Shown here: one piece after another, positions 1-10,574 of the stretch
Position numbering within the stretch: the first letter of the stretch is position 1
How the letters are laid out: the number at the start of each line of letters is the position of its first letter
IMG/VR virus record: IMGVR_UViG_2703718859_000027
Reading direction: 5' to 3' (one strand)
DNA length: 10,574 bases
DNA from: a virus
Lineage: Duplodnaviria; Heunggongvirae; Uroviricota; Caudoviricetes
Program-made: the position numbers and the translations under genes
Notes under the pieces: generated by a model
The model's input: only the letters and a program-made list of their open reading frames with translations
What the model was told of the DNA's origin: nothing
The model's database searches: none

Positions 1-798
1 TTAATGAACATTCGTCGCCGAAAACGAGTCTGTATCATTAGTGCGATGCAGTCTCTGCAAAGGATCTTGTTGATAAAATTGGCAGAAACGTTGCCACAAT
101 GAAGGGAAACGAGGAGCAAAAAGTTCTGGGGCGCTAAAGAAATATTCAGAAAGTACGGCAAAACATTCAGCAGGATCACTGGCAGCATAAGCATCAATGC
201 TCGCCGCATTCTCGCCAACTAATTCGATTTCTTCCTGAATGTTGTTCATTGCAGCATGAAGATCGTGTTCCCAGCCAGCAACCTCACGCAACGGAATAAA
301 GGGAACTCCGCTGGCGCGATCGCCGTTACGGGTGTCCAGCTTATGAGCGACTTCATGAATAATCAGGTTAAAACCAGAAGCATCAAAAGAATCTTGTATA
401 TCCAACCAGTTCAAAACGATAGGCCCTTGCTGCCAGCTCTGACCTGACTGAACAATACGTTGGTTATGCACCAGACCGATATCGTCTTCCCATTCATCAT
501 CGACCACAAATGGCGCAGGATAAATTAAGACTTCATGAAAACCATCCAGCCATTCCAGTCCTAACTCCAGAACGGGTAGGCAAAATAGAAGTGCTATCCG
601 GCAGCTTCTTAATGAATCCAGTTCAAAGCCCTGTAAAGGAACAAGCCGCTTTTGCTGTAAAAAACGTTCGGCAAGAGTGACTAATTTGCTTTGTTCCTGT
701 TCCGTCAGACACGTTAAAAGGGGGATCGATAGTGCTTCCTGCCAGGGAAGGGCAGTTTGATGTGCTGATTCTTGTACTTTCCAGGGCCACTTAATCAT
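1..798 (-). CDS. mtfA: MtfA (Mlc titration factor A / YeeI), zinc-peptidase-like host gene flanking the prophage
   Basis: Minus-strand ORF whose translation from the ATG at 798..796 begins [23 protein letters not shown], which I recognise as E. coli MtfA (265 aa). It contains an HExxH motif ([10 protein letters not shown]). The track ORF runs to 837, but that is an in-frame upstream extension with no start codon. Stop TAA at 3..1. Confidence 0.93.
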
Positions 799-891
799 CG
801 TTTTGCTCGCAAACTCGTCACTTGAACAAAATTGCACGGACAGGGACTGTTAAAATGCCAAATTTCCTGGCATCATGGCAACCATCTGAAC

Positions 892-981
892 GGAGAGATG
901 CCGGAGCGGCTGAACGGACCGGTCTCGAAAACCGGAGTGGGGGCAACTCCACCGGGGGTTCAAATCCCCCTCTCTCCGCCA
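892..981 (+). tRNA. serU: tRNA-Ser (anticodon CGA), class II tRNA with long variable arm; prophage attachment target
   Basis: 90 nt starting GGAGAGATGCCGGAGCGGCTGAACGG and ending CTCTCTCCGCCA. Acceptor stem GGAGAGA/TCTCTCC, anticodon stem CCGGT/ACCGG with loop CTCGAAA (anticodon CGA), long variable arm, T-arm GGGGG-TTCAAAT-CCCCC, discriminator G plus encoded CCA. Matches my memory of E. coli serU, which lies next to mtfA. Confidence 0.93.
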
Positions 982-1027
982 GAATTCAATCACTTACACA
1001 TCATTAAGTCAATGATGAAAATCACAC

Positions 1028-1059
1028 TTGGAATTACTTGGAATATTTTGTTGGAATAT
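1028..1059. repeat. Three direct copies of (C/G)TTGGAAT(A/T)T at the 3' end of int; candidate arm-type Int binding sites
   Basis: cTTGGAATta (1028-1037), cTTGGAATAT (1038-1047), gTTGGAATAT (1050-1059), about 50-80 bp from the tRNA 3' end. Function is inferred only. Confidence 0.35.
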
Positions 1060-2059
1060 TCTGGGGTAATGGTACATCCAGTGTGGGTGAGATCTTTACT
1101 TTTCTATCATAGATTAGCACCTGTCCTTCGGTCTTGTGACCAGAGAAAAGTTGCTTATCCCGGCTACTACCTTCGTAATCTGATATCCCCTTGGCTTTAA
1201 GGTCATGGAATGTAAAATCCGTCGCGATCCCTGATATTTGTCCAGCCAAATTTCTTGCCTCAACCCACATTTCATTAAATCCTTTATACATGTAACGGTT
1301 GCCGTACTGATTGCTGATTACATAGGCTGACTTGGGTAGCTGTTTAGCTTTTTCTATAACTGATTGCAGACGGGGAGTCCAGGCTTTTATCTGTTTCTTT
1401 CCTGTTTTACCTTGCTGGATAAAGATCCCGTCGTTTCCGATCTGTTCCCATTTCAGAGACAACACATCGGAAATCCTTGCTGCGCACAGGTATGCAATTT
1501 CCATTGCGATAAAAACAGGCACAGGAGCCACGCTTAATACGGCCTGGTATTCTTTGTCAGTCACATAGCGCTCTCGGTTTTTGGCCTTGAATTTACTTAC
1601 ACCGGTACAAGGATTAGCCTTTACATACCCTCGTTCATACCCCCAACTGTAAACGCGTGACATGCTGCTTTTTTCATGGTTTGCCTGCGTTTTACTCTGC
1701 TCGCCCCTTTTGTCCATGTATCGTCTGATGTGCTCTGGTTTTACAGAATCGGCCAGCACCTTACCAAATACGGCCAGCAGCTTTTTTTGATGTTGCAGAT
1801 AATCTTTTTGCGTTCTGGGACTAAGATCGCTGTAATAGGCGCTGGCGAGAAATTTTTCCCACAAACGCCCAAATGTCATTGCCCGATCGCGATGGTTAAT
1901 TGTTTCTTCGTACTTTTTCCATAATGCGGCTAAACCATCCTCGATTGCAGTTAAGGTTACAGATTCTCTGGATGTCGGTTTCCATACATAACTATATTTA
2001 TTGGGGTATACCTTTGGCGGTAATTTTTCGTGTTCGGGATTTTTCCTTCGTCTTCCCAT
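1034..2059 (-). CDS. Phage integrase, tyrosine recombinase (lambda Int family)
   Basis: 341-aa ORF; N-terminus MGRRRKNPEHEKLPPKVYPNKYSY resembles lambda Int (MGRRRSHERRDLPPNLY). C-terminal catalytic region FHDLKAKGISD ... GHKTEGQVLIYDRK contains the H-x-x-R-like and HK...Y tyrosine-recombinase signature. ATG at 2059..2057, stop at 1036..1034. Confidence 0.93.
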   Translation of the reverse strand: MGRRRKNPEHEKLPPKVYPNKYSYVWKPTSRESVTLTAIEDGLAALWKKYEETINHRDRAMTFGRLWEKFLASAYYSDLSPRTQKDYLQHQKKLLAVFGKVLADSVKPEHIRRYMDKRGEQSKTQANHEKSSMSRVYSWGYERGYVKANPCTGVSKFKAKNRERYVTDKEYQAVLSVAPVPVFIAMEIAYLCAARISDVLSLKWEQIGNDGIFIQQGKTGKKQIKAWTPRLQSVIEKAKQLPKSAYVISNQYGNRYMYKGFNEMWVEARNLAGQISGIATDFTFHDLKAKGISDYEGSSRDKQLFSGHKTEGQVLIYDRKVKISPTLDVPLPQNIPTKYSK

Positions 2060-2262
2060 TAGATCGCACCGAAATCAGGTTCAGCCTCACGTGGTGGTAA
2101 AGTGTTTCTACAGGTAAACAGTTCCCGACTGACGATCGGTTTTCCACTACGATTGGTATAGAACGGAAGCCCATTTTTTATTAACCAGTTGCGCTGGTGG
2201 CTTGCATATTTGCAGCCCGTTAATATTAGCAATTCATCTTCGGTTAAAAATAAGCTGCTCAT
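2059..2262 (-). CDS. Excisionase-like small DNA-binding protein (DUF4224-type, Xis candidate)
   Basis: 67-aa ORF directly upstream of int; its stop TAA overlaps the int ATG by 1 nt (TAATG), suggesting translational coupling. The sequence LTEDELLILTGCKYASHQRNWLIKNGLPFYTNRSGKPIVSR resembles integrase-associated DUF4224/Xis-like proteins (from memory). Confidence 0.7.
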   Translation of the reverse strand: MSSLFLTEDELLILTGCKYASHQRNWLIKNGLPFYTNRSGKPIVSRELFTCRNTLPPREAEPDFGAI

Positions 2263-2278
2263 AGCTATATCTCATAAC

Positions 2279-2306
2279 CGCCGCTAACTATATGCGGTTA
2301 GCGGCG
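2279..2306. other. Perfect 10-bp inverted repeat (CGCCGCTAAC / GTTAGCGGCG) with 8-nt spacer, between exonuclease stop and xis start
   Basis: Arms 2279-2288 and 2297-2306 are exact reverse complements. No U-run follows on the minus strand, so it is not a classical intrinsic terminator; it could be an RNA-processing or stabilising stem-loop, or a protein-binding site. Confidence 0.5.
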
Positions 2307-2320
2307 ATCAGGGTTGAACA

Positions 2321-4759
2321 TTAAAAATCAGCCTGACTCGGGAACAGTTTTTGCCAGATAGCTGAAACGTATTTTGCCTGGTAACGCGCATCGTGCAGGG
2401 CATTATGGCGTTCACCCTCAAATGTGGTGACGTTGCGGGCATCGAAATCCATCACCAACCCCAGAGCGACCATCGTTCTTACATCGCGATCATTGGTGTA
2501 ACGCCACGGGCAGGGGATCTCCTGCCGTTCATATGAACGGCGTAAAATCACGTTGTCGAAGTTGGCTCCATTTCCCCAGACCTGAACAAAAAACTCACCG
2601 GAGTTTTCGTCTATAAATTCCCGTAATTGTAAAAGCGCATCATCAAGCGGTATTCGATCAGCTAAAATGGCGGCACGGGCTTCGCCAGAGCGTTGAAGCC
2701 ACCATTCGATGGTGCTTATGTCTACAGTGCCGCCACATGTACCCATATCAATTATTTTGCTGAATTCAGGCCCCTGCTCTCCGGTTTGTGGATCGAAAAA
2801 TACAGCGCCTATTGAGGCTATTGGTGCGTCAGGATTTTTGCCCATTGTTTCAAGGTCAATCATCAGATGGTGCCACAACCTGTTGGTGGATGTGATTTCA
2901 CGATGACCGTTCACCTTAATTAAGGGATTTGCTGTCTCGCCTGTTTCATTATTGCCATTGGCATGTTGATCGCCTTCGGTGCACTCCTTGTTCGGGAGTC
3001 CGGCACTTTCCATTTCCTCCGGATCTTTTTCCCGTGCTTCATCCTGGCTTTCTTCGTTGAATGTCTCCTGGTAGGTTGCGTCACCCATCACTGCGCCACA
3101 ATCAGGGCAGTTACCACCACCAGTCTGATTGCATGCGGTACAAACTTTTTCCTCTTCCTGTTGCACTACTGGTTCAGGTTGTTTCGTTTCTGGCTCGTTT
3201 TGTAACGCATTTGGGCTGTTTTGTTCCGCTTTCTGACCGTTCTGTTCCGTTTCTTGCTGGTTCTGGTTCACAGAATCGCAGGTTTCAATCCCCTTAACCC
3301 ATTTTGGATCATTCGGGTCGCTAATCCCTTCAACAAACTCACCACGAGAAGCGGCAAGCAATTTGTCGGCATCTGGTCGACTGATGTCTGCTGCCTCCAT
3401 AATTTTATTTACTTCTTCAGCAGTAACTTTTACCTGTGACTTGTCATCCAGCGGCTGCGGGTCCTGATGATGTTCAACTGTATCCGCTGCCATTGTTTCA
3501 GCCGTTGCCTGTTCATCTGCCATTGCGCCAGATGGTTGCGGGTTTTCTTCATTATTTTTTTCTTCTTCTGTTTTGCACTCAGCAGCCAGTCCGCCGTTAA
3601 TTTCTTCCAGGATATCTTTTTCCGGTGTATGCCGGGCAGCCGTGAGAGTTTCAGTTGTGGGATTCTCGTGATCGGTCTCTGTCAGGTTGGCATTGATATA
3701 CCCCTGAAGACGTCCCGGGTAGTGATAAAACTCAGGGGGGGCGCTCCGGATAAGTGCAAAAATAGCTGCGCGGGAATAGTCCAGGATACCAGGGGTTGCG
3801 CGAAGTGCTGGGGACCATTCCCTGAACGGACTTTCTTTTTTCAGGACGATTTCTTTTGCGCGACGATAAACGCTCACGGGTATTTCATAAATATTAAAAT
3901 CCATCGGAAGTGTGGCTGCTGCAATCTCCACATCCAGAGTATCGAGGGTGTGTACTAAATCAGGATTACGATCCGTTTTATTTCCGCCACCGGCATTTGC
4001 ACCGGAAGCCGTGCGGGTGATGCGAGAAACACGATTTCCTTTCATCCACTCTTTTGTCAGCAGACCTCGATCGGTATAGTCAGCGTCCAGGTATGCTTCG
4101 AAAAAAGCAGTCATTAACCCCAGACTGGAATTAACGGGATTAGGGAAAACTTTGTCTGTGTCGCGTACCAGTTTATGAAGGTCGCGAATCTCCAGCGGGT
4201 CGAGCAGCTTTGTGTTGTGGGAAATAGCCAGGGCAGTAACAGCCGGCAGTTCTTCAGCTCGTGCGATATGTAATGCCTGAAGTTCTTCCCGTGAAACGTG
4301 CGTTACCGGTTTTTCGCTGCCATGTTGCGCAAGCCAGCGAATGGGCAGTTCCTGACCGGAAATCGGCAGGAGCATATTATCCTCAATCTCAGCCATGTTT
4401 TCGCCATTGACGTTGGTATTGTCAGTGCTGGCTGGTTTGTCCTGAACTGAGGGGGAGGGCGCTATAAATATCATTGTGATGCCATCTTCCCCGCCTTTTT
4501 CATAGCGGTTGCAGAATTCAGTATCAAACACGCCTTCCGGTGGAAGGTCATTCACAACGGGGAAATGGACGCGGACGGGTTTTTTGAAATCATCTGCGTC
4601 GTAGCCTGCCTCGTCCATTGCAACAACGCACCGTGAGATGGCAACAGATAATTTTTTTGCTGTAGTCCAGTAAAAACCTCCTTTAATCCCAAGGCGTTTT
4701 CTGACCTTGTCATTTTTTGCTTCGCAATATAGCGAAAATTCTTCTTTATCAGTGCTCAT
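2321..4759 (-). CDS. Large prophage exonuclease: unknown N-terminal domain, acidic disordered linker with CxxC...CxxC zinc-ribbon-like motif, C-terminal DnaQ-like DEDDh 3'-5' exonuclease domain
   Basis: 812-aa ORF with ATG at 4759..4757 and GAGGT Shine-Dalgarno 6 nt upstream. C-terminal motifs MIDLETMG (Exo I, DxE), [12 protein letters not shown] (Exo II) and [10 protein letters not shown] (Exo III, H-x4-D). Central low-complexity region rich in E/Q/N/T, with [16 protein letters not shown]. Occupies the exo/recE slot between xis and the kil-like genes. Confidence 0.85.
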
Positions 4760-4851
4760 GGATAAACCTCATAACTATTTTAAGGTTGTACGAACCCCTG
4801 CCATTGCTGGCATGCTTAATCAACGGGTATGGCGTTAATACGGCTGCTGGG

Positions 4852-5040
4852 TTATCCAGCCGGTGTTTCGTTATTCAGGTACAGCGATACTTTTTTTAAC
4901 GGGAGGCATTCACCAGAAATTTTTTGCTCGTCTCTTGCCTGGAGGCAGGATTCTTTACTGGCATAAATTCCGGTAATCACATTCTGTGATTCACCCGTTA
5001 TAAGAAAAACCGTCATCACCAGTGCAAATGCTGAAGTCAT
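4852..5040 (-). CDS. Small secreted/membrane protein, YdfD-like (Qin prophage lysis-protein family) candidate
   Basis: 62-aa ORF with hydrophobic N-terminus MTSAFALVMTVFLITG (signal-peptide-like). Its ATG (5040..5038) overlaps the dicB stop (ATGA), as for ydfD downstream of dicB in Qin. Family assignment is from memory of YdfD, not alignment. Confidence 0.6.
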   Translation of the reverse strand: MTSAFALVMTVFLITGESQNVITGIYASKESCLQARDEQKISGECLPLKKVSLYLNNETPAG

Positions 5041-5225
5041 TGACGTTCTCCGAAAATACCAAGTTCAAGAAGGGCAATTCTGGAGAGTATGGAATTATCA
5101 TTGAGAAGATAAGGCTCATATTTTCTCATCTTAATGGCATCTTCAGTAAACTCCCGGTTACTGAGCAGAACACCAATATCAAAACACCCTTCAGACGTAT
5201 TAACGTTTGGTAATAACGTTTCCAT
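5037..5225 (-). CDS. dicB: DicB-like cell-division inhibitor (MinC-dependent FtsZ-ring inhibitor of Qin/Kim prophage type)
   Basis: 62-aa ORF METLLPNVNTSEGCFDIGVLLSNREFTEDAIKMRK; N-terminal half closely matches E. coli K-12 DicB (MKTLLPNVNTSEGCFEIGV...FTEDAINKRK, from memory). GAGGA Shine-Dalgarno upstream. Confidence 0.85.
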   Translation of the reverse strand: METLLPNVNTSEGCFDIGVLLSNREFTEDAIKMRKYEPYLLNDNSILSRIALLELGIFGERQ

Positions 5226-5235
5226 TATCGCGTCC

Positions 5236-5793
5236 TCAACAATGAATTTTTAGTAATTGCTCCACAGTCATATTTTTAATTGCGCTCCGGTTTACAAGAG
5301 TCCAGCCTTGTTTCTCCAGATAAAACTGGAAGGTATCCAGGGTGCAGACCATTGCACCATCAGGAACGGTTTCAGTGAATTTGATATTGCCGTGTTCGTC
5401 GAGACGGATAACCAGGGTACGTCCGTCCCCGTGAATCATTTTGTCGGGAGACGGGGCGTTATTCTGGCGCAGTTCTTTCTCCATGCGATCGAACTCAGCG
5501 ATGTAGGCTTCTTTAAATGCAGCGGCTTTTTTGCCGGTGAAGCCCATCACCAGGAAAACGAAGCCGTTTTTGGTGATTTGGTACATAGGGAGTTTGCGCC
5601 CGGTTGAGTCGGTATATTCACTGGGCGAAAAATTTCGCTCAGTGAATTCTGCTGAACAGTCTAGACGTGAAATTTTTGCCAGTACATCTTTGTGTGGTTT
5701 CCGGAAATACTCGGCAACAGCTAAAGAGGATGTAACAGCACGCCCATTGGCGATAGTAATTTCAGGGTGAGAAAGGGCAGGGATAGTAGCCAT
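5236..5793 (-). CDS. Rha-family phage regulatory protein (N-terminal pRha domain plus about 85-aa C-terminal domain)
   Basis: Segment ITIANGRAVTSSLAVAEYFRKPHKDVLAKI...KLPMYQITKNGFVFLVMGFTGKKAAAFKEAYIAEFDRME matches the Rha/pRha domain (memory of PF09669). Start chosen at ATG 5793..5791 (MATIPALSHPE...) because a perfect GGAGG lies 8 nt upstream (5806..5802). The track ORF extends in frame to an ATG at 6087, so a 283-aa alternative exists. Confidence 0.8.
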   Translation of the reverse strand: MATIPALSHPEITIANGRAVTSSLAVAEYFRKPHKDVLAKISRLDCSAEFTERNFSPSEYTDSTGRKLPMYQITKNGFVFLVMGFTGKKAAAFKEAYIAEFDRMEKELRQNNAPSPDKMIHGDGRTLVIRLDEHGNIKFTETVPDGAMVCTLDTFQFYLEKQGWTLVNRSAIKNMTVEQLLKIHC

Positions 5794-5957
5794 GATGGCA
5801 GCCTCCATGATGAATTTCATTAACTCACCACCGGAGGTAGCAATCTCATGGGTGGTGAGACGCACAGGGTTGCTACAACCGGTCATCATGGAACCCGGCC
5901 AGCCTTGCGGCTGCCCTGCACGCCCCACCATAATCTGAATGTGGCTGTGCATTACGC

Positions 5958-5982
5958 ATAAAAAAACCGCCTGAGCGCGGTT
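5958..5982 (-). terminator. Candidate rho-independent terminator (minus strand)
   Basis: Minus-strand RNA reads AACCGC-GCUCAG-GCGGUU followed by UUUUUAU. It lies inside the in-frame upstream extension of the Rha ORF and downstream of dicF. Confidence 0.45.
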
Positions 5983-6202
5983 ATGCGCCATGATGAACAT
6001 CGGGGTAGCAATCCCGGCACCCGCTTTATGAGGTGCAGGTGCACTATAATTCCACCCGTTCTGGTTTTCAATAGCTACATTCAACATTTTCTCTTACCTT
6101 TCATCACCGAAGTGAACTTTGTCGATGCAGTGCCTGGTGCCTCCAGGTGACGTTAACCAGTTAACAATTAACGCCGGAATACAGAAGTATGCCCGTTACG
6201 CC

Positions 6203-6227
6203 CCGTAAAAGACCACTTTACGGTTTT
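6203..6227 (+). terminator. Terminator-like hairpin plus T-run on the plus strand
   Basis: CCGTAAA-agaccac-TTTACGG followed by TTTT on the plus strand (7-bp stem). No plus-strand gene is upstream, so its role is unclear. Confidence 0.3.
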
Positions 6228-6278
6228 AACTGTTCCGCGTGCGCTTAGCCGCATTCACCGCATCACAAAATTCACTTT

Positions 6279-6331
6279 AAAAAGGGTGGCAGAGCAGTCA
6301 CGGAGTAGAACTGATGCCACCAAAGACTACA
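6279..6331 (-). ncRNA. dicF: DicF-like sRNA (ftsZ-targeting antisense sRNA of Qin-type prophages); 5' seed differs from K-12 DicF
   Basis: Minus-strand sequence CUUUGGUGGCAUCAGUUCUACUCCGUGACUGCUCUGCCACCCUUUUU matches the 3' two-thirds of K-12 DicF (…GUUUGGCGGUAUCAGUUUUACUCCGUGACUGCUCUGCCGCCC, from memory), including the terminal hairpin GGUGGCA…UGCCACC plus U-run. Sits upstream of dicB as in Qin. The 5' boundary is approximate. Confidence 0.8.
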
Positions 6332-6799
6332 CATGGGTATTGTGGCGGGGCTGTCACTTAAGCGTATGGTCAACCTGACAACCCGGTGCATTTTCTGGAG
6401 CAATGGAGGAAACCCCAGCCATACTTACCGCCGCGCCATTTCGCGGATTGCCACAACCGGAAGCGCACGGTCGAAGAAATCTAACGACAAGCCTTCTAAG
6501 GGAAAGAGCTTCGCCGTACGCTTTCGCGTTGTGTGCCTGCTTTTAACCACGTCAGGCGAGGTGGTTTCCGTCGTTCCCCAACGACAGGAAATCTGTATAA
6601 TCTGGATATCCCCAACAACAGGAAGGTGTTTTATATGGTGGTTCAAAAGAATTGTTCAGGTACTGGTAAGCCTGCGGACAGGGCGGACATTCCGAATACC
6701 AGGAAACATATACCTGAGAAAAACATACGACCAAAACCATCTCCAGCTCCTTCAGAGGAGAGGGGGAACAGCAACAATCAAGCAAGCAGGTGATGATAT

Positions 6800-7246
6800 A
6801 TGGACCGGGATGATATTCTTGACAGGGTTTTATATGGCTATTTTCTTGAACAACTATTCTCTGTAGCGACTGGTCGTCTCGATAAACTTCTCTCAGTGGT
6901 GAGTATTATCCTCGGTTCATCTGTCATTGGTGGATTTATTCCTGAAGTTTCTGGAGTTCTCATTGTTGTGATAGCAACCGTTCAAACGATTTACGGATTC
7001 GGACAAAAGTCAGGTAACGCAATGAGAAAATCCGCAGAATATCTGCAGCTTTATGATGATGCAGAAAAATATTCCGATTCGGAATTGAAAATTCAGTTAA
7101 AGCTTCTGGAAAAAACAGATGATAATATTTGGTCGTCGCTTAAAGATATCGCAATCTTAAAAACCCGGATCAAAATAGGAATCTCCGTAGAACAACAAGA
7201 GAAACTGTCTGCAAAATCCAAATTGATGCGATTCCTTTGTGGTTAG
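6800..7246 (+). CDS. Small two-transmembrane-helix membrane protein of unknown function; candidate superinfection-exclusion / abortive-infection effector (SieB-like position, SLATT-like architecture)
   Basis: 148-aa ORF in an AT-rich segment, with AGGTGA Shine-Dalgarno 6 nt before the ATG at 6800. Two hydrophobic helices (LLSVVSIILGSSVIGGF and GVLIVVIATVQTIYGF) followed by a charged helical tail. Transcribed opposite to the surrounding early-left operon. Confidence 0.7.
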   Translation: MDRDDILDRVLYGYFLEQLFSVATGRLDKLLSVVSIILGSSVIGGFIPEVSGVLIVVIATVQTIYGFGQKSGNAMRKSAEYLQLYDDAEKYSDSELKIQLKLLEKTDDNIWSSLKDIAILKTRIKIGISVEQQEKLSAKSKLMRFLCG

Positions 7247-7344
7247 GAATACCCAGATTGTTAAAGATCATGCCGGATGCTTACCCGTGTCCGGCGAACG
7301 TATTCCACTTCGCCTGTGGAGAACTCTTTAATTACTAACCTTCA

Positions 7345-7497
7345 TCAGTCAGAGTTTCTTGCTAACCAGCGACGCGCGCCAGCTGCGGTTTTAAACGTTT
7401 TGCTTCTGGTATACGTCATCGCGGTAAACGTGCCGTCCTGGTTGGGAAACACGCCGCATACCAGAGATTCGTTGTTGCCAAGATTGAGCGTATCCAT
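7345..7497 (-). CDS. Small early-operon protein (50 aa), possibly YdfB-like (Qin prophage small protein)
   Basis: ATG at 7497..7495 with GAGG 5 nt upstream. Translation MDTLNLGNNESLVCGVFPNQDGTFTAMTYTRSKTFKTAAGARRWLARNSD, stop TGA at 7347..7345. Below the 60-aa cutoff of the supplied track. First gene downstream of the PL-like promoter; the family call is from uncertain memory. Confidence 0.5.
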   Translation of the reverse strand: MDTLNLGNNESLVCGVFPNQDGTFTAMTYTRSKTFKTAAGARRWLARNSD

Positions 7498-7675
7498 GTT
7501 GACCTCATTTACCCTTAACGCCGGGTCGCGGAACTAAAAACCTGCTGCGCTGTTATACAAAGTATTCCCGCCGTCATGTTCATACGCCTCGGGCTGGCTA
7601 CTTAACCCCTGACCACTGCCGGGTAACTCGAAGTATTGCCTGGCGTTCTGTGGGGCGGAGTGGGTTGGTGAGTGC

Positions 7676-7705
7676 AATCTACAATTAAAAACTGTTTTGT
7701 GTCAA
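7676..7705 (-). promoter_or_regulatory. Candidate sigma70 early-left (PL-like / P-dicB-like) promoter: -35 TTGACA, 18-bp spacer, -10 TAGATT
   Basis: On the minus strand TTGACA (7705..7700) and TAGATT (7681..7676); both lie within or abut the 41-bp palindromic operator, the geometry expected for repressor control. Confidence 0.5.
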
Positions 7706-7720
7706 CAGTTTTTAATTGTA
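7680..7720. promoter_or_regulatory. Perfect 41-bp palindrome (17-bp arms TACAATTAAAAACTGTT, 7-bp spacer); candidate repressor operator (OL / Ob-like)
   Basis: Arms 7680-7696 and 7704-7720 are exact reverse complements. The half-site ACAAT(T/A)AAAAACTGT recurs in the repressor/cro intergenic region (8715-8753). Confidence 0.6.
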
Positions 7721-7729
7721 CCCTTAAGC

Positions 7730-7752
7730 AAAAAAATCCCTCGAAAGAGGGA
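7730..7752 (-). terminator. Rho-independent terminator ending the repressor-antitoxin-toxin operon
   Basis: Minus-strand RNA reads UCCCUC-UUUC-GAGGGA followed by UUUUUUU, 19 nt downstream of the ParE-like stop codon. Confidence 0.6.
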
Positions 7753-7770
7753 GTATGAAAATAGTTCAGC

Positions 7771-8058
7771 TCAGATAGAGAAGGGAAATTGTCGGCGAGC
7801 ATGTGTCACGCTTACAATCTCAATGCTTGAAGCAGCTACTCTGTACAGGATTATGTAGTTAGGGTGGGTCACTATCTCTCTCAACCCAGAAACCCGTTCG
7901 CTTGGTGGATATAGGTACGGATGCTCAGATAGAGGTAATACCGATGTTTCAATACGTATTTTAAGTCTACGCGCTGCCGGTGGGTTCTCCTTGGCGATGT
8001 AAGTTATGATCTGACGCAAATCATCGCGAGCAGATGGTAGCCATAAAATGGGCAACAT
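7771..8058 (-). CDS. parE: ParE/RelE-superfamily toxin (ParE2-like) of a three-component prophage toxin-antitoxin module
   Basis: 95-aa ORF MLPILWLPSARDDLRQIITYIAKENPPAARRL...YIILYRVAASSIEIVSVTHARR with the ParE/RelE pattern. Its start overlaps the antitoxin stop (ATGA at 8058). Confidence 0.88.
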   Translation of the reverse strand: MLPILWLPSARDDLRQIITYIAKENPPAARRLKIRIETSVLPLSEHPYLYPPSERVSGLREIVTHPNYIILYRVAASSIEIVSVTHARRQFPFSI

Positions 8059-8249
8059 TACTCGCTCCTGTTAGTTACAGCAATTTGAGCAATAAGATTT
8101 TCCATTTCAGCTATTACCTCGTCATGTGGAATTGCGGGGCGAGGGTCTGCAAGGCTTGACGCTACTTTAGCGCGCAACCATTCGTTGTAACTGTTTTCTT
8201 GTTCGATAGTTTCGAATTCTGAAACTATCGGAGAAAGGGCTGTACTCAT
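8058..8249 (-). CDS. paaA2: PaaA2-like antitoxin (small, intrinsically disordered ParE antitoxin)
   Basis: 63-aa ORF MSTALSPIVSEFETIEQENSYNEWLRAKVASSLADPRPAIPHDEV..., matching my memory of E. coli O157 PaaA2. Immediately upstream of and coupled to the ParE-like gene. Confidence 0.82.
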   Translation of the reverse strand: MSTALSPIVSEFETIEQENSYNEWLRAKVASSLADPRPAIPHDEVIAEMENLIAQIAVTNRSE

Positions 8250-8276
8250 GGCATAACTCCTCTTCTTGTACTGTGG

Positions 8277-8678
8277 TCACGCCCGGCGGCTTTTTTGTGC
8301 CGCCAGCCACCGGGCAATGGTTTCTTCCATTGATTTTTTTTTGTCTTTGATTTCTTGAAGCATTTTTTCTTGGTCCTCCTCAGGGAACGCACTAAAAGCC
8401 TGGAGTAATTCGCGTTGGCGAGGACCAATTTTCATCGTGTTAGGGGTGAACATTTGCTCCCCCTCTTCAGGAGGCAATAAAAACCAATGCAACGGATGCC
8501 CTGTAACCTCAACCAGTTTATCCAAACTTGAGGCTTTAGGTGTAGCCTTACCGCTGACCCATTGTTGAACAGTTTGTTGTGTCACACCAATTCTACGGGC
8601 CAGCTCAGCCTGGCTCCATCCAGTTTCCTGAAGAAGCTTGCTGATTCTGTACATCGATACTTCTAGGGCGCTCATCAT
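8277..8678 (-). CDS. paaR2: CI-like prophage repressor, HTH XRE family (PaaR2/RacR-like), no S24 peptidase domain
   Basis: 133-aa ORF with helix-turn-helix LLQETGWSQAELARRIGVTQQTVQQWVSG. Divergent from the cro-like ydaS and heads the antitoxin-toxin operon. Start is ambiguous between the ATG at 8678 (possibly leaderless; TAAAAT lies 7-12 nt upstream) and 8654. Confidence 0.85.
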   Translation of the reverse strand: MMSALEVSMYRISKLLQETGWSQAELARRIGVTQQTVQQWVSGKATPKASSLDKLVEVTGHPLHWFLLPPEEGEQMFTPNTMKIGPRQRELLQAFSAFPEEDQEKMLQEIKDKKKSMEETIARWLAAQKSRRA

Positions 8679-8714
8679 TATTCAATTTTACAGGTAAATA
8701 CTGTTAAAAGCATC

Positions 8715-8753
8715 ACAATAAAAAACTGTTGATCGCGTACAGTTTTTTATTGT
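8715..8753. promoter_or_regulatory. OR-like operator palindrome (ACAATAAAAAACTGT - 9 bp - ACAGTTTTTTATTGT) in the divergent repressor / cro-like intergenic region
   Basis: 15-bp arms 8715-8729 and 8739-8753 are exact reverse complements, and the half-site is nearly identical to the 7680-7720 palindrome. A second, weaker dyad TTTTACAG-N7-CTGTTAAAA is at 8690-8710. TATAGT (8764-8769) is a candidate -10 for ydaS. Confidence 0.6.
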
Positions 8754-8786
8754 AGCCTTTGCCTATAGTTTTTAGAGGAGGGCAAA

Positions 8787-9059
8787 ATGCTAGATAGCAC
8801 TCGCAAAAAAATTAGGCAGAAATACACTCAGGCTGAAATAGGTCGTTATATGGGGGTCGCTCAACAGACAGTTTGGCAATGGTTTAGCTTTGGCGTTCCC
8901 CCAAAGCAGGTAATTCCGCTATGTCAGCTAATGAAGTGGGAGGTTACCCCGCATGAAATTCGCCCAGACATTTACCCTAATCCGACCGACGGTTTACCTG
9001 TCGAGTGTCAGGCTAACACACAACCAGAGACGGGGGTGATTCATGAAAATCAAGCATGA
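8787..9059 (+). CDS. ydaS: YdaS-family Cro-like HTH regulator
   Basis: 90-aa ORF with GAGGAGGG Shine-Dalgarno upstream. HTH YTQAEIGRYMGVAQQTVWQW and the C-terminal motif EVTPHEIRPDIYP are typical of YdaS/Cro-like proteins (memory of Rac YdaS). Divergent from the repressor. Confidence 0.82.
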   Translation: MLDSTRKKIRQKYTQAEIGRYMGVAQQTVWQWFSFGVPPKQVIPLCQLMKWEVTPHEIRPDIYPNPTDGLPVECQANTQPETGVIHENQA

Positions 9060-9468
9060 ACACATCCGTATGGCGATGAATGCCTGGGCATATCCTGATG
9101 GTGAGAAAGTTCCCGCAGCTGAAATAGCCCGGACTTATTTCGAGCTGGGGATGACGTTCCCGGAACTGTACGACGACAGCCATCCGGAAGCCCTGGCTCG
9201 TAATACCCAGAAAATTTTCCGCTGGGTGGAGAAGGACACGTCTGATGCTGTTGAAAAAATTCAGGCGCTGTTACCGGCGATCGAAAAGGCGATGCCGCCT
9301 TTGCTGGTGGCCCGTATGCGCAGTCACAGTTCTGAATATTACCGGGAGATCGTCGAACGACGGGATCGGCTGGTGAAAGATGTGGATGATTTTGTCGCTG
9401 TAGCGATCGCCTGGGGCACCCTGACTAACAGTGGTGGTCAGCCTGGTAATGCTGTTGTTGTGCATTGA
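9043..9468 (+). CDS. ydaT: YdaT-family protein (CII-like regulator of Rac/CP-933P-type immunity regions)
   Basis: 141-aa ORF beginning MKIKHEHI (as Rac YdaT, from memory) and ending ...VVVH. Overlaps the ydaS 3' end by 17 nt, with GGGGGTGA Shine-Dalgarno. Confidence 0.82.
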   Translation: MKIKHEHIRMAMNAWAYPDGEKVPAAEIARTYFELGMTFPELYDDSHPEALARNTQKIFRWVEKDTSDAVEKIQALLPAIEKAMPPLLVARMRSHSSEYYREIVERRDRLVKDVDDFVAVAIAWGTLTNSGGQPGNAVVVH

Positions 9469-9536
9469 CCAACAATATTTATACCGGATTTCTTCCGGAA
9501 GTTCGTGGGTAAAGTTCGGTATCAGAAGAGGTGAGT

Positions 9537-10574
9537 ATGGCTAATGCCTGGCTCAGATTGTGGCATGACATGCCAAATGACCCCAAGTGGCGAACGATTG
9601 CCAGGGTATCAGGACAGCCAATCGCAACAGTGATGGCAGTGTATATCCACCTTCTGGTGAGCGCGTCACGAAATGTCACGACATGTCACGGCGTGTCACT
9701 ACGTGGTCACATTGATGTCACGACGGAAGATTTAGCAAGTGCGCTTGATGTGACGGAAGACGTAATTGATTCAATTTTGCATGCAATGCAGGGGCGGGTT
9801 TTGGATGGTGACCTTATTTCCGGATGGGAAAAACGTCAGGTGCTGAAAGAGGACAATGGTAACGTTTCGCAAACGGCAAAATCCCCGGCAGAGCGCAAGA
9901 GAGCGCAGCGGGAGCGCGAAAAGCTGCGGAAATATGATGCTGATTGTCACGATGAGTCACGACGTGTCACGCATCTGTCACGACAAGTCACGACAGATAA
10001 AGATACAGATACAGAATTAAACCCCACACATAACGCGCGCATGCGCGAGAGTGCTCCAACCGGTGAGTCGAATGGTGCGTCGTTGCAGACAGCCGAACCT
10101 GAATACCTGGACGGCCTGAGCGAACCGATCGGGAAATTTTCGATGACCACTGTCTGGCAGCCGTCGCCGGATTTTCGACAACGGGCAGCAGTGTGGGGTA
10201 TGGCTCTGCCTGAGCCGGAATTTACACCTGCAGAGCTTGCCGCATTCCGGGATTACTGGATGGCGGAGGGGAAGGTTTTCACGCAGGTTCAGTGGGAGCA
10301 GAAATTTGCCCGCCACGTGCAGCACGTCAGGGCACAGGTAAAACCAGTCAGCAAGGGGGTAAGCCATGCAGCATCAGGTGGCACGGCATCACGGGCAATT
10401 CAGGAAATCCGGGCAGCACGCGAACAGTGGGAACGAGACAACGGATTTATCAGCAACGGAAACGGCCTGGAAGCTGTGGGAGCTTATGGGGGAGGTGTAT
10501 TCGAACCGCTGGACTCAGAAGAACGGGGCCGCACCTTCGAAGCTCTGGATTGCCCAGATTGGTGCGATGACTGA
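9537..10574 (+). CDS. Phage replication initiation protein with DnaT-like C-terminal domain; contains the origin iterons
   Basis: ATG at 9537 with GAGGTGA 2 nt upstream; the track ORF begins at GTG 9531. C-terminal region GKFSMTTVWQPSPDFRQRAAVWGMALPEPEFTPAELAAFRDYWMAEGKVFTQVQWEQKFARHVQ resembles E. coli DnaT (…[26 protein letters not shown]…[23 protein letters not shown], from memory). Stop TGA at 10572-10574. Confidence 0.82.
   Translation: MANAWLRLWHDMPNDPKWRTIARVSGQPIATVMAVYIHLLVSASRNVTTCHGVSLRGHIDVTTEDLASALDVTEDVIDSILHAMQGRVLDGDLISGWEKRQVLKEDNGNVSQTAKSPAERKRAQREREKLRKYDADCHDESRRVTHLSRQVTTDKDTDTELNPTHNARMRESAPTGESNGASLQTAEPEYLDGLSEPIGKFSMTTVWQPSPDFRQRAAVWGMALPEPEFTPAELAAFRDYWMAEGKVFTQVQWEQKFARHVQHVRAQVKPVSKGVSHAASGGTASRAIQEIRAAREQWERDNGFISNGNGLEAVGAYGGGVFEPLDSEERGRTFEALDCPDWCDD
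9665..9724. repeat. Iteron cluster 1: six GTCACG(A/G)-type repeats at about 10-bp periodicity inside the replication gene
   Basis: GTCAC(G) copies start at 9665, 9675, 9685, 9695, 9706 and 9717. Confidence 0.7.
9946..10021. repeat. Iteron cluster 2 (five GTCACGAC-type repeats) followed by an AT-rich tract; candidate replication origin
   Basis: Copies start at 9946, 9956, 9966, 9977 and 9987 (10-11 bp spacing), followed by GATAAAGATACAGATACAGAATTAAA (9995-10021). This mirrors lambda ori inside gene O. Confidence 0.7.

Follow-up and report, generated by a model that had tools for sequence, protein, structure and literature searches.

A RecE-type N-terminal region joined to a predicted DEDDh 3'-to-5' exonuclease domain in the early operon of a lambdoid prophage

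Overview

The 812-residue protein encoded in the 10,574-nucleotide stretch of virus DNA analysed here (the window) is best explained as the product of a mosaic gene, in which a RecE scaffold is joined to a DEDDh nuclease head and which belongs to the early left operon of a lambdoid prophage of the Tritos/Qin type, integrated at a tRNA-Ser gene beside mtfA. On this explanation, to which as a whole we give a probability of about 0.6, the protein would be an induction-expressed 3'-to-5' exonuclease and not an exonuclease-annealase pair. Its architecture comprises a RecE N-terminal scaffold whose structured part (about 360 residues) forms three domains, an acidic and mostly disordered tether of about 260 residues bearing a small Cys4 knuckle, and a head of the T4 DexA/Rv2179c family (PF16473) in the position where Rac RecE has its PD-(D/E)xK nuclease. 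The reading frame reported in the initial annotation is intact from its ATG start through its stop codon and has a GAGG ribosome-binding sequence (Table 1).

Table 1. Positions of the exonuclease gene, its parts, and its neighbours in the window
Feature	Position	Strand	Evidence
Whole gene: RecE-N-terminal::DEDDh exonuclease, 812 aa	2321..4759	-	ORF list; protein identical to P0001
Shine-Dalgarno GAGG, 7 nt before the ATG at 4759	4767..4770	-	Sequence read directly
Structured N-terminal region (aa 1-360), three predicted domains	3680..4759	-	Confident model
Span homologous to Rac RecE (aa 50-614)	2918..4612	-	BLASTP against K-12 RecE; identity in 40-aa blocks; NF007259
Pfam PF06630 Exonuc_VIII (aa 51-189)	4193..4609	-	hmmscan, E 2.8e-34
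Acidic low-complexity tether (aa 361-624)	2888..3679	-	Composition; pLDDT
Cys4 knuckle (aa 540-554, 15 residues), candidate zinc site	3098..3142	-	Regex search
DEDDh 3'-5' exonuclease domain (aa 630-802), PF16473/T4 DexA-like	2354..2872	-	Pfam, phmmer, alignment, Foldseek
DUF1482 (ydfD-like), upstream gene in leftward operon	4852..5040	-	Pfam PF07358; order also in O157:H7, UTI89, phages 640R1 and Tritos
dicB, cell-division inhibitor, in the exonuclease-gene operon	5037..5225	-	Pfam PF05358, E 4e-37; NCBIfam NF049927
DicF sRNA, in the exonuclease-gene operon	6284..6335	-	Rfam RF00039, 61 bits
Excisionase (DUF4224), 58 bp downstream of the exonuclease gene	2059..2262	-	Pfam PF13986; PHROG 1266
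Tyrosine integrase	1034..2059	-	Pfam PF00589
tRNA-Ser, adjoining the prophage end	892-978		Rfam tRNA

The C-terminal exonuclease domain

The Pfam family PF16473 (Rv2179c-like 3'-5' exonuclease) matched residues 630-802 over the whole profile (positions 1-177 of 177) with an E-value of 1.4e-62 and a score of 211 bits (cut-off 27). When the domain was aligned with T4 DexA and with three phage homologues that stand alone, D635, E637, D735, H785, and D790 proved invariant, and these catalytic residues were kept even in homologues at 27% identity. The AlphaFold model of the domain had pLDDT values of approximately 84-96, and its best Foldseek match in the PDB was T4 DexA (8KEL; E = 9e-11, probability 1.00), followed in order by RNase T, DnaQ, Cap18, and the oligoribonuclease Orn. 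By sequence, T4 DexA was the sole PDB protein matched by phmmer, as 8KEL (E = 1.5e-5) and as the mutant 8KEN. Judged from its sequence and model, the C-terminal domain is a DnaQ-fold DEDDh exonuclease in which none of the five catalytic residues is missing, and not the PD-(D/E)xK fold of RecE or lambda Exo, a distinction that the initial annotation had drawn correctly, and the fold present predicts a polarity opposite to the 5'-to-3' direction of RecE. The activity is most likely that of a tethered 3'-to-5' exonuclease of DNA ends, made on prophage induction.

An internal start at Met633, which would give a stand-alone DEDDh domain, was considered and rejected, no convincing Shine-Dalgarno sequence having been found upstream of that codon. 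PF16473 is named after an exoribonuclease (Rv2179c), so that an RNA substrate is conceivable; our literature search found no work on Rv2179c-type proteins in prophages or on PF16473.

The RecE-type N-terminal region and the tether

The initial annotation had seen this protein as standing in place of RecE and had left its N-terminal ~380 residues unassigned, and both statements needed revision. BLASTP aligned residues 50-614 with residues 42-591 of K-12 Rac RecE at 56% identity, and because of this match we assign the N-terminus, by homology, as a RecE N-terminal region, the protein as a whole being a RecE derivative. Identity profiled in 40-aa blocks reached about 90% over residues 120-240, and the homology ended where the nuclease domain of RecE begins, with no BLASTP alignment past RecE residue 591. 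Besides the Exonuc_VIII match, the NCBIfam model NF007259 aligned to residues 1-614 through its positions 1-602 of 877, with a score of 885.6 bits, whereas the equivalog cut-off is 1269. When the protein was searched against the PDB with phmmer, the structure of the RecE nuclease (3H4R) was not matched; a family profile that includes RecE-type tails matched 3H4R solely through its tail positions.

Structure prediction of the N-terminal region gave three confident domains, the first alpha/beta (approximately residues 1-100) and the other two helical (112-250 and 257-360), for which no neighbour was found among PDB or viral structures. Neither a nuclease nor an annealase fold was found in this region, and the domain search likewise returned no PD-(D/E)xK and no annealase domain there, in keeping with the initial reading. 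The N-terminal domain of RecE boosts linear-linear recombination, and its function is unknown (PMC11611040).

The long acidic linker described initially was borne out, with D+E making up 25-28% and K+R 6-8% of segments 361-440 and 566-626. Its modelled part, residues 431-624, is predicted to be mostly disordered, with pLDDT below about 55 throughout, and pLDDT also drops to about 50-55 at residues 381-400. The zinc ribbon that had been proposed holds up as a Cys4 motif and remains a candidate as a zinc site: CxxCGxxGGGxCPDC lies within the span aligned with RecE, is present in K-12 RecE itself, and in a regex search recurred in seven of the 83 long representatives of the family, among them proteins with each of the two nuclease heads. 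Most family members are without the motif, and AlphaFold pLDDT at the knuckle was low, at ~43-55.

These 83 representatives, all of at least 450 aa and sharing the N-terminal region, comprised 21 with a RecE-type nuclease, 14 with a DEDDh head, and 48 with neither. Many of the 48 are probably truncated, and headless 'RecE-2' forms exist. A third type of nuclease head was rejected, since none was found in ten headless representatives scanned in Pfam. One of these ten bears a RecT fragment. A RecE-type relative in a Klebsiella phage has RecT directly after it, and in Salmonella phage g341c a stand-alone homologue of the DEDDh domain lies between erf/abc1-like genes and abc2.

Operon context and distribution

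The end of the prophage lies beside tRNA-Ser and mtfA, as indicated by Rfam and by the annotation of the matching E. coli locus. The gene order dicB-DUF1482-exonuclease-xis-int was the same in the window, O157:H7, UTI89, vB_EcoS-640R1, and Tritos. Intergenic gaps of 58 and 92 bp flank the exonuclease gene, and because the excisionase gene follows so closely there is no room for recT. The initial statement that no annealase lies nearby agreed with our scan, in which no Pfam or PHROG match to RecT, Red-beta, Erf, or Sak was found in any of the ORFs examined, these covering almost all coding sequence between int and the repressor; nor was an annealase found in the four related loci. A ParE/PaaA2 toxin-antitoxin module also lies near the gene in the prophage.

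A promoter of the gene's own was not indicated, with three consensus matches against a shuffled mean of 5.7, which is not above expectation, and no terminator separating the gene from dicB was found. The gene would be co-transcribed with DicF, dicB, and ydfD from a repressor-controlled leftward promoter, and because of this co-transcription the protein would be made on induction and not in the lysogen. We infer this restriction to induction from the gene order together with a weak consensus scan.

The gene is very common and already catalogued in E. coli prophages, so that the novelty implied by the initial annotation was overstated. The exact protein (P0001) occurs on 333 public contigs, labelled 'exonuclease' or '3'-5' exoribonuclease' and with both Pfam domains already precomputed; near-identical full-length clusters number more than 100; and of 5426 complete E. 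coli genomes, 3229 (60%) contain the DEDDh segment, O157:H7 and UPEC strains among them. The gene is also carried by inducible, plaque-forming phages, for example Tritos (OV696610); vB_EcoS-640R1 (ON470612) and mEp460_ev081 are further inducible carriers. The K-12 Qin gene ydfE, which we had presumed might be a truncated copy, was rejected as such because BLASTP gave no similarity (best E = 1.0). In a recent survey (PMC12315714, Genome Res 2025), the nucleases of lambdoid Rec modules fall into four types, of which the DnaQ-like 3'-to-5' enzymes form one and are also encoded near int; Tritos is given there as the prototype of a nuclease-only, Chi-rich class. The available text of the survey describes no fusion to the RecE N-terminal scaffold and assigns no role.

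Proposed activity and alternative explanations

We propose that the protein would act as a Mg2+-dependent 3'-to-5' exonuclease with DNA 3' ends as its most likely substrate, because its closest characterised relative is T4 DexA, because stand-alone homologues lie within the erf-abc recombination modules of P22-like phages, and because the domain takes the place of a dsDNA exonuclease on the RecE scaffold. By pure inference, the RecE-type N-terminal module might serve as a targeting or adaptor platform independent of nuclease polarity. The protein is not one half of a recombinase pair of exonuclease and annealase, and the phage falls into the class 'nuclease only, no annealase, no anti-RecBCD', whose members are believed to depend on Chi and the RecBCD of the host. 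A recombination role is non-obvious, because the usual effect of DnaQ-type 3'-to-5' exonucleases on homologous recombination is inhibition and not promotion (PMC12315714).

That T4 DexA is the closest solved relative also suggests an anti-phage defence of the 'HREX' type, in which the DexA-like head would selectively degrade incoming 5hmC-modified (T-even) DNA and shield the host from superinfection, much as the E. coli DexA homologue EcD is reported to break down T4 DNA and, when supplied on a plasmid, to protect cells (PMC12153337). Prophages often bear defence genes, and the ParE/PaaA2 module lies nearby here, yet we consider this explanation unlikely. The gene follows DicF and dicB in the operon, and nothing convincing as a promoter or terminator lies in between; since DicB is toxic the operon is presumably kept repressed in the lysogen, which would make the timing wrong for superinfection defence. 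The equivalent of DexA W152, reported to be required for 5hmC recognition (PMC12153337), is Thr755 in the window and O157 alleles and Tyr in the UTI89 and 640R1 alleles. D707 aligns with the DexA tetramer residue D90 by both phmmer and MAFFT, whereas EcD, a different and stand-alone protein, has Ala; the counterpart of DexA D169, in a loop region, was V769 by MAFFT and D771 by phmmer. A defence-system assignment was rejected, as PADLOC returned only a weak generic match to a Cas-associated DEDDh protein (E = 1.6e-4). Activity on RNA 3' ends like that of Rv2179c, directed at phage or host transcripts, at sRNAs including DicF, or at RNA-phage genomes as for 'TONDO', seems to us quite unlikely as well. 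Pfam does describe the PF16473 family as 3'-5' exoribonucleases, RNase T and oligoribonuclease are the next-best structural neighbours after DexA, and DEDDh exonucleases that have auxiliary domains and are encoded on prophages and plasmids block MS2 and Q-beta (2026 preprint, PMC13344964). The TONDO proteins, which are ISG20-like exonucleases with auxiliary domains, came, however, from a search with human ISG20 (cd06127) and were picked among matches shorter than 500 aa (PMC13344964), and the characterised protein closest to our domain, in both sequence and fold, is an exonuclease of DNA. The substitution for a dsDNA exonuclease on the RecE scaffold and the placing of stand-alone homologues in DNA recombination modules point in the same direction.

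Host RecBCD requires blunt or nearly blunt ends, and an enzyme that trimmed 3' tails so that RecBCD could load might thereby promote Chi-dependent recombination and concatemers in Chi-rich phages without annealase and Gam. Tritos has a homologue in matching synteny, and both Chi sites in the window (n = 2) are on the + strand; Chi sites in the correct orientation are numerous in phages of the Tritos class, which have a nuclease and neither annealase nor anti-RecBCD (PMC12315714, Table 1). This helper role is nevertheless entirely inferential and in our view improbable, as two sites in 10.5 kb are close to the E. coli average and not an enrichment, a count reached by 12 of 200 shuffles, and ExoI, ExoX, and enzymes like them are already present in the host. 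The gene might also be a decaying remnant that illegitimate recombination left behind in a defective prophage: in the closest copy from a complete genome (strain 48, 99.2% identical) a frameshift has led to annotation as two fragments, and many representatives are truncated. The intact frame in the window, the occurrence of the identical protein and of its full-length clusters in such numbers, the retention of catalytic residues down to homologues of 27% identity, and the presence of the gene in inducible, plaque-forming phages make a non-functional relic very improbable.

Significance

Genes of this kind are often annotated as 'exodeoxyribonuclease VIII', a label implying a RecE-like 5'-to-3' activity and a RecET function that, on the prediction made here, the protein cannot have. 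The value of the present analysis lies in annotation and in the framing of experiments. The RecE N-terminal region matters for linear-linear recombineering (PMC11611040), and one N-terminal scaffold occurring naturally with two heads of opposite polarity provides a clean comparative handle on it. A modest question that the protein raises is whether recombination in Chi-rich, annealase-less lambdoid phages is helped or restrained by it.

A broader reading, which we put forward as tentative and on balance doubtful, is that the RecE N-terminal region is a self-contained, polarity-agnostic adaptor made of three orphan domains and the acidic tether, on which heads are exchanged or absent, with the DEDDh version supporting RecBCD/Chi-dependent growth. 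If this were true, the function of the scaffold would be independent of RecT and of resection polarity, and its candidate docking partners would be a host DNA-end factor, such as RecBCD or SSB, and the phage replisome. The DEDDh version would be a distinct, tethered 3'-end trimmer supporting such growth in annealase-less phages, and the first ~590 residues of RecE, whose role has long lacked an explanation, would become accessible to experiment.

Comparison with known systems

The protein resembles Rac RecE in its homologous N-terminal ~600 residues, with acidic linkers and the CxxCGxxGGGxCPDC knuckle common to both, and in the position of its gene late in a leftward early operon near xis and int. 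It differs in its first ~50 residues and in having the DEDDh domain instead of the PD-(D/E)xK 5'-to-3' dsDNA exonuclease domain of RecE (residues ~600-866, 3H4R), and the recT-ralR-rcbA genes that come after recE in Rac are absent. Unlike RecET and lambda Red, the system has no adjoining gene for a single-strand annealing protein.

With T4 DexA, to which it is 27% identical, the domain shares the DEDDh fold and the five catalytic residues, but extra loops of DexA are missing and the W152 equivalent is Thr. Identity is higher, at 53-57%, to stand-alone PF16473 proteins of enterobacterial temperate phages (epsilon34/g341c gene 29, Flotzy). Stand-alone DexA/Rv2179c-like genes are found in the same genomic settings, either immediately ahead of xis-int or within erf-abc recombination modules, and their products are ~185-227 aa long, whereas here the domain forms the C-terminal head of a protein of 812 aa. 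EcD ('HREX', PMC12153337) is likewise a DexA-family DEDDh exonuclease encoded in E. coli genomes, but it is stand-alone, and its identification with the C-terminal domain of our protein was rejected because its termini (MIDTET...TIPETYD, from the cloning primers) mark it as a different homologue; the genomic setting here also points to expression on induction and not in the lysogen. A parallel in organisation is Tritos, in which the order is DicF-dicB-ydfD-exonuclease-xis-int and the 823-aa exonuclease is 60% identical to residues 270-811, with an N-terminal portion of ~270 residues that differs from that of the window allele.

A RecE scaffold with a DEDDh head

The large exonuclease ORF described in the initial annotation is real; it has 812 uninterrupted codons on the minus strand and an ATG preceded by GAGG at a spacing of 7 nt. 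A C-terminal stretch of 173 residues (aa 630-802) matched PF16473 ('Rv2179c-like 3'-5' exoribonuclease') end to end, scoring 211 bits where the gathering threshold is 27. When T4 DexA and three stand-alone homologues from phages were aligned with the protein, the Exo I/II/III residues D635, E637, D735, H785, and D790 did not vary. T4 DexA (8KEL and mutant 8KEN) was the sole PDB protein matched by sequence and also the best PDB fold match (Foldseek; E 9e-11, probability 1.00) of the DEDDh domain in an AlphaFold model of aa 431-812, where this domain had pLDDT values of ~84-96; RNase T, DnaQ, Cap18, and oligoribonuclease followed. The catalytic centre is intact, and the DnaQ-like head proposed earlier held in domain score, catalytic residues, and modelled fold.

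The first ~380 residues, previously left unassigned, proved to be RecE-related. PF06630 (Exonuc_VIII) matched aa 51-189 (E 2.8e-34), the NCBIfam RecE equivalog NF007259 covered aa 1-614 with the first 602 of its 877 model positions (886 bits, below the cut-off of 1269), and direct BLASTP of aa 50-614 against residues 42-591 of K-12 Rac RecE gave 56% identity, reaching ~90% across aa 120-240. The homology ends at ...GETANPLI (aa 614), in the linker immediately ahead of the RecE nuclease domain, which spans aa ~564/600-866 (PMC11611040); neither BLASTP against RecE nor the sequence search of the PDB aligned any of the window protein to that domain. The protein is accordingly a RecE N-terminal scaffold bearing a different nuclease head. 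The initial annotation was half right, correct on the DEDDh head and the missing annealase and mistaken in placing the protein as a replacement for RecE, of which it is a derivative. The RecE N-terminal part is dispensable for RecET recombination and boosts linear-linear recombination (PMC11611040).

The anticipated acidic disordered linker was recovered as a tether with 25-28% Asp+Glu and 6-8% Lys+Arg in aa 361-440 and 566-626, and with pLDDT below ~55 over aa 431-624 of the modelled stretch. The proposed zinc-ribbon motif corresponds to a Cys4 string at aa 540-554, a candidate zinc site; K-12 Rac RecE has the same knuckle (CNACGQTGGDNCPDC), which occurs in 7 of 83 family representatives of at least 450 aa, on either head type.

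For aa 1-400, an AlphaFold2 model from a 50-sequence alignment of family representatives gave a mean pLDDT of 88.7 and a pTM of 0.47, suggesting three confidently predicted domains (~1-100 alpha/beta, 112-250 helical, and 257-360 helical) in an uncertain mutual arrangement. Foldseek found no BFVD match for this model at E<=0.001, and the PDB matches of the family sequence profile (3H4R, E 6e-15) all fell on the RecE-nuclease tails that a subset of members carry, with nothing at its N-terminal positions. Compared with solved structures and viral models, the N-terminus would appear to hide no PD-(D/E)xK or annealase fold; the domain, profile, and fold searches found neither a PD-(D/E)xK RecE-type fold nor an N-terminal annealase domain, the two outcomes named beforehand as contrary to the initial annotation.

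Family and distribution

HMMER, run exhaustively with aa 1-565 against 1.84 billion cluster representatives, matched only 257 proteins at E<=1e-3, so the RecE-type scaffold is a small family. Nuclease heads interchange on this common scaffold, the 83 longer representatives carrying by BLAST a RecE-type tail (21), a DEDDh tail (14), or neither (48). Many of the 48 are probably truncated, and the 10 of them scanned with Pfam held no third nuclease type; nuclease-less 'RecE-2' proteins have been reported elsewhere. One 615-aa representative (P0252) joins the RecE N-terminal Exonuc_VIII region and a RecT fragment in one ORF, which may reflect fusion by deletion or frameshift, or else an error of assembly.

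The commoner 823-aa alleles share aa ~440-812 of the window protein at 60-95% identity, including the Cys4 knuckle and DEDDh head. Their N-terminal ~270 residues differ, and upstream of the shared part only aa 270-379 align (31% identity), a pattern that indicates a mosaic gene with at least three module boundaries.

The identical 812-aa protein occurs on 333 public contigs with both Pfam domains precomputed, under the names 'exonuclease', '3'-5' exoribonuclease', and 'exodeoxyribonuclease VIII'. Of 5426 complete E. coli genomes, 1221 contained at least 80% of the gene at the megablast level; the DEDDh-coding segment alone was present in 3229, with up to seven copies per genome. The closest complete-genome copy (L001 in the table) is 99.2% identical and frameshifted, and the NCBI pipeline labels its two halves 'RecE family exodeoxyribonuclease' (a partial pseudogene) and '3'-5' exoribonuclease domain-containing protein'; the Rha gene beside it is likewise frameshifted. 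In the phage collection, seven records hold most of the protein, the middle-plus-DEDDh part is carried by Tritos, HannyBb, mEp460_ev081, Evi, PPompW phages, and Stx2a-converting phages, and ~700 phages carry a stand-alone DEDDh domain.

A 2025 Genome Research paper (PMC12315714) distinguishes four types of nuclease in lambdoid Rec modules, DnaQ-like 3'-to-5' enzymes among them, places sporadic DnaQ-type genes 'very near int', and makes Tritos the prototype of a Chi-rich class with a nuclease and without annealase or anti-RecBCD; the passages covered do not describe the RecE-scaffold fusion. The gene for this predicted exonuclease is ordinary and already catalogued.

Genomic context

Features of the window and exonuclease copies at compared loci
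Feature	Locus	Position	Strand	Remarks
mtfA	window	1-837	-	prophage flank
tRNA-Ser	window	892-978	+	prophage flank
Integrase	window	1034-2059	-	
DUF4224 excisionase	window	2059-2262	-	
Exonuclease	window	2321-4759	-	812 aa
DUF1482/ydfD-like	window	4852-5040	-	
dicB	window	5037-5225	-	
Ash/Rha regulator	window	5236-6087		283-aa ORF called mechanically; overlaps C4-like and IsrK RNAs
C4 antisense RNA	window	5848-5935	-	Rfam 78 bits
IsrK RNA	window	5960-6036	-	Rfam 65 bits
DicF RNA	window	6284-6335	-	Rfam 61 bits
DUF1391	window			between DicF and ParE/PaaA2
Hydrophobic ORF	window	6800-7246	+	148 aa
ParE/PaaA2 pair	window	7771-8058, 8058-8249	-, -	
HTH (HTH_3) repressor	window	8277-8678	-	
YdaS/YdaT-like, DnaT-domain genes	window			rightward replication genes beyond repressor
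Exonuclease copy	L001 (E. coli strain 48, NZ_CP166879)	6142-8439		frameshifted
823-aa allele	L009 (O157:H7)	4109-6580		
823-aa allele	L010 (UTI89)	4108-6579		
823-aa allele	L012 (phage Tritos)	4269-6740		

The window spans one prophage end and the complete leftward early operon. As previously stated, no annealase lies nearby: the scanned window ORFs included no RecT, Red-beta, Erf, or Gam/Abc homologue, and only 58 and 92 bp separate the exonuclease from its neighbours. Between the exonuclease and dicB, the sequence showed no convincing promoter or terminator.

C4 and IsrK fall within the 5' part of the Ash/Rha ORF, and its true coding start is therefore probably further downstream; the layout is reminiscent of antirepressor switches under RNA control, as in P1/P7 and Gifsy. 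With an HTH_3 regulator, a PaaA2 antitoxin, and a ParE toxin encoded in a row, the next stretch looks like a PaaR2-PaaA2-ParE2 module of three components. This trio occupies the expected immunity-repressor position, facing a YdaS/Cro-like gene, and the HTH protein may therefore serve as both prophage repressor and toxin-antitoxin regulator. The hydrophobic ORF, opposite in strand to the early-left operon, matched PHROG 6315 only, had no Pfam match, and is placed where Rac holds sieB-type exclusion genes. In O157:H7 FRIK804, a different lambdoid prophage with an 823-aa allele occupies the same tRNA-Ser/mtfA site, which is thus reused by related phages with different exonuclease alleles.

Proposed role and alternatives

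Since its operon also holds dicB, which is toxic and needs to stay off in the lysogen, the protein would be produced at induction, once the leftward operon is derepressed. It would then work as a Mg2+-dependent 3'-to-5' exonuclease, its structured N-terminus and ~260 flexible acidic residues positioning the head on the target of the RecE N-terminus. We favour DNA 3' ends as the probable substrate (roughly 0.6), because DexA, the closest characterised protein in both sequence and fold, is a DNA exonuclease, because stand-alone homologues are encoded within DNA recombination modules, and because the DEDDh domain substitutes for a dsDNA exonuclease. Action on RNA is a less likely reading, in keeping with the exoribonuclease name of PF16473, with RNase T and Orn among the structural neighbours, and with the ISG20-like DEDDh exonucleases with auxiliary domains of the 2026 'TONDO' preprint (PMC13344964), although that group was defined on proteins shorter than 500 aa.

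On another less likely reading, by analogy with HREX, the 5hmC-recognising exonuclease defence, the head would cleave 5hmC phage DNA as the E. coli DexA homologue EcD is reported to do in guarding against T4 (NAR 2025, PMC12153337). EcD, however, is a separate protein that stands alone (the primers for it encode MIDTET...TIPETYD), DexA W152 corresponds to Thr755 here, Asp is kept at the D90 position, and PADLOC gave a weak generic match only; the alignment at D169 is ambiguous. Location in the dicB operon also speaks against expression in the lysogen. More speculatively, the exonuclease might help RecBCD by blunting ends, which fits the Tritos class and its reportedly Chi-rich members (PMC12315714), but the two Chi sites of the window (GCTGGTGG; 2193-2200 and 9303-9310, both + strand) are not significant by themselves, with 0.34 expected and two or more in 12 of 200 shuffles. 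A non-functional relic fits poorly with the conservation seen and with carriage by viable phages. A SynExo-type role, making 3' tails for an annealase, cannot apply.

Comparison with known systems

What mainly remains of interest in this predicted exonuclease is a natural head-swap on a RecE scaffold, which could help explain the RecE N-terminal region and illuminate the recombination strategy of lambdoid phages without annealase; the common 'exodeoxyribonuclease VIII' label for such genes calls for caution. The dicB-ydfD-exonuclease-xis-int order without annealase recurs at four other loci, in O157:H7 (same serU/mtfA site), UTI89 (at ompW), vB_EcoS-640R1, and Tritos. Stand-alone homologues of ~185 aa, 53-57% identical to the head, lie directly ahead of xis-int in two phages, Flotzy and the Salmonella phage 118970_sal3, and between erf/abc1-like and abc2 in the P22-like Salmonella phage g341c. 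In contrast to the window, which has no recT, Rac has the order recE-recT-ralR-rcbA-xis-int, and a RecE-type relative of 1012 aa in a Klebsiella phage has RecT immediately downstream.

Follow-up and report, generated by a model that had tools for sequence, protein, structure and literature searches.

A probable P4/P1-type RNA-immunity cassette within the extended reading frame of a Rha-family gene between dicF and dicB

The window (the whole stretch of DNA that was analysed, 10,574 nucleotides of the Caudoviricetes record IMGVR_UViG_2703718859_000027 of IMG/VR) carries a Rha-family gene between dicF and dicB; all features described here lie on its minus strand. The DicF sRNA (6284..6335; Rfam RF00039, 61.1 bits against a gathering score of 48) is colinear with dicF of the K-12 Qin prophage, and dicB (5037..5225) is recognised by a Pfam DicB match with an E value of 4e-37. 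BLAST finds the window colinear with K-12 Qin at 6450..6113 and again at 5250..5121, and comparison with the K-12 dicF-dicB region, together with reading of the junctions, delimits a cassette of about 860 bp (5251..6112) that has no counterpart in K-12 Qin, whose dicF and dicB are separated by 174 nt; the insertion of a Rha-family gene at this place, pointed out in the initial annotation, is thus confirmed. Both junctions carry a short imperfect repeat, AAA(A/G)TTCA(T/C)T. The cassette contains, in order, a promoter, an IsrK-like RNA, a C4-like RNA and rha; DicF, its upstream neighbour, belongs to the backbone dicB operon and lies outside it. Only 10 nt separate the rha stop codon from the dicB start, so that dicB is on the same transcript, downstream of the cassette. 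The rha strand has three full-length Rfam matches above gathering score: isrK, C4 and DicF.

The rha reading frame is open over 283 amino acids (5236..6087), and a shorter Rha-family CDS of 185 amino acids (5236..5793; Pfam Rha 1e-30, phrog_995 and phrog_518) is nested in its 3' part. The Rha domain occupies amino acids 119-204 of the 283-amino-acid product (Pfam E 1e-30; 106.6 bits against a cut-off of 29.9), and the NCBIfam Rha match of 104.4 bits against 45.95 also places the protein in the PF09669/TIGR02681 family. As previously described, a Shine-Dalgarno sequence GGAGG (5806..5802) is followed after 8 nt by ATG 5793..5791, and the frame stays open upstream for 98 further codons, to an ATG at 6085..6087 (an ORF call, in the same frame as P4 eta) that is preceded only by a weak AAGG/GAGA as Shine-Dalgarno sequence. 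ATG 6087 precedes both the internal promoter and, by 51 nt, the IsrK +1 position. No ORF ends near it. The first in-frame stop on its upstream side is at -60, and dicF is followed by about 200 nt of non-coding DNA; coupling of the long ORF to an upstream gene, as in P4, was not found in the window. A second in-frame ATG (5929..5931), 46 codons before ATG 5793, stands at the 5' end of the C4-like RNA and is by alignment the counterpart of the Gifsy-1 orf45 start; no recognisable Shine-Dalgarno sequence precedes it. The N-terminus of the short form, MATIPALSHPEI, is similar to those of P4 Kil and P1-like Icd, and the block that includes its Shine-Dalgarno sequence and AUG, GGAGGCTGCCATCATGGCTAC, is conserved in lambdoid loci, P1-like loci and P4; Gifsy-1 has a diverged version of it. 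The regulated start is probably ATG 5793.

A sigma-70-like promoter, TTGAAA-17-TATAGT (6043..6071; 10/12 matches in a promoter scan), is located inside the extension. It is the positional counterpart of P4 PLE and Gifsy-1 PisrK, a promoter-like hexamer pair is present at the aligned position in related loci as well as in Gifsy-1 and P4, and the start it predicts fits position 1 of the isrK model at 6036. The IsrK/seqA-like RNA (5960..6036) is a full-length match to Rfam RF01394 (64.7 bits against a gathering score of 50, E 2.4e-12); inside it are target sites a1 (6013..6004) and b1 (5997..5988), and it ends in an intrinsic terminator found by a terminator scan (stem-loop 5982..5965, U-run 5966..5960). 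This hairpin and U-run (5982..5960) had been noticed in the initial annotation, which offered "an embedded sRNA/terminator separating dicF from rha" as one reading of the extension. An embedded RNA is indeed present, but the hairpin is the terminator of the IsrK-like RNA and no separator from dicF; the description also understated the locus, which has two embedded RNAs and a promoter of its own. By itself the hairpin is not above chance (2 terminator-like sites versus 1.0 +/- 1.2 in shuffles), and structural covariation of IsrK is weak, in part owing to an alignment that puts the terminator stems of its two sequence classes out of register; the assignment to the IsrK/seqA/c4-a1b1 kind is made on a score above gathering together with the RNA's own promoter and intrinsic terminator. 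That IsrK binds Hfq and trans-activates the gene downstream has been demonstrated only for Gifsy-1 (PMC4825925).

Downstream of the terminator lies a C4/CI-like antisense RNA (5848..5935; Rfam RF01695, 77.9 bits against a gathering score of 45, model positions 1-87 of 87, E 2.6e-14). Its closing stem and two hairpins are conserved, with 99.8% of cells paired across 19 sequences and compensatory double changes at 13/27 pairs; the covariation score of 0.489 compares with 0.228 in shuffles and 0.05-0.08 when the structure is slid along the alignment, and 0/500 shuffles reach the observed values. Loop b' (5894..5883) and single-stranded a' (5877..5870) are complementary both to a1/b1 upstream, in the IsrK-like RNA, and to mRNA targets a2 (5845..5836) and b2 (5814..5805) downstream, as in the C4 family; b2 runs into the Shine-Dalgarno GGAGG at 5806..5802. 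The window's own b':b2 duplex has an energy of -17.1 kcal/mol. The complementarities between C4 and its targets co-vary over 22 related loci: mean energies within a locus versus across loci are -12.6 versus -5.6 kcal/mol for b':b1, -16.5 versus -7.2 for b':b2, -15.4 versus -9.4 for a':a1 and -12.2 versus -6.8 for a':a2, and in most of the 22 loci no target ranks above the locus's own. The read-through RNA is predicted to fold with a1/b1 and a'/b' paired in cis (z = -4.56), an arrangement that looks like the Gifsy-1 "structure A".

The closest parallel is the immunity region of satellite phage P4, whose order is PLE - seqA - cI (CI RNA) - seqC with nested eta and kil genes (Forti et al. 1999, J Bacteriol 181:5225, as summarised in PMC10111431). 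According to that summary, Eta is the long and Kil the short nested product, eta is translated, and the system works via Rho-dependent termination at timm. P4 and the window have the same two Rfam families in the same order, and in both a constitutive-type promoter is found within the long ORF. Counted from the IsrK/seqA +1, the two long ORFs share a frame and start at -75 in P4 (199 amino acids) and at -51 in the window, where the ORF then runs in frame 0 without a stop to 5236. The kil AUG is 55 nt past C4/CI in the same block, AGGAGGCTGCCATCATGGCTAC, the short-ORF N-termini are similar (MATTLTPSHPEF in P4 and MATIPALSHPEI here), and Pfam Phage_ASH spans the same region in both. The two differ in payload, which in P4 is Kil, a 65-amino-acid Icd-like division inhibitor, and in the window a 185-amino-acid Rha-domain protein; in the coupling of P4 eta to the upstream ORF88, whereas no gene abuts ATG 6087; in the P4 seqA-CI spacer, which is 84 nt longer; and in the host element, a satellite versus a lambdoid dicB operon.

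The isrK-orf45-anrP-isrJ locus of Salmonella prophage Gifsy-1 (Hershko-Shalev et al. 2016, PMC4825925) shares with the window a promoter, an IsrK RNA with an intrinsic terminator that is complementary to the C4 region, a C4-like RNA (STnc1160) on the read-through transcript, and a Bro/antirepressor-type gene. Experiments there have shown that orf45 is translated and required for anrP translation, and that the IsrK:C4 ratio sets the switch (PMC4825925). The Gifsy-1 module, which sits between antQ and anrP, is in a late region next to antQ and not in a PL-type operon. Its orf45 is a separate gene of 45 codons whose stop overlaps the anrP AUG (AUGA), and an in-frame TGA two codons before the orf45 ATG precludes a long frame; no such separate small ORF overlapping the antirepressor start was found in the window, where the orf45 counterpart (ATG 5931) continues in frame, without a stop, into rha. 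Close homology between AnrP and the window's Rha protein was considered and rejected; the two are barely similar (23% over 75 amino acids, E 0.007), and transfer of function is limited to "Bro/Rha-type regulator".

The P1/P7 immI system, c4 - icd - ant (Citron and Schuster 1990, as cited in PMC7313666), was represented in the comparison by the P1-like phage D6. In D6, too, C4 a'/b' are complementary to a1/b1 on the upstream side and to a2/b2 on the downstream side, b2 lying over the Shine-Dalgarno sequence, and the first translated codons (MATIP...) are identical. D6 differs in having 7 stops in the frame across the RNAs and in that its icd and antirepressor genes are separate cistrons; the window lacks a separate icd and goes straight on to the Rha domain. 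Further versions occur in lambdoid PR operons (ST64B sb41, phiP27 L16, Stx phages, cdtI and others). They have the same promoter-IsrK-C4-Rha/Ant module and open frame, with 61-89% identity over the RNA region, and are sited between cII/ymfL-DUF4222 and the replication genes, whereas the window copy is in a leftward operon between dicF and dicB and has its own combination of a and b specificities.

The 98-codon extension is most probably a known kind of phage RNA switch and not an ordinary N-terminal domain, and the locus is a further copy of a known system that adds no concept beyond those of P4, P1 and Gifsy-1. We consider it probable that 6112..5251 holds an RNA-immunity cassette of the P4/P1 type, inserted into a Qin/Rac-type prophage within the dicB (PL-like) operon, and that it works as follows. 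By analogy with the characterised systems, in a repressed prophage the internal promoter (6071..6043) would fire, and most transcripts would end at the IsrK terminator to give an IsrK/seqA-like RNA of about 77 nt. Read-through transcripts would contain the C4/CI-like RNA, presumably freed by processing as in P1, P4 and Gifsy-1, RNase P being the enzyme expected for the C4 family. Its b'/a' segments would pair with b2/a2 immediately before rha, masking the Shine-Dalgarno sequence of ATG 5793, so that Rha would remain untranslated, and through polarity little transcription would then be expected to reach dicB, 10 nt downstream. Sites a1/b1 of the IsrK-like RNA would be decoy copies of the C4 targets, so that the IsrK:C4 ratio would set the switch, as in Gifsy-1. 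The frame that passes through promoter, IsrK and C4 into rha is homologous to P4 eta, and rha stands where P4 has its nested kil. Upon derepression of an upstream operon promoter, which we infer to be that of the dicB operon, ribosomes starting at 6087 or 5931 would cross the terminator and the antisense targets, and their passage would override the RNA control.

The history of the frame bears on whether ribosomes in fact cross the extension. Scanning IMG/VR for a degenerate C4 core pattern turned up 17 loci, of which only one (L008) had real C4 and isrK matches, and relatives were instead drawn from BLAST hits in annotated phages. The rha frame is open in 18/22 diverse loci; in the other two frames almost all loci have stops, as many as 6, and three loci are free of them in one of these frames. 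In the open-frame loci the distance from isrK +1 to the AUG is 237, 243, 246 or 252 nt, and in P4 it is 327 nt, all multiples of 3. When columns are shuffled, 8.6 +/- 2.2 stops are expected in the rha frame, and none is observed (0/2000 shuffles), whereas stop counts in the other two frames match the expectation; a star-tree estimate of new stops (P ~3e-8) overstates independence and was replaced by this test. Most of the effect comes from the segment between +106 and the AUG (5.6 stops expected, none observed). In the IsrK-plus-spacer part upstream of +106 the avoidance is not significant alone (2.9 expected, none observed), and 1.7 of the total expected stops come from one tetraloop codon constrained by RNA. 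Indels are net in frame; examples are the non-triplet indels of Hafnia phage yong2 and of P88, which compensate, and the additional 84 nt of P4. Within the extension pN/pS is 0.88 for the rha frame, and the other two frames have 0.89 and 0.97; amino-acid-level (synonymous-biased) selection, which the initial annotation had proposed as the mark of true coding, was thus not detected by pN/pS across these relatives. Stops avoided and indels kept in frame, with no synonymous bias, argue that selection, if any, is for ribosome passage and not for the peptide.

These data leave two alternatives to the start at 6087, and we hold neither firmly. One, possible though somewhat doubtful, is that the extension from 6087 is never translated, ATG 5793 being the sole real start and the long ORF an annotation artefact inherited from an Eta-type ancestor and kept open by conserved RNA sequence. 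The near equality of pN/pS in all three frames, a promoter and an intrinsic terminator inside a "coding" region, a start with a weak Shine-Dalgarno sequence and no coupled upstream gene, and the lack of significant stop avoidance upstream of +106 would all agree with this. So would loci that keep the RNAs without the frame, of which there are four besides Gifsy-1 (P1-like D6, phi191 and phi349 among the examples). The lambdoid long annotations (277-385 amino acids) are also over-extended: in the PR-operon relatives they overlap, in another frame, a DUF4222 gene that is itself under purifying selection (pN/pS 0.15 versus 1.59). They are therefore no proof of an upstream start, and we dropped them as support for an Eta-like one; several of them begin at the stop of an upstream cII/ymfL-type gene. 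Against an untranslated extension stand the absence of stops, which is specific to the rha frame, the net in-frame indels of yong2, P88 and P4, the identity of the frame with that of P4 eta, reported in PMC10111431 to be translated, and the annotation of a Rha-family CDS over the extension in 40/40 sampled records.

The other alternative, which we regard as an equally tentative one, is translation of a Gifsy-1-type leader that starts at ATG 5931 and runs straight into rha, giving a form 46 amino acids longer and/or opening the structure at 5793. It would account for a frame kept open mainly from +106 onward, where 5.6 of the 8.6 expected stops fall, and Gifsy-1 orf45, whose translation is needed for that of anrP (PMC4825925), starts at the homologous ATGGTGGGG. 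No Shine-Dalgarno sequence is recognisable before 5931, though, the ATG belongs to the invariant C4 stem, so that RNA alone explains its conservation, and in Gifsy-1 the small ORF stands on its own, overlapping the anrP start rather than being fused to the gene. Translation from 6087 is plausible, though less supported than translation from 5931 or 5793, as the stop avoidance is mostly carried by the segment from +106 to the AUG. The "N-terminally extended isoform" of the initial annotation therefore has a precedent in P4 Eta/Kil, with the same frame and register and with stop avoidance in relatives, and its start at 6087 stands as plausible only.

It is very unlikely that the extension is a genuine folded N-terminal domain contributing to Rha function. 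Amino acids 14-109 do match Pfam Phage_ASH (PF10554; "Ash") with an E value of 1.8e-18 (67.4 bits against a cut-off of 26), several PHROG families include the extension and PGAP annotates the long protein, but in P4 Eta Phage_ASH coincides with the translation of seqA-CI-seqC (amino acids 22-146). Purifying selection is no stronger in the rha frame than in the other two, local frameshifts are tolerated if the net frame is restored, and the variable parts are the RNA specificity segments, which change in concert with their RNA partners. Used as query against proteins, the 98-amino-acid extension gave only 42 hits, mostly partial "ash family" fragments, a set of no use for statistics on domain architecture. 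A decayed fusion or pseudogene remnant without present function, another of the initial proposals, is scarcely credible: in comparison with K-12 Qin the cassette is inserted DNA, and its 5' edge may retain a few codons of a DUF4222-like gene, but its RNAs are full-length with covariation and targets intact, the frame is open in most relatives and the Rha-family CDS is annotated in every sampled record, still so at identities down to 83%, and the arrangement is present in 268 complete E. coli genomes at a region coverage of at least 80%.

Under the RNA-immunity reading preferred here, the position of dicB suggests one further step, which is speculative and which we think rather unlikely. The cassette might be a second, RNA-based lock on the division inhibitor DicB: a C4-blocked rha message would be terminated by polarity before dicB, and after derepression translation of the Eta-like frame would let transcription reach dicB and recE. 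If so, the locus would resemble P1 c4->icd and P4 CI->kil, two further systems that gate division inhibitors, and the extension would be a "translate-to-override" device selected for ribosome passage and not for its peptide.

The extension alone is matched in 403 E. coli genomes (identities down to 83%), and all 40 records sampled from these have an annotated Rha-family CDS over the region. In three homologous RefSeq records the region is annotated only as a 283-284-amino-acid "Rha family" protein, and an IsrK-like, C4-like or DicF RNA is annotated in none of the three, so users of current annotations miss the regulatory logic; the Pfam name "Ash" likewise risks being read as a protein domain, though it is the translation of RNA genes. 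The cassette is carried by a substantial minority of E. coli, among them O157:H7, ST131 and IHE3034. In these strains a probable P4/P1-type RNA switch lies directly upstream of dicB, where it could affect the timing of DicB, of the exonuclease and of the Rha-type regulator.

The prophage in the window is of the Qin/Rac type and is integrated at tRNA-Ser(cga) (892..981, + strand), adjoining mtfA (peptidase M90; 1..837, - strand). Its integrase gene (1034..2059) begins directly after the tRNA gene, and the remaining content includes an xis-like gene, a RecE-like exonuclease gene, a DUF1482 gene, dicB, the rha cassette, dicF, a DUF1391 gene, a PaaA2/ParE pair, an HTH repressor, YdaS/YdaT and a replication gene. 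The 812-aa exonuclease (2321..4759, -) has an Exonuclease VIII N-terminal region at aa 51-189, and its C-terminus carries a Rv2179c-like 3'-5' exoribonuclease domain (aa 630-802), not the canonical RecE nuclease domain. An inserted PaaA2-type antitoxin and ParE toxin pair (7771..8249, -) separates the HTH repressor gene (8277..8678) from the leftward operon's DUF1391 (ydfA-like) gene. The interval from dicF to that DUF1391 gene contains, in the other orientation, a 148-aa ORF (6800..7246, +) that lacks a Pfam match and matches only phrog_6315 (unknown function); it is called hypothetical in a close relative's RefSeq annotation and is possibly an accessory ("moron") gene.

The initial annotation described a Rha-family gene between dicF and dicB, and this arrangement holds: the 283-aa ORF (5236..6087, -), with its Rha domain at aa 119-204 (Pfam, E 1e-30), is flanked by DicF (6335..6284) and dicB (5037..5225). 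Also as described there, a strong Shine-Dalgarno sequence, GGAGG (5806..5802), stands 8 nt ahead of ATG 5793, and the frame stays open for another 98 codons to ATG 6087, where the Shine-Dalgarno is poor. The dicF-dicB gap in K-12 Qin is 174 nt. The window is colinear with K-12 over 6450..6113 and again from 5250, so about 860 bp (6112..5251) is extra relative to K-12 Qin; a short imperfect repeat is present at both edges of this segment. The rha stop codon sits in backbone sequence 10 nt ahead of the dicB ATG, and the dicB Shine-Dalgarno lies inside the rha 3' end (5225..5238, -). In the K-12 Qin-colinear part of the dicF-cassette spacer, a plus-strand terminator-like hairpin followed by TTTTAA (6203..6223) could stop transcription antisense to the operon. 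Among 5426 complete E. coli genomes, 268 have at least 80% of the 4850-6450 region.

An Rfam scan of the window at gathering thresholds placed two full-length RNA families within the extension on the rha strand, isrK (RF01394; 6036..5960, 64.7 bits) and C4 antisense RNA (RF01695; 5935..5848, 77.9 bits). The hairpin and U-run previously flagged here (stem-loop 5982..5965, T-run 5966..5960) are present, the hairpin being the terminator of IsrK. A sigma-70-like promoter, TTGAAA-17-TATAGT (6071..6043, -; 10/12 matches), is placed within the "coding" extension as a start at 6036 requires. All 40 records sampled from 403 matching E. coli genomes have a Rha-family CDS annotated over the extension, and in three homologous RefSeq records that we inspected the long ORF is annotated without any of the embedded RNAs. 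The Pfam Phage_ASH match (aa 14-109) is exactly the translation of the RNA-bearing stretch; in phage P4 the "Ash protein family" (PF10554) covers aa 22-146 of the 199-aa Eta protein (8767..8168, -), which are the translated seqA, CI RNA and seqC. No amino-acid-level selection was seen in the Ash (PF10554) frame among lambdoid relatives, and conservation of this family seems to derive from the RNA genes.

The isrK and C4 elements occur in tandem in 223 phage-genome records (BLAST). We compared 21 related loci, together with the Salmonella prophage Gifsy-1 and P4; isrK precedes C4 in all of them, with a spacing of about 100 nt in most (93-123 nt in the IMG/VR locus L008, the P1-like phage D6 and two P88-type phages; 185 nt in P4). 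The Rfam "c4-a1b1" family also falls on Gifsy-1 isrK, which shows IsrK to be the a1/b1 element, the part that carries one pair of C4 targets. The C4 fold is strongly supported by covariation: 99.8% of alignment cells are paired, compensatory double changes occur in 13 of 27 pairs, and the covariation score is 0.489 versus 0.228 in shuffles (0/500 reach 0.489) and 0.05-0.08 with slid partners. Covariation in IsrK is weak. Phage phi191 has in the same region a second RNA element accompanying Bro/Ant genes, a full-length sRNA-Xcc1 (RF02221, 79.6 bits; 2523..2606) 3' of its Rha gene and 5' of an "anti-repressor" gene.

The C4 loop b' (5894..5883, -) reads GUUCCAUGAUGA and is complementary to UUCAUCAUGG, copies of which are found in IsrK (b1, 5997..5988, -) and directly ahead of and into the Shine-Dalgarno (b2, 5814..5805, -); the single-stranded a' segment UGUAGCAA (5877..5870, -) is complementary to GAUUGCUACC, found in the second IsrK hairpin (a1, 6013..6004, -) and again at a2 (5845..5836, -). 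This layout follows the P1 c4 scheme, a1 b1 - a' b' - a2 b2 with b2 on the ribosome-binding site, as quoted in PMC7313666 from Citron and Schuster 1990. Over 22 loci the a and b segments are highly variable, with many re-assorted types, and each C4 nevertheless fits the targets of its own locus: mean self and cross-locus duplex energies are -12.6 and -5.6 kcal/mol for b':b1, -16.5 and -7.2 for b':b2, -15.4 and -9.4 for a':a1, and -12.2 and -6.8 for a':a2, and the own target ranked first in most loci. The read-through RNA is predicted to fold with a1/b1 paired in cis to a'/b' (z = -4.56), and this pairing appears to be the counterpart of "structure A", demonstrated for Gifsy-1 by Hershko-Shalev et al. 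(PMC4825925).

The block GGAGGCTGCCATCATGGCTAC, which comprises the Shine-Dalgarno, 8 nt, AUG and Ala-Thr codons, is kept in 18/18 lambdoid and E. coli prophage loci and is also found at the icd start of D6 and the kil start of P4; a diverged version occupies the equivalent position in two P88-type phages and in Gifsy-1 anrP, and the block is absent from L008. The N-termini of the window Rha (MATIPALSHPEI), P4 Kil (MATTLTPSHPEF) and D6 Icd (MATIPTPTHSEF) are also alike. Because of this block conservation and N-terminal similarity, ATG 5793 is predicted to be the conserved, C4-regulated start. The Kil part of P4 Eta is "Icd-like" in NCBIfam, and the position of the division inhibitor gene dicB directly behind a predicted C4-controlled cistron recalls P1 c4-icd and P4 CI-kil.

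Counted from isrK position 1, frame 0 reads without a stop across isrK and C4 and on into the gene behind them in 18 of 22 loci; stops interrupt the other two frames in almost all loci (up to 6), with three loci having none in one frame. In the 18 open loci the conserved AUG lies 237, 243, 246 or 252 nt from isrK+1, all multiples of 3, and in two lineages compensating non-triplet indels give such a distance. The four exceptions with frame 0 stops are D6 (265 nt), phi191 and phi349 (242 nt) and an IMG/VR contig (234 nt). When each alignment column was shuffled among 12 representatives, 8.6 +/- 2.2 stops were expected in frame 0 and none was observed (0/2000 shuffles as low), versus 25.8 expected and 29 observed in frame 1 and 45.7 and 46 in frame 2. 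This signal comes mostly from the stretch between +106 and the AUG, where 5.6 stops were expected against 2.9 in the IsrK-plus-spacer part, and 1.7 of the 8.6 come from one RNA-constrained tetraloop codon. Synonymous-biased conservation, which the initial annotation had named as the mark of true coding, was not seen in the extension (pN/pS 0.88 in the long-ORF frame versus 0.89 and 0.97 in the others). Stops are selected against in the long frame, but its peptide shows no conservation at the protein level.

P4 has the same organization, with seqA/isrK at 8692..8615 (-) and CI/C4 at 8507..8420 (-). Its eta start is 75 nt 5' of isrK+1 and in frame 0, the frame that the window's long ORF also uses, and its kil AUG (8365) is 55 nt past C4, also as in the window; its isrK+1-to-AUG distance is 327 nt. 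[quoted passage not shown] The eta start overlaps the ORF88 stop, whereas no upstream gene is coupled to ATG 6087, whose Shine-Dalgarno is weak; homology with P4 eta makes translation from 6087 plausible. At the 5' end of C4 in Gifsy-1, the homologous ATGGTGGGG is where orf45 (45 codons) starts; its stop overlaps the anrP start as AUGA, and because a TGA stands in frame two codons 5' of its ATG, Gifsy-1 has no long frame. There anrP translation requires orf45 translation, and IsrK in trans activates anrP (PMC4825925). Gifsy-1 orf45 is separate, whereas in the window the frame from the matching ATG, 5931, continues into rha.

The long ORFs of lambdoid PR operons (277-385 aa) begin 228-360 nt 5' of isrK, several at the stop of an upstream cII/ymfL-type gene, but they give no evidence of an upstream start, because a DUF4222 gene (59 aa, phrog_1343) lies under them in another frame and that frame is the one under selection (pN/pS 0.15, clear purifying selection, versus 1.59 in the long-ORF frame). 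In L026, one of these loci, it occupies 1290..1469, or -211..-32 relative to isrK, directly 5' of the IsrK promoter and with its TGA within the -35 box, and it has the same place in L004, L025, L027, L028, L030, L032, L033 and L035; the annotated "Rha/antirepressor" ORFs there are probably over-extended. The 5' edge of the window cassette (6112..6066, -) aligns, with weak similarity, to the DUF4222 gene 3' end, reading, in the frame of that gene, ...ENVECSY and a TGA stop inside the -35 hexamer TTGAAA; it may be a remnant, the cassette having derived from a lambdoid PR-operon copy.

The cassette is real and is well explained by known biology. Its Rha-domain product is a putative Bro/Rha-type regulator (PHROG "transcriptional regulator" and "anti-repressor" families). 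In the repressed prophage the internal promoter would give IsrK, terminated at 5960, and some read-through RNA from which C4 would be processed; C4 pairing with a2/b2 would block initiation at 5793, and IsrK would act as a competitor for C4. The untranslated rha RNA would likely be terminated prematurely, keeping dicB silent. In the derepressed operon, ribosomes from 6087 or 5931 would translate across both terminator and targets, which would override the RNA control.

Follow-up and report, generated by a model that had tools for sequence, protein, structure and literature searches.

The DNA analysed here, a stretch of 10,574 nucleotides from a Caudoviricetes record (IMG/VR IMGVR_UViG_2703718859_000027) that is called the window throughout, carries a DicF-family small RNA (sRNA) in which the DicF hairpin stands behind a 5' tail of the kind found in KilS, an sRNA of the prophage Rac. 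It is suggested, with a probability of roughly 0.7, that this element is a functional Hfq-type sRNA which has kept repression of ftsZ, has lost repression of xylR and has perhaps gained targets of the KilS tail, and that it represents a natural DicF/KilS mosaic. Transcription of the RNA would end at the element's own hairpin and U-run, its 5' end would come from processing or from an upstream start, and Hfq would bind it through the U-tail. The conserved hairpin and 3' region would still repress ftsZ, and probably manX and pykA as well, and the tail would either pair with the targets of the KilS tail or serve only as a linker. The allele would most likely have come from recombination among co-resident lambdoid prophages, which have near-identical flanks on both sides of the sRNA. 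It is a variant within the known DicF/KilS group of sRNAs and not a new kind of system.

Identity of the element

A sequence-only reading of the window had described a DicF-like sRNA whose body is conserved and whose 5' end diverges, and had proposed alignment to the Rfam DicF family. That description holds. An Rfam scan of the window matched RF00039 over 6335..6284, that is, over model positions 1-52 of 52, at 61.1 bits (E = 9.9e-12), which lies above the gathering score of 48 bits; K-12 dicF scores 76.7 bits against the same model. The sRNA at 6336..6284 reads CCATGTGTAGTCTTTGGTGGCATCAGTTCTACTCCGTGACTGCTCTGCCACCC and is followed by TTTTT at 6283..6279. Its counterpart in K-12 (dicF, b1574, NC_000913.3) begins TTTCTGGTGACGTTTGGCGG and reads in its entirety TTTCTGGTGACGTTTGGCGGTATCAGTTTTACTCCGTGACTGCTCTGCCGCCC; the K-12 5' end given in the earlier reading proved correct when b1574 was checked. 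Read position by position, 10 of the first 12 nucleotides (6336..6325) differ from K-12 dicF, while over nt 13-53 there are 37 identities in 41 positions and four changes. The coordinates first proposed, 6279-6331, clipped the first 5 nt of the tail; the strand, which had been left out, is minus.

The four changes in the body leave the structure in place. C18U and G50A are the two sides of a single stem pair (C18-G50 becoming U-A), U21C turns the U21.G47 pair into C-G with pairing kept, and U29C falls in the loop. When 22 distinct natural variants were compared, 99.2% of cells were paired as in the DicF structure; the pair 18-50 is C-G in 15 of the variants, U-A in 5, U.G in 1 and a mismatch in 1; the G.U intermediate of the stem change also occurs in natural copies. 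The hairpin has 7 + 4 bp and an 11-nt loop containing ACUCC, and runs into the U-run, which is expected from its sequence to act as the 3' Hfq-binding tail. Of the family features compared by sequence and computation (model score, hairpin, complementarity to ftsZ and to xylR, and operon position), complementarity to xylR is the one that is missing, and the element is a bona fide member of the DicF family. The coordinates of the element and of its surroundings are collected in Table 1.

Table 1. Features of the DicF-family element and of the surrounding prophage arm, in positions of the window
Feature	Position	Strand	Basis
DicF-family sRNA, 53-nt equivalent of K-12 DicF	6336..6284	minus	Rfam RF00039 and alignment to K-12 b1574; 5' end placed by alignment
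5' tail CCAUGUGUAGUCUUU, single-stranded	6322..6336	minus	Unpaired in MFE fold; alignment with Rac-type phages and K-12 kilS
Tail core AUGUGUAGUC, in place of the K-12 xylR-pairing tail UUUCUGGUGAC	6334..6325	minus	Matches KilS / Rac-type tail
Terminator hairpin	6285..6321	minus	Rfam structure line, MFE fold
Hairpin outer stem	6321..6315 with 6291..6285	minus	Rfam structure line
Hairpin inner stem	6313..6310 with 6298..6295	minus	Rfam structure line
11-nt loop UCUACUCCGUG containing the ACUCC anti-Shine-Dalgarno (pairs with ftsZ ribosome-binding site)	6309..6299	minus	Rfam structure line
U-run (TTTTT) of intrinsic terminator	6283..6279	minus	Sequence; layout as in K-12
Structured leader upstream of sRNA	6340..6470	minus	MFE and centroid folds of both precursors
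Conserved leader 3' of terminator	6110..6277	minus	Homology to the K-12 locus (L002, 2163-2592)
Ash/Rha-family regulator ORF, 283 aa, inserted between dicF and dicB	5236..6087	minus	Pfam PF10554, PF09669; absent from K-12 Qin
C4 antisense RNA match	5848-5935	minus	Rfam, 77.9 bits
isrK match	5960-6036	minus	Rfam, 64.7 bits
dicB, cell-division inhibitor, downstream operon member	5037..5225	minus	Pfam PF05358, E = 4.1e-37, full length
ydfA-like (DUF1391-type) gene, upstream operon member	7345..7497	minus	88% DNA identity to K-12 ydfA region; phrog_751
HTH repressor	8277-8678	minus	Three-gene module 7771-8678
PaaA2-type antitoxin (paaA2)	8058-8249	minus	Three-gene module 7771-8678
ParE toxin (parE)	7771-8058	minus	Three-gene module 7771-8678
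ORF, 148 aa, opposite strand within dicF operon, inside ~730-nt insert	6800-7246	plus	phrog_6315 (unknown function); long hydrophobic segment
DUF1482 gene, RecE-like exonuclease, excisionase-position DUF4224 gene and integrase, in this order beyond dicB		minus	

Origin of the 5' tail

When phage genomes were searched at high sensitivity for the variant, six records aligned from the tail onward at 77-80% identity, and in all four of these that were inspected the element lies directly upstream of kilR, the gene for the FtsZ inhibitor of Rac-type prophages. Alignment shows that the Rac-type elements carry (A/G)TGTGTAGTC immediately before the stem, and that their stem base, GGCGGCATCAG...CCGCCC TTTTT, and their downstream flank are as in the window; the loop, TTTTTTCTTGAAGTTCG, differs from that of DicF and lacks ACTCC. 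The counterpart in K-12 is annotated as the sRNA kilS (b4833, 1418405-1418502). Bar et al. 2021 (PMC8175672) predicted KilS, which lies in the kilR 5' UTR of prophage Rac, from Hfq RIL-seq data and verified it by Northern blot. They recovered yncL as a reproducible RIL-seq partner of KilS, and its transcription start site (TSS) and RNase E site have been placed at 1418502 and 1418471, respectively (PMC8175672). In our own mapping the RNase E site corresponds to nt 32 of KilS (GAC|AUUGCUGUGUGUAGUCC), 7 nt before the GUGUGUAGUC tail. Judged from this position, processed KilS would have the architecture of DicF, with a single-stranded tail of ~18 nt that includes GUGUGUAGUC followed by a terminator hairpin.

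The core of the window tail, AUGUGUAGUC, is identical to that of phage vB_EcoS-683R6 and one position (G for A) apart from that of K-12 KilS, and the KilS-type motif (A/G)UGUGUAGUC lies immediately 5' of the terminator stem in the window. The window carries the DicF loop UCUACUCCGUG and not the KilS loop UUUUUUUCUUGAAGUUCGG, and the element is followed by Ash/Rha and then dicB and does not occupy a kilR 5' UTR. On the DicF model KilS-type elements score 34-41 bits, under the gathering score. Because the new tail matches that of a verified sRNA, the 5' change is not random drift, and on the strength of the alignment the tail of the window is considered to be a KilS-type tail. As a target that might discriminate between the two tails, yncL was tried and rejected, with values of -13.7 for the window tail and -12.3 for the K-12 tail.

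DicF is not mentioned in the paper on KilS (PMC8175672). Our literature search found no paper naming both DicF and KilS, and a search of the literature by literal sequence found nothing relevant. The homology between DicF and Rac elements may not be new, since Faubladier and Bouché are said to have reported dicF-related sequences in other defective prophages in 1994.

Predicted pairing with DicF targets

It has been established for K-12 DicF that the two ends of the molecule serve different targets. Its 3' region pairs with ftsZ (the mutant DicF9 loses ftsZ regulation and the combination DicF23/ftsZcomp23 restores it), and its 5' end pairs with xylR (DicF3 loses xylR regulation and the compensatory DicF11/xylRcomp11 restores it); under DicF3 ftsZ is still repressed, and regulation of xylR and pykA is lost (PMC5069750). 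The sequence-only reading had assigned pairing with ftsZ to the first ~11 nt, which is wrong, because these published genetics place it in the 3' region and the 5'-end mutant keeps ftsZ regulation.

Our duplex computations agree with the published separation of the 5' and 3' pairing regions. Nucleotides 4-16 of K-12 DicF form a perfect 12-bp duplex with xylR +8..+21 (-16.7 kcal/mol, z = -3.3), a value reached by 0.9% of shuffled tails, whereas the window tail reaches about -7 kcal/mol at an unrelated site (z = +1.0), which is background, and has no complementarity to xylR codons 3-7, the published target of the 5' end. Against ftsZ -80..+40 (RNAduplex) the body of the window element gives -24.7 kcal/mol across the RBS GGAG, somewhat weaker than the -29.2 of K-12. 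With pykA the two bodies are level (-29.6 in the window and -29.4 in K-12), and at the coding-region site in manX the values are -29.3 and -35.1, respectively. The earlier suggestion of an altered target repertoire is supported at the level of computation: pairing with xylR is predicted to be lost, whereas the body is predicted to pair with ftsZ, pykA and manX as before. The only concrete shift in repertoire predicted here is thus the loss of xylR control.

One further match concerns manX, a validated DicF target. The stretch CCAUGUGU of the window tail (6329-6336) is a perfect 8-nt complement of ACACAUGG in K-12 manX +24..+31, 2 nt upstream of the known site for the DicF body, with -16.0 kcal/mol, and 3% of shuffled tails reach this value. 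It was set aside as probably due to chance, because 12 tests were run and the KilS tail scores at a different site in manX.

Reassortment of tails, loops and downstream genes

Elements in the collected IMG/VR loci were sorted by tail (A, K-12 type; B, KilS type), loop and downstream gene; the scans selected on part of the RNA, and all class counts are among the matches listed. Tail A with the DicF loop before dicB was found at at least 101 loci, and tail B with the KilS loop before kilR at at least 86. Other combinations comprise tail B with the DicF loop before kilR (at least 15 loci) or before dicB, as in the window (at least 10), tail A with the DicF loop before kilR (at least 5) and tail B with the KilS loop before dicB (at least 1). 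Among the matches listed, 7 of the 10 loci that share the combination of the window also have a spacer of at least 400 nt before dicB, which in the window is the Rha insert. A reciprocal chimera of K-12 tail and KilS loop was found at 0 loci in IMG/VR with one exact pattern, which a version with a GGCGGT stem would escape.

Samples anchored on the proteins agree with the reassortment seen in the IMG/VR loci. The KilR-anchored sample held 73 elements with tail B and the KilS loop, 4 with a tail variant, and 1 with tail B and the DicF loop; a third tail, CATGTTGATTACC, was present in 2 more. In the DicB-anchored sample there were 64 elements with tail A and the DicF loop, 9 with tail A and a short hairpin lacking the ftsZ loop, and 5 with tail B and the DicF loop, the last group including the G.U intermediate GGTGG...CCGCC. 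Across all loci compared, three hairpin types stand behind tail B and two behind tail A.

The short-hairpin form is represented in the DicB-anchored IMG/VR loci by L434, L449, L450, L457 and similar, where the K-12-type tail UUUUCUGGUGAU is joined to a short terminator, GGCGGAAACGGAUAUCCGCC, without the ftsZ-pairing loop. Judged by its sequence it would in effect be the opposite of the window allele, with the xylR arm kept and the ftsZ arm lost. Two other loci (L372 and L377) carry the third tail, CAUGUUGAUUACC. The left junction of the window (CCGCCACAAUACCC; CCGCCACAATACCCATGT) matches neither K-12 Qin nor KilS well and is closer to the lineage with the third tail, so that the description of the allele as a recombinant of DicF and KilS may simplify an older polymorphism or mosaicism.

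It is possible to read the same variation in another way, with the element acting mainly in cis, as an intrinsic terminator or attenuator that gates early-left read-through into rha-dicB (or kilR) and the tail as a neutral linker free to vary or be swapped. What the family conserves is the stem base (GGCGG...CCGCCC UUUUU) and the flanks, tails and loops being variable; a short hairpin without the ftsZ loop exists behind a K-12-type tail, and there is a third tail type. Among the matches listed the element is always in the leader of an FtsZ-inhibitor gene, and an inverted repeat spans the downstream leader. However, the K-12 DicF tail is a proven trans seed for xylR, supported by compensatory mutations (PMC5069750), and KilS is a stable RNA in Hfq RIL-seq with a trans partner (PMC8175672). 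The core UGUGUAGUC moreover recurs with three hairpin types, in a sample partly selected on the tail itself. We consider a mainly cis-acting role of this kind unlikely.

The functional mosaic sRNA that we favour could belong to a wider arrangement, in which DicF, KilS and related RNAs would all be parts of a single modular sRNA system of lambdoid prophages. The 5' seed and the hairpin-loop seed would be cassettes exchanged independently by recombination, giving each prophage a different combination of host targets, and the window allele would be a natural hybrid of DicF and KilS. This proposal is put forward tentatively, and we rate it at somewhat less than an even chance. If it is true, the hybrid couples ftsZ repression to the regulon of the KilS tail rather than to xylose metabolism, and genomes with both alleles have two DicF RNAs with shared and private sets of targets.

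Distribution of the allele

Alignment with many phage-contig copies limits the divergence to a patch of ~70 nt between flanks that are near-identical to those of K-12-type loci. It comprises five substitutions immediately upstream, a gap of 14 nt (in K-12, TCTGTTATCAATTT), the replaced tail and the stem changes. The variant is a discrete allele: 223 records of complete E. coli genomes match the element and its surroundings, 151 bp in all, at 99% identity or more, and the rows listed are all 100% identical. A 74-nt probe seeded by this allele alone (coverage at least 80%) detected the combination of KilS tail and DicF hairpin in 207 of 5,426 complete E. coli genomes, in every case in the chromosome, with E. 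coli 7/2 (NZ_CP023820.1, 1261286-1261359) among the carriers; the K-12-type probe was found in 3,969 of the 5,426. Most of the variant copies are clonal. In the phage collection searched, no deposited phage genome joins this tail to the DicF hairpin.

These figures bear on the view that the element is what is left of a dicF decaying without function in a cryptic prophage, its 5' change being damage in the form of a 14-nt deletion plus drift. In keeping with such a view, the 14 nt missing relative to K-12 include the mapped RNase E site, the operon is split by the Rha module and by an opposite-strand ORF, and RefSeq has no annotated feature under any copy of the variant. Decay is nevertheless hard to reconcile with stem changes that are compensatory and not disruptive, with a 74-nt probe that is at least 99% identical in 159 records, with a replaced tail that is non-random and matches that of a verified sRNA, and with neighbouring genes that have intact frames and full-length or near-full-length domain matches. 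It is regarded here as very improbable.

Four prophage-borne copies of DicF are known in E. coli O157:H7 (PMC7873438), and the sequence-only reading had proposed a comparison with them. In strain PV15-279, the only O157:H7 genome among the matches listed, the K-12-type probe matches at full length four times, in agreement with the published number, and the PPompW prophages of O157 match the window query from the stem onward only, without its tail. Because the four copies of PV15-279 are K-12-type, the PPompW prophages lack the tail and the label O157:H7 is absent from all 60 variant carriers sampled, the variant is not one of the EHEC copies. Both alleles occur together, in different prophages, in at least two genomes, NZ_CP022229.3 (strain WCHEC96200; 4138598 and 4665339) and in NZ_CM129853.1 (2938096 and 2507954).

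Several apparent matches were set aside. A seeming third class, of 82 genomes that match positions 34-74 of the probe only and include ST131, consists of the K-12-type tail with the U29C loop variant. Almost all of the 97 matches in a scan of genome contigs are due to chance, the core pattern having been over-degenerate, and matches in Photorhabdus and Vibrio were rejected as they have no stem and U-run. Real copies in that scan are confined to Escherichia, Shigella and a few MAGs, and all are K-12-type.

Leader, biogenesis and prophage context

The window comprises the left arm of a lambdoid prophage whose integration site is tRNA-Ser(CGA), beside mtfA; over 5.2 kb it shares 95-96% identity with the closest complete genome. 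The sRNA lies in the early-left operon, downstream of the DUF1391 gene and upstream of dicB, and two insertions interrupt the operon. The parts with homology to K-12 Qin are ydfA, dicB and 430 nt around dicF; the window lacks ydfB and ydfC, and its Rha module has been inserted.

In the predicted folds the upstream leader is closed by a long-range helix between UUGUGGC (6456..6450) and GCCACAA (6346..6340), and the single strand before the hairpin is UACCCAUGUGUAGUCUUU, of ~18 nt, as against ~31 nt in K-12. The K-12 RNase E context AAU|UUUCUGG falls, by alignment, within the 14 nt absent from the window, and it is the absence of these nucleotides that leaves only ~18 nt of single strand. The RNase E consensus was reportedly given as RN|WUU by Chao et al. 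in 2017, and in our own reading no clear match to this consensus was found in the remaining linker UACCCAUGUGUAGUCUUU. The position of the mature 5' end decides whether the tail is exposed as a seed.

The RNA could alternatively be a longer, KilS-like primary transcript of ~190 nt that starts near 6467, includes the structured leader and holds the tail internally, an account which overlaps with the one preferred here. By our reading, the region of the KilS TSS, GUGCGCCUCCGGUUGU, is homologous to ~6467-6452 (CCGUGCGCUUCCGGUUGUG), and a -10-like hexamer, TAGATT, lies at the position of TTAAAT in KilS. The TSS of KilS is ~45 nt upstream of its tail, and in the window a structured leader of ~110 nt separates the TSS homologue from the tail. 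A consensus promoter scan, however, found no promoter-like site near 6467, the RNase E site of KilS would release a short, tail-first form, and K-12 DicF is matured to 53 nt (PMC5069750). Such a transcript is judged quite unlikely.

Downstream of the terminator, 13-nt inverted-repeat arms at 6265-6277 and 6110-6122 (92% complementary) link the sequence after the U-run to the region just upstream of the next ORF start, an arrangement also present in K-12 before dicB. They probably form the RNase III duplex that yields the longer, 72-nt form of DicF, and processing could in this way be linked to translation of the gene that follows. Over the whole ~200-nt leader downstream of DicF/KilS there are sub-threshold matches to STnc100 (RF02076) of 31-44 bits, the gathering score being 47 (L225-L228, L002). 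The matches suggest that the Salmonella sRNA STnc100 may be the homologous leader of a kil-type gene.

The genes around the sRNA also have features of interest. The C4 and isrK matches lie inside the first third of the Ash/Rha ORF, with an intrinsic-terminator-like hairpin at 5982-5965, and the same stretch is matched by Pfam Phage_ASH (aa 14-109). Either protein-coding sequence here contains these RNAs, or conserved RNA genes have been translated into an apparent 'Ash' domain and start codon, and the true Rha protein starts further downstream. The module of HTH repressor, antitoxin and toxin occupies the position expected for the immunity repressor, and is followed by a terminator-like hairpin (7752-7737) and a promoter-like site (7705-7676). 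Because of this position, the repressor of the dicF operon may also regulate the toxin-antitoxin pair. The opposite-strand ORF has no Pfam match. It fills the slot held in Rac, between the DUF1391 gene and kilS, by the superinfection-exclusion gene sieB, and for that reason it may be an exclusion or defence gene.

Relationship to known systems and implications

With K-12 DicF of Qin (b1574) the window element shares the hairpin architecture, the ACUCC anti-Shine-Dalgarno, the U-run, the downstream leader and the slot between a DUF1391 gene and dicB. It differs in having the stem GGUGGC/GCCACC instead of GGCGGU/GCCGCC, in lacking the 14 nt with the RNase E site, and in lacking complementarity to xylR; as a locus, it differs from Qin in the Rha module with isrK-like and C4-like elements before dicB and in the replacement of ydfB and ydfC. 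With KilS of Rac (b4833) it shares the tail core (A/G)UGUGUAGUC, the stem base, the U-run, the downstream flank and a place in the leader of an FtsZ-inhibitor gene. KilS, in contrast, has the loop UUUUUUUCUUGAAGUUCGG without the ftsZ-pairing ACUCC, has no structured insert of ~110 nt, and precedes kilR and not dicB. Like the copies in the pathogenic O157:H7 the window element is an extra dicF copy borne by a prophage, but the four copies of PV15-279 are K-12-type. A further parallel is provided by OmrA and OmrB, sibling sRNAs that have one pairing or scaffold region in common but not another, and so control overlapping but distinct regulons. Siblings of that type arose by tandem duplication in the core genome, whereas in the present case the parts were exchanged between different prophages.

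DicF is a classic example of a prophage sRNA. Its 5' and 3' pairing regions have been separated genetically for the K-12 sequence only, and the allele is in this respect a natural domain swap, which retains the ftsZ arm and has a KilS tail in place of the xylR arm. Since ~4% of complete E. coli genomes hold a DicF predicted not to regulate xylR, results obtained with DicF of K-12 or EHEC should not be transferred to the carriers, and E. coli genomes with both alleles are natural strains in which shared and private targets could be compared. The allele also links DicF to KilS, and would offer a natural experiment on how the regulon of an sRNA changes by recombination rather than by point mutation.

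Follow-up and report, generated by a model that had tools for sequence, protein, structure and literature searches.

The question raised by this locus is what is carried by a stretch of about 470 bp (positions 6332-6799) that is poor in stop codons, within a viral sequence of 10,574 nt, the whole of which is called the window hereafter. The initial annotation had found no convincing gene in the stretch and had proposed a structured leader or non-coding RNA, or a decayed ydfC-like gene, possibly acting with the 2-TM gene that begins at 6800. The depletion of stop codons was reproduced, as the six frames contained 23 stop codons against 36.2 ± 4.1 in 2000 dinucleotide-preserving shuffles, 0.05% of which were as low. 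The four overlapping ORFs reported for the stretch were also present as described:

6333-6866, plus strand, ORF of 177 aa
6533-6793, plus strand, ORF of 86 aa with a GTG start
6425-6646, minus strand, ORF of 73 aa with a TTG start
6552-6785, minus strand, ORF of 77 aa with a TTG start

None of these ORFs showed a match to Pfam or PHROGs.

The window was assigned to a lambdoid prophage of the Rac/Qin type, whose early-left operon it contains on the minus strand. The order of the operon was repressor, toxin-antitoxin pair, DUF1391/ydfA-like gene, DicF, isrK/C4/Rha block, dicB, DUF1482, exonuclease, xis and int. Near-identical prophages in RefSeq carried minus-strand annotations for the repressor, DUF1391 protein, DicB, DUF1482 protein, exonuclease, excisionase and integrase, while the 148-aa 2-TM gene alone was annotated on their plus strand, and the stretch between this gene and dicB/Rha was left without annotation. 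The following RNA features were located in the window:

892-981, tRNA-Ser gene, adjoining the integrase gene
5848-5935, minus strand, C4 antisense RNA (Rfam scan)
5960-6036, minus strand, isrK (Rfam scan)
6284-6335, minus strand, DicF small RNA (full-length match to Rfam RF00039, 61.1 bits with gathering 48, E = 1e-11)

The stretch 6332-6799 accordingly sits between DicF and the 2-TM gene on the opposite strand, and the adjoining DicF fixes the strand and the operon to which its left part belongs.

Our analysis indicated that the stretch probably consists of three joined prophage parts, which are a leader of DicF, a module of the sieB promoter/sas type, and a Pro-rich micro-ORF. On this reading, a stretch regarded as gene-less is replaced by three explained parts, and the map gains one unannotated small gene as well as one unannotated, predicted antisense RNA.

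The middle part, approximately 6535-6635, was recognized by its sequence as the homolog of the sieB promoter and sas antisense-RNA region of phages P22 and lambda. Positions 6532-6603 matched P22, lambda and many relatives by blastn, with 77-80% identity over about 72 nt and E values down to 1e-5 in 2.3 Gb. When 6528-6635 was searched by blastn against 50,697 phage records, P22 (AF217253, 11401-11471) showed 79.5% identity over 72 nt (E = 1e-5) and lambda records showed 77-78% identity; the window, P22, lambda and three other loci could be aligned in register. The sieB genes of P22 and lambda are opposite-strand genes inside the pL operon, located between gene 24/N and ral, and the window likewise carries an opposite-strand accessory gene inside an early-left operon. 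The order of the parts was also the same, being interleaved helices, hairpin with leader copy 1, -10 element, leader copy 2, ribosome site and ATG. The features assigned to the module were as follows:

6518-6640, minus strand, predicted sas-like cis-antisense RNA, with ends placed by homology to the 127-nt P22 species found by RNA-seq
6535-6564, minus strand, interleaved helices of pseudoknot topology (GCCTG 6535-6539 with CAGGC 6553-6557, and CCAC 6547-6550 with GTGG 6561-6564)
6565-6590, minus strand, hairpin beside the interleaved helices (arms 6565-6575 and 6580-6590, an 82% complementary inverted repeat)
6570-6624, plus strand, predicted sieB-type promoter unit (repeat copy 1 at 6570-6590, -10 element TATAAT at 6596-6601, repeat copy 2 at 6604-6624)

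In P22, the sas antisense RNA (P22A-sas) is a minus-strand species of 127 nt at P22 nt 11387-11513, as determined by RNA-seq (PMC13397905, Table 2). The published sas sequence matched the minus strand of the P22 module exactly, and reads through an anti-start region, leader copy 2, the -10 element, the hairpin with leader copy 1, and the interleaved helices. The minus strand of the window has the layout of this sequenced RNA. The P22 RNA was observed by RNA-seq, and its counterpart in the window is predicted by homology. The two systems also differ in their setting and detail. The site in the window is the dicF leader of a Rac/Qin-type prophage, whereas that of the phages lies between N and ral; the -10 element is a perfect TATAAT in the window and TAAACT in P22 and lambda; and the repeat motif is CCCCAAC(A/G)AC in the window and ACCCCTACAG in the phages.

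The TATAAT at 6596-6601 and the direct repeat around it, both pointed out in the initial annotation, were present, and a repeat search extended the repeat to 21 nt (6570-6590 and 6604-6624, 76% identical and 34 nt apart). The flanking of TATAAT by repeats is not a special feature of this locus, as the same duplicated leader unit is present in P22 and lambda. In P22 (P22virB-3), the feature annotated as 'promoter, sieB RNA start site' lies 38 nt upstream of sieB, and TAAACT, with which the TATAAT aligned, stands at its 3' end. One TATAAT within 468 bp is not rare (approximately 0.2 expected by chance over both strands), and the element carries weight because TAnnnT is conserved at the same position in the homologs. 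A consensus scan for a sigma-70 -35/-10 pair found none.

A scan anchored on the interleaved helices distinguished two forms of the module. In the 'simple' form, TAT.CT comes immediately after the helices and is itself followed by a hairpin that covaries and has a C/A-rich loop, and then by the ribosome site and ATG. The window belongs to the 'duplicated' form, in which the helices are not followed by TAT, and TAnnnT is located between two C/A-rich leader copies. All of the distinct module variants listed fitted one of the two patterns, which supports the assignment of TAnnnT as the -10 element and of the direct repeat as a tandem duplication. On this reading, the direct repeat is a tandem duplication of a unit composed of the -10 element plus the C/A-rich leader. 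Transcription is predicted to start near 6608, in which case repeat copy 2 would be the 5' end of the cargo mRNA. Conservation of the module ended right after repeat copy 2, beyond which the ribosome sites and genes were specific to each cargo, and the sequence upstream of GCCTG was backbone-specific and unconserved.

Several other assignments for these elements were considered and set aside. The DNA of the interleaved helices as a -35 element of the promoter gave weak matches and was inapplicable to the duplicated form, and is a minor point. The resemblance to integron attC-like core sites (RYYYAAC) reached 6/7 only, and an integron integrase was absent. The C/A-rich repeats were compared with a GcvB target mimic or AgvB-like anti-sRNA, but the Rfam model of AgvB had no match here; AgvB is located downstream of PR' (PMC4104026). 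The Pas sRNAs were found not to be relevant to the locus 6332-6799.

The base pairing of the interleaved helices was well maintained among relatives. In 38 distinct sequences, 98.8% of cells were paired and 5 of the 9 pairs had changed on both sides; the observed helix score was reached by none of 500 shuffles, and slid controls were also far below it. Compensatory changes occurred in both helix dyads (loci L063, L016 and L011), and loci L149, L154 and L156 contained G-U pairs that are valid on the minus strand only, it being noted that most pairs are invariant, that the covariation amounts to about six independent events, and that the strand-specific G-U pairs amount to two or three. On the minus strand, the loop lengths fitted a classical H-type pseudoknot, loop 1 having 3 nt and the A-rich loop 3 having 7-8 nt. 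These helices would constitute the 3' structural domain of the predicted sas-like antisense RNA.

The loop of the hairpin at 6565-6590 reads CCCC on the plus strand and GGGG on the minus strand, and repeat copy 1 is the plus-strand 3' arm of this hairpin. The homologous hairpin of P22 and lambda is TTCTCGTGT/ACAGCGAGAA, and the stem sequence varied between lineages with the pairing kept. As a guide to the strand, G-T pairs in the variable hairpins were counted 38 times against 81 for A-C, a weak hint, as relatedness among the sequences and their C/A-rich composition bias the comparison. The folding of the predicted antisense RNA was unexceptional (z = -1.2) by a method that is blind to pseudoknots. 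The Rfam 15 scan gave no match with E <= 1 inside 6336-6799, and none in the sas regions of P22 and lambda either, indicating that Rfam 15 has no sas model.

The same helices and hairpin could instead act on the plus strand, in the 5' untranslated region of the cargo mRNA, as a regulatory leader working in the manner of a riboswitch, a thermometer or a protein operator; this would require a promoter located upstream of 6535, and the 3' arm of the hairpin would hide or abut the ribosome-binding site. This possibility was seriously considered, as the conserved small pseudoknot followed by a variable stem recalls an aptamer with its platform, and as the covarying hairpin of 'simple' modules has its end at or within the cargo's Shine-Dalgarno sequence (as with ATCCTTAAAA/TTTTAAGGAT and TCCTCT/AGAGGA), where plus-strand G-T wobbles slightly exceeded A-C. 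However, the unconserved sequence upstream of GCCTG leaves no room for a common promoter there, and in the P22 record the sieB promoter is annotated on the downstream side of the helices. The TAT.CT -10 element of the simple forms coincides in part with the 5' arm of the hairpin, which would therefore lie outside the mRNA. The loop lengths favor the minus strand for an H-type knot, no Rfam family matched, and the RNA actually sequenced from P22 with these helices is a minus-strand RNA. We regard a plus-strand leader as quite unlikely, and the riboswitch-like pseudoknot was set aside on the basis of the P22 promoter annotation and the sas sequence.

Alternatively, the direct repeats and the interleaved inverted repeats might be DNA sites for a regulator, the antisense RNA being of no importance. 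The positions are suitable, as the repeat copies cover the -35/spacer region and approximately +1 to +16, both typical for repressors, the GCCTG...CAGGC dyad is centered near -62 from the predicted start, and a promoter lacking a -35 element makes an activator plausible. Nevertheless, the repeat differed by lineage (CCCCAACAAC, ACCCCTACAG, TTCCACAGTCAA, ACCACAACG, CCCCACCAA) with both copies changing together, which is better explained by duplication and RNA complementarity than by one shared protein, and the 'simple' modules have a single copy of the repeat. The cassettes encode no common regulator and the immunity types of the prophages differ, while the compensatory changes in the dyads of L063, L016 and L011 are expected of base pairing and not of a fixed host protein. 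The lineage-specific repeat sequences also argued against iterons and two-component boxes, and we know of no protein box of either kind that fits the direct repeats. A purely DNA-binding role is very unlikely, and the homology to the sieB promoter/sas region remains the preferred explanation of the middle part.

The right part of the stretch and the gene beyond it were assigned as follows:

6636-6793, plus strand, Pro-rich micro-ORF of 52 aa, first cargo cistron (MVVQKNCSGTGKPADRADIPNTRKHIPEKNIRPKPSPAPSEERGNSNNQASR; Shine-Dalgarno sequence GGAAGG at 6621-6626)
6788-6799, plus strand, ribosome-binding region of the 2-TM gene (AGGTGA at 6788-6793, overlapping the micro-ORF stop codon TGA at 6791-6793)
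6800-7246, plus strand, gene of the 148-aa 2-TM protein, second cargo cistron (phrog_6315, E = 4e-24, function not assigned)

The micro-ORF starts with ATG at 6636, eight nt downstream of GGAAGG, and corresponds to the last 52 codons of the 86-aa plus-strand ORF that had been dismissed. These codons were conserved as protein: a Pro-rich ORF was present upstream of the 2-TM homolog in all of the 27 loci examined, 25 of which were scored by a script, and the other two (L017 and L018) were read by eye and have Pro-rich ORFs with a TTG start. Among the 25 scored loci there were 15 different sequences, with extracted lengths of 27-78 aa; the extraction of the two longest had run on upstream to an earlier ATG. 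The common motif was H-[MVIL]-P...[RKQ]-P-x-P-x-P. The distance from the end of the micro-ORF to the ATG of the 2-TM gene was 6 nt in the window and 6-18 nt across the scored loci. The micro-ORF has been called as a gene in locus L014 and is annotated in the Providencia phage PSTNGR2lys; when the first 32 codons were compared between the window and L014, 5 of the 11 changed codons were third-position synonymous. Judging from this conservation, the micro-ORF is a genuine small gene, and the verdict of no convincing gene was not confirmed for this part of the stretch. The purine-rich tract noted before the ATG at 6800 was present; positions 6755-6793 encode ...SEERGNSNNQASR followed by the stop codon, and the tract is made up of the 3' end of the micro-ORF and the 2-TM ribosome site.

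The 2-TM protein belonged to no Pfam family, had no match in the PADLOC library of defence proteins, and showed no similarity to P22 SieB by BLASTP. By sequence comparison, the cargo is not a sieB gene, and the control module alone is common to the two. In place of SieB, the window carries two cistrons, the micro-ORF and the 2-TM protein.

The left part was assigned to the minus strand with two features:

6336-6534, minus strand, untranslated structured 5' leader of the DicF precursor in an early-left operon of the dicBF type (K-12 homology, indels and consensus fold)
6458-6526, minus strand, long imperfect hairpin of the leader (arms 6458-6476 and 6509-6526)

By blastn, 6113-6544 showed 80% identity to the ydfC-dicF-dicB spacer of the K-12 Qin prophage (L003, 3663-4092), and 7273-7342 aligned with the 70 nt directly after K-12 ydfC. 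As the homology stops at 6544 and resumes at 7273, the approximately 730 bp of 6545-7272 are absent from K-12, and the module and cargo stand in place of 44 nt of the K-12 spacer. The stretch 6332-6799 is in this respect of composite origin. The K-12 homolog of 6336-6544 is annotated as a non-coding spacer. Within 6330-6406, close relatives had indels of 3, 5 and 14 bp, which excludes coding of this segment, including the 177-aa frame.

The inverted repeat 6458-6476/6509-6526 described in the initial annotation could be read in the sequence and was recovered as a helix by comparative folding, in which RNAalifold applied to ten related leaders paired columns 9-26 with 60-79. The arms can be extended to 6452-6533 (extension arms 6452-6462 and 6523-6533), and the apical loop was hypervariable among relatives. 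The same consensus fold contained a long-range helix of 6339-6346 with 6450-6457. Among the changes that preserved pairing were C-G to U-G and U-A to U-G, and it is only on the minus strand that these give wobbles. Compensatory pairs numbered just 2 of the 61 predicted, one in the inverted-repeat helix and one in DicF. These results identified 6336-6534 as a structured leader on the minus strand, belonging to the DicF precursor and not to the 2-TM gene. The proposal of a structured leader or non-coding RNA was therefore right in that the stretch is mostly non-coding and structured, but the leader lies on the minus strand as part of the DicF precursor.

The K-12 Qin dicBF operon is described as consisting of ydfABC, a long untranslated region with dicF, dicB and ydfD (Faubladier 1990, as cited in PMC5069750), and K-12 DicF is freed from the long transcript by processing with RNase E and RNase III (PMC5069750). 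By analogy, DicF in the window would be processed out of the minus-strand leader transcript of 6336-6534. The window resembles the K-12 operon in the presence of DicF, in the 200-nt upstream leader and the downstream spacer with their 80% identity, and in having a DUF1391/ydfA-like gene upstream, and dicB and a DUF1482 gene downstream. It differs from K-12 in the lack of ydfB and ydfC, in the isrK/C4/Rha block located between dicF and dicB, and in another 5' end of its DicF.

That the stretch is a decayed protein gene, ydfC-like as first suggested or other, with the stop-poor ORFs as its frameshifted remnants, is hardly credible in spite of the significant stop depletion, the presence of K-12 ydfC at roughly the same operon position and a frameshifted ydfC annotated in one related prophage, since K-12 ydfC (L003, 3324-3542) aligned nowhere in the window and hence with no part of 6332-6799, strain 2013C-3033 has intact ydfC and ydfB to the right of the same cassette, the four ORFs lacked Pfam and PHROGs matches, close relatives carry indels not divisible by three, and the K-12 counterpart of the left part is an annotated non-coding spacer.

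Among 5426 complete E. coli genomes, 4719 matched some part of the 6332-6799 query and 1230 matched 6545-6625, while the rest of the query, 6626-6799, was matched by just 85. The same module of about 100 bp preceded other plus-strand genes in other prophages, namely those for phrog_1244 proteins of 114 aa and 171 aa, one of these cases being in a non-dicF backbone. Diverged 2-TM homologs with 45-68% identity, including those of Salmonella and a Providencia phage, kept the upstream layout. A pattern scan of IMG/VR combined with a protein-anchored scan of species genomes revealed the module in Citrobacter, Kosakonia, Scandinavium, Symbiopectobacterium, Trabulsiella, Kluyvera, Edwardsiella, Buttiauxella, Enterobacter, Erwinia and Serratia symbiotica, and of 19 genomes representing species of other Enterobacterales genera, 17 carried it; K-12 CPS-53 did not. 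In the fetched loci, the first ORFs downstream of approximately 180 helix instances formed about 40 clusters, which included SieB, phrog_1244 proteins, micro-ORFs and many singletons, some of them surely spurious. Across the prophages of Enterobacterales, the cargo families located behind the module number about 30-40 and are unrelated to one another. The module was unannotated in the RefSeq prophages inspected, and no description of its reuse before unrelated cargos was found in the literature searched.

The arrangement resembles that of prophage 'morons' (e.g. PMC7067206) in the lysogen-type promoter, here a predicted one, in cargo without assigned function, and in the orientation of the cargo opposite to the surrounding operon and its exchange between phage backbones. 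Unlike in morons, the 5' control region is a shared structured module with a predicted antisense RNA and not a bare promoter, and this module recurs before dozens of unrelated cargos. The wider pattern of reuse is the part worth following up. If the P22 mechanism generalizes, the module would mark genes that are expressed in the lysogen and silenced in the prophage's own lytic growth; its sequence could then point at little cost to candidate genes for exclusion and abortive infection, and it could serve as a test bed for antisense control by a pseudoknotted RNA.

The sieB promoter/sas homolog very probably acts on the 2-TM operon. The earlier suggestion that the stretch acts with the 2-TM gene is accordingly retained for this element, which the initial annotation had not envisaged, but not for the structured leader at 6336-6534. 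Ranade & Poteete (1993, Genes Dev 7:1498) are said to have described that sas switches the translation of sieB from SieB to Esc. According to reviews, sas pairs with the sieB mRNA and shifts translation from SieB to the shorter Esc, by which P22 escapes its own exclusion system (PMC12197685, PMC7067206). In the prophage studied here, the -10 element at 6596-6601, having no good -35 element, would drive in the lysogen a plus-strand mRNA with a short leader for the micro-ORF and the 2-TM protein. This cargo mRNA would start at the predicted site, with repeat copy 2 as its C/A-rich leader. During lytic growth, leftward transcription would yield the sas-like minus-strand RNA from about 6640 to 6518; by eye, no convincing -10/-35 promoter for this RNA was seen on the minus strand within the micro-ORF or in P22. 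The 5' third of the RNA would pair with the micro-ORF mRNA over its leader, Shine-Dalgarno sequence and start codon, and the 3' two-thirds, consisting of the hairpin and the interleaved helices, may act as a scaffold for stability or recognition. The anti-leader motif occurs again in the hairpin loop, through which the mRNA could be contacted first. As in P22, the RNA would then block translation of the first cistron, so that the prophage's own exclusion or abortive function is turned off in lytic growth; the exclusion role of the cargo is itself a guess.

While sieB of P22 and lambda is one gene with a nested start for Esc, any translational switch here would operate between two cistrons. The start of the 2-TM gene, 165 nt downstream and provided with its own ribosome-binding site, is outside the antisense overlap, so the switch could, speculatively, remove the micro-protein and spare its 2-TM partner. 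We tentatively propose, as a possibility that falls somewhat short of being probable, that the sieB promoter/sas unit is a portable self-silencing cassette placed before dozens of unrelated antisense lysogen genes and containing an undescribed H-type pseudoknot, which would serve here as a two-cistron switch of the SieB/Esc kind in a new membrane-based exclusion or abortive system. As to the pseudoknot, the length of sas is given as 105 nt in a review. Counted from the 5' end determined by RNA-seq, 105 nt would stop just before the CAGGC arm, whereas the 127-nt species includes it, and the second helix might therefore form only in the longer species.

In phage mEp460 (comparison locus L012, 2200-2260) and in about 15 IMG/VR contigs, the structured, untranslated dicF leader adjoins a one-copy promoter module of the simple type, and the cargos behind it are other small proteins, for example membrane-like ones of 66 and 106 aa. 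This combination of the leader with a different module form and other cargos makes the border between dicF leader and module a site of recurrent exchange. In the comparison with the Qin prophage of E. coli K-12, homology to the window ends within the interleaved helices. The hairpin GCCGGATGCTTACCCGTGTCCGGC, located at 7275-7298 on the plus strand directly 3' of the gene for the two-transmembrane (2-TM) protein, was also detected directly after ydfC in K-12 (locus L003, approximately 3561-3630), and it may be a common two-way terminator or stabiliser that marks where the insertion slot ends on the right.

The module was also observed in tandem. Two module-plus-cargo units lie in series on one strand in Providencia phage PSTNGR2lys (L011, 1400-2950), first the unit of a 171-aa protein and then that of the micro-ORF and the 2-TM protein, each with its own helices, repeats and -10 box. 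In one strain, E. coli 2013C-3492 (2013C-3033-like; L007), a 9-bp tandem duplication, AATCTGTAT, at the position equivalent to 6589-6590 of the window doubled the -10 region of the module, so that this strain has two TATAAT boxes at a distance of 9 bp. To the immediate left of the module, on the minus strand, the ribosome site and start codon of a backbone gene often begin 0-35 nt past the interleaved helices (loci such as L016, L017, L141, L151, L176 and L058), and in a few loci an ATG directly follows the last helix. The helices might also affect expression of the next early-left gene.

Further features of the early-left operon are as follows.
5236-6087, minus strand: 283-aa ORF, RefSeq name 'Rha family phage regulatory protein'
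5848-5935, minus strand: C4 antisense RNA, full-length Rfam match (78 bits)
5960-6036, minus strand: isrK, full-length Rfam match (65 bits)
7771-8249, minus strand: pair of a RelE/ParE-type toxin with a RelB-type antitoxin, flanked by the repressor (8277-8678) and the DUF1391 gene (7345-7497)

The toxin-antitoxin pair was found in some related prophages and was missing in others, which marks its position as a second variable slot of the operon.

The Rfam scan placed both the C4 and isrK matches inside the Rha-family ORF on the identical strand. As these full-length matches overlap its 5' part, the first 50 to 80 codons are probably non-coding, with the genuine start codon likely lying close to MKFIMEAAIMATIP. 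The arrangement resembles those of P1 c4/icd/ant and Gifsy-1 isrK.

DicF itself (6284-6335, minus strand) has the 5' part CAUGUGUAGUCUUUGGUGGCAUCAG in the window prophage versus UUUCUGGUGACGUUUGGCGGUAUCAG in K-12 (alignment A3, columns 200-235). In addition, 14 nt directly upstream of DicF are missing, and the terminator stem carries a compensatory change of C-G to U-A. Because the 5' pairing region may differ from that of K-12 DicF, the target set may differ as well. Between DicF and isrK, within the homolog of the K-12 dicF-dicB spacer, the stretch 6125-6263 (minus strand) weakly and partially matched STnc100, a prophage sRNA family; at 29 bits (E = 0.003) the hit stays below the gathering score, which is 47.

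Follow-up and report, generated by a model that had tools for sequence, protein, structure and literature searches.

The effectors of the SLATT superfamily are predicted to be pore-forming suicide proteins, which are normally coupled to a partner of the SMODS, SLOG, TIR or reverse transcriptase (RT) type; to our knowledge, all the SLATT systems that have been studied need a large enzymatic partner. They have been described as membrane-disrupting executioners (PMC7159879; DRT10 preprint), and how they get switched on is, according to the DRT10 preprint, an open question. Another described system that is close to the locus studied here is sieB of the lambdoid phages. SieB brings about an exclusion of the abortive type to which P22 itself is not subject (PMC10883804), the translation at sieB is switched by the antisense RNA sas (PMC12197685), and the sequence of the P22 sas RNA has come from RNA-seq (PMC13397905). 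Here we analyze a stretch of 10,574 nucleotides from a virus of the Caudoviricetes (IMG/VR record IMGVR_UViG_2703718859_000027; hereafter the window), in which a gene for a SLATT-like membrane protein of 148 aa, preceded by a proline-rich micro-ORF, is found in the position of sieB.

A two-gene insert in the sieB slot

When the window is aligned with the ydfC–dicF region of the K-12 prophage Qin, the flanks are collinear up to ~6533 and again from ~7271. The sequence between these points has a GC content of 0.414, as against 0.47–0.50 in the flanks, and carries the following features (SD, Shine–Dalgarno sequence; TM, transmembrane):

6534–7270: insert (moron) of ~737 bp that the dicBF backbone of Qin lacks, comprising the two genes (micro-ORF and 148-aa gene) as well as the sas-like/promoter module
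~6518–6639, minus strand: sas-like antisense RNA, recognized by homology to P22 sas and by covariation, with ends placed by homology and not mapped
6535–6566, minus strand: H-type pseudoknot, here called unit A, whose stems both covary and which makes up the 3′ domain of the sas-like RNA
6574–6601, plus strand: P_sieB-type promoter, −35 TTCCCC at 6574–6579, 16-nt spacer, −10 TATAAT at 6596–6601, predicted start at ~6608
6635–6793, plus strand: conserved but unannotated micro-ORF of 52 aa, MVVQKNCSGTGKPADRADIPNTRKHIPEKNIRPKPSPAPSEERGNSNNQASR, with SD AGGAAGG at 6620–6626
6800–7246, plus strand: gene for the 148-aa two-TM SLATT-like membrane protein, ATG start, SD AGGTGAT at 6788–6794, matching phrog_6315 at E=4e-24

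Two further stretches considered as parts of the cassette, units B and C, are Qin backbone sequence by the same alignment. The gene order is syntenic with that of Rac, namely sRNA (−), sieB (+), DUF1391 (−) and repressor (−), and the upstream promoter region is homologous to that of sieB in P22, lambda and Rac. A preliminary description of this DNA had placed the 148-aa gene in a sieB-equivalent slot, antisense to the early-left operon, and both statements are borne out, sieB being located at this place in Rac, lambda and P22. The 148-aa protein itself is, however, unrelated to SieB. It has no match to the SieB profile PF14163 at E<=1, while Rac SieB itself matches it at 1.5e-31, and hhalign of the 148-aa family profile against SieB returns a probability of 0.3%; hence, homology to SieB was rejected.

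The 148-aa ORF is a genuine gene under purifying selection rather than a chance ORF, because its dN/dS against alleles of 91–92% identity is 0.10–0.12, an exhaustive profile search recovers a family of 145 clusters at 50% identity, and the AF2 model made from 94 sequences has a pLDDT of 93.9. The latter was used in place of a model from 7 sequences that was too weak (pLDDT 61). The good SD and the AT-rich content reported earlier are likewise confirmed: the SD is separated by 5 nt from the ATG and overlaps the stop codon of the micro-ORF, and the GC content of the gene is 0.385, as against 0.47–0.50 in the flanks. Of the structural features in the preliminary description, the two closely spaced TM helices are seen as hydropathy segments at ~29–47 and ~51–68, and both hydropathy and the AF2 model display a charged helical C-terminal part after the TM hairpin. 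The supposed amphipathic character of the N-terminal helix did not hold, the hydrophobic moment being <0.1. The AF2 helices span residues 3–44, 48–65, 67–86, 93–105, 113–126 and 138–147, the loop between the TM helices consists of the four residues PEVS, and the K and R residues are concentrated C-terminal of TM2. The predicted topology has two TM helices in the inner membrane, connected by a periplasmic loop of ~4 residues, and places the N-terminal helix and the ~80-residue C-terminal helical domain in the cytoplasm.

The gene had also been labeled an orphan and the sole plus-strand gene of the region, which has to be revised given the conserved micro-ORF that precedes it on the same strand and ends 6 nt ahead of its ATG. 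An equivalent micro-ORF is present in 34 of the 38 distinct upstream configurations of 148-aa family genes, with homologs in Escherichia, Salmonella-like bacteria, Providencia, Enterobacter, Klebsiella, Edwardsiella, Aeromonas, Paraburkholderia and Photobacterium; across these loci the gap from its stop to the downstream ATG is mostly 6–14 nt, with the downstream SD overlapping the stop codon. The product is proline-rich, hydrophilic and basic, and the homologs are built around one of two core motifs, H[IM]PEK[ND][IV]RPTPPPP or QVPYRPxPxPxP. Their Pro codons vary at the third position and the conserved part shows a dN/dS of ~0.14, while the N-terminal part varies freely in both length and sequence. 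Many homologs contain runs from PPPP to PPPPPPPP; the corresponding segment in the window, IRPKPSPAPS, has no consecutive prolines. Pfam and PHROG searches with the micro-ORF product returned no match, and literature searches yielded no paper on the cassette or the micro-ORF. The 148-aa gene is the second cistron of a conserved bicistronic cassette led by this micro-ORF, and, as the latter is missed by current annotation, the partner of the 148-aa protein is invisible in databases.

Distribution and relationship to the SLATT superfamily

All members of the 148-aa family are standalone proteins of 150–180 aa. They are prophage-borne, and in all of the contexts examined the gene stands alone within the prophage in being encoded on the opposite strand; this includes phage EKP1, where the cassette adjoins the lysis genes, yet on the opposite strand. 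Among complete E. coli genomes, ~1.6% have the cassette, which also occurs in many other Proteobacteria, and two scans of genome collections recovered 0 and 6 loci, respectively.

The suggestion that the protein is SLATT-like stands in part. The window protein matches the NCBIfam model NF033632 (SLATT_4) at E=0.011 with 15.6 bits and the family consensus does so at E=3.3e-7 with 30.3 bits, the curated cutoff being 55. Among 94 family members, 38 match this model (best 2e-5, all sub-threshold) and 12 match SLATT_1, and the consensus also matches SLATT_5, SLATT_1 and mob_CxxC_CxxC. A Foldseek search of BFVD with the model yields annotated SLATT proteins as most of the top 12 matches, with a probability of ~1.0 and TM scores of 0.5–0.66, though at E ~1e-2 and with a high rmsd, and one family member is already labeled SLATT in UniRef. 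What could not be upheld is formal membership: the curated SLATT cutoffs of Pfam or NCBIfam are reached neither by the window protein nor by the family consensus nor by the matching members. Moreover, a Pfam search with the window protein gave no match, Pfam SLATT_4 meets the family consensus at E=0.092 only, and fold searches of the PDB with the 148-aa model included no SLATT structure among their matches. Thus, on the basis of sub-threshold profile matches and predicted folds, we describe the family as SLATT-like, that is, as a putative distant, previously unclassified and prophage-borne branch of the SLATT superfamily; lying below every curated SLATT cutoff, it forms a separate unclassified family (phrog_6315).

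With the known SLATT proteins the 148-aa protein shares the two-TM hairpin, the N-terminal helix and the C-terminal helical extension, as well as carriage by mobile elements, and by analogy a membrane-disrupting executioner role is presumed for it. Unlike them, it is encoded without a nucleotide-generating or reverse-transcriptase partner: no SMODS, SLOG, TIR, RT or other nucleotide-signal partner adjoins the cassette in any context examined, and the sole conserved partner is the proline-rich micro-ORF, which ranges from 26 to 52 aa. A further difference is that, in lambdoid phages, the 148-aa family is placed under the sieB promoter and sas module.

A sieB-type promoter and a sas-like antisense RNA

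The promoter of the cassette aligns with the annotated “P sieB” of P22 (AF527608, 29690–29720), the sieB RNA start mapped in BK000583 being 7 nt downstream of the latter, and it is kept in all E. coli variants of the cassette. On the minus strand, the 127-nt P22 sas aligns over its full length with window positions 6515–6642. The 5′ part of the sas-like RNA is complementary to the AUG, the SD and the 5′ UTR of the micro-ORF, and the RNA further displays the motif GUUGGGG twice, a stem-loop whose loop is GGGG, and the 3′ pseudoknot. In an alignment of 12 loci its structure comprises 19 pairs in four helices, with 84% of cells paired as against 30–41% in slid controls; nine pairs show compensatory changes, the covariation score was reached by 0 of 500 shuffles, and many of the pairs are of the G–U type, which can form on the minus strand only. 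A search of the minus strand within the cassette gave no consensus sigma-70 promoter for this RNA.

The pseudoknot of unit A, spelled on the plus strand as GCCTG-cttttaa-CCAC-gt-CAGGC-gag-GTGG, varies between loci in concert in both stems: one occurs as GCCTG/CAGGC, GCCGGG/CCCGGC or GCCCGG/CCGGGC, and the other as CCAC/GTGG, CTAC/GTAG, CCTC/GAGG or CCACG/CGTGG. Its loop lengths are classical in the minus-strand reading only, and an Rfam search with it returned no match. Three other identities for this element, namely a plus-strand 5′ UTR element, a terminator and an operator palindrome, were considered and dismissed, given its position upstream of the mapped sieB start and within the published sas RNA, the lack of a U-run on either strand and the covariation of two interleaved helices.

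The cassette therefore parallels the SieB/Esc/sas systems of P22, lambda and Rac in its slot and orientation, in its homologous promoter and antisense RNA, and in having two translation products per rightward transcript, the first initiation site alone of which is covered by the antisense RNA. The small size and membrane location of the protein, along with a presumed abortive outcome, extend the resemblance. The two systems differ, besides the lack of relationship to SieB (PF14163), in that the products come from separate cistrons here and are a full-length protein and an in-frame truncated form there. Indeed, the 148-aa gene has no conserved internal start from which an Esc-type truncated inhibitor could be made: M75, the sole internal Met before residue 140, is not conserved among the aligned homologs.

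Decay of the 148-aa gene after loss of the micro-ORF

One E. coli lineage has lost the micro-ORF by deletion, which might be taken to mean that it is dispensable; the state of the 148-aa gene in this lineage overturns such a view. The gene has accumulated nine nonsynonymous or nonsense changes (G148C, I98T, L11F, A74T, D108N, Q69stop, V61D, E104G and Q133H) and a frameshift, with 0 synonymous changes. G148 is otherwise near-invariant in the protein, and V61D puts a charge into TM2. Intact cassettes, in comparison, show 29 synonymous versus 12 nonsynonymous changes, a distribution that differs from that of the deletion lineage (Fisher p=1e-4). The signal consists of few events in a single deletion lineage; under strict neutrality 0 synonymous out of nine changes has P ~0.10, and one of the deletion alleles, L025/H78, has remained nearly intact, I102T being its sole change. 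Such decay fits the loss of an antitoxin, and is also to be expected if the micro-ORF is required for the function of the 148-aa protein. Certain O145 genomes keep the first 92 nt only; this is the product of an IS3-mediated deletion and is uninformative on function.

Predicted function and competing explanations

We favor, with moderate confidence, a putative function of the cassette as an exclusion or abortive-infection module that is expressed in the lysogen and is equipped with antisense self-immunity. By analogy, it is probably a candidate anti-phage exclusion system, because it is in the place of sieB and is still furnished with the sieB promoter and antisense-RNA control. As to known defense systems, a search with the PADLOC v2 models matched no defense family, a Csx1 match at E=0.01 being at chance level, and identity with any such system was rejected on this basis. 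We propose that, within the control module that serves sieB in lambdoid phages, the cassette has taken the place of sieB/esc and would be transcribed rightward from the P_sieB-type promoter in the lysogen, in antisense orientation to the early-left (dicBF-type) operon. The device would require, besides the SLATT-like protein, the micro-protein or at least the translation of the micro-ORF; upon infection by a foreign phage, it may permeabilize or depolarize the inner membrane and thereby stop the infection. The sas-like RNA, for its part, would block translation at the start of the micro-ORF, in the way that P22 sas does for SieB, so that the resident phage and its relatives could shield their own lytic growth from the cassette.

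The arrangement of the two genes also invites a reading as a toxin–antitoxin (T–A) or addiction module, wherein the micro-protein would be a labile, translationally coupled antitoxin that holds a pore-forming SLATT-like toxin closed, with the toxin freed once synthesis of the micro-protein is lost, for example when a phage shuts off translation, when EF-P becomes limiting or when the prophage disappears. Type II T–A modules, and abortive pairs with a membrane toxin, likewise feature a small upstream gene that is tightly coupled to the putative toxin gene; the polyproline runs of many homologs would make synthesis of the micro-protein sensitive to the state of translation; and the inactivation of the 148-aa gene once the upstream gene is lost, solely by amino-acid-changing, nonsense and frameshift mutations, is the pattern of selected toxin inactivation. 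Nevertheless, we consider this reading rather unlikely. The sas-like RNA is aimed precisely at the initiation region of the micro-ORF, which is a poor fit to an antitoxin role, for the phage’s own antisense RNA would then release the toxin during its lytic growth. The micro-protein, moreover, is probably disordered and lacks a DNA-binding or folded domain and any family match, the nonsynonymous excess is not significant against neutrality, and the near-intact L025/H78 allele persists without it.

An improbable interpretation denies the micro-ORF a protein function altogether and casts it as a translated leader that sets ribosome reinitiation at the 148-aa gene, possibly as a proline-dependent arrest or EF-P-sensing peptide, and through which the antisense RNA could exert control at one point. 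The overlap of its stop codon with the downstream SD and the short gap maintained in nearly all loci speak for it, as do the common polyproline tracts, the unconstrained N-terminal part and the decay of the 148-aa gene once the leader is lost. On the other hand, non-proline positions (HIPEKNIRP, QVPYRP) are conserved while their codons vary synonymously, the 148-aa gene is itself preceded by a strong SD, and the absence of consecutive prolines in the window segment implies that EF-P-type stalling is not universal. A version in which stalling on the micro-ORF exposes a sequestered SD was rejected, as 17 loci share neither a conserved hairpin over that SD nor any common structure, with P(unpaired) values of 0.2–0.8. 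We regard as very improbable some other membrane role for the protein, such as an injection blocker of the SieA, Imm or gp15-like kind, a holin/antiholin-like lysis-timing factor or a lysogenic-conversion factor. Small prophage-encoded inner-membrane proteins do often block DNA injection (PMC10883804), and the proximity of the cassette to the lysis genes of phage EKP1 and a faint match of the family consensus to Holin_BhlA (E=0.12) might hint at lysis. Yet the periplasmic loop of only ~4 residues leaves almost nothing exposed for contact with an incoming phage, the cassette and the neighboring lytic genes always occupy opposite strands, EKP1 included, the promoter module used here is the lysogen-active one of sieB, and SLATT is the sole recurring family signal.

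The sieB control module as a possible socket for exclusion genes

We tentatively advance a broader two-part proposal, which is possible but for now doubtful: that the cassette is a minimal pore-forming Abi system of two components, in which the micro-protein serves as the subunit for gating or sensing and no nucleotide signal is needed, and that lambdoid phages have in the P_sieB/sas module a general “socket” for cargo. At least five unrelated cargos are found behind this module, namely SieB, the present cassette, a 163-aa protein of PhiR29_2, SfIV gp36 and a 90-aa protein of Hafnia; PADLOC v2 returned no match for SieB or for the other three. Such a socket could carry unrelated toxic exclusion cargos safely because the phage’s antisense RNA would silence the first start codon of the cargo during its own lytic growth.

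In the cassette described here, the SLATT-like protein is paired with a proline-rich peptide of 26–52 aa only, a pair small enough to be dissected in full by mutagenesis. The classical sieB locus emerges as modular, with a conserved promoter and antisense-RNA unit and varied cargos, and this modularity provides a rule by which further exclusion genes can be sought in the prophages of lambdoid phages. Finally, antisense self-immunity is proposed as a way in which a prophage may bear a suicide effector without harm to its own lytic cycle.

A two-gene cassette in place of sieB

We found that sieB has been replaced, inside a conserved promoter and antisense-RNA module, by a cassette coding for a two-TM SLATT-like protein under constraint and a conserved, coupled proline-rich micro-ORF on which it depends. 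The host element is a Rac/Qin-type lambdoid prophage with the following features:

Features of the prophage (coordinates, strand, identity)
892-978, +, tRNA (87 nt)
1034-2059, -, integrase
2059-2262, -, excisionase
2321-4759, -, RecE-type exonuclease
4852-5040, -, DUF1482
5037-5225, -, DicB
5236-6087, -, Ash/Rha gene (283 aa), overlapped by C4 and isrK RNA matches
6284-6335, -, DicF (Rfam, 61 bits)
6635-7246, +, cassette
6635-6793, +, micro-ORF of the cassette (52 aa, MVVQKNCSGTGKPADRADIPNTRKHIPEKNIRPKPSPAPSEERGNSNNQASR; Shine-Dalgarno AGGAAGG at 6620-6626)
7345-7497, -, DUF1391/YdfA
7771-8678, -, ParE2-PaaA2-PaaR2
from 8787, +, cro-like and YdaT-like genes

The sieB-equivalent position proposed in the preliminary description is borne out by Rac, where the order is kilR, the kilS sRNA, sieB (+), ydaF (DUF1391) and racR, and sieB stands where the cassette stands here; Qin is without the insert, and alignment to it bounds the insert at ~6534-7270. 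In the other contexts read, the relative of the 148-aa protein is every time the lone opposite-strand gene within a prophage, usually between recombination or kil genes and the repressor, with other placements in phage EKP1 (flanked by the genes for antiterminator Q and the holin) and Paraburkholderia (adjoining the terminase). Such lone opposite-strand placement is moron behavior.

The tRNA gene (892-978, +) lies directly beside the integrase, making it the likely attachment site, and beyond it is a host metalloprotease-like gene with an HExxH motif (1-837, -); close prophages with the same cassette are integrated elsewhere, as in the closest E. coli relative (L001), which has a different integrase and sits beside potC/potD. 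The 5′ part of the Ash/Rha ORF (5848-6036, -) has two Rfam matches, one to the C4 antisense RNA at 77.9 bits and one to an Hfq-binding, isrK-like RNA at 64.7 bits, an arrangement resembling P1/P7 c4-icd-ant and Gifsy-1 IsrK-AntQ. Translation of the protein probably begins 3′ of both RNAs, although the Pfam match to Phage_ASH spans the translated RNA region; L001 is without the whole gene. The operon at 7771-8678 (-) is a three-gene toxin–antitoxin system of the PaaR2-PaaA2-ParE2 type (HTH regulator, PaaA2 antitoxin and ParE toxin), placed between the DUF1391 and cro-like genes, where a repressor would be expected.

The 148-aa protein and its family

The ORF at 6800-7246 (+) codes for 148 aa from an ATG preceded, at 5 nt, by the strong Shine-Dalgarno AGGTGAT (6788-6794), and its GC content is 0.385 as against 0.47-0.50 in the flanks. 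The preliminary description correctly predicted two closely spaced TM helices (hydrophobic helices at ~29-47 and ~51-68, separated by the 4-residue loop PEVS) and a charged helical tail, which comprises 80 residues; the amphipathic N-terminal helix that it also proposed is contradicted by a hydrophobic moment below 0.1. This is a real gene, because it shows a dN/dS of 0.10-0.12 (against 91-92% identical alleles), matches phrog_6315 (labelled as of unknown function) over its full length (E=4e-24), belongs to a family of 145 clusters, all standalone proteins of ~150-180 aa (exhaustive profile search of 1.84 billion representatives), and is carried by 89 of the 5426 complete genomes of E. coli, in 72 of them at full length. 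In those genomes it is annotated as a hypothetical protein every time. A further 17 complete genomes, most of them O145, retain no more than its first 92 nt, the remainder having given way, along with the immunity region, to an IS3-family element (as in E. coli O145 RM9872; L086, 3501-4848).

The protein has no match in Pfam and no real match in PADLOC, and it is not a SieB. Its sole NCBIfam match is SLATT_4 (E=0.011), a model matched by 38 of 94 full-length family members scanned singly (best 2.2e-5); SLATT_1 (12 members), mob_CxxC_CxxC (7) and SLATT_fungal (3) follow, with no other family recurring among the 94. For the family consensus, the match to SLATT_4 has E=3.3e-7 and 30 bits, against a cutoff of 55; E is 0.0075 for SLATT_5 and 0.15 for SLATT_1. 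An AlphaFold2 model from a deep alignment (pLDDT 93.9, pTM 0.85) predicts a long helical hairpin bearing the TM segments followed by three C-terminal helices; its best viral predicted-structure matches are mostly annotated as SLATT (probability ~1.0, TM 0.5-0.66), but at E ~1e-2, and a PDB search returned no informative relative. Thus, the earlier SLATT-like suggestion holds as a consistent trend of weak sequence and fold matches, but no SLATT model is reached at its curated threshold; we therefore call this a distant, unclassified SLATT-like family, which would lie outside every current SLATT model. SLATT proteins have been described as predicted pore-forming effectors, with their activation unresolved (PMC7159879; DRT10 preprint).

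A conserved proline-rich micro-ORF on which the gene depends

The gene had been considered an orphan; instead, a conserved, unannotated Pro-rich micro-ORF (6635-6793, +) lies directly 5′ of it, with its stop codon 6 nt before the ATG and overlapping the Shine-Dalgarno. A tiny same-strand ORF likewise precedes the two distant phage homologs, which share 45% (Providencia phage PSTNGR2lys) and 30% (phage EKP1) identity. The 79 loci scanned comprise 38 distinct upstream configurations, and 34 of these have a Pro-rich micro-ORF whose end is 1-18 nt, in most cases 6-14 nt, from the downstream gene; they derive from Escherichia, Salmonella-like, Providencia, Enterobacter, Klebsiella, Edwardsiella, Raoultella, Buttiauxella, Aeromonas, Photobacterium and Paraburkholderia. 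Its motif types (...H[IM]PEK[ND][IV]RPTPPPP..., ...QVPYRPxPxPxP... and ...SPRPAPPPPPPPKK) follow the clades of the larger protein, and the N-terminal half varies freely. Homologs use Pro codons with different third bases, and dN/dS is ~0.14 over the conserved part; hence, selection acts on the amino acids. The peptide matches no family in Pfam or PHROG. One family member (L067, 4760-5460) is without any Pro-rich micro-ORF, a different gene ending just 5′ of it; here the protein may either work with another partner or be a decaying copy.

In one E. coli lineage (L025, L026, L030, L037, L038, L039, L040, L043 and L082-L085; 8 of the 41 loci from IMG/VR and 5 of the 72 complete genomes), ~130 nt have been deleted between short direct repeats (acaagcaggtg), such that the micro-ORF is gone, the Shine-Dalgarno of the larger gene is kept, and a leftover upstream ATG reads out of frame over its start. 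The larger gene in this lineage displays G148C, at a near-invariant residue, and I98T; L11F and A74T, with D108N and Q69stop subsequently on that background; V61D, which puts a charge in TM2, with E104G (a clade-invariant residue) and Q133H; and one frameshift. It displays no synonymous changes, a deficit with P ~0.10 against strict neutrality, whereas intact cassettes show 29 synonymous versus 12 nonsynonymous differences and no disrupted allele (Fisher p=1e-4). Given this difference, the gene is not maintained without the micro-ORF. Such decay would be expected if the micro-ORF were an obligatory partner or a translational coupler, but equally if it were an antitoxin. No conserved hairpin sequesters the Shine-Dalgarno of the larger gene; from the geometry, simple termination-reinitiation coupling is the parsimonious reading.

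The promoter and antisense RNA of the module

As far as the start codon, the DNA 5′ of the micro-ORF shows homology with that preceding sieB in Rac, and the same homology extends to P22, lambda and many other phages. In curated P22 records the match spans the feature 'P sieB promoter' (29690-29720), which aligns with a -35 box TTCCCC (6574-6579) and a -10 box TATAAT (6596-6601) in the window; as the mapped P22 sieB RNA starts 7 nt past that feature, the start in the window is predicted near 6608. A conserved element 5′ of the promoter comprises two interleaved helices covarying between loci, with loop lengths of a classical H-type pseudoknot on the minus strand only. The P22 sas antisense RNA has been sequenced (PMC13397905): it is the reverse complement of this region, starting at the sieB start codon, crossing P_sieB and ending in the pseudoknot, and the minus strand of the window aligns with it over its full length. 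For 12 loci with five different cargos, RNAalifold recovered a stem-loop with a GGGG loop and a long-range pseudoknot stem; an explicit count gave 84% of cells paired versus 30-41% in slid controls, nine pairs had compensatory changes, the covariation score was reached by 0 of 500 shuffles, and many G-U pairs occur on the minus strand only. Based on the full-length alignment and this covarying structure, the window is predicted to encode a sas-like RNA (~6518-6639, -) complementary to the 5′UTR, Shine-Dalgarno and AUG of the micro-ORF. No Rfam family matches it. The only consensus leftward promoter nearby (7705-7676, TTGACA-18-TAGATT) lies just downstream of the toxin–antitoxin operon.

DicF (6284-6335, -), at a position taken in Rac by the KilS sRNA, lies ~200 nt downstream of the pseudoknot in the leftward sense. 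Just past the cassette (7272-7321, both strands), Qin backbone sequence contains another unit resembling a pseudoknot (GCCGGA-tgcttacc-CGTG-TCCGGC-g-AACG), together with a hairpin (TCCAC...GTGGA). In the Klebsiella/Edwardsiella clade such units sit 5′ of the micro-ORF, with a covarying stem (GCCAGA/TCTGGC in the locus L057), and the segments CTCCAC, GTGGAG, CTCCAT and ATGGAG (the micro-ORF Shine-Dalgarno) could pair alternatively in an attenuator-like manner.

A proposed exclusion device in a modular socket

In P22, sas pairs with the sieB mRNA, whereupon the inhibitor Esc is translated instead of SieB (PMC12197685), and SieB halts macromolecular synthesis midway in the lytic cycle of superinfecting relatives while sparing P22 (PMC10883804). 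We propose that the cassette would be expressed in the lysogen from P_sieB, and that its two products together would exclude foreign phages, or abort their infections, by damaging the inner membrane when such phages infect. As almost no residues face the periplasm, a trigger in the cytoplasm is more likely than a block to injection. According to Ranade and Poteete, the sas switch reportedly lets P22 escape its own SieB, with the infecting phage supplying sas. Here, the resident phage would escape via the sas-like RNA made in lytic growth, which would shut off initiation at the micro-ORF and lower the 148-aa protein through coupling.

One could alternatively see the micro-ORF product as a labile antitoxin of the larger protein, and the mutations accumulated by the latter after micro-ORF loss keep this reading alive. 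However, the sas-like antisense RNA is aimed at the micro-ORF; hence, we prefer to see in it a partner, activator or coupler that the larger protein requires.

The cassette shares with SieB its slot, its promoter, its antisense RNA and the logic of two products, but not the protein itself. Its sequence trend is that of SLATT effectors and its predicted fold probably resembles theirs, but it falls below their curated thresholds and is without their defining partner genes, whereas it is like type II toxin–antitoxin pairs in layout only. We found no paper on the cassette or the micro-ORF. The same leader, with the pseudoknot, P_sieB-like boxes and CCCCAAC motifs, precedes at least three further unrelated cargos in sequenced phages (L090, 1501-2123; L091, 1501-2041; L092, 1501-1876):

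Further cargos of the leader
PhiR29_2, 163 aa, zinc-ribbon-like (CxxC...CxxC)
Shigella phage SfIV gp36, 144 aa
Hafnia phage Meifeng, 90 aa

These three show no kinship to SieB or the SLATT-like family and no PADLOC match. Thus, as one leader carries unrelated cargos, the sieB locus is a modular socket, and morons in general seem able to plug in at the P_sieB/sas unit.

Follow-up and report, generated by a model that had tools for sequence, protein, structure and literature searches.

Predicted 434-type operators and early-left promoter of a lambdoid prophage with PaaR-type immunity

Gene content of the immunity region

The DNA analysed here (the window) is a stretch of 10,574 bp from the caudoviricete virus record IMGVR_UViG_2703718859_000027. 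It is a lambdoid prophage, very probably of the CP-933M/PaaR-type immunity group, and the positions of its genes, sites and predicted signals are listed in Table 1. The repressor gene forms an operon with a paaA-like and a parE-like gene, as in three-component toxin-antitoxin systems. The products of the latter two match the PaaA2 (E value 6.6e-21) and ParE_toxin (E value 2.6e-17) families, and both genes are on the same strand and are followed by a terminator after parE. The pair is optional within this lineage and is absent from two related loci, L018 and L027. A palindrome is located directly 3′ of the repressor operon and 5′ of ydfA-DicF-dicB, and all of these genes are on the same strand.

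Table 1. Features of the immunity region and early-left operon, in window coordinates
Feature	Position	Strand	Comment
Leftward operon after PL	5037..7497	-	ydfA/DUF1391 (7345-7497), DicF sRNA (6284-6335), dicB (5037-5225)
Rha/Ash ORF	5236-6087	-	isrK and C4 RNA matches; member of leftward operon
Predicted PL transcription start (~7669)	7667..7671	-	Promoter geometry and alignment; also mosaic breakpoint with CP-933P
PL -10 hexamer TAGATT	7676..7681	-	Promoter scan; column-aligned with TAAACT of validated PL933P
OL1, promoter-proximal 15 bp operator (candidate) ACAATTAAAAACTGT	7681..7695	.	Fills PL spacer between -35 and -10
PL -35 hexamer TTGACA	7700..7705	-	Promoter scan; kept in relatives while other loop bases vary
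OL2, promoter-distal 15 bp operator (candidate) ACAGTTTTTAATTGT	7705..7719	.	Directly upstream of PL -35; overlaps first -35 base
Intrinsic terminator TCCCTCTTTCGAGGGA then T7	7737..7752	-	Ends repressor-PaaA-ParE operon; upstream of OL in all relatives
PaaA-like antitoxin (8058-8249) and ParE-like toxin (7771-8058)	7771..8249	-	Optional cargo, repressor gene to OL
Repressor, 133 aa	8277..8678	-	434-like HTH_3 N-terminal domain, PaaR2/DicA-like C-terminal domain; no S24 peptidase domain
Putative PRM -10 TAAAAT (8690..8685), 6 nt, ATG at 8678	8678..8690	-	Same geometry as in paaR2; would give a leaderless mRNA
OR3-like 15 bp site (candidate) ACAGGTAAATACTGT	8690..8704	.	Covers spacer and -10 edge of repressor's own promoter
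OR2, 15 bp operator (candidate) ACAATAAAAAACTGT	8715..8729	.	Upstream of PR -35; centre ~-44 from repressor start
Putative PR: TTGATC (8729-8734), 18 nt spacer, TAGCCT (8753-8758)	8729..8758	+	Would mirror PL
OR1, 15 bp operator (candidate) ACAGTTTTTTATTGT	8739..8753	.	Within spacer of rightward promoter PR
Cro-like regulator (YdaS family, 90 aa)	8787..9059	+	Recognition helix GVAQQTVWQW
YdaT (CII analogue)	9043..9468	+	Close homologue of CP-933P YdaT (PDB 8bt1)

Two perfect palindromes with a common 15 bp sequence

A sequence-only reading of the window had described positions 7680-7720 as a perfect 17/17 inverted repeat with a 7 bp spacer. This was borne out, as the two 17 nt arms (7680-7696 and 7704-7720) are 100% complementary. 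A second perfect palindrome has 15 nt arms (8715-8729 and 8739-8753) with 9 nt between them. These were the only perfect inverted repeats in the 10.5 kb window when arms of at least 10 nt and loops of up to 20 nt were allowed, and the longest arm in sequences simulated with a first-order Markov model (100 runs) was 8.7 nt on average and 11 nt at most.

That the two palindromes share a sequence, another point of the earlier reading, was also confirmed: the 15-mer ACAATWAAAAACTGT is present in four exact copies, two in each palindrome. The search for this motif elsewhere in the window, which had been suggested as a check, revealed one more copy, with three mismatches, at 8690-8704. These five matches compare with 0.80 expected, and none of 200 shuffles gave as many. 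Three of the 15-mers lie within the 108 bp intergenic region between the repressor gene and the divergent gene for the Cro-like protein, and the other two, 24 bp apart, flank the -35 hexamer of the predicted promoter PL. Both arms at OL have a T at position 6 and both arms at OR an A. When a relaxed pattern was used, no third OL site was found 20-31 bp to either side of the OL pair. The relaxed pattern also matched at 6850-6864, but this match is isolated and was taken to be due to chance, with 0.72 matches expected per window.

Predicted promoters and terminator

A promoter scan of the minus strand returned TTGACA (7705..7700), an 18 nt spacer and TAGATT (7681..7676), which together match the consensus at 10 of 12 positions. 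Thus, the sequence of the leftward promoter proposed earlier, with its -35 and spacer under the palindrome, is as claimed, and the predicted promoter reads toward DicF and dicB, which are downstream on the same strand. The -35 hexamer extends from the palindrome loop into two arm bases, the spacer corresponds almost exactly to one 15-mer, and 2 nt of the -10 fall within the arm. Spacers of this length (18 nt in the window, 19 nt in some relatives) are long for a sigma-70 promoter.

The region of the putative rightward promoter PR falls below the threshold of the promoter scan. When inverted, it aligns with the PL region with 80% identity over 41 nt. TATAGT (8764-8769) was considered as an alternative -10 for PR. 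As no suitable -35 accompanies it and its use would cut into the ribosome-binding site, TAGCCT, which mirrors the arrangement at PL, was preferred. The repressor mRNA is probably leaderless, judging by the likeness of its putative promoter to that of paaR2 (GATAAT, 6 nt, ATG), the mRNA of which was found to be leaderless by 5′ RACE (PMC8630535).

The repressor

Only HTH families, and no Peptidase_S24, were found in the repressor in a Pfam search. As it does not have an S24 C-terminal domain, induction would not proceed by RecA-stimulated autocleavage. Among solved structures, the best match was the N-terminal domain of the 434 repressor (2r63/1per, E value 2.2e-5), with 40% identity over 48 aa. 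The recognition helices align as TQQTVQQ in the repressor and TQQSIEQ in 434, and the equivalents of Q28, Q29 and Q33 have been retained. Gln28, Gln29 and Gln33 are the base-contacting residues in the 434 structures (Anderson, Aggarwal, Harrison, Ptashne).

Residues 37-133 are 42% identical to PaaR2. The C-terminal domain, of approximately 45 aa, has the motif ELLQxFxAFPExDQ...ARWLAAQK, which could also be aligned in DicA. PaaR2 is octameric in solution (PMC8630535). The HTH region of PaaR2 does not align with that of the repressor, and so neither stoichiometry nor hierarchy can be transferred from PaaR2. The sequence search of solved structures returned no PaaR2 structure related to the repressor.

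The sites of the repressor are probably bound by the Cro-like protein as well, given the analogy with CP-933P and a nearly identical recognition helix.

Conservation and covariation in relatives

Relatives were chosen by homology of the repressor, not by their operators, and yielded 23 distinct sequences for OL and 18 for OR. The 15-mers of OR1 and OR2 are invariant in the 18, and each OL 15-mer has one variant among the 23. Among the same 23 sequences, the TTGACA of PL is invariant and TAGATT has one variant. Much variation is seen in the loop outside the -35, in the flanks and in the 6 nt that follow the -10. The OR3-like site has been kept in L085 and L086 as well as in close relatives, differing only at a central base.

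More divergent lineages, namely L086 (81% repressor identity), L090-93 (66%) and L094 (50%), have 15-mers of their own, and within each lineage the OR and OL copies agree. Likewise, CP-933P and Qin each have a motif of their own that is common to OL and OR. As the motifs at OL and OR change together with the repressor lineage, they carry the signature of a single specificity acting at both promoters. This supports, at the level of sequence, the earlier prediction that one repressor would control both the divergent switch and the division-inhibitor operon.

Comparison with CP-933P and Qin

The CP-933P locus of Escherichia coli O157:H7 was retrieved using a primer core from Jurenas 2021. Its gene order is that of the window, with the repressor, paaA, parE, PL/OL and then a ydfA/ydfC-dicB side, and with the gene for the Cro-like protein and ydaT in the divergent direction. 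The two YdaT proteins are close homologues, homology extends to PaaA and ParE, and in both prophages an operator motif is common to OR and OL. The two also share a transcribed leader from +1 (ACCAACCC...), which starts in the window at the predicted PL start (7669), and the -10 hexamers TAGATT and TAAACT (PL933P) occupy the same columns. However, the operator sequences are unrelated (consensus GTTTAGTAA in CP-933P), there is no detectable similarity between the Cro-like proteins, and the promoter spacer is 16 nt in PL933P and 18 nt in the window. CP-933P has been described as having three OL operators and 18 bp inverted repeats, whereas the window has two 15-mers at OL. PL933P, with OL1-3, is repressed approximately 100-fold by PaaR2 and by YdaS (Jurenas 2021, PMC8630535), and the exact binding sequence of PaaR2 in CP-933P could not be defined by its authors (PMC8630535).

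In the Qin prophage of K-12, the equivalent of the predicted PL is dicBp, which lies upstream of ydfA-ydfB-ydfC-dicF-dicB (Bejar 1988 as cited in PMC10448788; Yun 2012, PMC3441716). DicA represses dicBp, and deletion of dicA leads to 22-fold higher activity (Ragunathan 2023, PMC10448788). The action of DicA has experimental backing at both dicBp and Oc. The layout is that of the window (site, -35, site, -10), with TTGACC, 17 nt and TAATCT and with TGTTAGTCATGGCTAA in the spacer, and a further copy of the operator motif is found between dicC and dicA (Oc, TTGTTAGTCATAACTAACAA). DicA is also a short, non-cleavable repressor with a related C-terminal domain. It is, however, only 28% identical to the repressor of the window, and neither its recognition helix nor its operator sequence is the same; dicA and dicBp are not separated by a toxin-antitoxin pair, and the leader is shorter.

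Assignment of the palindromes

We consider it very likely that positions 7676-7720 constitute the early-left promoter PL and the operators OL of a lambdoid prophage, with 434-type sites for the 133 aa repressor. This assignment is based on an anatomy that goes far beyond chance, the gene context, positional homology to PL933P and dicBp, sequence constraint, covariation with the repressor and 434-like recognition. It is further based on the 15-mer being the conserved unit and on the persistence of the operators in loci without toxin-antitoxin genes.

Two other explanations were weighed, one that does without a DNA-binding protein and one that invokes a different protein. The palindrome would fold as RNA into a stem of 16-17 bp (-30.6 kcal/mol, z = -5.6 relative to shuffles), and its position directly downstream of the repressor-PaaA-ParE operon would suit a terminator or attenuator of that transcript, or a stabilizing or processing stem; a DNA cruciform can also be imagined. 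Such a fold is, however, a trivial consequence of a palindromic sequence. The stem is A/U-rich and is not followed by a run of U (the next bases are GAUUGCAC), so it is not of the Rho-independent type, and a canonical terminator with U7 is already present at 7752-7737, 17 nt upstream. The arms are fixed across relatives with no compensatory changes, the OL arms of L085 and L086 are no longer complementary, and the conserved part of the loop is exactly the -35 hexamer. The motif is also found amid the divergent promoters of OR, and the copy at 8690-8704 has no partner to pair with. Taken together, a role as hairpin or cruciform in place of a protein site is very improbable.

We regard it as scarcely credible that the sites are bound by the PaaA-ParE complex, in classical type II autoregulation, and not by the HTH repressor. 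The PaaA/ParE pair does sit between the two palindromes, and the PaaA2-ParE2 complex reportedly adds to full repression of paaR2-paaA2-parE2. But L018 and L027, where the pair is missing, carry OL and OR with the same 15-mers, and OL and OR sites also occur in L086, where another cargo gene takes its place, and in L094, where there is no cargo gene. The window and CP-933P have PaaA and ParE in common while their operators are entirely different, and the antitoxin matched only the PaaA2 family in Pfam, with no DNA-binding family.

One long operator or two

In the earlier reading, the repeated sequence was a half-site of a 41 bp operator. The shared repeat unit stands, but the ACAR...YTGT ends suggest that each unit is probably a complete 434-like operator and not a half-site. 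Most likely, to judge from its sequence, each 15-mer is a complete phage 434-like dimer operator of the form ACAR-N7-YTGT, making the 41 bp palindrome two operators. The ACAR...YTGT ends have been kept in 20 of 20 tabulated sites, and L086 carries one 15-mer that is a perfect palindrome by itself. The earlier count of two operators about 1 kb apart is right for the two places, which are approximately 1.0 kb apart, but probably not for the number of sites, which would be two at OL and three at OR.

The exact 41 bp symmetry, seen in most close relatives, goes beyond the needs of a model with two independent operators, and it could instead mark a single long operator in which the arms are true half-sites for a symmetric tetramer or higher oligomer, with PL still repressed. 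In the window and most close relatives, the arms of OL and those of OR match without exception (15/15 or 17/17), the two arms change together (T at position 6 at OL, A at OR), and PaaR2, which is octameric in solution (PMC8630535), has the same type of C-terminal domain. Against this, complementarity between the arms is not conserved (9/15 in L085 OL, 11/15 in L086 OL and 14/15 in L072 and L079), the loop accepts a 1 nt insertion and a lone 15-mer exists at 8690-8704. Moreover, the ends of the 15-mer face inward as in 434 operators, its internal dyad scores 3-7/7 compared with 3-6/7 for real 434 operators, and a 434-type HTH_3 domain reads 4-5 bp per monomer. We therefore think a single long operator unlikely.

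A related and more speculative scheme starts from the same symmetry, with arms that are alike within OL and within OR but differ between the two, and from the PaaR2-like oligomerization domain. In it, a symmetric tetramer of the repressor, assembled beforehand, would bind to each palindrome, and an octamer would span OL and OR, with a 1 kb loop around the repressor-toxin-antitoxin operon. This we view as rather unlikely. Were it true, a single looped complex would switch immunity, toxin-antitoxin expression and the division inhibitors DicF/DicB, and a 434-type recognition helix would be acting on an unprecedented 15 bp (N7) operator geometry.

Proposed regulation

We infer the binding protein, its stoichiometry, promoter activity, the transcription start and looping. 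With each 15-mer taken as a complete operator, a repressor dimer would occupy each of the two OL sites, and bound repressor would exclude RNA polymerase from PL. Once free, PL, starting near 7669 on the minus strand, would drive the ydfA-DicF-(ant)-dicB-exonuclease operon. At the three OR sites, the same repressor would silence the promoter that reads rightward into the Cro-like/YdaT operon, and it would also regulate its own, presumably leaderless, promoter. Looping between OL and OR across approximately 1 kb is plausible because the C-terminal domain is common to the repressor and octameric PaaR2.

DicF and DicB influence both cell division and the susceptibility of the cell to phages, and O157:H7 makes orthologues of DicF (PMC10448788). 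The operators would offer a handle to derepress or silence this copy specifically among the several dicF/dicB-bearing prophages of such strains, and knowledge of them allows one to predict which prophages do and do not share immunity. The OL/PL and OR/PR/PRM design is a textbook one with experimental precedent in CP-933P and Qin, and the conceptual gain is small. A modest new point is that the operators look like 434 operators with 1 bp added and are apparently read by a non-cleavable repressor of the PaaR2/DicA type.

Comparison with phages 434 and lambda

The 434 operators, read from OL657226.1, have the form ACAA-N6-TTGT. As in 434, the ends of the window sites are ACAA/ACAG...TTGT/CTGT and the centre is A/T-rich, and several operators are found at both PR/PRM and PL; in 434, these are 21-24 bp apart at OR and 23-31 bp apart at OL. 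The 434 OR3 is ACAGTTTTTCTTGT and the corresponding OL2 sequence of the window is ACAGTTTTTAATTGT, and one inserted base and one substitution convert the former to the latter. However, the window sites are 15 bp (ACAR-N7-YTGT) and not 14 bp, so that the dimer geometry of 434 is not transferable unchanged. The window also has two OL sites where 434 has three, and its repressor does not have the LexA-like S24 C-terminal domain. The system would act in a 434-like manner without belonging to 434 immunity.

Lambda, in which CI octamers loop OL to OR, has a similar plan, with divergent early promoters that are each under operators of one repressor and with the maintenance promoter covered by the third site of OR. 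The centre-to-centre spacing of operators is approximately 24 bp, and in both cases accessory genes (rexAB in lambda, paaA-parE in the window) and a terminator lie between the repressor gene and PL, the terminator at 7737..7752 being comparable to lambda t_imm. In contrast, there is no sequence relation to lambda CI or to its 17 bp operators, and no N/nut antitermination elements were identified in the window. OL and OR are approximately 1.0 kb apart in the window and approximately 2.4 kb apart in lambda.

Distribution

When deposited phage genomes were searched, neither the repressor nor the operators were matched, and the only match, of 70 nt, was in the conserved leader. A scan of one genome per species returned no exact copy of the palindrome and so gave no sign of it outside E. 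coli, the representative of E. coli evidently being one that does not carry it, and a full-text literature search with the 15-mers found only an unrelated mammalian primer. These particular operators appear to be undescribed. Among 5426 complete E. coli genomes, 510 carry this immunity type, and strains of O157:H7 and O121 are among them. At 1.154 Mb in an O157:H7 genome, the same repressor and OR region were found with 96.1% identity and the same neighbouring genes. A homologue on another cryptic prophage, CP-933M, is mentioned in PMC8630535. The 1.154 Mb locus is very probably CP-933M-type, with the same immunity type as the window, and its repressor gene would presumably be paaR1.

Palindromes and predicted operators at the probable early-left promoter

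The sequence-only reading had described a 41-bp palindromic operator over the −35 element of a leftward promoter, and that observation was confirmed: the 17-nt arms of the early-left (OL) palindrome are fully complementary (17/17) around a 7-nt gap. A promoter scan recovered, on the minus strand, the promoter named there, TTGACA and TAGATT with an 18-nt spacer, which matches 10/12 consensus positions. A second perfect palindrome (OR; 15-nt arms, 9-nt gap) lies between the repressor and Cro-like genes. No other perfect inverted repeat in the window has arms of at least 10 nt, and the longest arm in each of 100 Markov simulations was at most 11 nt.

Both palindromes are built from the 15-mer ACAATWAAAAACTGT, present in four exact copies and one with three mismatches against 0.80 expected; at least five matches were reached in 0/200 shuffles. 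The relaxed pattern ACAR-N7-YTGT has six matches (0.72 expected), five of them within OL or OR. The single match elsewhere, ACAACTATTCTCTGT at 6850–6864, is distant from both and is probably due to chance, as 0.72 are expected per window.

Table. Features of the immunity region and its surroundings
Feature	Position	Strand	Remarks
dicB	5037–5225		leftward of PL; beyond it DUF1482, then 812-aa exonuclease, then integrase
Rha/Ash ORF	5236–6087		leftward of PL
DicF	6284–6335		leftward of PL; Rfam 61 bits
ydfA/DUF1391	7345–7497		leftward of PL
Predicted PL start	near 7669	minus
PL −10, TAGATT	7681..7676	minus
OL palindrome arms	7680–7696, 7704–7720
OL1, OL2	7681–7695, 7705–7719		candidate operators
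PL −35, TTGACA	7705..7700	minus
Intrinsic terminator	7752–7737	minus	rightward of palindrome
ParE-family toxin gene	7771–8058	minus
PaaA2-family antitoxin gene	8058–8249	minus
133-aa HTH_3 repressor gene	8277–8678	minus
Putative OR operators	8739–8753, 8715–8729, 8690–8704		first two are the OR palindrome arms; third is the three-mismatch 15-mer
YdaS-family Cro-like gene	8787–9059		divergent from repressor
ydaT	9043–9468		divergent from repressor; close homologue of crystallised CP-933P YdaT

Conservation in relatives

An exact-pattern scan of IMG/VR for the palindromes returned 42 loci, with an OL–OR spacing of 1034–1037 bp in 34 and, in two (L018 and L027), a spacing of 683 bp and no toxin-antitoxin pair. 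A further 50 loci were gathered by repressor protein homology, so as not to select on the operators. Where repressors are 96–100% identical, the OR 15-mers are invariant (18 distinct sequences), while the OL 15-mers have one variant each, TTGACA none and TAGATT one (23 distinct sequences). The same relatives vary greatly in the half of the loop outside the −35, in the flanks and in the 6 nt that follow the −10. In divergent lineages the 15-mers are unlike those of the window, yet match between the lineage's own OR and OL.

Table. The 15-mers in divergent viral loci
Loci	Repressor identity	OR	OL
L086	81%	ACAGTAAATTACTGT / ACAATAATTTACTGT	ACAGTATTTTATTGT / ACAGTTATTTACTGT
L090–93	66%	ACACTTTTAAAGTTA	GCACTTTTAAAGTTA / ACACTTATAAAGTTA
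L094	50%	AAGAAAATATTGTT / AAGAATTTATTGTT	AATAAAATACTGTT / AATAAATAATTGTT

Between the repressor gene and OL lies a variable cargo, namely PaaA/ParE, a 120-aa ORF or nothing, and OL always follows it. The operators thus go with the repressor/Cro module rather than with the toxin-antitoxin pair. PaaA/ParE behaves as an optional insert, absent from L018 (7487–8208), L027 and L094 (2486–3001) and replaced in L086 (2501–3523) by the unrelated 120-aa ORF.

In about a dozen loci whose repressors are 97–98% identical (viral contigs L051, L053, L054, L057–L060, L063–L068 and L038), a downstream search did not find the leader anchor CACCAACCCAC. As the exact-palindrome scan found both palindromes in several of these contigs, the PL leader of that sub-lineage differs and represents a further mosaic variant.

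The proposed operator unit

Among solved structures, the N-terminal domain of the phage 434 repressor is nearest to the window repressor (E 2e-5, 40% identity over 48 aa). The alignment pairs TQQTVQQ with 434 TQQSIEQ and thus preserves the counterparts of Gln28, Gln29 and Gln33, residues that contact the ACAA bases in 434 complexes. All six 434 operators, taken from the annotated genome OL657226.1, are ACAA/ACAG-N6-TTGT, and the window 15-mers have ACAR...YTGT ends in the same inward orientation (434 OR3, ACAGTTTTTCTTGT; window site, ACAGTTTTTAATTGT). Their internal dyad scores are 3–7 of 7, a range overlapping that of genuine 434 operators (3–6 of 7), and one L086 15-mer is a perfect palindrome by itself. 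Among relatives, arm-to-arm complementarity falls to 9/15 (L085 OL) and 11/15 (L086 OL), and a 1-nt loop insertion is tolerated. From these features we conclude that the 15-mer is the conserved unit. What had been called a half-site is indeed shared by the two palindromes, but is better read as a complete 434-like operator. The 41-bp palindrome is accordingly best read as two predicted operators with centres 24 bp apart, OL1 lying within the promoter spacer and OL2 directly adjoining the −35.

If a symmetric tetramer bound the palindrome as one long operator, this would account for the exact arm identity in most close relatives, and for OL and OR differing in each arm at one and the same position. 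Set against the lost complementarity and the loop insertion, we consider this reading improbable. An RNA hairpin or terminator is disfavoured: any palindrome folds trivially, no U-run follows the stem, a canonical terminator already lies 17 nt upstream of it, the arms are fixed and do not co-vary, and the motif is found again at OR and once as an unpaired copy. The toxin-antitoxin complex is likewise disfavoured as the binding factor, since the operators remain where those genes are absent, and PaaA and ParE are conserved across heteroimmune prophages with different operators.

Position 6 is T in both OL 15-mers and A in both OR 15-mers (7681–7719 and 8715–8753), each pair being exact internally and unlike the other. 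Relatives show that exact arm identity is not obligatory; tetramer geometry, palindrome-templated repair or recent origin could each be the cause.

The third putative OR operator overlaps a putative leaderless PRM (TAAAAT, 6 nt, ATG at 8678). The geometry equals that of paaR2 (GATAAT, 6 nt, ATG), for which a leaderless start was mapped by 5' RACE (PMC8630535). The recognition helices of the repressor (GVTQQTVQQW) and the Cro-like protein (GVAQQTVWQW) are nearly identical, which fits the two sharing sites, by analogy with 434, lambda and CP-933P. In the L090 lineage both helices differ, as do the operators.

Comparison with CP-933P and Qin

The CP-933P immunity region, retrieved from an O157:H7 genome via a published primer core, is near-identical to the window leftward from ACCAACCC (7669) and unrelated rightward. 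The −10 hexamers, TAGATT and TAAACT (PL933P), occupy the same alignment columns 6 nt ahead of the shared leader, which places the mosaic breakpoint (7669/7670) at the predicted PL +1. All DNA transcribed from PL is common to both prophages; promoter and operators are immunity-specific.

PaaR2 and YdaS each repress PL933P, which carries operators OL1–3 like those at OR, about 100-fold, and both footprint the paaR2-ydaS intergenic region (Jurenas et al. 2021, PMC8630535). K-12 Qin has the same layout: dicBp (TTGACC-17-TAATCT), upstream of ydfA, contains TGTTAGTCATGGCTAA within its spacer and a related site upstream of the −35, and Oc (TTGTTAGTCATAACTAACAA), between dicC and dicA, is bound by DicA in vivo. 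Deletion of dicA derepresses dicBp 22-fold, i.e. DicA represses it (PMC10448788).

Alignment of the window repressor with PaaR2 is limited to residues 37–133 (42% identity) and leaves out the HTH region, and sequence comparison found no similarity between the Cro-like proteins. DicA is 28% identical to the window repressor, and all three repressors share the C-terminal motif ELLQxFxAFPExDQ.... The CP-933P (GTTTAGTAA) and Qin (TGTTAGTCA) operator types are both unlike the window's. Judged from these alignments, the window repressor is not PaaR2 and would be heteroimmune to it.

Positional homology and OL/OR covariation support the proposal that one repressor specificity would serve both palindromes, and identification of the feature, from sequence, as PL/OL in a lambdoid immunity region of the PaaR/DicA type. 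Such a design is already known, with direct experimental precedent in CP-933P and Qin. No paper containing the window's operator set was found in the searchable literature; the set appears undescribed, as apparently does its likeness to 434 operators lengthened by 1 bp.

Prophage context

The window corresponds to the left half of a lambdoid prophage whose integration site is tRNA-Ser, next to mtfA. The repressor and OR segment is present in 510/5426 complete E. coli genomes, including O157:H7 (at 1.154 Mb, same gene neighbours). Jurenas et al. mention a homologue of the paaR2 system on CP-933M; the segment is probably that homologue, a name we infer.

An exact 12-nt direct repeat, GCTCAGATAGAG, forms a short two-copy family at the end of the ParE-like gene (7769–7780) and inside it (7923–7934), possibly by chance. 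At 5848–6036 on the minus strand, Rfam gives strong matches for C4 antisense RNA (77.9 bits) and for isrK (64.7 bits). They fall in the 5' third of the Rha/Ash ORF (283 aa), where the same DNA matches Pfam Phage_ASH (residues 14–109, E 1.8e-18). As this stretch scores as two RNA genes and a protein domain, the Rha/antirepressor-like gene may have been annotated with an incorrect start. The interval of about 1.25 kb that separates the Rha-family gene from ydfA (6088–7344) has no annotated CDS in the closest RefSeq genome; within it lie DicF and two plus-strand ORFs that lack annotation, of 177 aa (6333–6866) and 148 aa (6800–7246). The YdaT operator TTGATT-N6-AATCAA was footprinted at the ydaS/ydaT junction of CP-933P (PMC9986795). 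At the window's junction (9036–9053), GTGATTCATGAAAATCAA is one base off that operator, a match that alone is not statistically significant.

Follow-up and report, generated by a model that had tools for sequence, protein, structure and literature searches.

We conclude with considerable confidence that the region described here, located in a window of 10,574 nt (the whole stretch of DNA that was analyzed), belongs to a lambdoid (Qin/DicA-like) E. coli prophage, in which it serves as the immunity region, and that it carries a paaR-paaA-parE system of the CP-933M type working as proposed below. This reading builds on what each gene encodes, on how the genes are ordered and coupled, on the terminator, on repeated operators that are conserved, and on a near-identical system already published as functional; operator occupancy, a leaderless start of the repressor message, toxicity, and the biological role would follow from these. 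The arrangement of paaR-paaA-parE opposite YdaS and YdaT is itself already published, the systems having been named in 2010 and their wiring dissected in 2021.

Gene content and operon structure

Five open reading frames, each with a significant family match, make up the region, and the repressor, PaaA-like antitoxin, and ParE-like toxin reported in the initial annotation are all present. The paaR-type repressor gene, the analogue of cI (8277 to 8678, minus strand), encodes 133 amino acids (aa) matching HTH_3 (E value of 2e-13) and Phage_CI_repr (9.5e-6) in a Pfam profile search; no Peptidase_S24 domain was present among the 19 Pfam matches. An N-terminal helix-turn-helix (HTH) followed by a conserved C-terminal domain gives the protein a build resembling that of DicA of the Qin (Kim) DicA/DicC region, and the DicA subfamily model covers residues 11 to 130, although the score of 52.8 bits is below the family cutoff of 101. 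Over its last 98 aa, the protein shares 42% identity with PaaR2 (E value of 7e-21), and a search of the PDB for a solved PaaR structure returned generic 434-repressor HTH matches only. Since the repressor lacks an S24 domain and has a C-terminal domain like that of PaaR2 and DicA, it is therefore probably CI-like in action but outside the self-cleaving CI/LexA family.

The two genes that follow encode a type II toxin-antitoxin (TA) pair. The antitoxin gene paaA (8058 to 8249, minus strand; 63 aa) has PF21217 (PaaA2; E value of 6.6e-21) as its sole domain and lacks a DNA-binding domain, and the toxin gene parE (7771 to 8058, minus strand; 95 aa) matches PF05016 over its full length (2.6e-17). 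Structures are known for PaaA2-ParE2 (5cw7, 5cze, and 3zbe), and a PDB search aligned PaaA with 3zbe (E value of 1.4e-23) and ParE with 5cw7_B (1.1e-36). On the minus strand the order is paaR, a 27-nt gap, paaA, parE, and a terminator. The gap contains GAGGAG 7 nt 5' of the paaA ATG, AGGAG lies upstream of parE, and no promoter-like or terminator-like site was found by scanning the minus strand between the three genes, which probably form a single transcript. The coupling of paaA and parE, previously given as ATGA, is in fact TAATG (GAG TAATG on the minus strand), with one shared base at position 8058.

The intrinsic terminator ending this operon, earlier placed at 7730 to 7752, occupies 7752 to 7727 on the minus strand, with a stem at 7752 to 7737 followed by TTTTTTT. 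The stem has six pairs, four of them G-C, and is kept in five relatives; its predicted fold (−9.6 kcal/mol; z = −2.9) was matched by only 1 of 200 shuffled sequences.

The divergent genes are the Cro-like ydaS and the CII-like ydaT, as first annotated. YdaS (8787 to 9059, plus strand; 90 aa) matches PF15943 (E value of 7.4e-10) and phrog_35 (5e-27), and no solved YdaS structure was found in the PDB. YdaT (9043 to 9468, plus strand; 141 aa) matches PF06254 (3.3e-10), phrog_163, a “CII-like transcriptional activator” (2.4e-45), and the structure of CP-933P YdaT, 8bt1 (1.2e-76), which is described in PMC9986795.

Predicted operators and promoters

A 15-bp motif, ACART-N5-AYTGT, recurs in two places: three copies lie in the region separating the divergent genes, and another two immediately follow the terminator, beside a PL-like promoter. 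The window holds six matches, five of them in these two regulatory regions, against a chance expectation of 1.3, and six matches were reached by 1 of 200 shuffles. Both candidate OL copies, ACAATTAAAAACTGT (7681 to 7695), which forms one side of a perfect inverted repeat of 17 nt, and ACAGTTTTTAATTGT (7705 to 7719), match the motif exactly. In the 108-bp paaR-ydaS intergenic region, three candidate sites overlap candidate PRM and PR elements: an OR3-like site, ACAGGTAAATACTGT (8690 to 8704), which has one mismatch, extends into the core of the candidate promoter for the repressor gene, and is invariant in five relatives; an OR2-like site, ACAATAAAAAACTGT (8715 to 8729), with its center 44 nt before the start codon of the repressor gene; and an OR1-like site, ACAGTTTTTTATTGT (8739 to 8753), between the −35 and −10 elements of the rightward promoter. 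The candidate OR is tripartite like that of lambda, with a center-to-center spacing of 24 to 25 bp; the corresponding lambda spacings are 24 and 23 bp. The OL and OR palindromes are 78 to 80% alike. Of the operator columns, 1 of 75 is variable among the five relatives compared with 52 of 199 in the flanks, which is only modest evidence because the regulatory regions are 90 to 97% conserved overall.

The PL-like promoter (TTGACA-18-TAGATT, 7676 to 7705, minus strand) agrees with the consensus at 10 of 12 positions and reads leftwards into DUF1391/ydfA, and its −35 element lies at the center of the OL palindrome. The ORFs of the unit fall within the span originally annotated (7771 to 9468), but the terminator and the OL/PL-like region (7676 to 7752), although part of the same paaR-paaA-parE/ydaS-ydaT unit, had been left outside it. 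A putative PR-like promoter, TTGATC-18-TAGCCT (8729 to 8758, plus strand), aligns with PL in the palindrome and has a weak −10 element. For the repressor gene, a PRM-like −10 hexamer, TAAAAT (8685 to 8690, minus strand), ends 6 nt before the ATG; the −35 element, ATGCTT, is weak, and a Shine-Dalgarno sequence is absent before the ATG. A consensus promoter scan did not call the PR-like promoter, which was below threshold, or the PRM-like promoter, and the positions of both come from aligning them with PL and from the geometry of CP-933P, whose hexamers were taken directly from the sequence of the CP-933P-type locus. There, GATAAT is followed by 6 nt and the ATG, as TAAAAT is here. The paaR2 message is leaderless, with 5' RACE putting the transcription start at the ATG, and the lambda repressor mRNA is also leaderless (PMC8630535). 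The geometry here would fit a leaderless repressor mRNA as well.

A predicted YdaT operator, OM, GTGATTCATGAAAATCAA (9036 to 9053), spans the ydaT start codon and has one mismatch to the binding site TTGATT-N6-AATCAA defined in PMC9986795, its first base being G instead of T; exact sites occur at the equivalent position in the EDL933 CP-933M-type and CP-933P-type loci. The operator and promoter predictions for the CP-933M-type allele may be regarded as a modest addition made by the present analysis.

Relationship to known immunity regions

The closest relative is the O157:H7 EDL933 system beside yccA, which was placed in CP-933M by PMC8630535. This paaR1-paaA1-parE1-type locus (Sakai Sp4), with its neighboring ydaS-ydaT, has the same gene order, and its proteins are 97% (repressor), 89% (PaaA), 99% (ParE), and 89% (YdaS) identical to those described here. 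PaaA differs from the CP-933M-type copy by seven substitutions and ParE by one, and the paaA-parE DNA is 96.2% identical. The OR and OL operators, the terminator, and the YdaT site are also the same, apart from a few spacer substitutions. The two loci differ in their host elements, in that the present prophage lies at tRNA-Ser(cga) beside mtfA while the CP-933M type lies beside yccA, and in the right-hand replication genes, which here encode a DnaT-domain protein and P. According to the account of Hallez 2010 given in PMC4803016, O157:H7 carries two paaR-paaA-parE systems, named in that work, whose antitoxins do not cross-neutralize, and neutralization is reported to be specific. Near-identity to the O157:H7 paralogue (99% for ParE and 89% for PaaA) suggests that the present ParE is toxic and is specifically neutralized by its PaaA.

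The initial annotation had likened the locus to the O157 paaR2-paaA2-parE2 system of CP-933P. The kind of system is the same, but paaR2-paaA2-parE2 was rejected as the closest relative, as identity to CP-933P-type proteins is only 37% for the repressor, 68% for PaaA, 68% for ParE, and 24% for YdaS, the repressor starts differ (MMSALE here and MQKKE in PaaR2), and the operators and YdaS are unrelated. The C-terminal third of PaaA is also divergent from that of PaaA2. CP-933P shares the architecture, comprising a CI-like repressor and TA pair in a leftward operon, divergent Cro- and CII-like genes, and an OL/PL-like site past the toxin gene, and the switch logic is presumably common to both. The CP-933P operators are four 18-bp palindromes with the half-site GTTTAGTAA, in contrast to the three copies of ACART-N5-AYTGT here, and the sequences for the repressor HTH, the operators, and YdaS are at 35 to 45% nucleotide identity, i.e., unrelated. 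In contrast, the ydaT DNA sequences share 84% identity, and conservation extends to the C-terminal domain of the repressor. These patterns show that the CP-933M-type allele described here and the CP-933P allele differ by a clean swap of approximately 600 bp that are specific to immunity (encompassing the repressor HTH, the operators, and ydaS); ydaT, the TA pair, and the C-terminal domain of the repressor are retained.

The layout is also that of the lambda immunity region, where a nonessential pair expressed in the lysogen (rexA-rexB) lies 3' of the repressor gene and before OL/PL. The earlier placement of the TA pair in the rexAB slot agrees with this position and with the published model of CP-933P (PMC8630535). 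The passenger genes themselves differ, being a type II TA pair here and RexAB in lambda, and, the HTH apart, no sequence homology was detected to lambda CI, Cro, CII, or RexAB. As in Qin, ydfA (DUF1391), the DicF small RNA, and dicB are found in the leftward operon. Qin is not known to have a TA pair separating dicA from ydfA.

Proposed mechanism and role of the TA pair

Our mechanism is drawn from the CP-933P paralogue, the only one in which regulation has been studied and addiction shown, and from the sequence. In CP-933P, PaaR2, YdaS, and YdaT behave like CI, Cro, and CII (Jurenas 2021, PMC8630535), as indicated by footprints of PaaR2 and YdaS on the intergenic region and by PRM, PR, PL, and PRE reporters, and the locus is bistable and addictive, showing postsegregational killing and plasmid stabilization (PMC8630535). 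By analogy, a leaderless transcript from the PRM-like promoter would encode PaaR, PaaA, and ParE and stop at the terminator (7752 to 7727). PaaR would bind the 15-bp operators, of which the intergenic region has three and OL has two, and would shut off both the rightward promoter, serving ydaS, ydaT, and the replication genes, and the leftward PL-like promoter, serving ydfA, DicF, Rha, dicB, exo, and int. The position of the OR2-like site suits activation of PRM, and that of the OR3-like site suits repression of this promoter. YdaS would compete for the PaaR operators in a Cro-like manner, and YdaT would bind at 9036 to 9053 and turn on a PRE-like leftward promoter. [quoted passage not shown] Weighing against this mechanism are the weak −10 element of the PR-like promoter and −35 element of the PRM-like promoter, the unrelated repressor HTH, operators, and YdaS of CP-933P, and the failure to detect ParE2 activity in CP-933P in either state of the switch (PMC8630535).

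The label “gyrase-type” previously given to the toxin is an inference from its family; for ParE2, the precise target is still to be uncovered according to PMC8630535, which reports that overexpression induces the SOS response and that the protein colocalizes with the nucleoid.

An alternative role for PaaA-ParE is antiphage defense, in which the pair, expressed from the lysogen repressor transcript as a substitute for RexAB, would act mainly in abortive infection or superinfection exclusion and not in addiction. Defense against phages is known for other type II TA systems of prophages. The pair also holds the rexAB position, 3' of the repressor gene on its transcript and before OL/PL (PMC8630535). 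However, PaaA, ParE, YdaS, and YdaT match no PADLOC defense model (the repressor has generic HTH matches only), the published phenotype is postsegregational killing and plasmid stabilization, ParE2 activity went undetected in both CP-933P switch states (PMC8630535), and the literature searched yielded no phage defense data for the PaaA-ParE family. A mainly defensive role thus appears unlikely to us.

We give equally little credence to a broader proposal, which would set the module in an intact, inducible Shiga-toxin-type prophage at tRNA-Ser/mtfA instead of a dead one like that of O157:H7. The noncleavable DicA-like repressor would be inactivated via the Rha/antirepressor gene of the PL operon (5236 to 6087), which would itself be under C4/isrK control, and ParE would lock the immunity cassette against heteroimmune recombinants or exclude superinfecting phages. 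The closest full-length relatives are found in a prophage whose genes include those for an integrase, replication, and an antiterminator, with stx2b downstream, and a literature search on Stx phages with ParE in the immunity region returned nothing relevant. If this proposal were true, the stability of toxin-converting phages would depend on a TA module.

The module could also be an inert remnant, in which the repressor does no more than autoregulate the TA operon, in line with the original view of a three-component TA system, and has lost its part in lysis-lysogeny control. CP-933P and CP-933M, the best studied of the relatives, are both cryptic prophages (PMC8630535), and the repressor lacks the S24 self-cleavage domain, because of which classic SOS induction via repressor cleavage is ruled out. 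However, all five ORFs are intact, the operator motif recurs at the OL/PL-like site 1 kb away, where it would be needless for a simple TA autoregulator, the prophage of the closest full-length relatives retains the genes listed above, and the isolated phage Evi has a CP-933P-type module. We therefore regard a remnant as rather improbable. A RelE-like, ribosome-dependent mRNA interferase in place of a ParE-type toxin acting on DNA topology draws some support from the NCBIfam RelE_StbE model, which scores 27.5 bits, just below its cutoff of 27.9, and from the generic RefSeq label “RelE/ParE family toxin.” It is nonetheless highly improbable, since Pfam ParE_toxin matches over the full length and the protein is 68% identical to ParE2, the SOS inducer that colocalizes with the nucleoid (PMC8630535).

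The full 2-kb module occurs in 484 of 5,426 complete E. coli genomes (~9%); in the phage genome collection, Evi carries the CP-933P-type module and no deposited phage was found with the CP-933M-type allele. Overall, the immunity region with its CP-933M-type paaR-paaA-parE system adds little to published work, and the additions made here are modest. The swap of the immunity-specific block, with the TA pair kept, agrees with a published proposal in which this pair protects the immunity region when lambdoid phages recombine.

Genes and paralogue assignment

Three closely packed ORFs on the minus strand encode a 133-aa helix-turn-helix repressor (8277-8678; Pfam HTH_3, E = 2e-13, with a weaker Phage_CI_repr match), a 63-aa PaaA antitoxin (8058-8249; PaaA2 PF21217, E = 6.6e-21), and a 95-aa ParE toxin (7771-8058; ParE_toxin PF05016, E = 2.6e-17), and the plus strand, divergent from the repressor gene, carries ydaS (8787-9059; PF15943) and ydaT (9043-9468; PF06254). 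Among solved structures, ParE matched E. coli O157 ParE2 (5cw7_B, E = 1.1e-36), PaaA matched PaaA2 (3zbe, E = 1.4e-23), YdaT matched CP-933P YdaT (8bt1, E = 1.2e-76), and the sole match of the repressor was the 434-repressor helix-turn-helix. The ORFs and the Pfam and PDB matches agree with the initial annotation, which had placed CI-like repressor, PaaA, and ParE genes opposite divergent YdaS and YdaT genes. Unlike lambda CI, the repressor yielded no S24 peptidase domain in the Pfam search, and a DicA subfamily model aligned to its full length with a score below cut-off. It is therefore possible that the protein works in a CI-like manner outside the CI/LexA family, and induction via RecA-stimulated autocleavage would not be expected from its sequence.

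E. coli 2012EL-2448 carries the 2-kb block at 100% identity; of 5,426 complete E. coli genomes, 484 have the block near full length and 815 have the paaA-parE pair. The paaR-paaA-parE switch is an already known and common system. O157:H7 genomes hold two copies, the better with 96.2% DNA identity, which in EDL933 lies in the prophage adjoining yccA (L002). Protein identities to L002 were 97% for the repressor, 89% for PaaA, 99% for ParE, and 89% for YdaS, versus 37, 68, 68, and 24%, respectively, for the CP-933P-type locus (L003). The L003 repressor begins with MQKKE, the N terminus determined for PaaR2 (PMC8630535), and, over the stretches displayed in the alignments, its ParE and PaaA are identical to ParE2 and PaaA2 in the PDB. 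A homologue of paaR2-paaA2-parE2 sits in CP-933M of the same strain (PMC8630535), and PMC4803016, in the part citing Hallez 2010, describes two paralogous systems in which the antitoxins fail to cross-neutralize. Together with the L002 identities, these reports identify the present system as the CP-933M type (“1”), and the “2” system is ruled out. The previously proposed likeness to paaR2-paaA2-parE2 holds for the published model, but the closest relative is the CP-933M paralogue.

Probable transcription unit and predicted operators and promoters

The repressor-paaA gap is 27 nt, with GAGGAG 7 nt 5′ of the paaA ATG, and paaA and parE overlap by one base, the minus strand reading ...GAG TAATG... 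and not the ATGA proposed initially. The parE start is preceded by AGGAG, and 18 bases past its stop lies the terminator that had been annotated there, a six-pair G+C-rich hairpin (stem 7752-7737, minus strand; -9.6 kcal/mol, z = -2.9) followed by seven T. A promoter scan gave no minus-strand promoter-like sites within the three genes. The tight packing, ribosome-binding sites, terminator, and lack of same-strand promoter-like sites inside the genes fit one transcription unit, and from this layout we infer cotranscription of repressor, paaA, and parE. A promoter-like site (7789-7818) and a terminator-like hairpin with T-run (8315-8332) lie on the plus strand, antisense inside parE and the repressor gene, respectively; both are probably due to chance, as counts of such sites were not above those of shuffled sequence.

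Jurenas et al. (2021, PMC8630535) showed that PaaR2 of CP-933P acts as a CI-like repressor and that its mRNA is leaderless. In their study, overlapping operators within a 97-bp intergenic region were bound by both PaaR2 and YdaS, which repressed PRM, PR, and a distal PL; PRM was activated when PaaR2 was low, YdaT switched on a PRE-like promoter where ydaS and ydaT meet, and the locus was bistable. The immunity-switch interpretation of the present locus is essentially this model. A palindrome with perfectly complementary 15-nt arms (OR, 8715-8753) lies in the intergenic region (8679-8786), and a second with perfect 17-nt arms (OL, 7680-7720) lies just past the terminator; the two regions are 78 to 80% alike and resolve to a 15-bp unit, ACART-N5-AYTGT. 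The 10.6-kb window holds six matches to this unit, five of them in these regions, at 8690-8704, 8715-8729, and 8739-8753 (spaced 25 and 24 bp center to center) and at 7681-7695 and 7705-7719; 1.3 matches were expected by chance, and six were reached by 1 in 200 shuffles. Across five relatives (89 to 100% identical over the block), only 1 of 75 operator columns varied, in the unspecified N5, versus 52 of 199 other columns.

Embedded in the OL palindrome is a strong PL-like promoter (TTGACA-18-TAGATT; 7705-7676, minus strand), and aligning it with OR places a weaker PR candidate (TTGATC-18-TAGCCT) at 8729-8758 on the plus strand. No Shine-Dalgarno sequence was found 5′ of the repressor ATG, and TAAAAT lies exactly 6 nt 5′ of it, just as GATAAT does in the CP-933P type (GATAAT-6 nt-ATG), where 5′ RACE placed the transcription start at the ATG (PMC8630535). 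By analogy, this fits a leaderless repressor mRNA. With the start at the ATG, the OR2-like site would lie 44 nt upstream, a position suited to activation, and the OR3-like site, over the promoter core, would be suited to repression. A predicted YdaT site (9036-9053) has one mismatch to TTGATT-N6-AATCAA, defined at the ydaS end in PMC9986795; it begins 7 nt before the ydaT ATG, a position shared exactly with L002 and L003.

Surrounding prophage and relatives

The left end (1-2059) comprises an mtfA fragment (1-837, minus strand), tRNA-Ser(cga) (892-981, plus strand), and a tyrosine integrase (1034-2059, minus strand), and the integration site, at tRNA-Ser beside mtfA, differs from those of CP-933M (yccA) and L003 (potC). 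On the minus strand, the 5′ part of a 283-aa “Rha family” ORF (5236-6087) overlaps C4 antisense RNA (5848-5935; 77.9 bits, Rfam) and isrK (5960-6036; 64.7 bits), resembling the c4-ant arrangement of P1 immI; the true start of Rha/antirepressor is possibly further downstream. Induction despite the noncleavable repressor could proceed through an antirepressor. DicF sRNA (6284-6335, minus strand; 61.1 bits, Rfam), in the leftward operon, is flanked by DUF1391/ydfA (7345-7497) and dicB (5037-5225); dicF and dicB form a Qin-like cassette of cell-division inhibition beyond the PL-like promoter. About 760 bp within 6088-7345 are missing from the closest full-length relative, the 2012EL-2448 locus, and only 72 complete E. 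coli genomes cover them to at least 80%. They contain a 148-aa ORF at 6800-7246 (plus strand, opposite to the PL operon), possibly a moron gene, which had no Pfam, NCBIfam, or PADLOC match and matched only phrog_6315, of unknown function. On the right of ydaT, where lambda has O and CP-933M another gene, a replication gene (9531-10574, plus strand, continuing beyond the window) encodes a protein carrying a DnaT DNA-binding domain (PF17948, E = 2.9e-17); the NCBIfam DnaT model scored 94 bits, under its cut-off.

Among the complete genomes in the collection, coverage of the window does not exceed 88%. The 2012EL-2448 locus is a Stx2b-converting prophage with another, classical ParD-ParE/RelE pair further to the right (coordinates noted in this locus, 18794-19356 and 24046-25281). 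Among 50,697 phage records, one, Escherichia phage Evi (LR597642.1, 3416-4276), carries a ParE of this kind in an ORF unannotated in the record, with a CP-933P-type repressor and PaaA; the module thus occurs also in a phage deposited as such.

Role of the toxin-antitoxin pair

A RexAB-like defense role for PaaA-ParE is allowed by genomic position, but PADLOC gave no match, and the sole published phenotype is addiction: the whole CP-933P block stabilized a mini-F plasmid, and no ParE2 activity was seen in either switch state (PMC8630535). It is unlikely that the region is an inert remnant, given its intact ORFs, the operators repeated at the distal OL/PL, and relatives whose prophage gene sets look complete. 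A RelE-like mRNase is likewise unlikely, as the toxin matches the ParE_toxin family and the ParE2 structure. The initial “gyrase-type” label is an assignment at the family level only; SOS induction and nucleoid colocalization of ParE2 point to topoisomerases, with its precise target remaining to be uncovered (PMC8630535). The observed gene arrangement is confirmed and the immunity-switch interpretation supported, with three corrections: the paralogue is of the CP-933M type, paaA and parE are coupled through TAATG, and the toxin target is putative.

Nucleotide alignment with the CP-933P type revealed a mosaic. Identity was 59% in parE, 85% in the 5′ half of paaA, 64% in the repressor C-terminal domain, and 84% in ydaT, versus background levels in the repressor HTH domain (35%), the intergenic operator region (45%), and ydaS (38%). 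The divergent block (~8420-9020) ends at the YdaT site on the right and at the internal domain boundary of the repressor on the left, whose C-terminal 98 residues share 42% protein identity with the CP-933P type (E = 7e-21). Judged by these identities, the divergence is a classic lambdoid heteroimmune cassette swap with the toxin-antitoxin pair on the conserved side, in line with the proposal in PMC8630535 that replacing the immunity region could be penalized by the pair.
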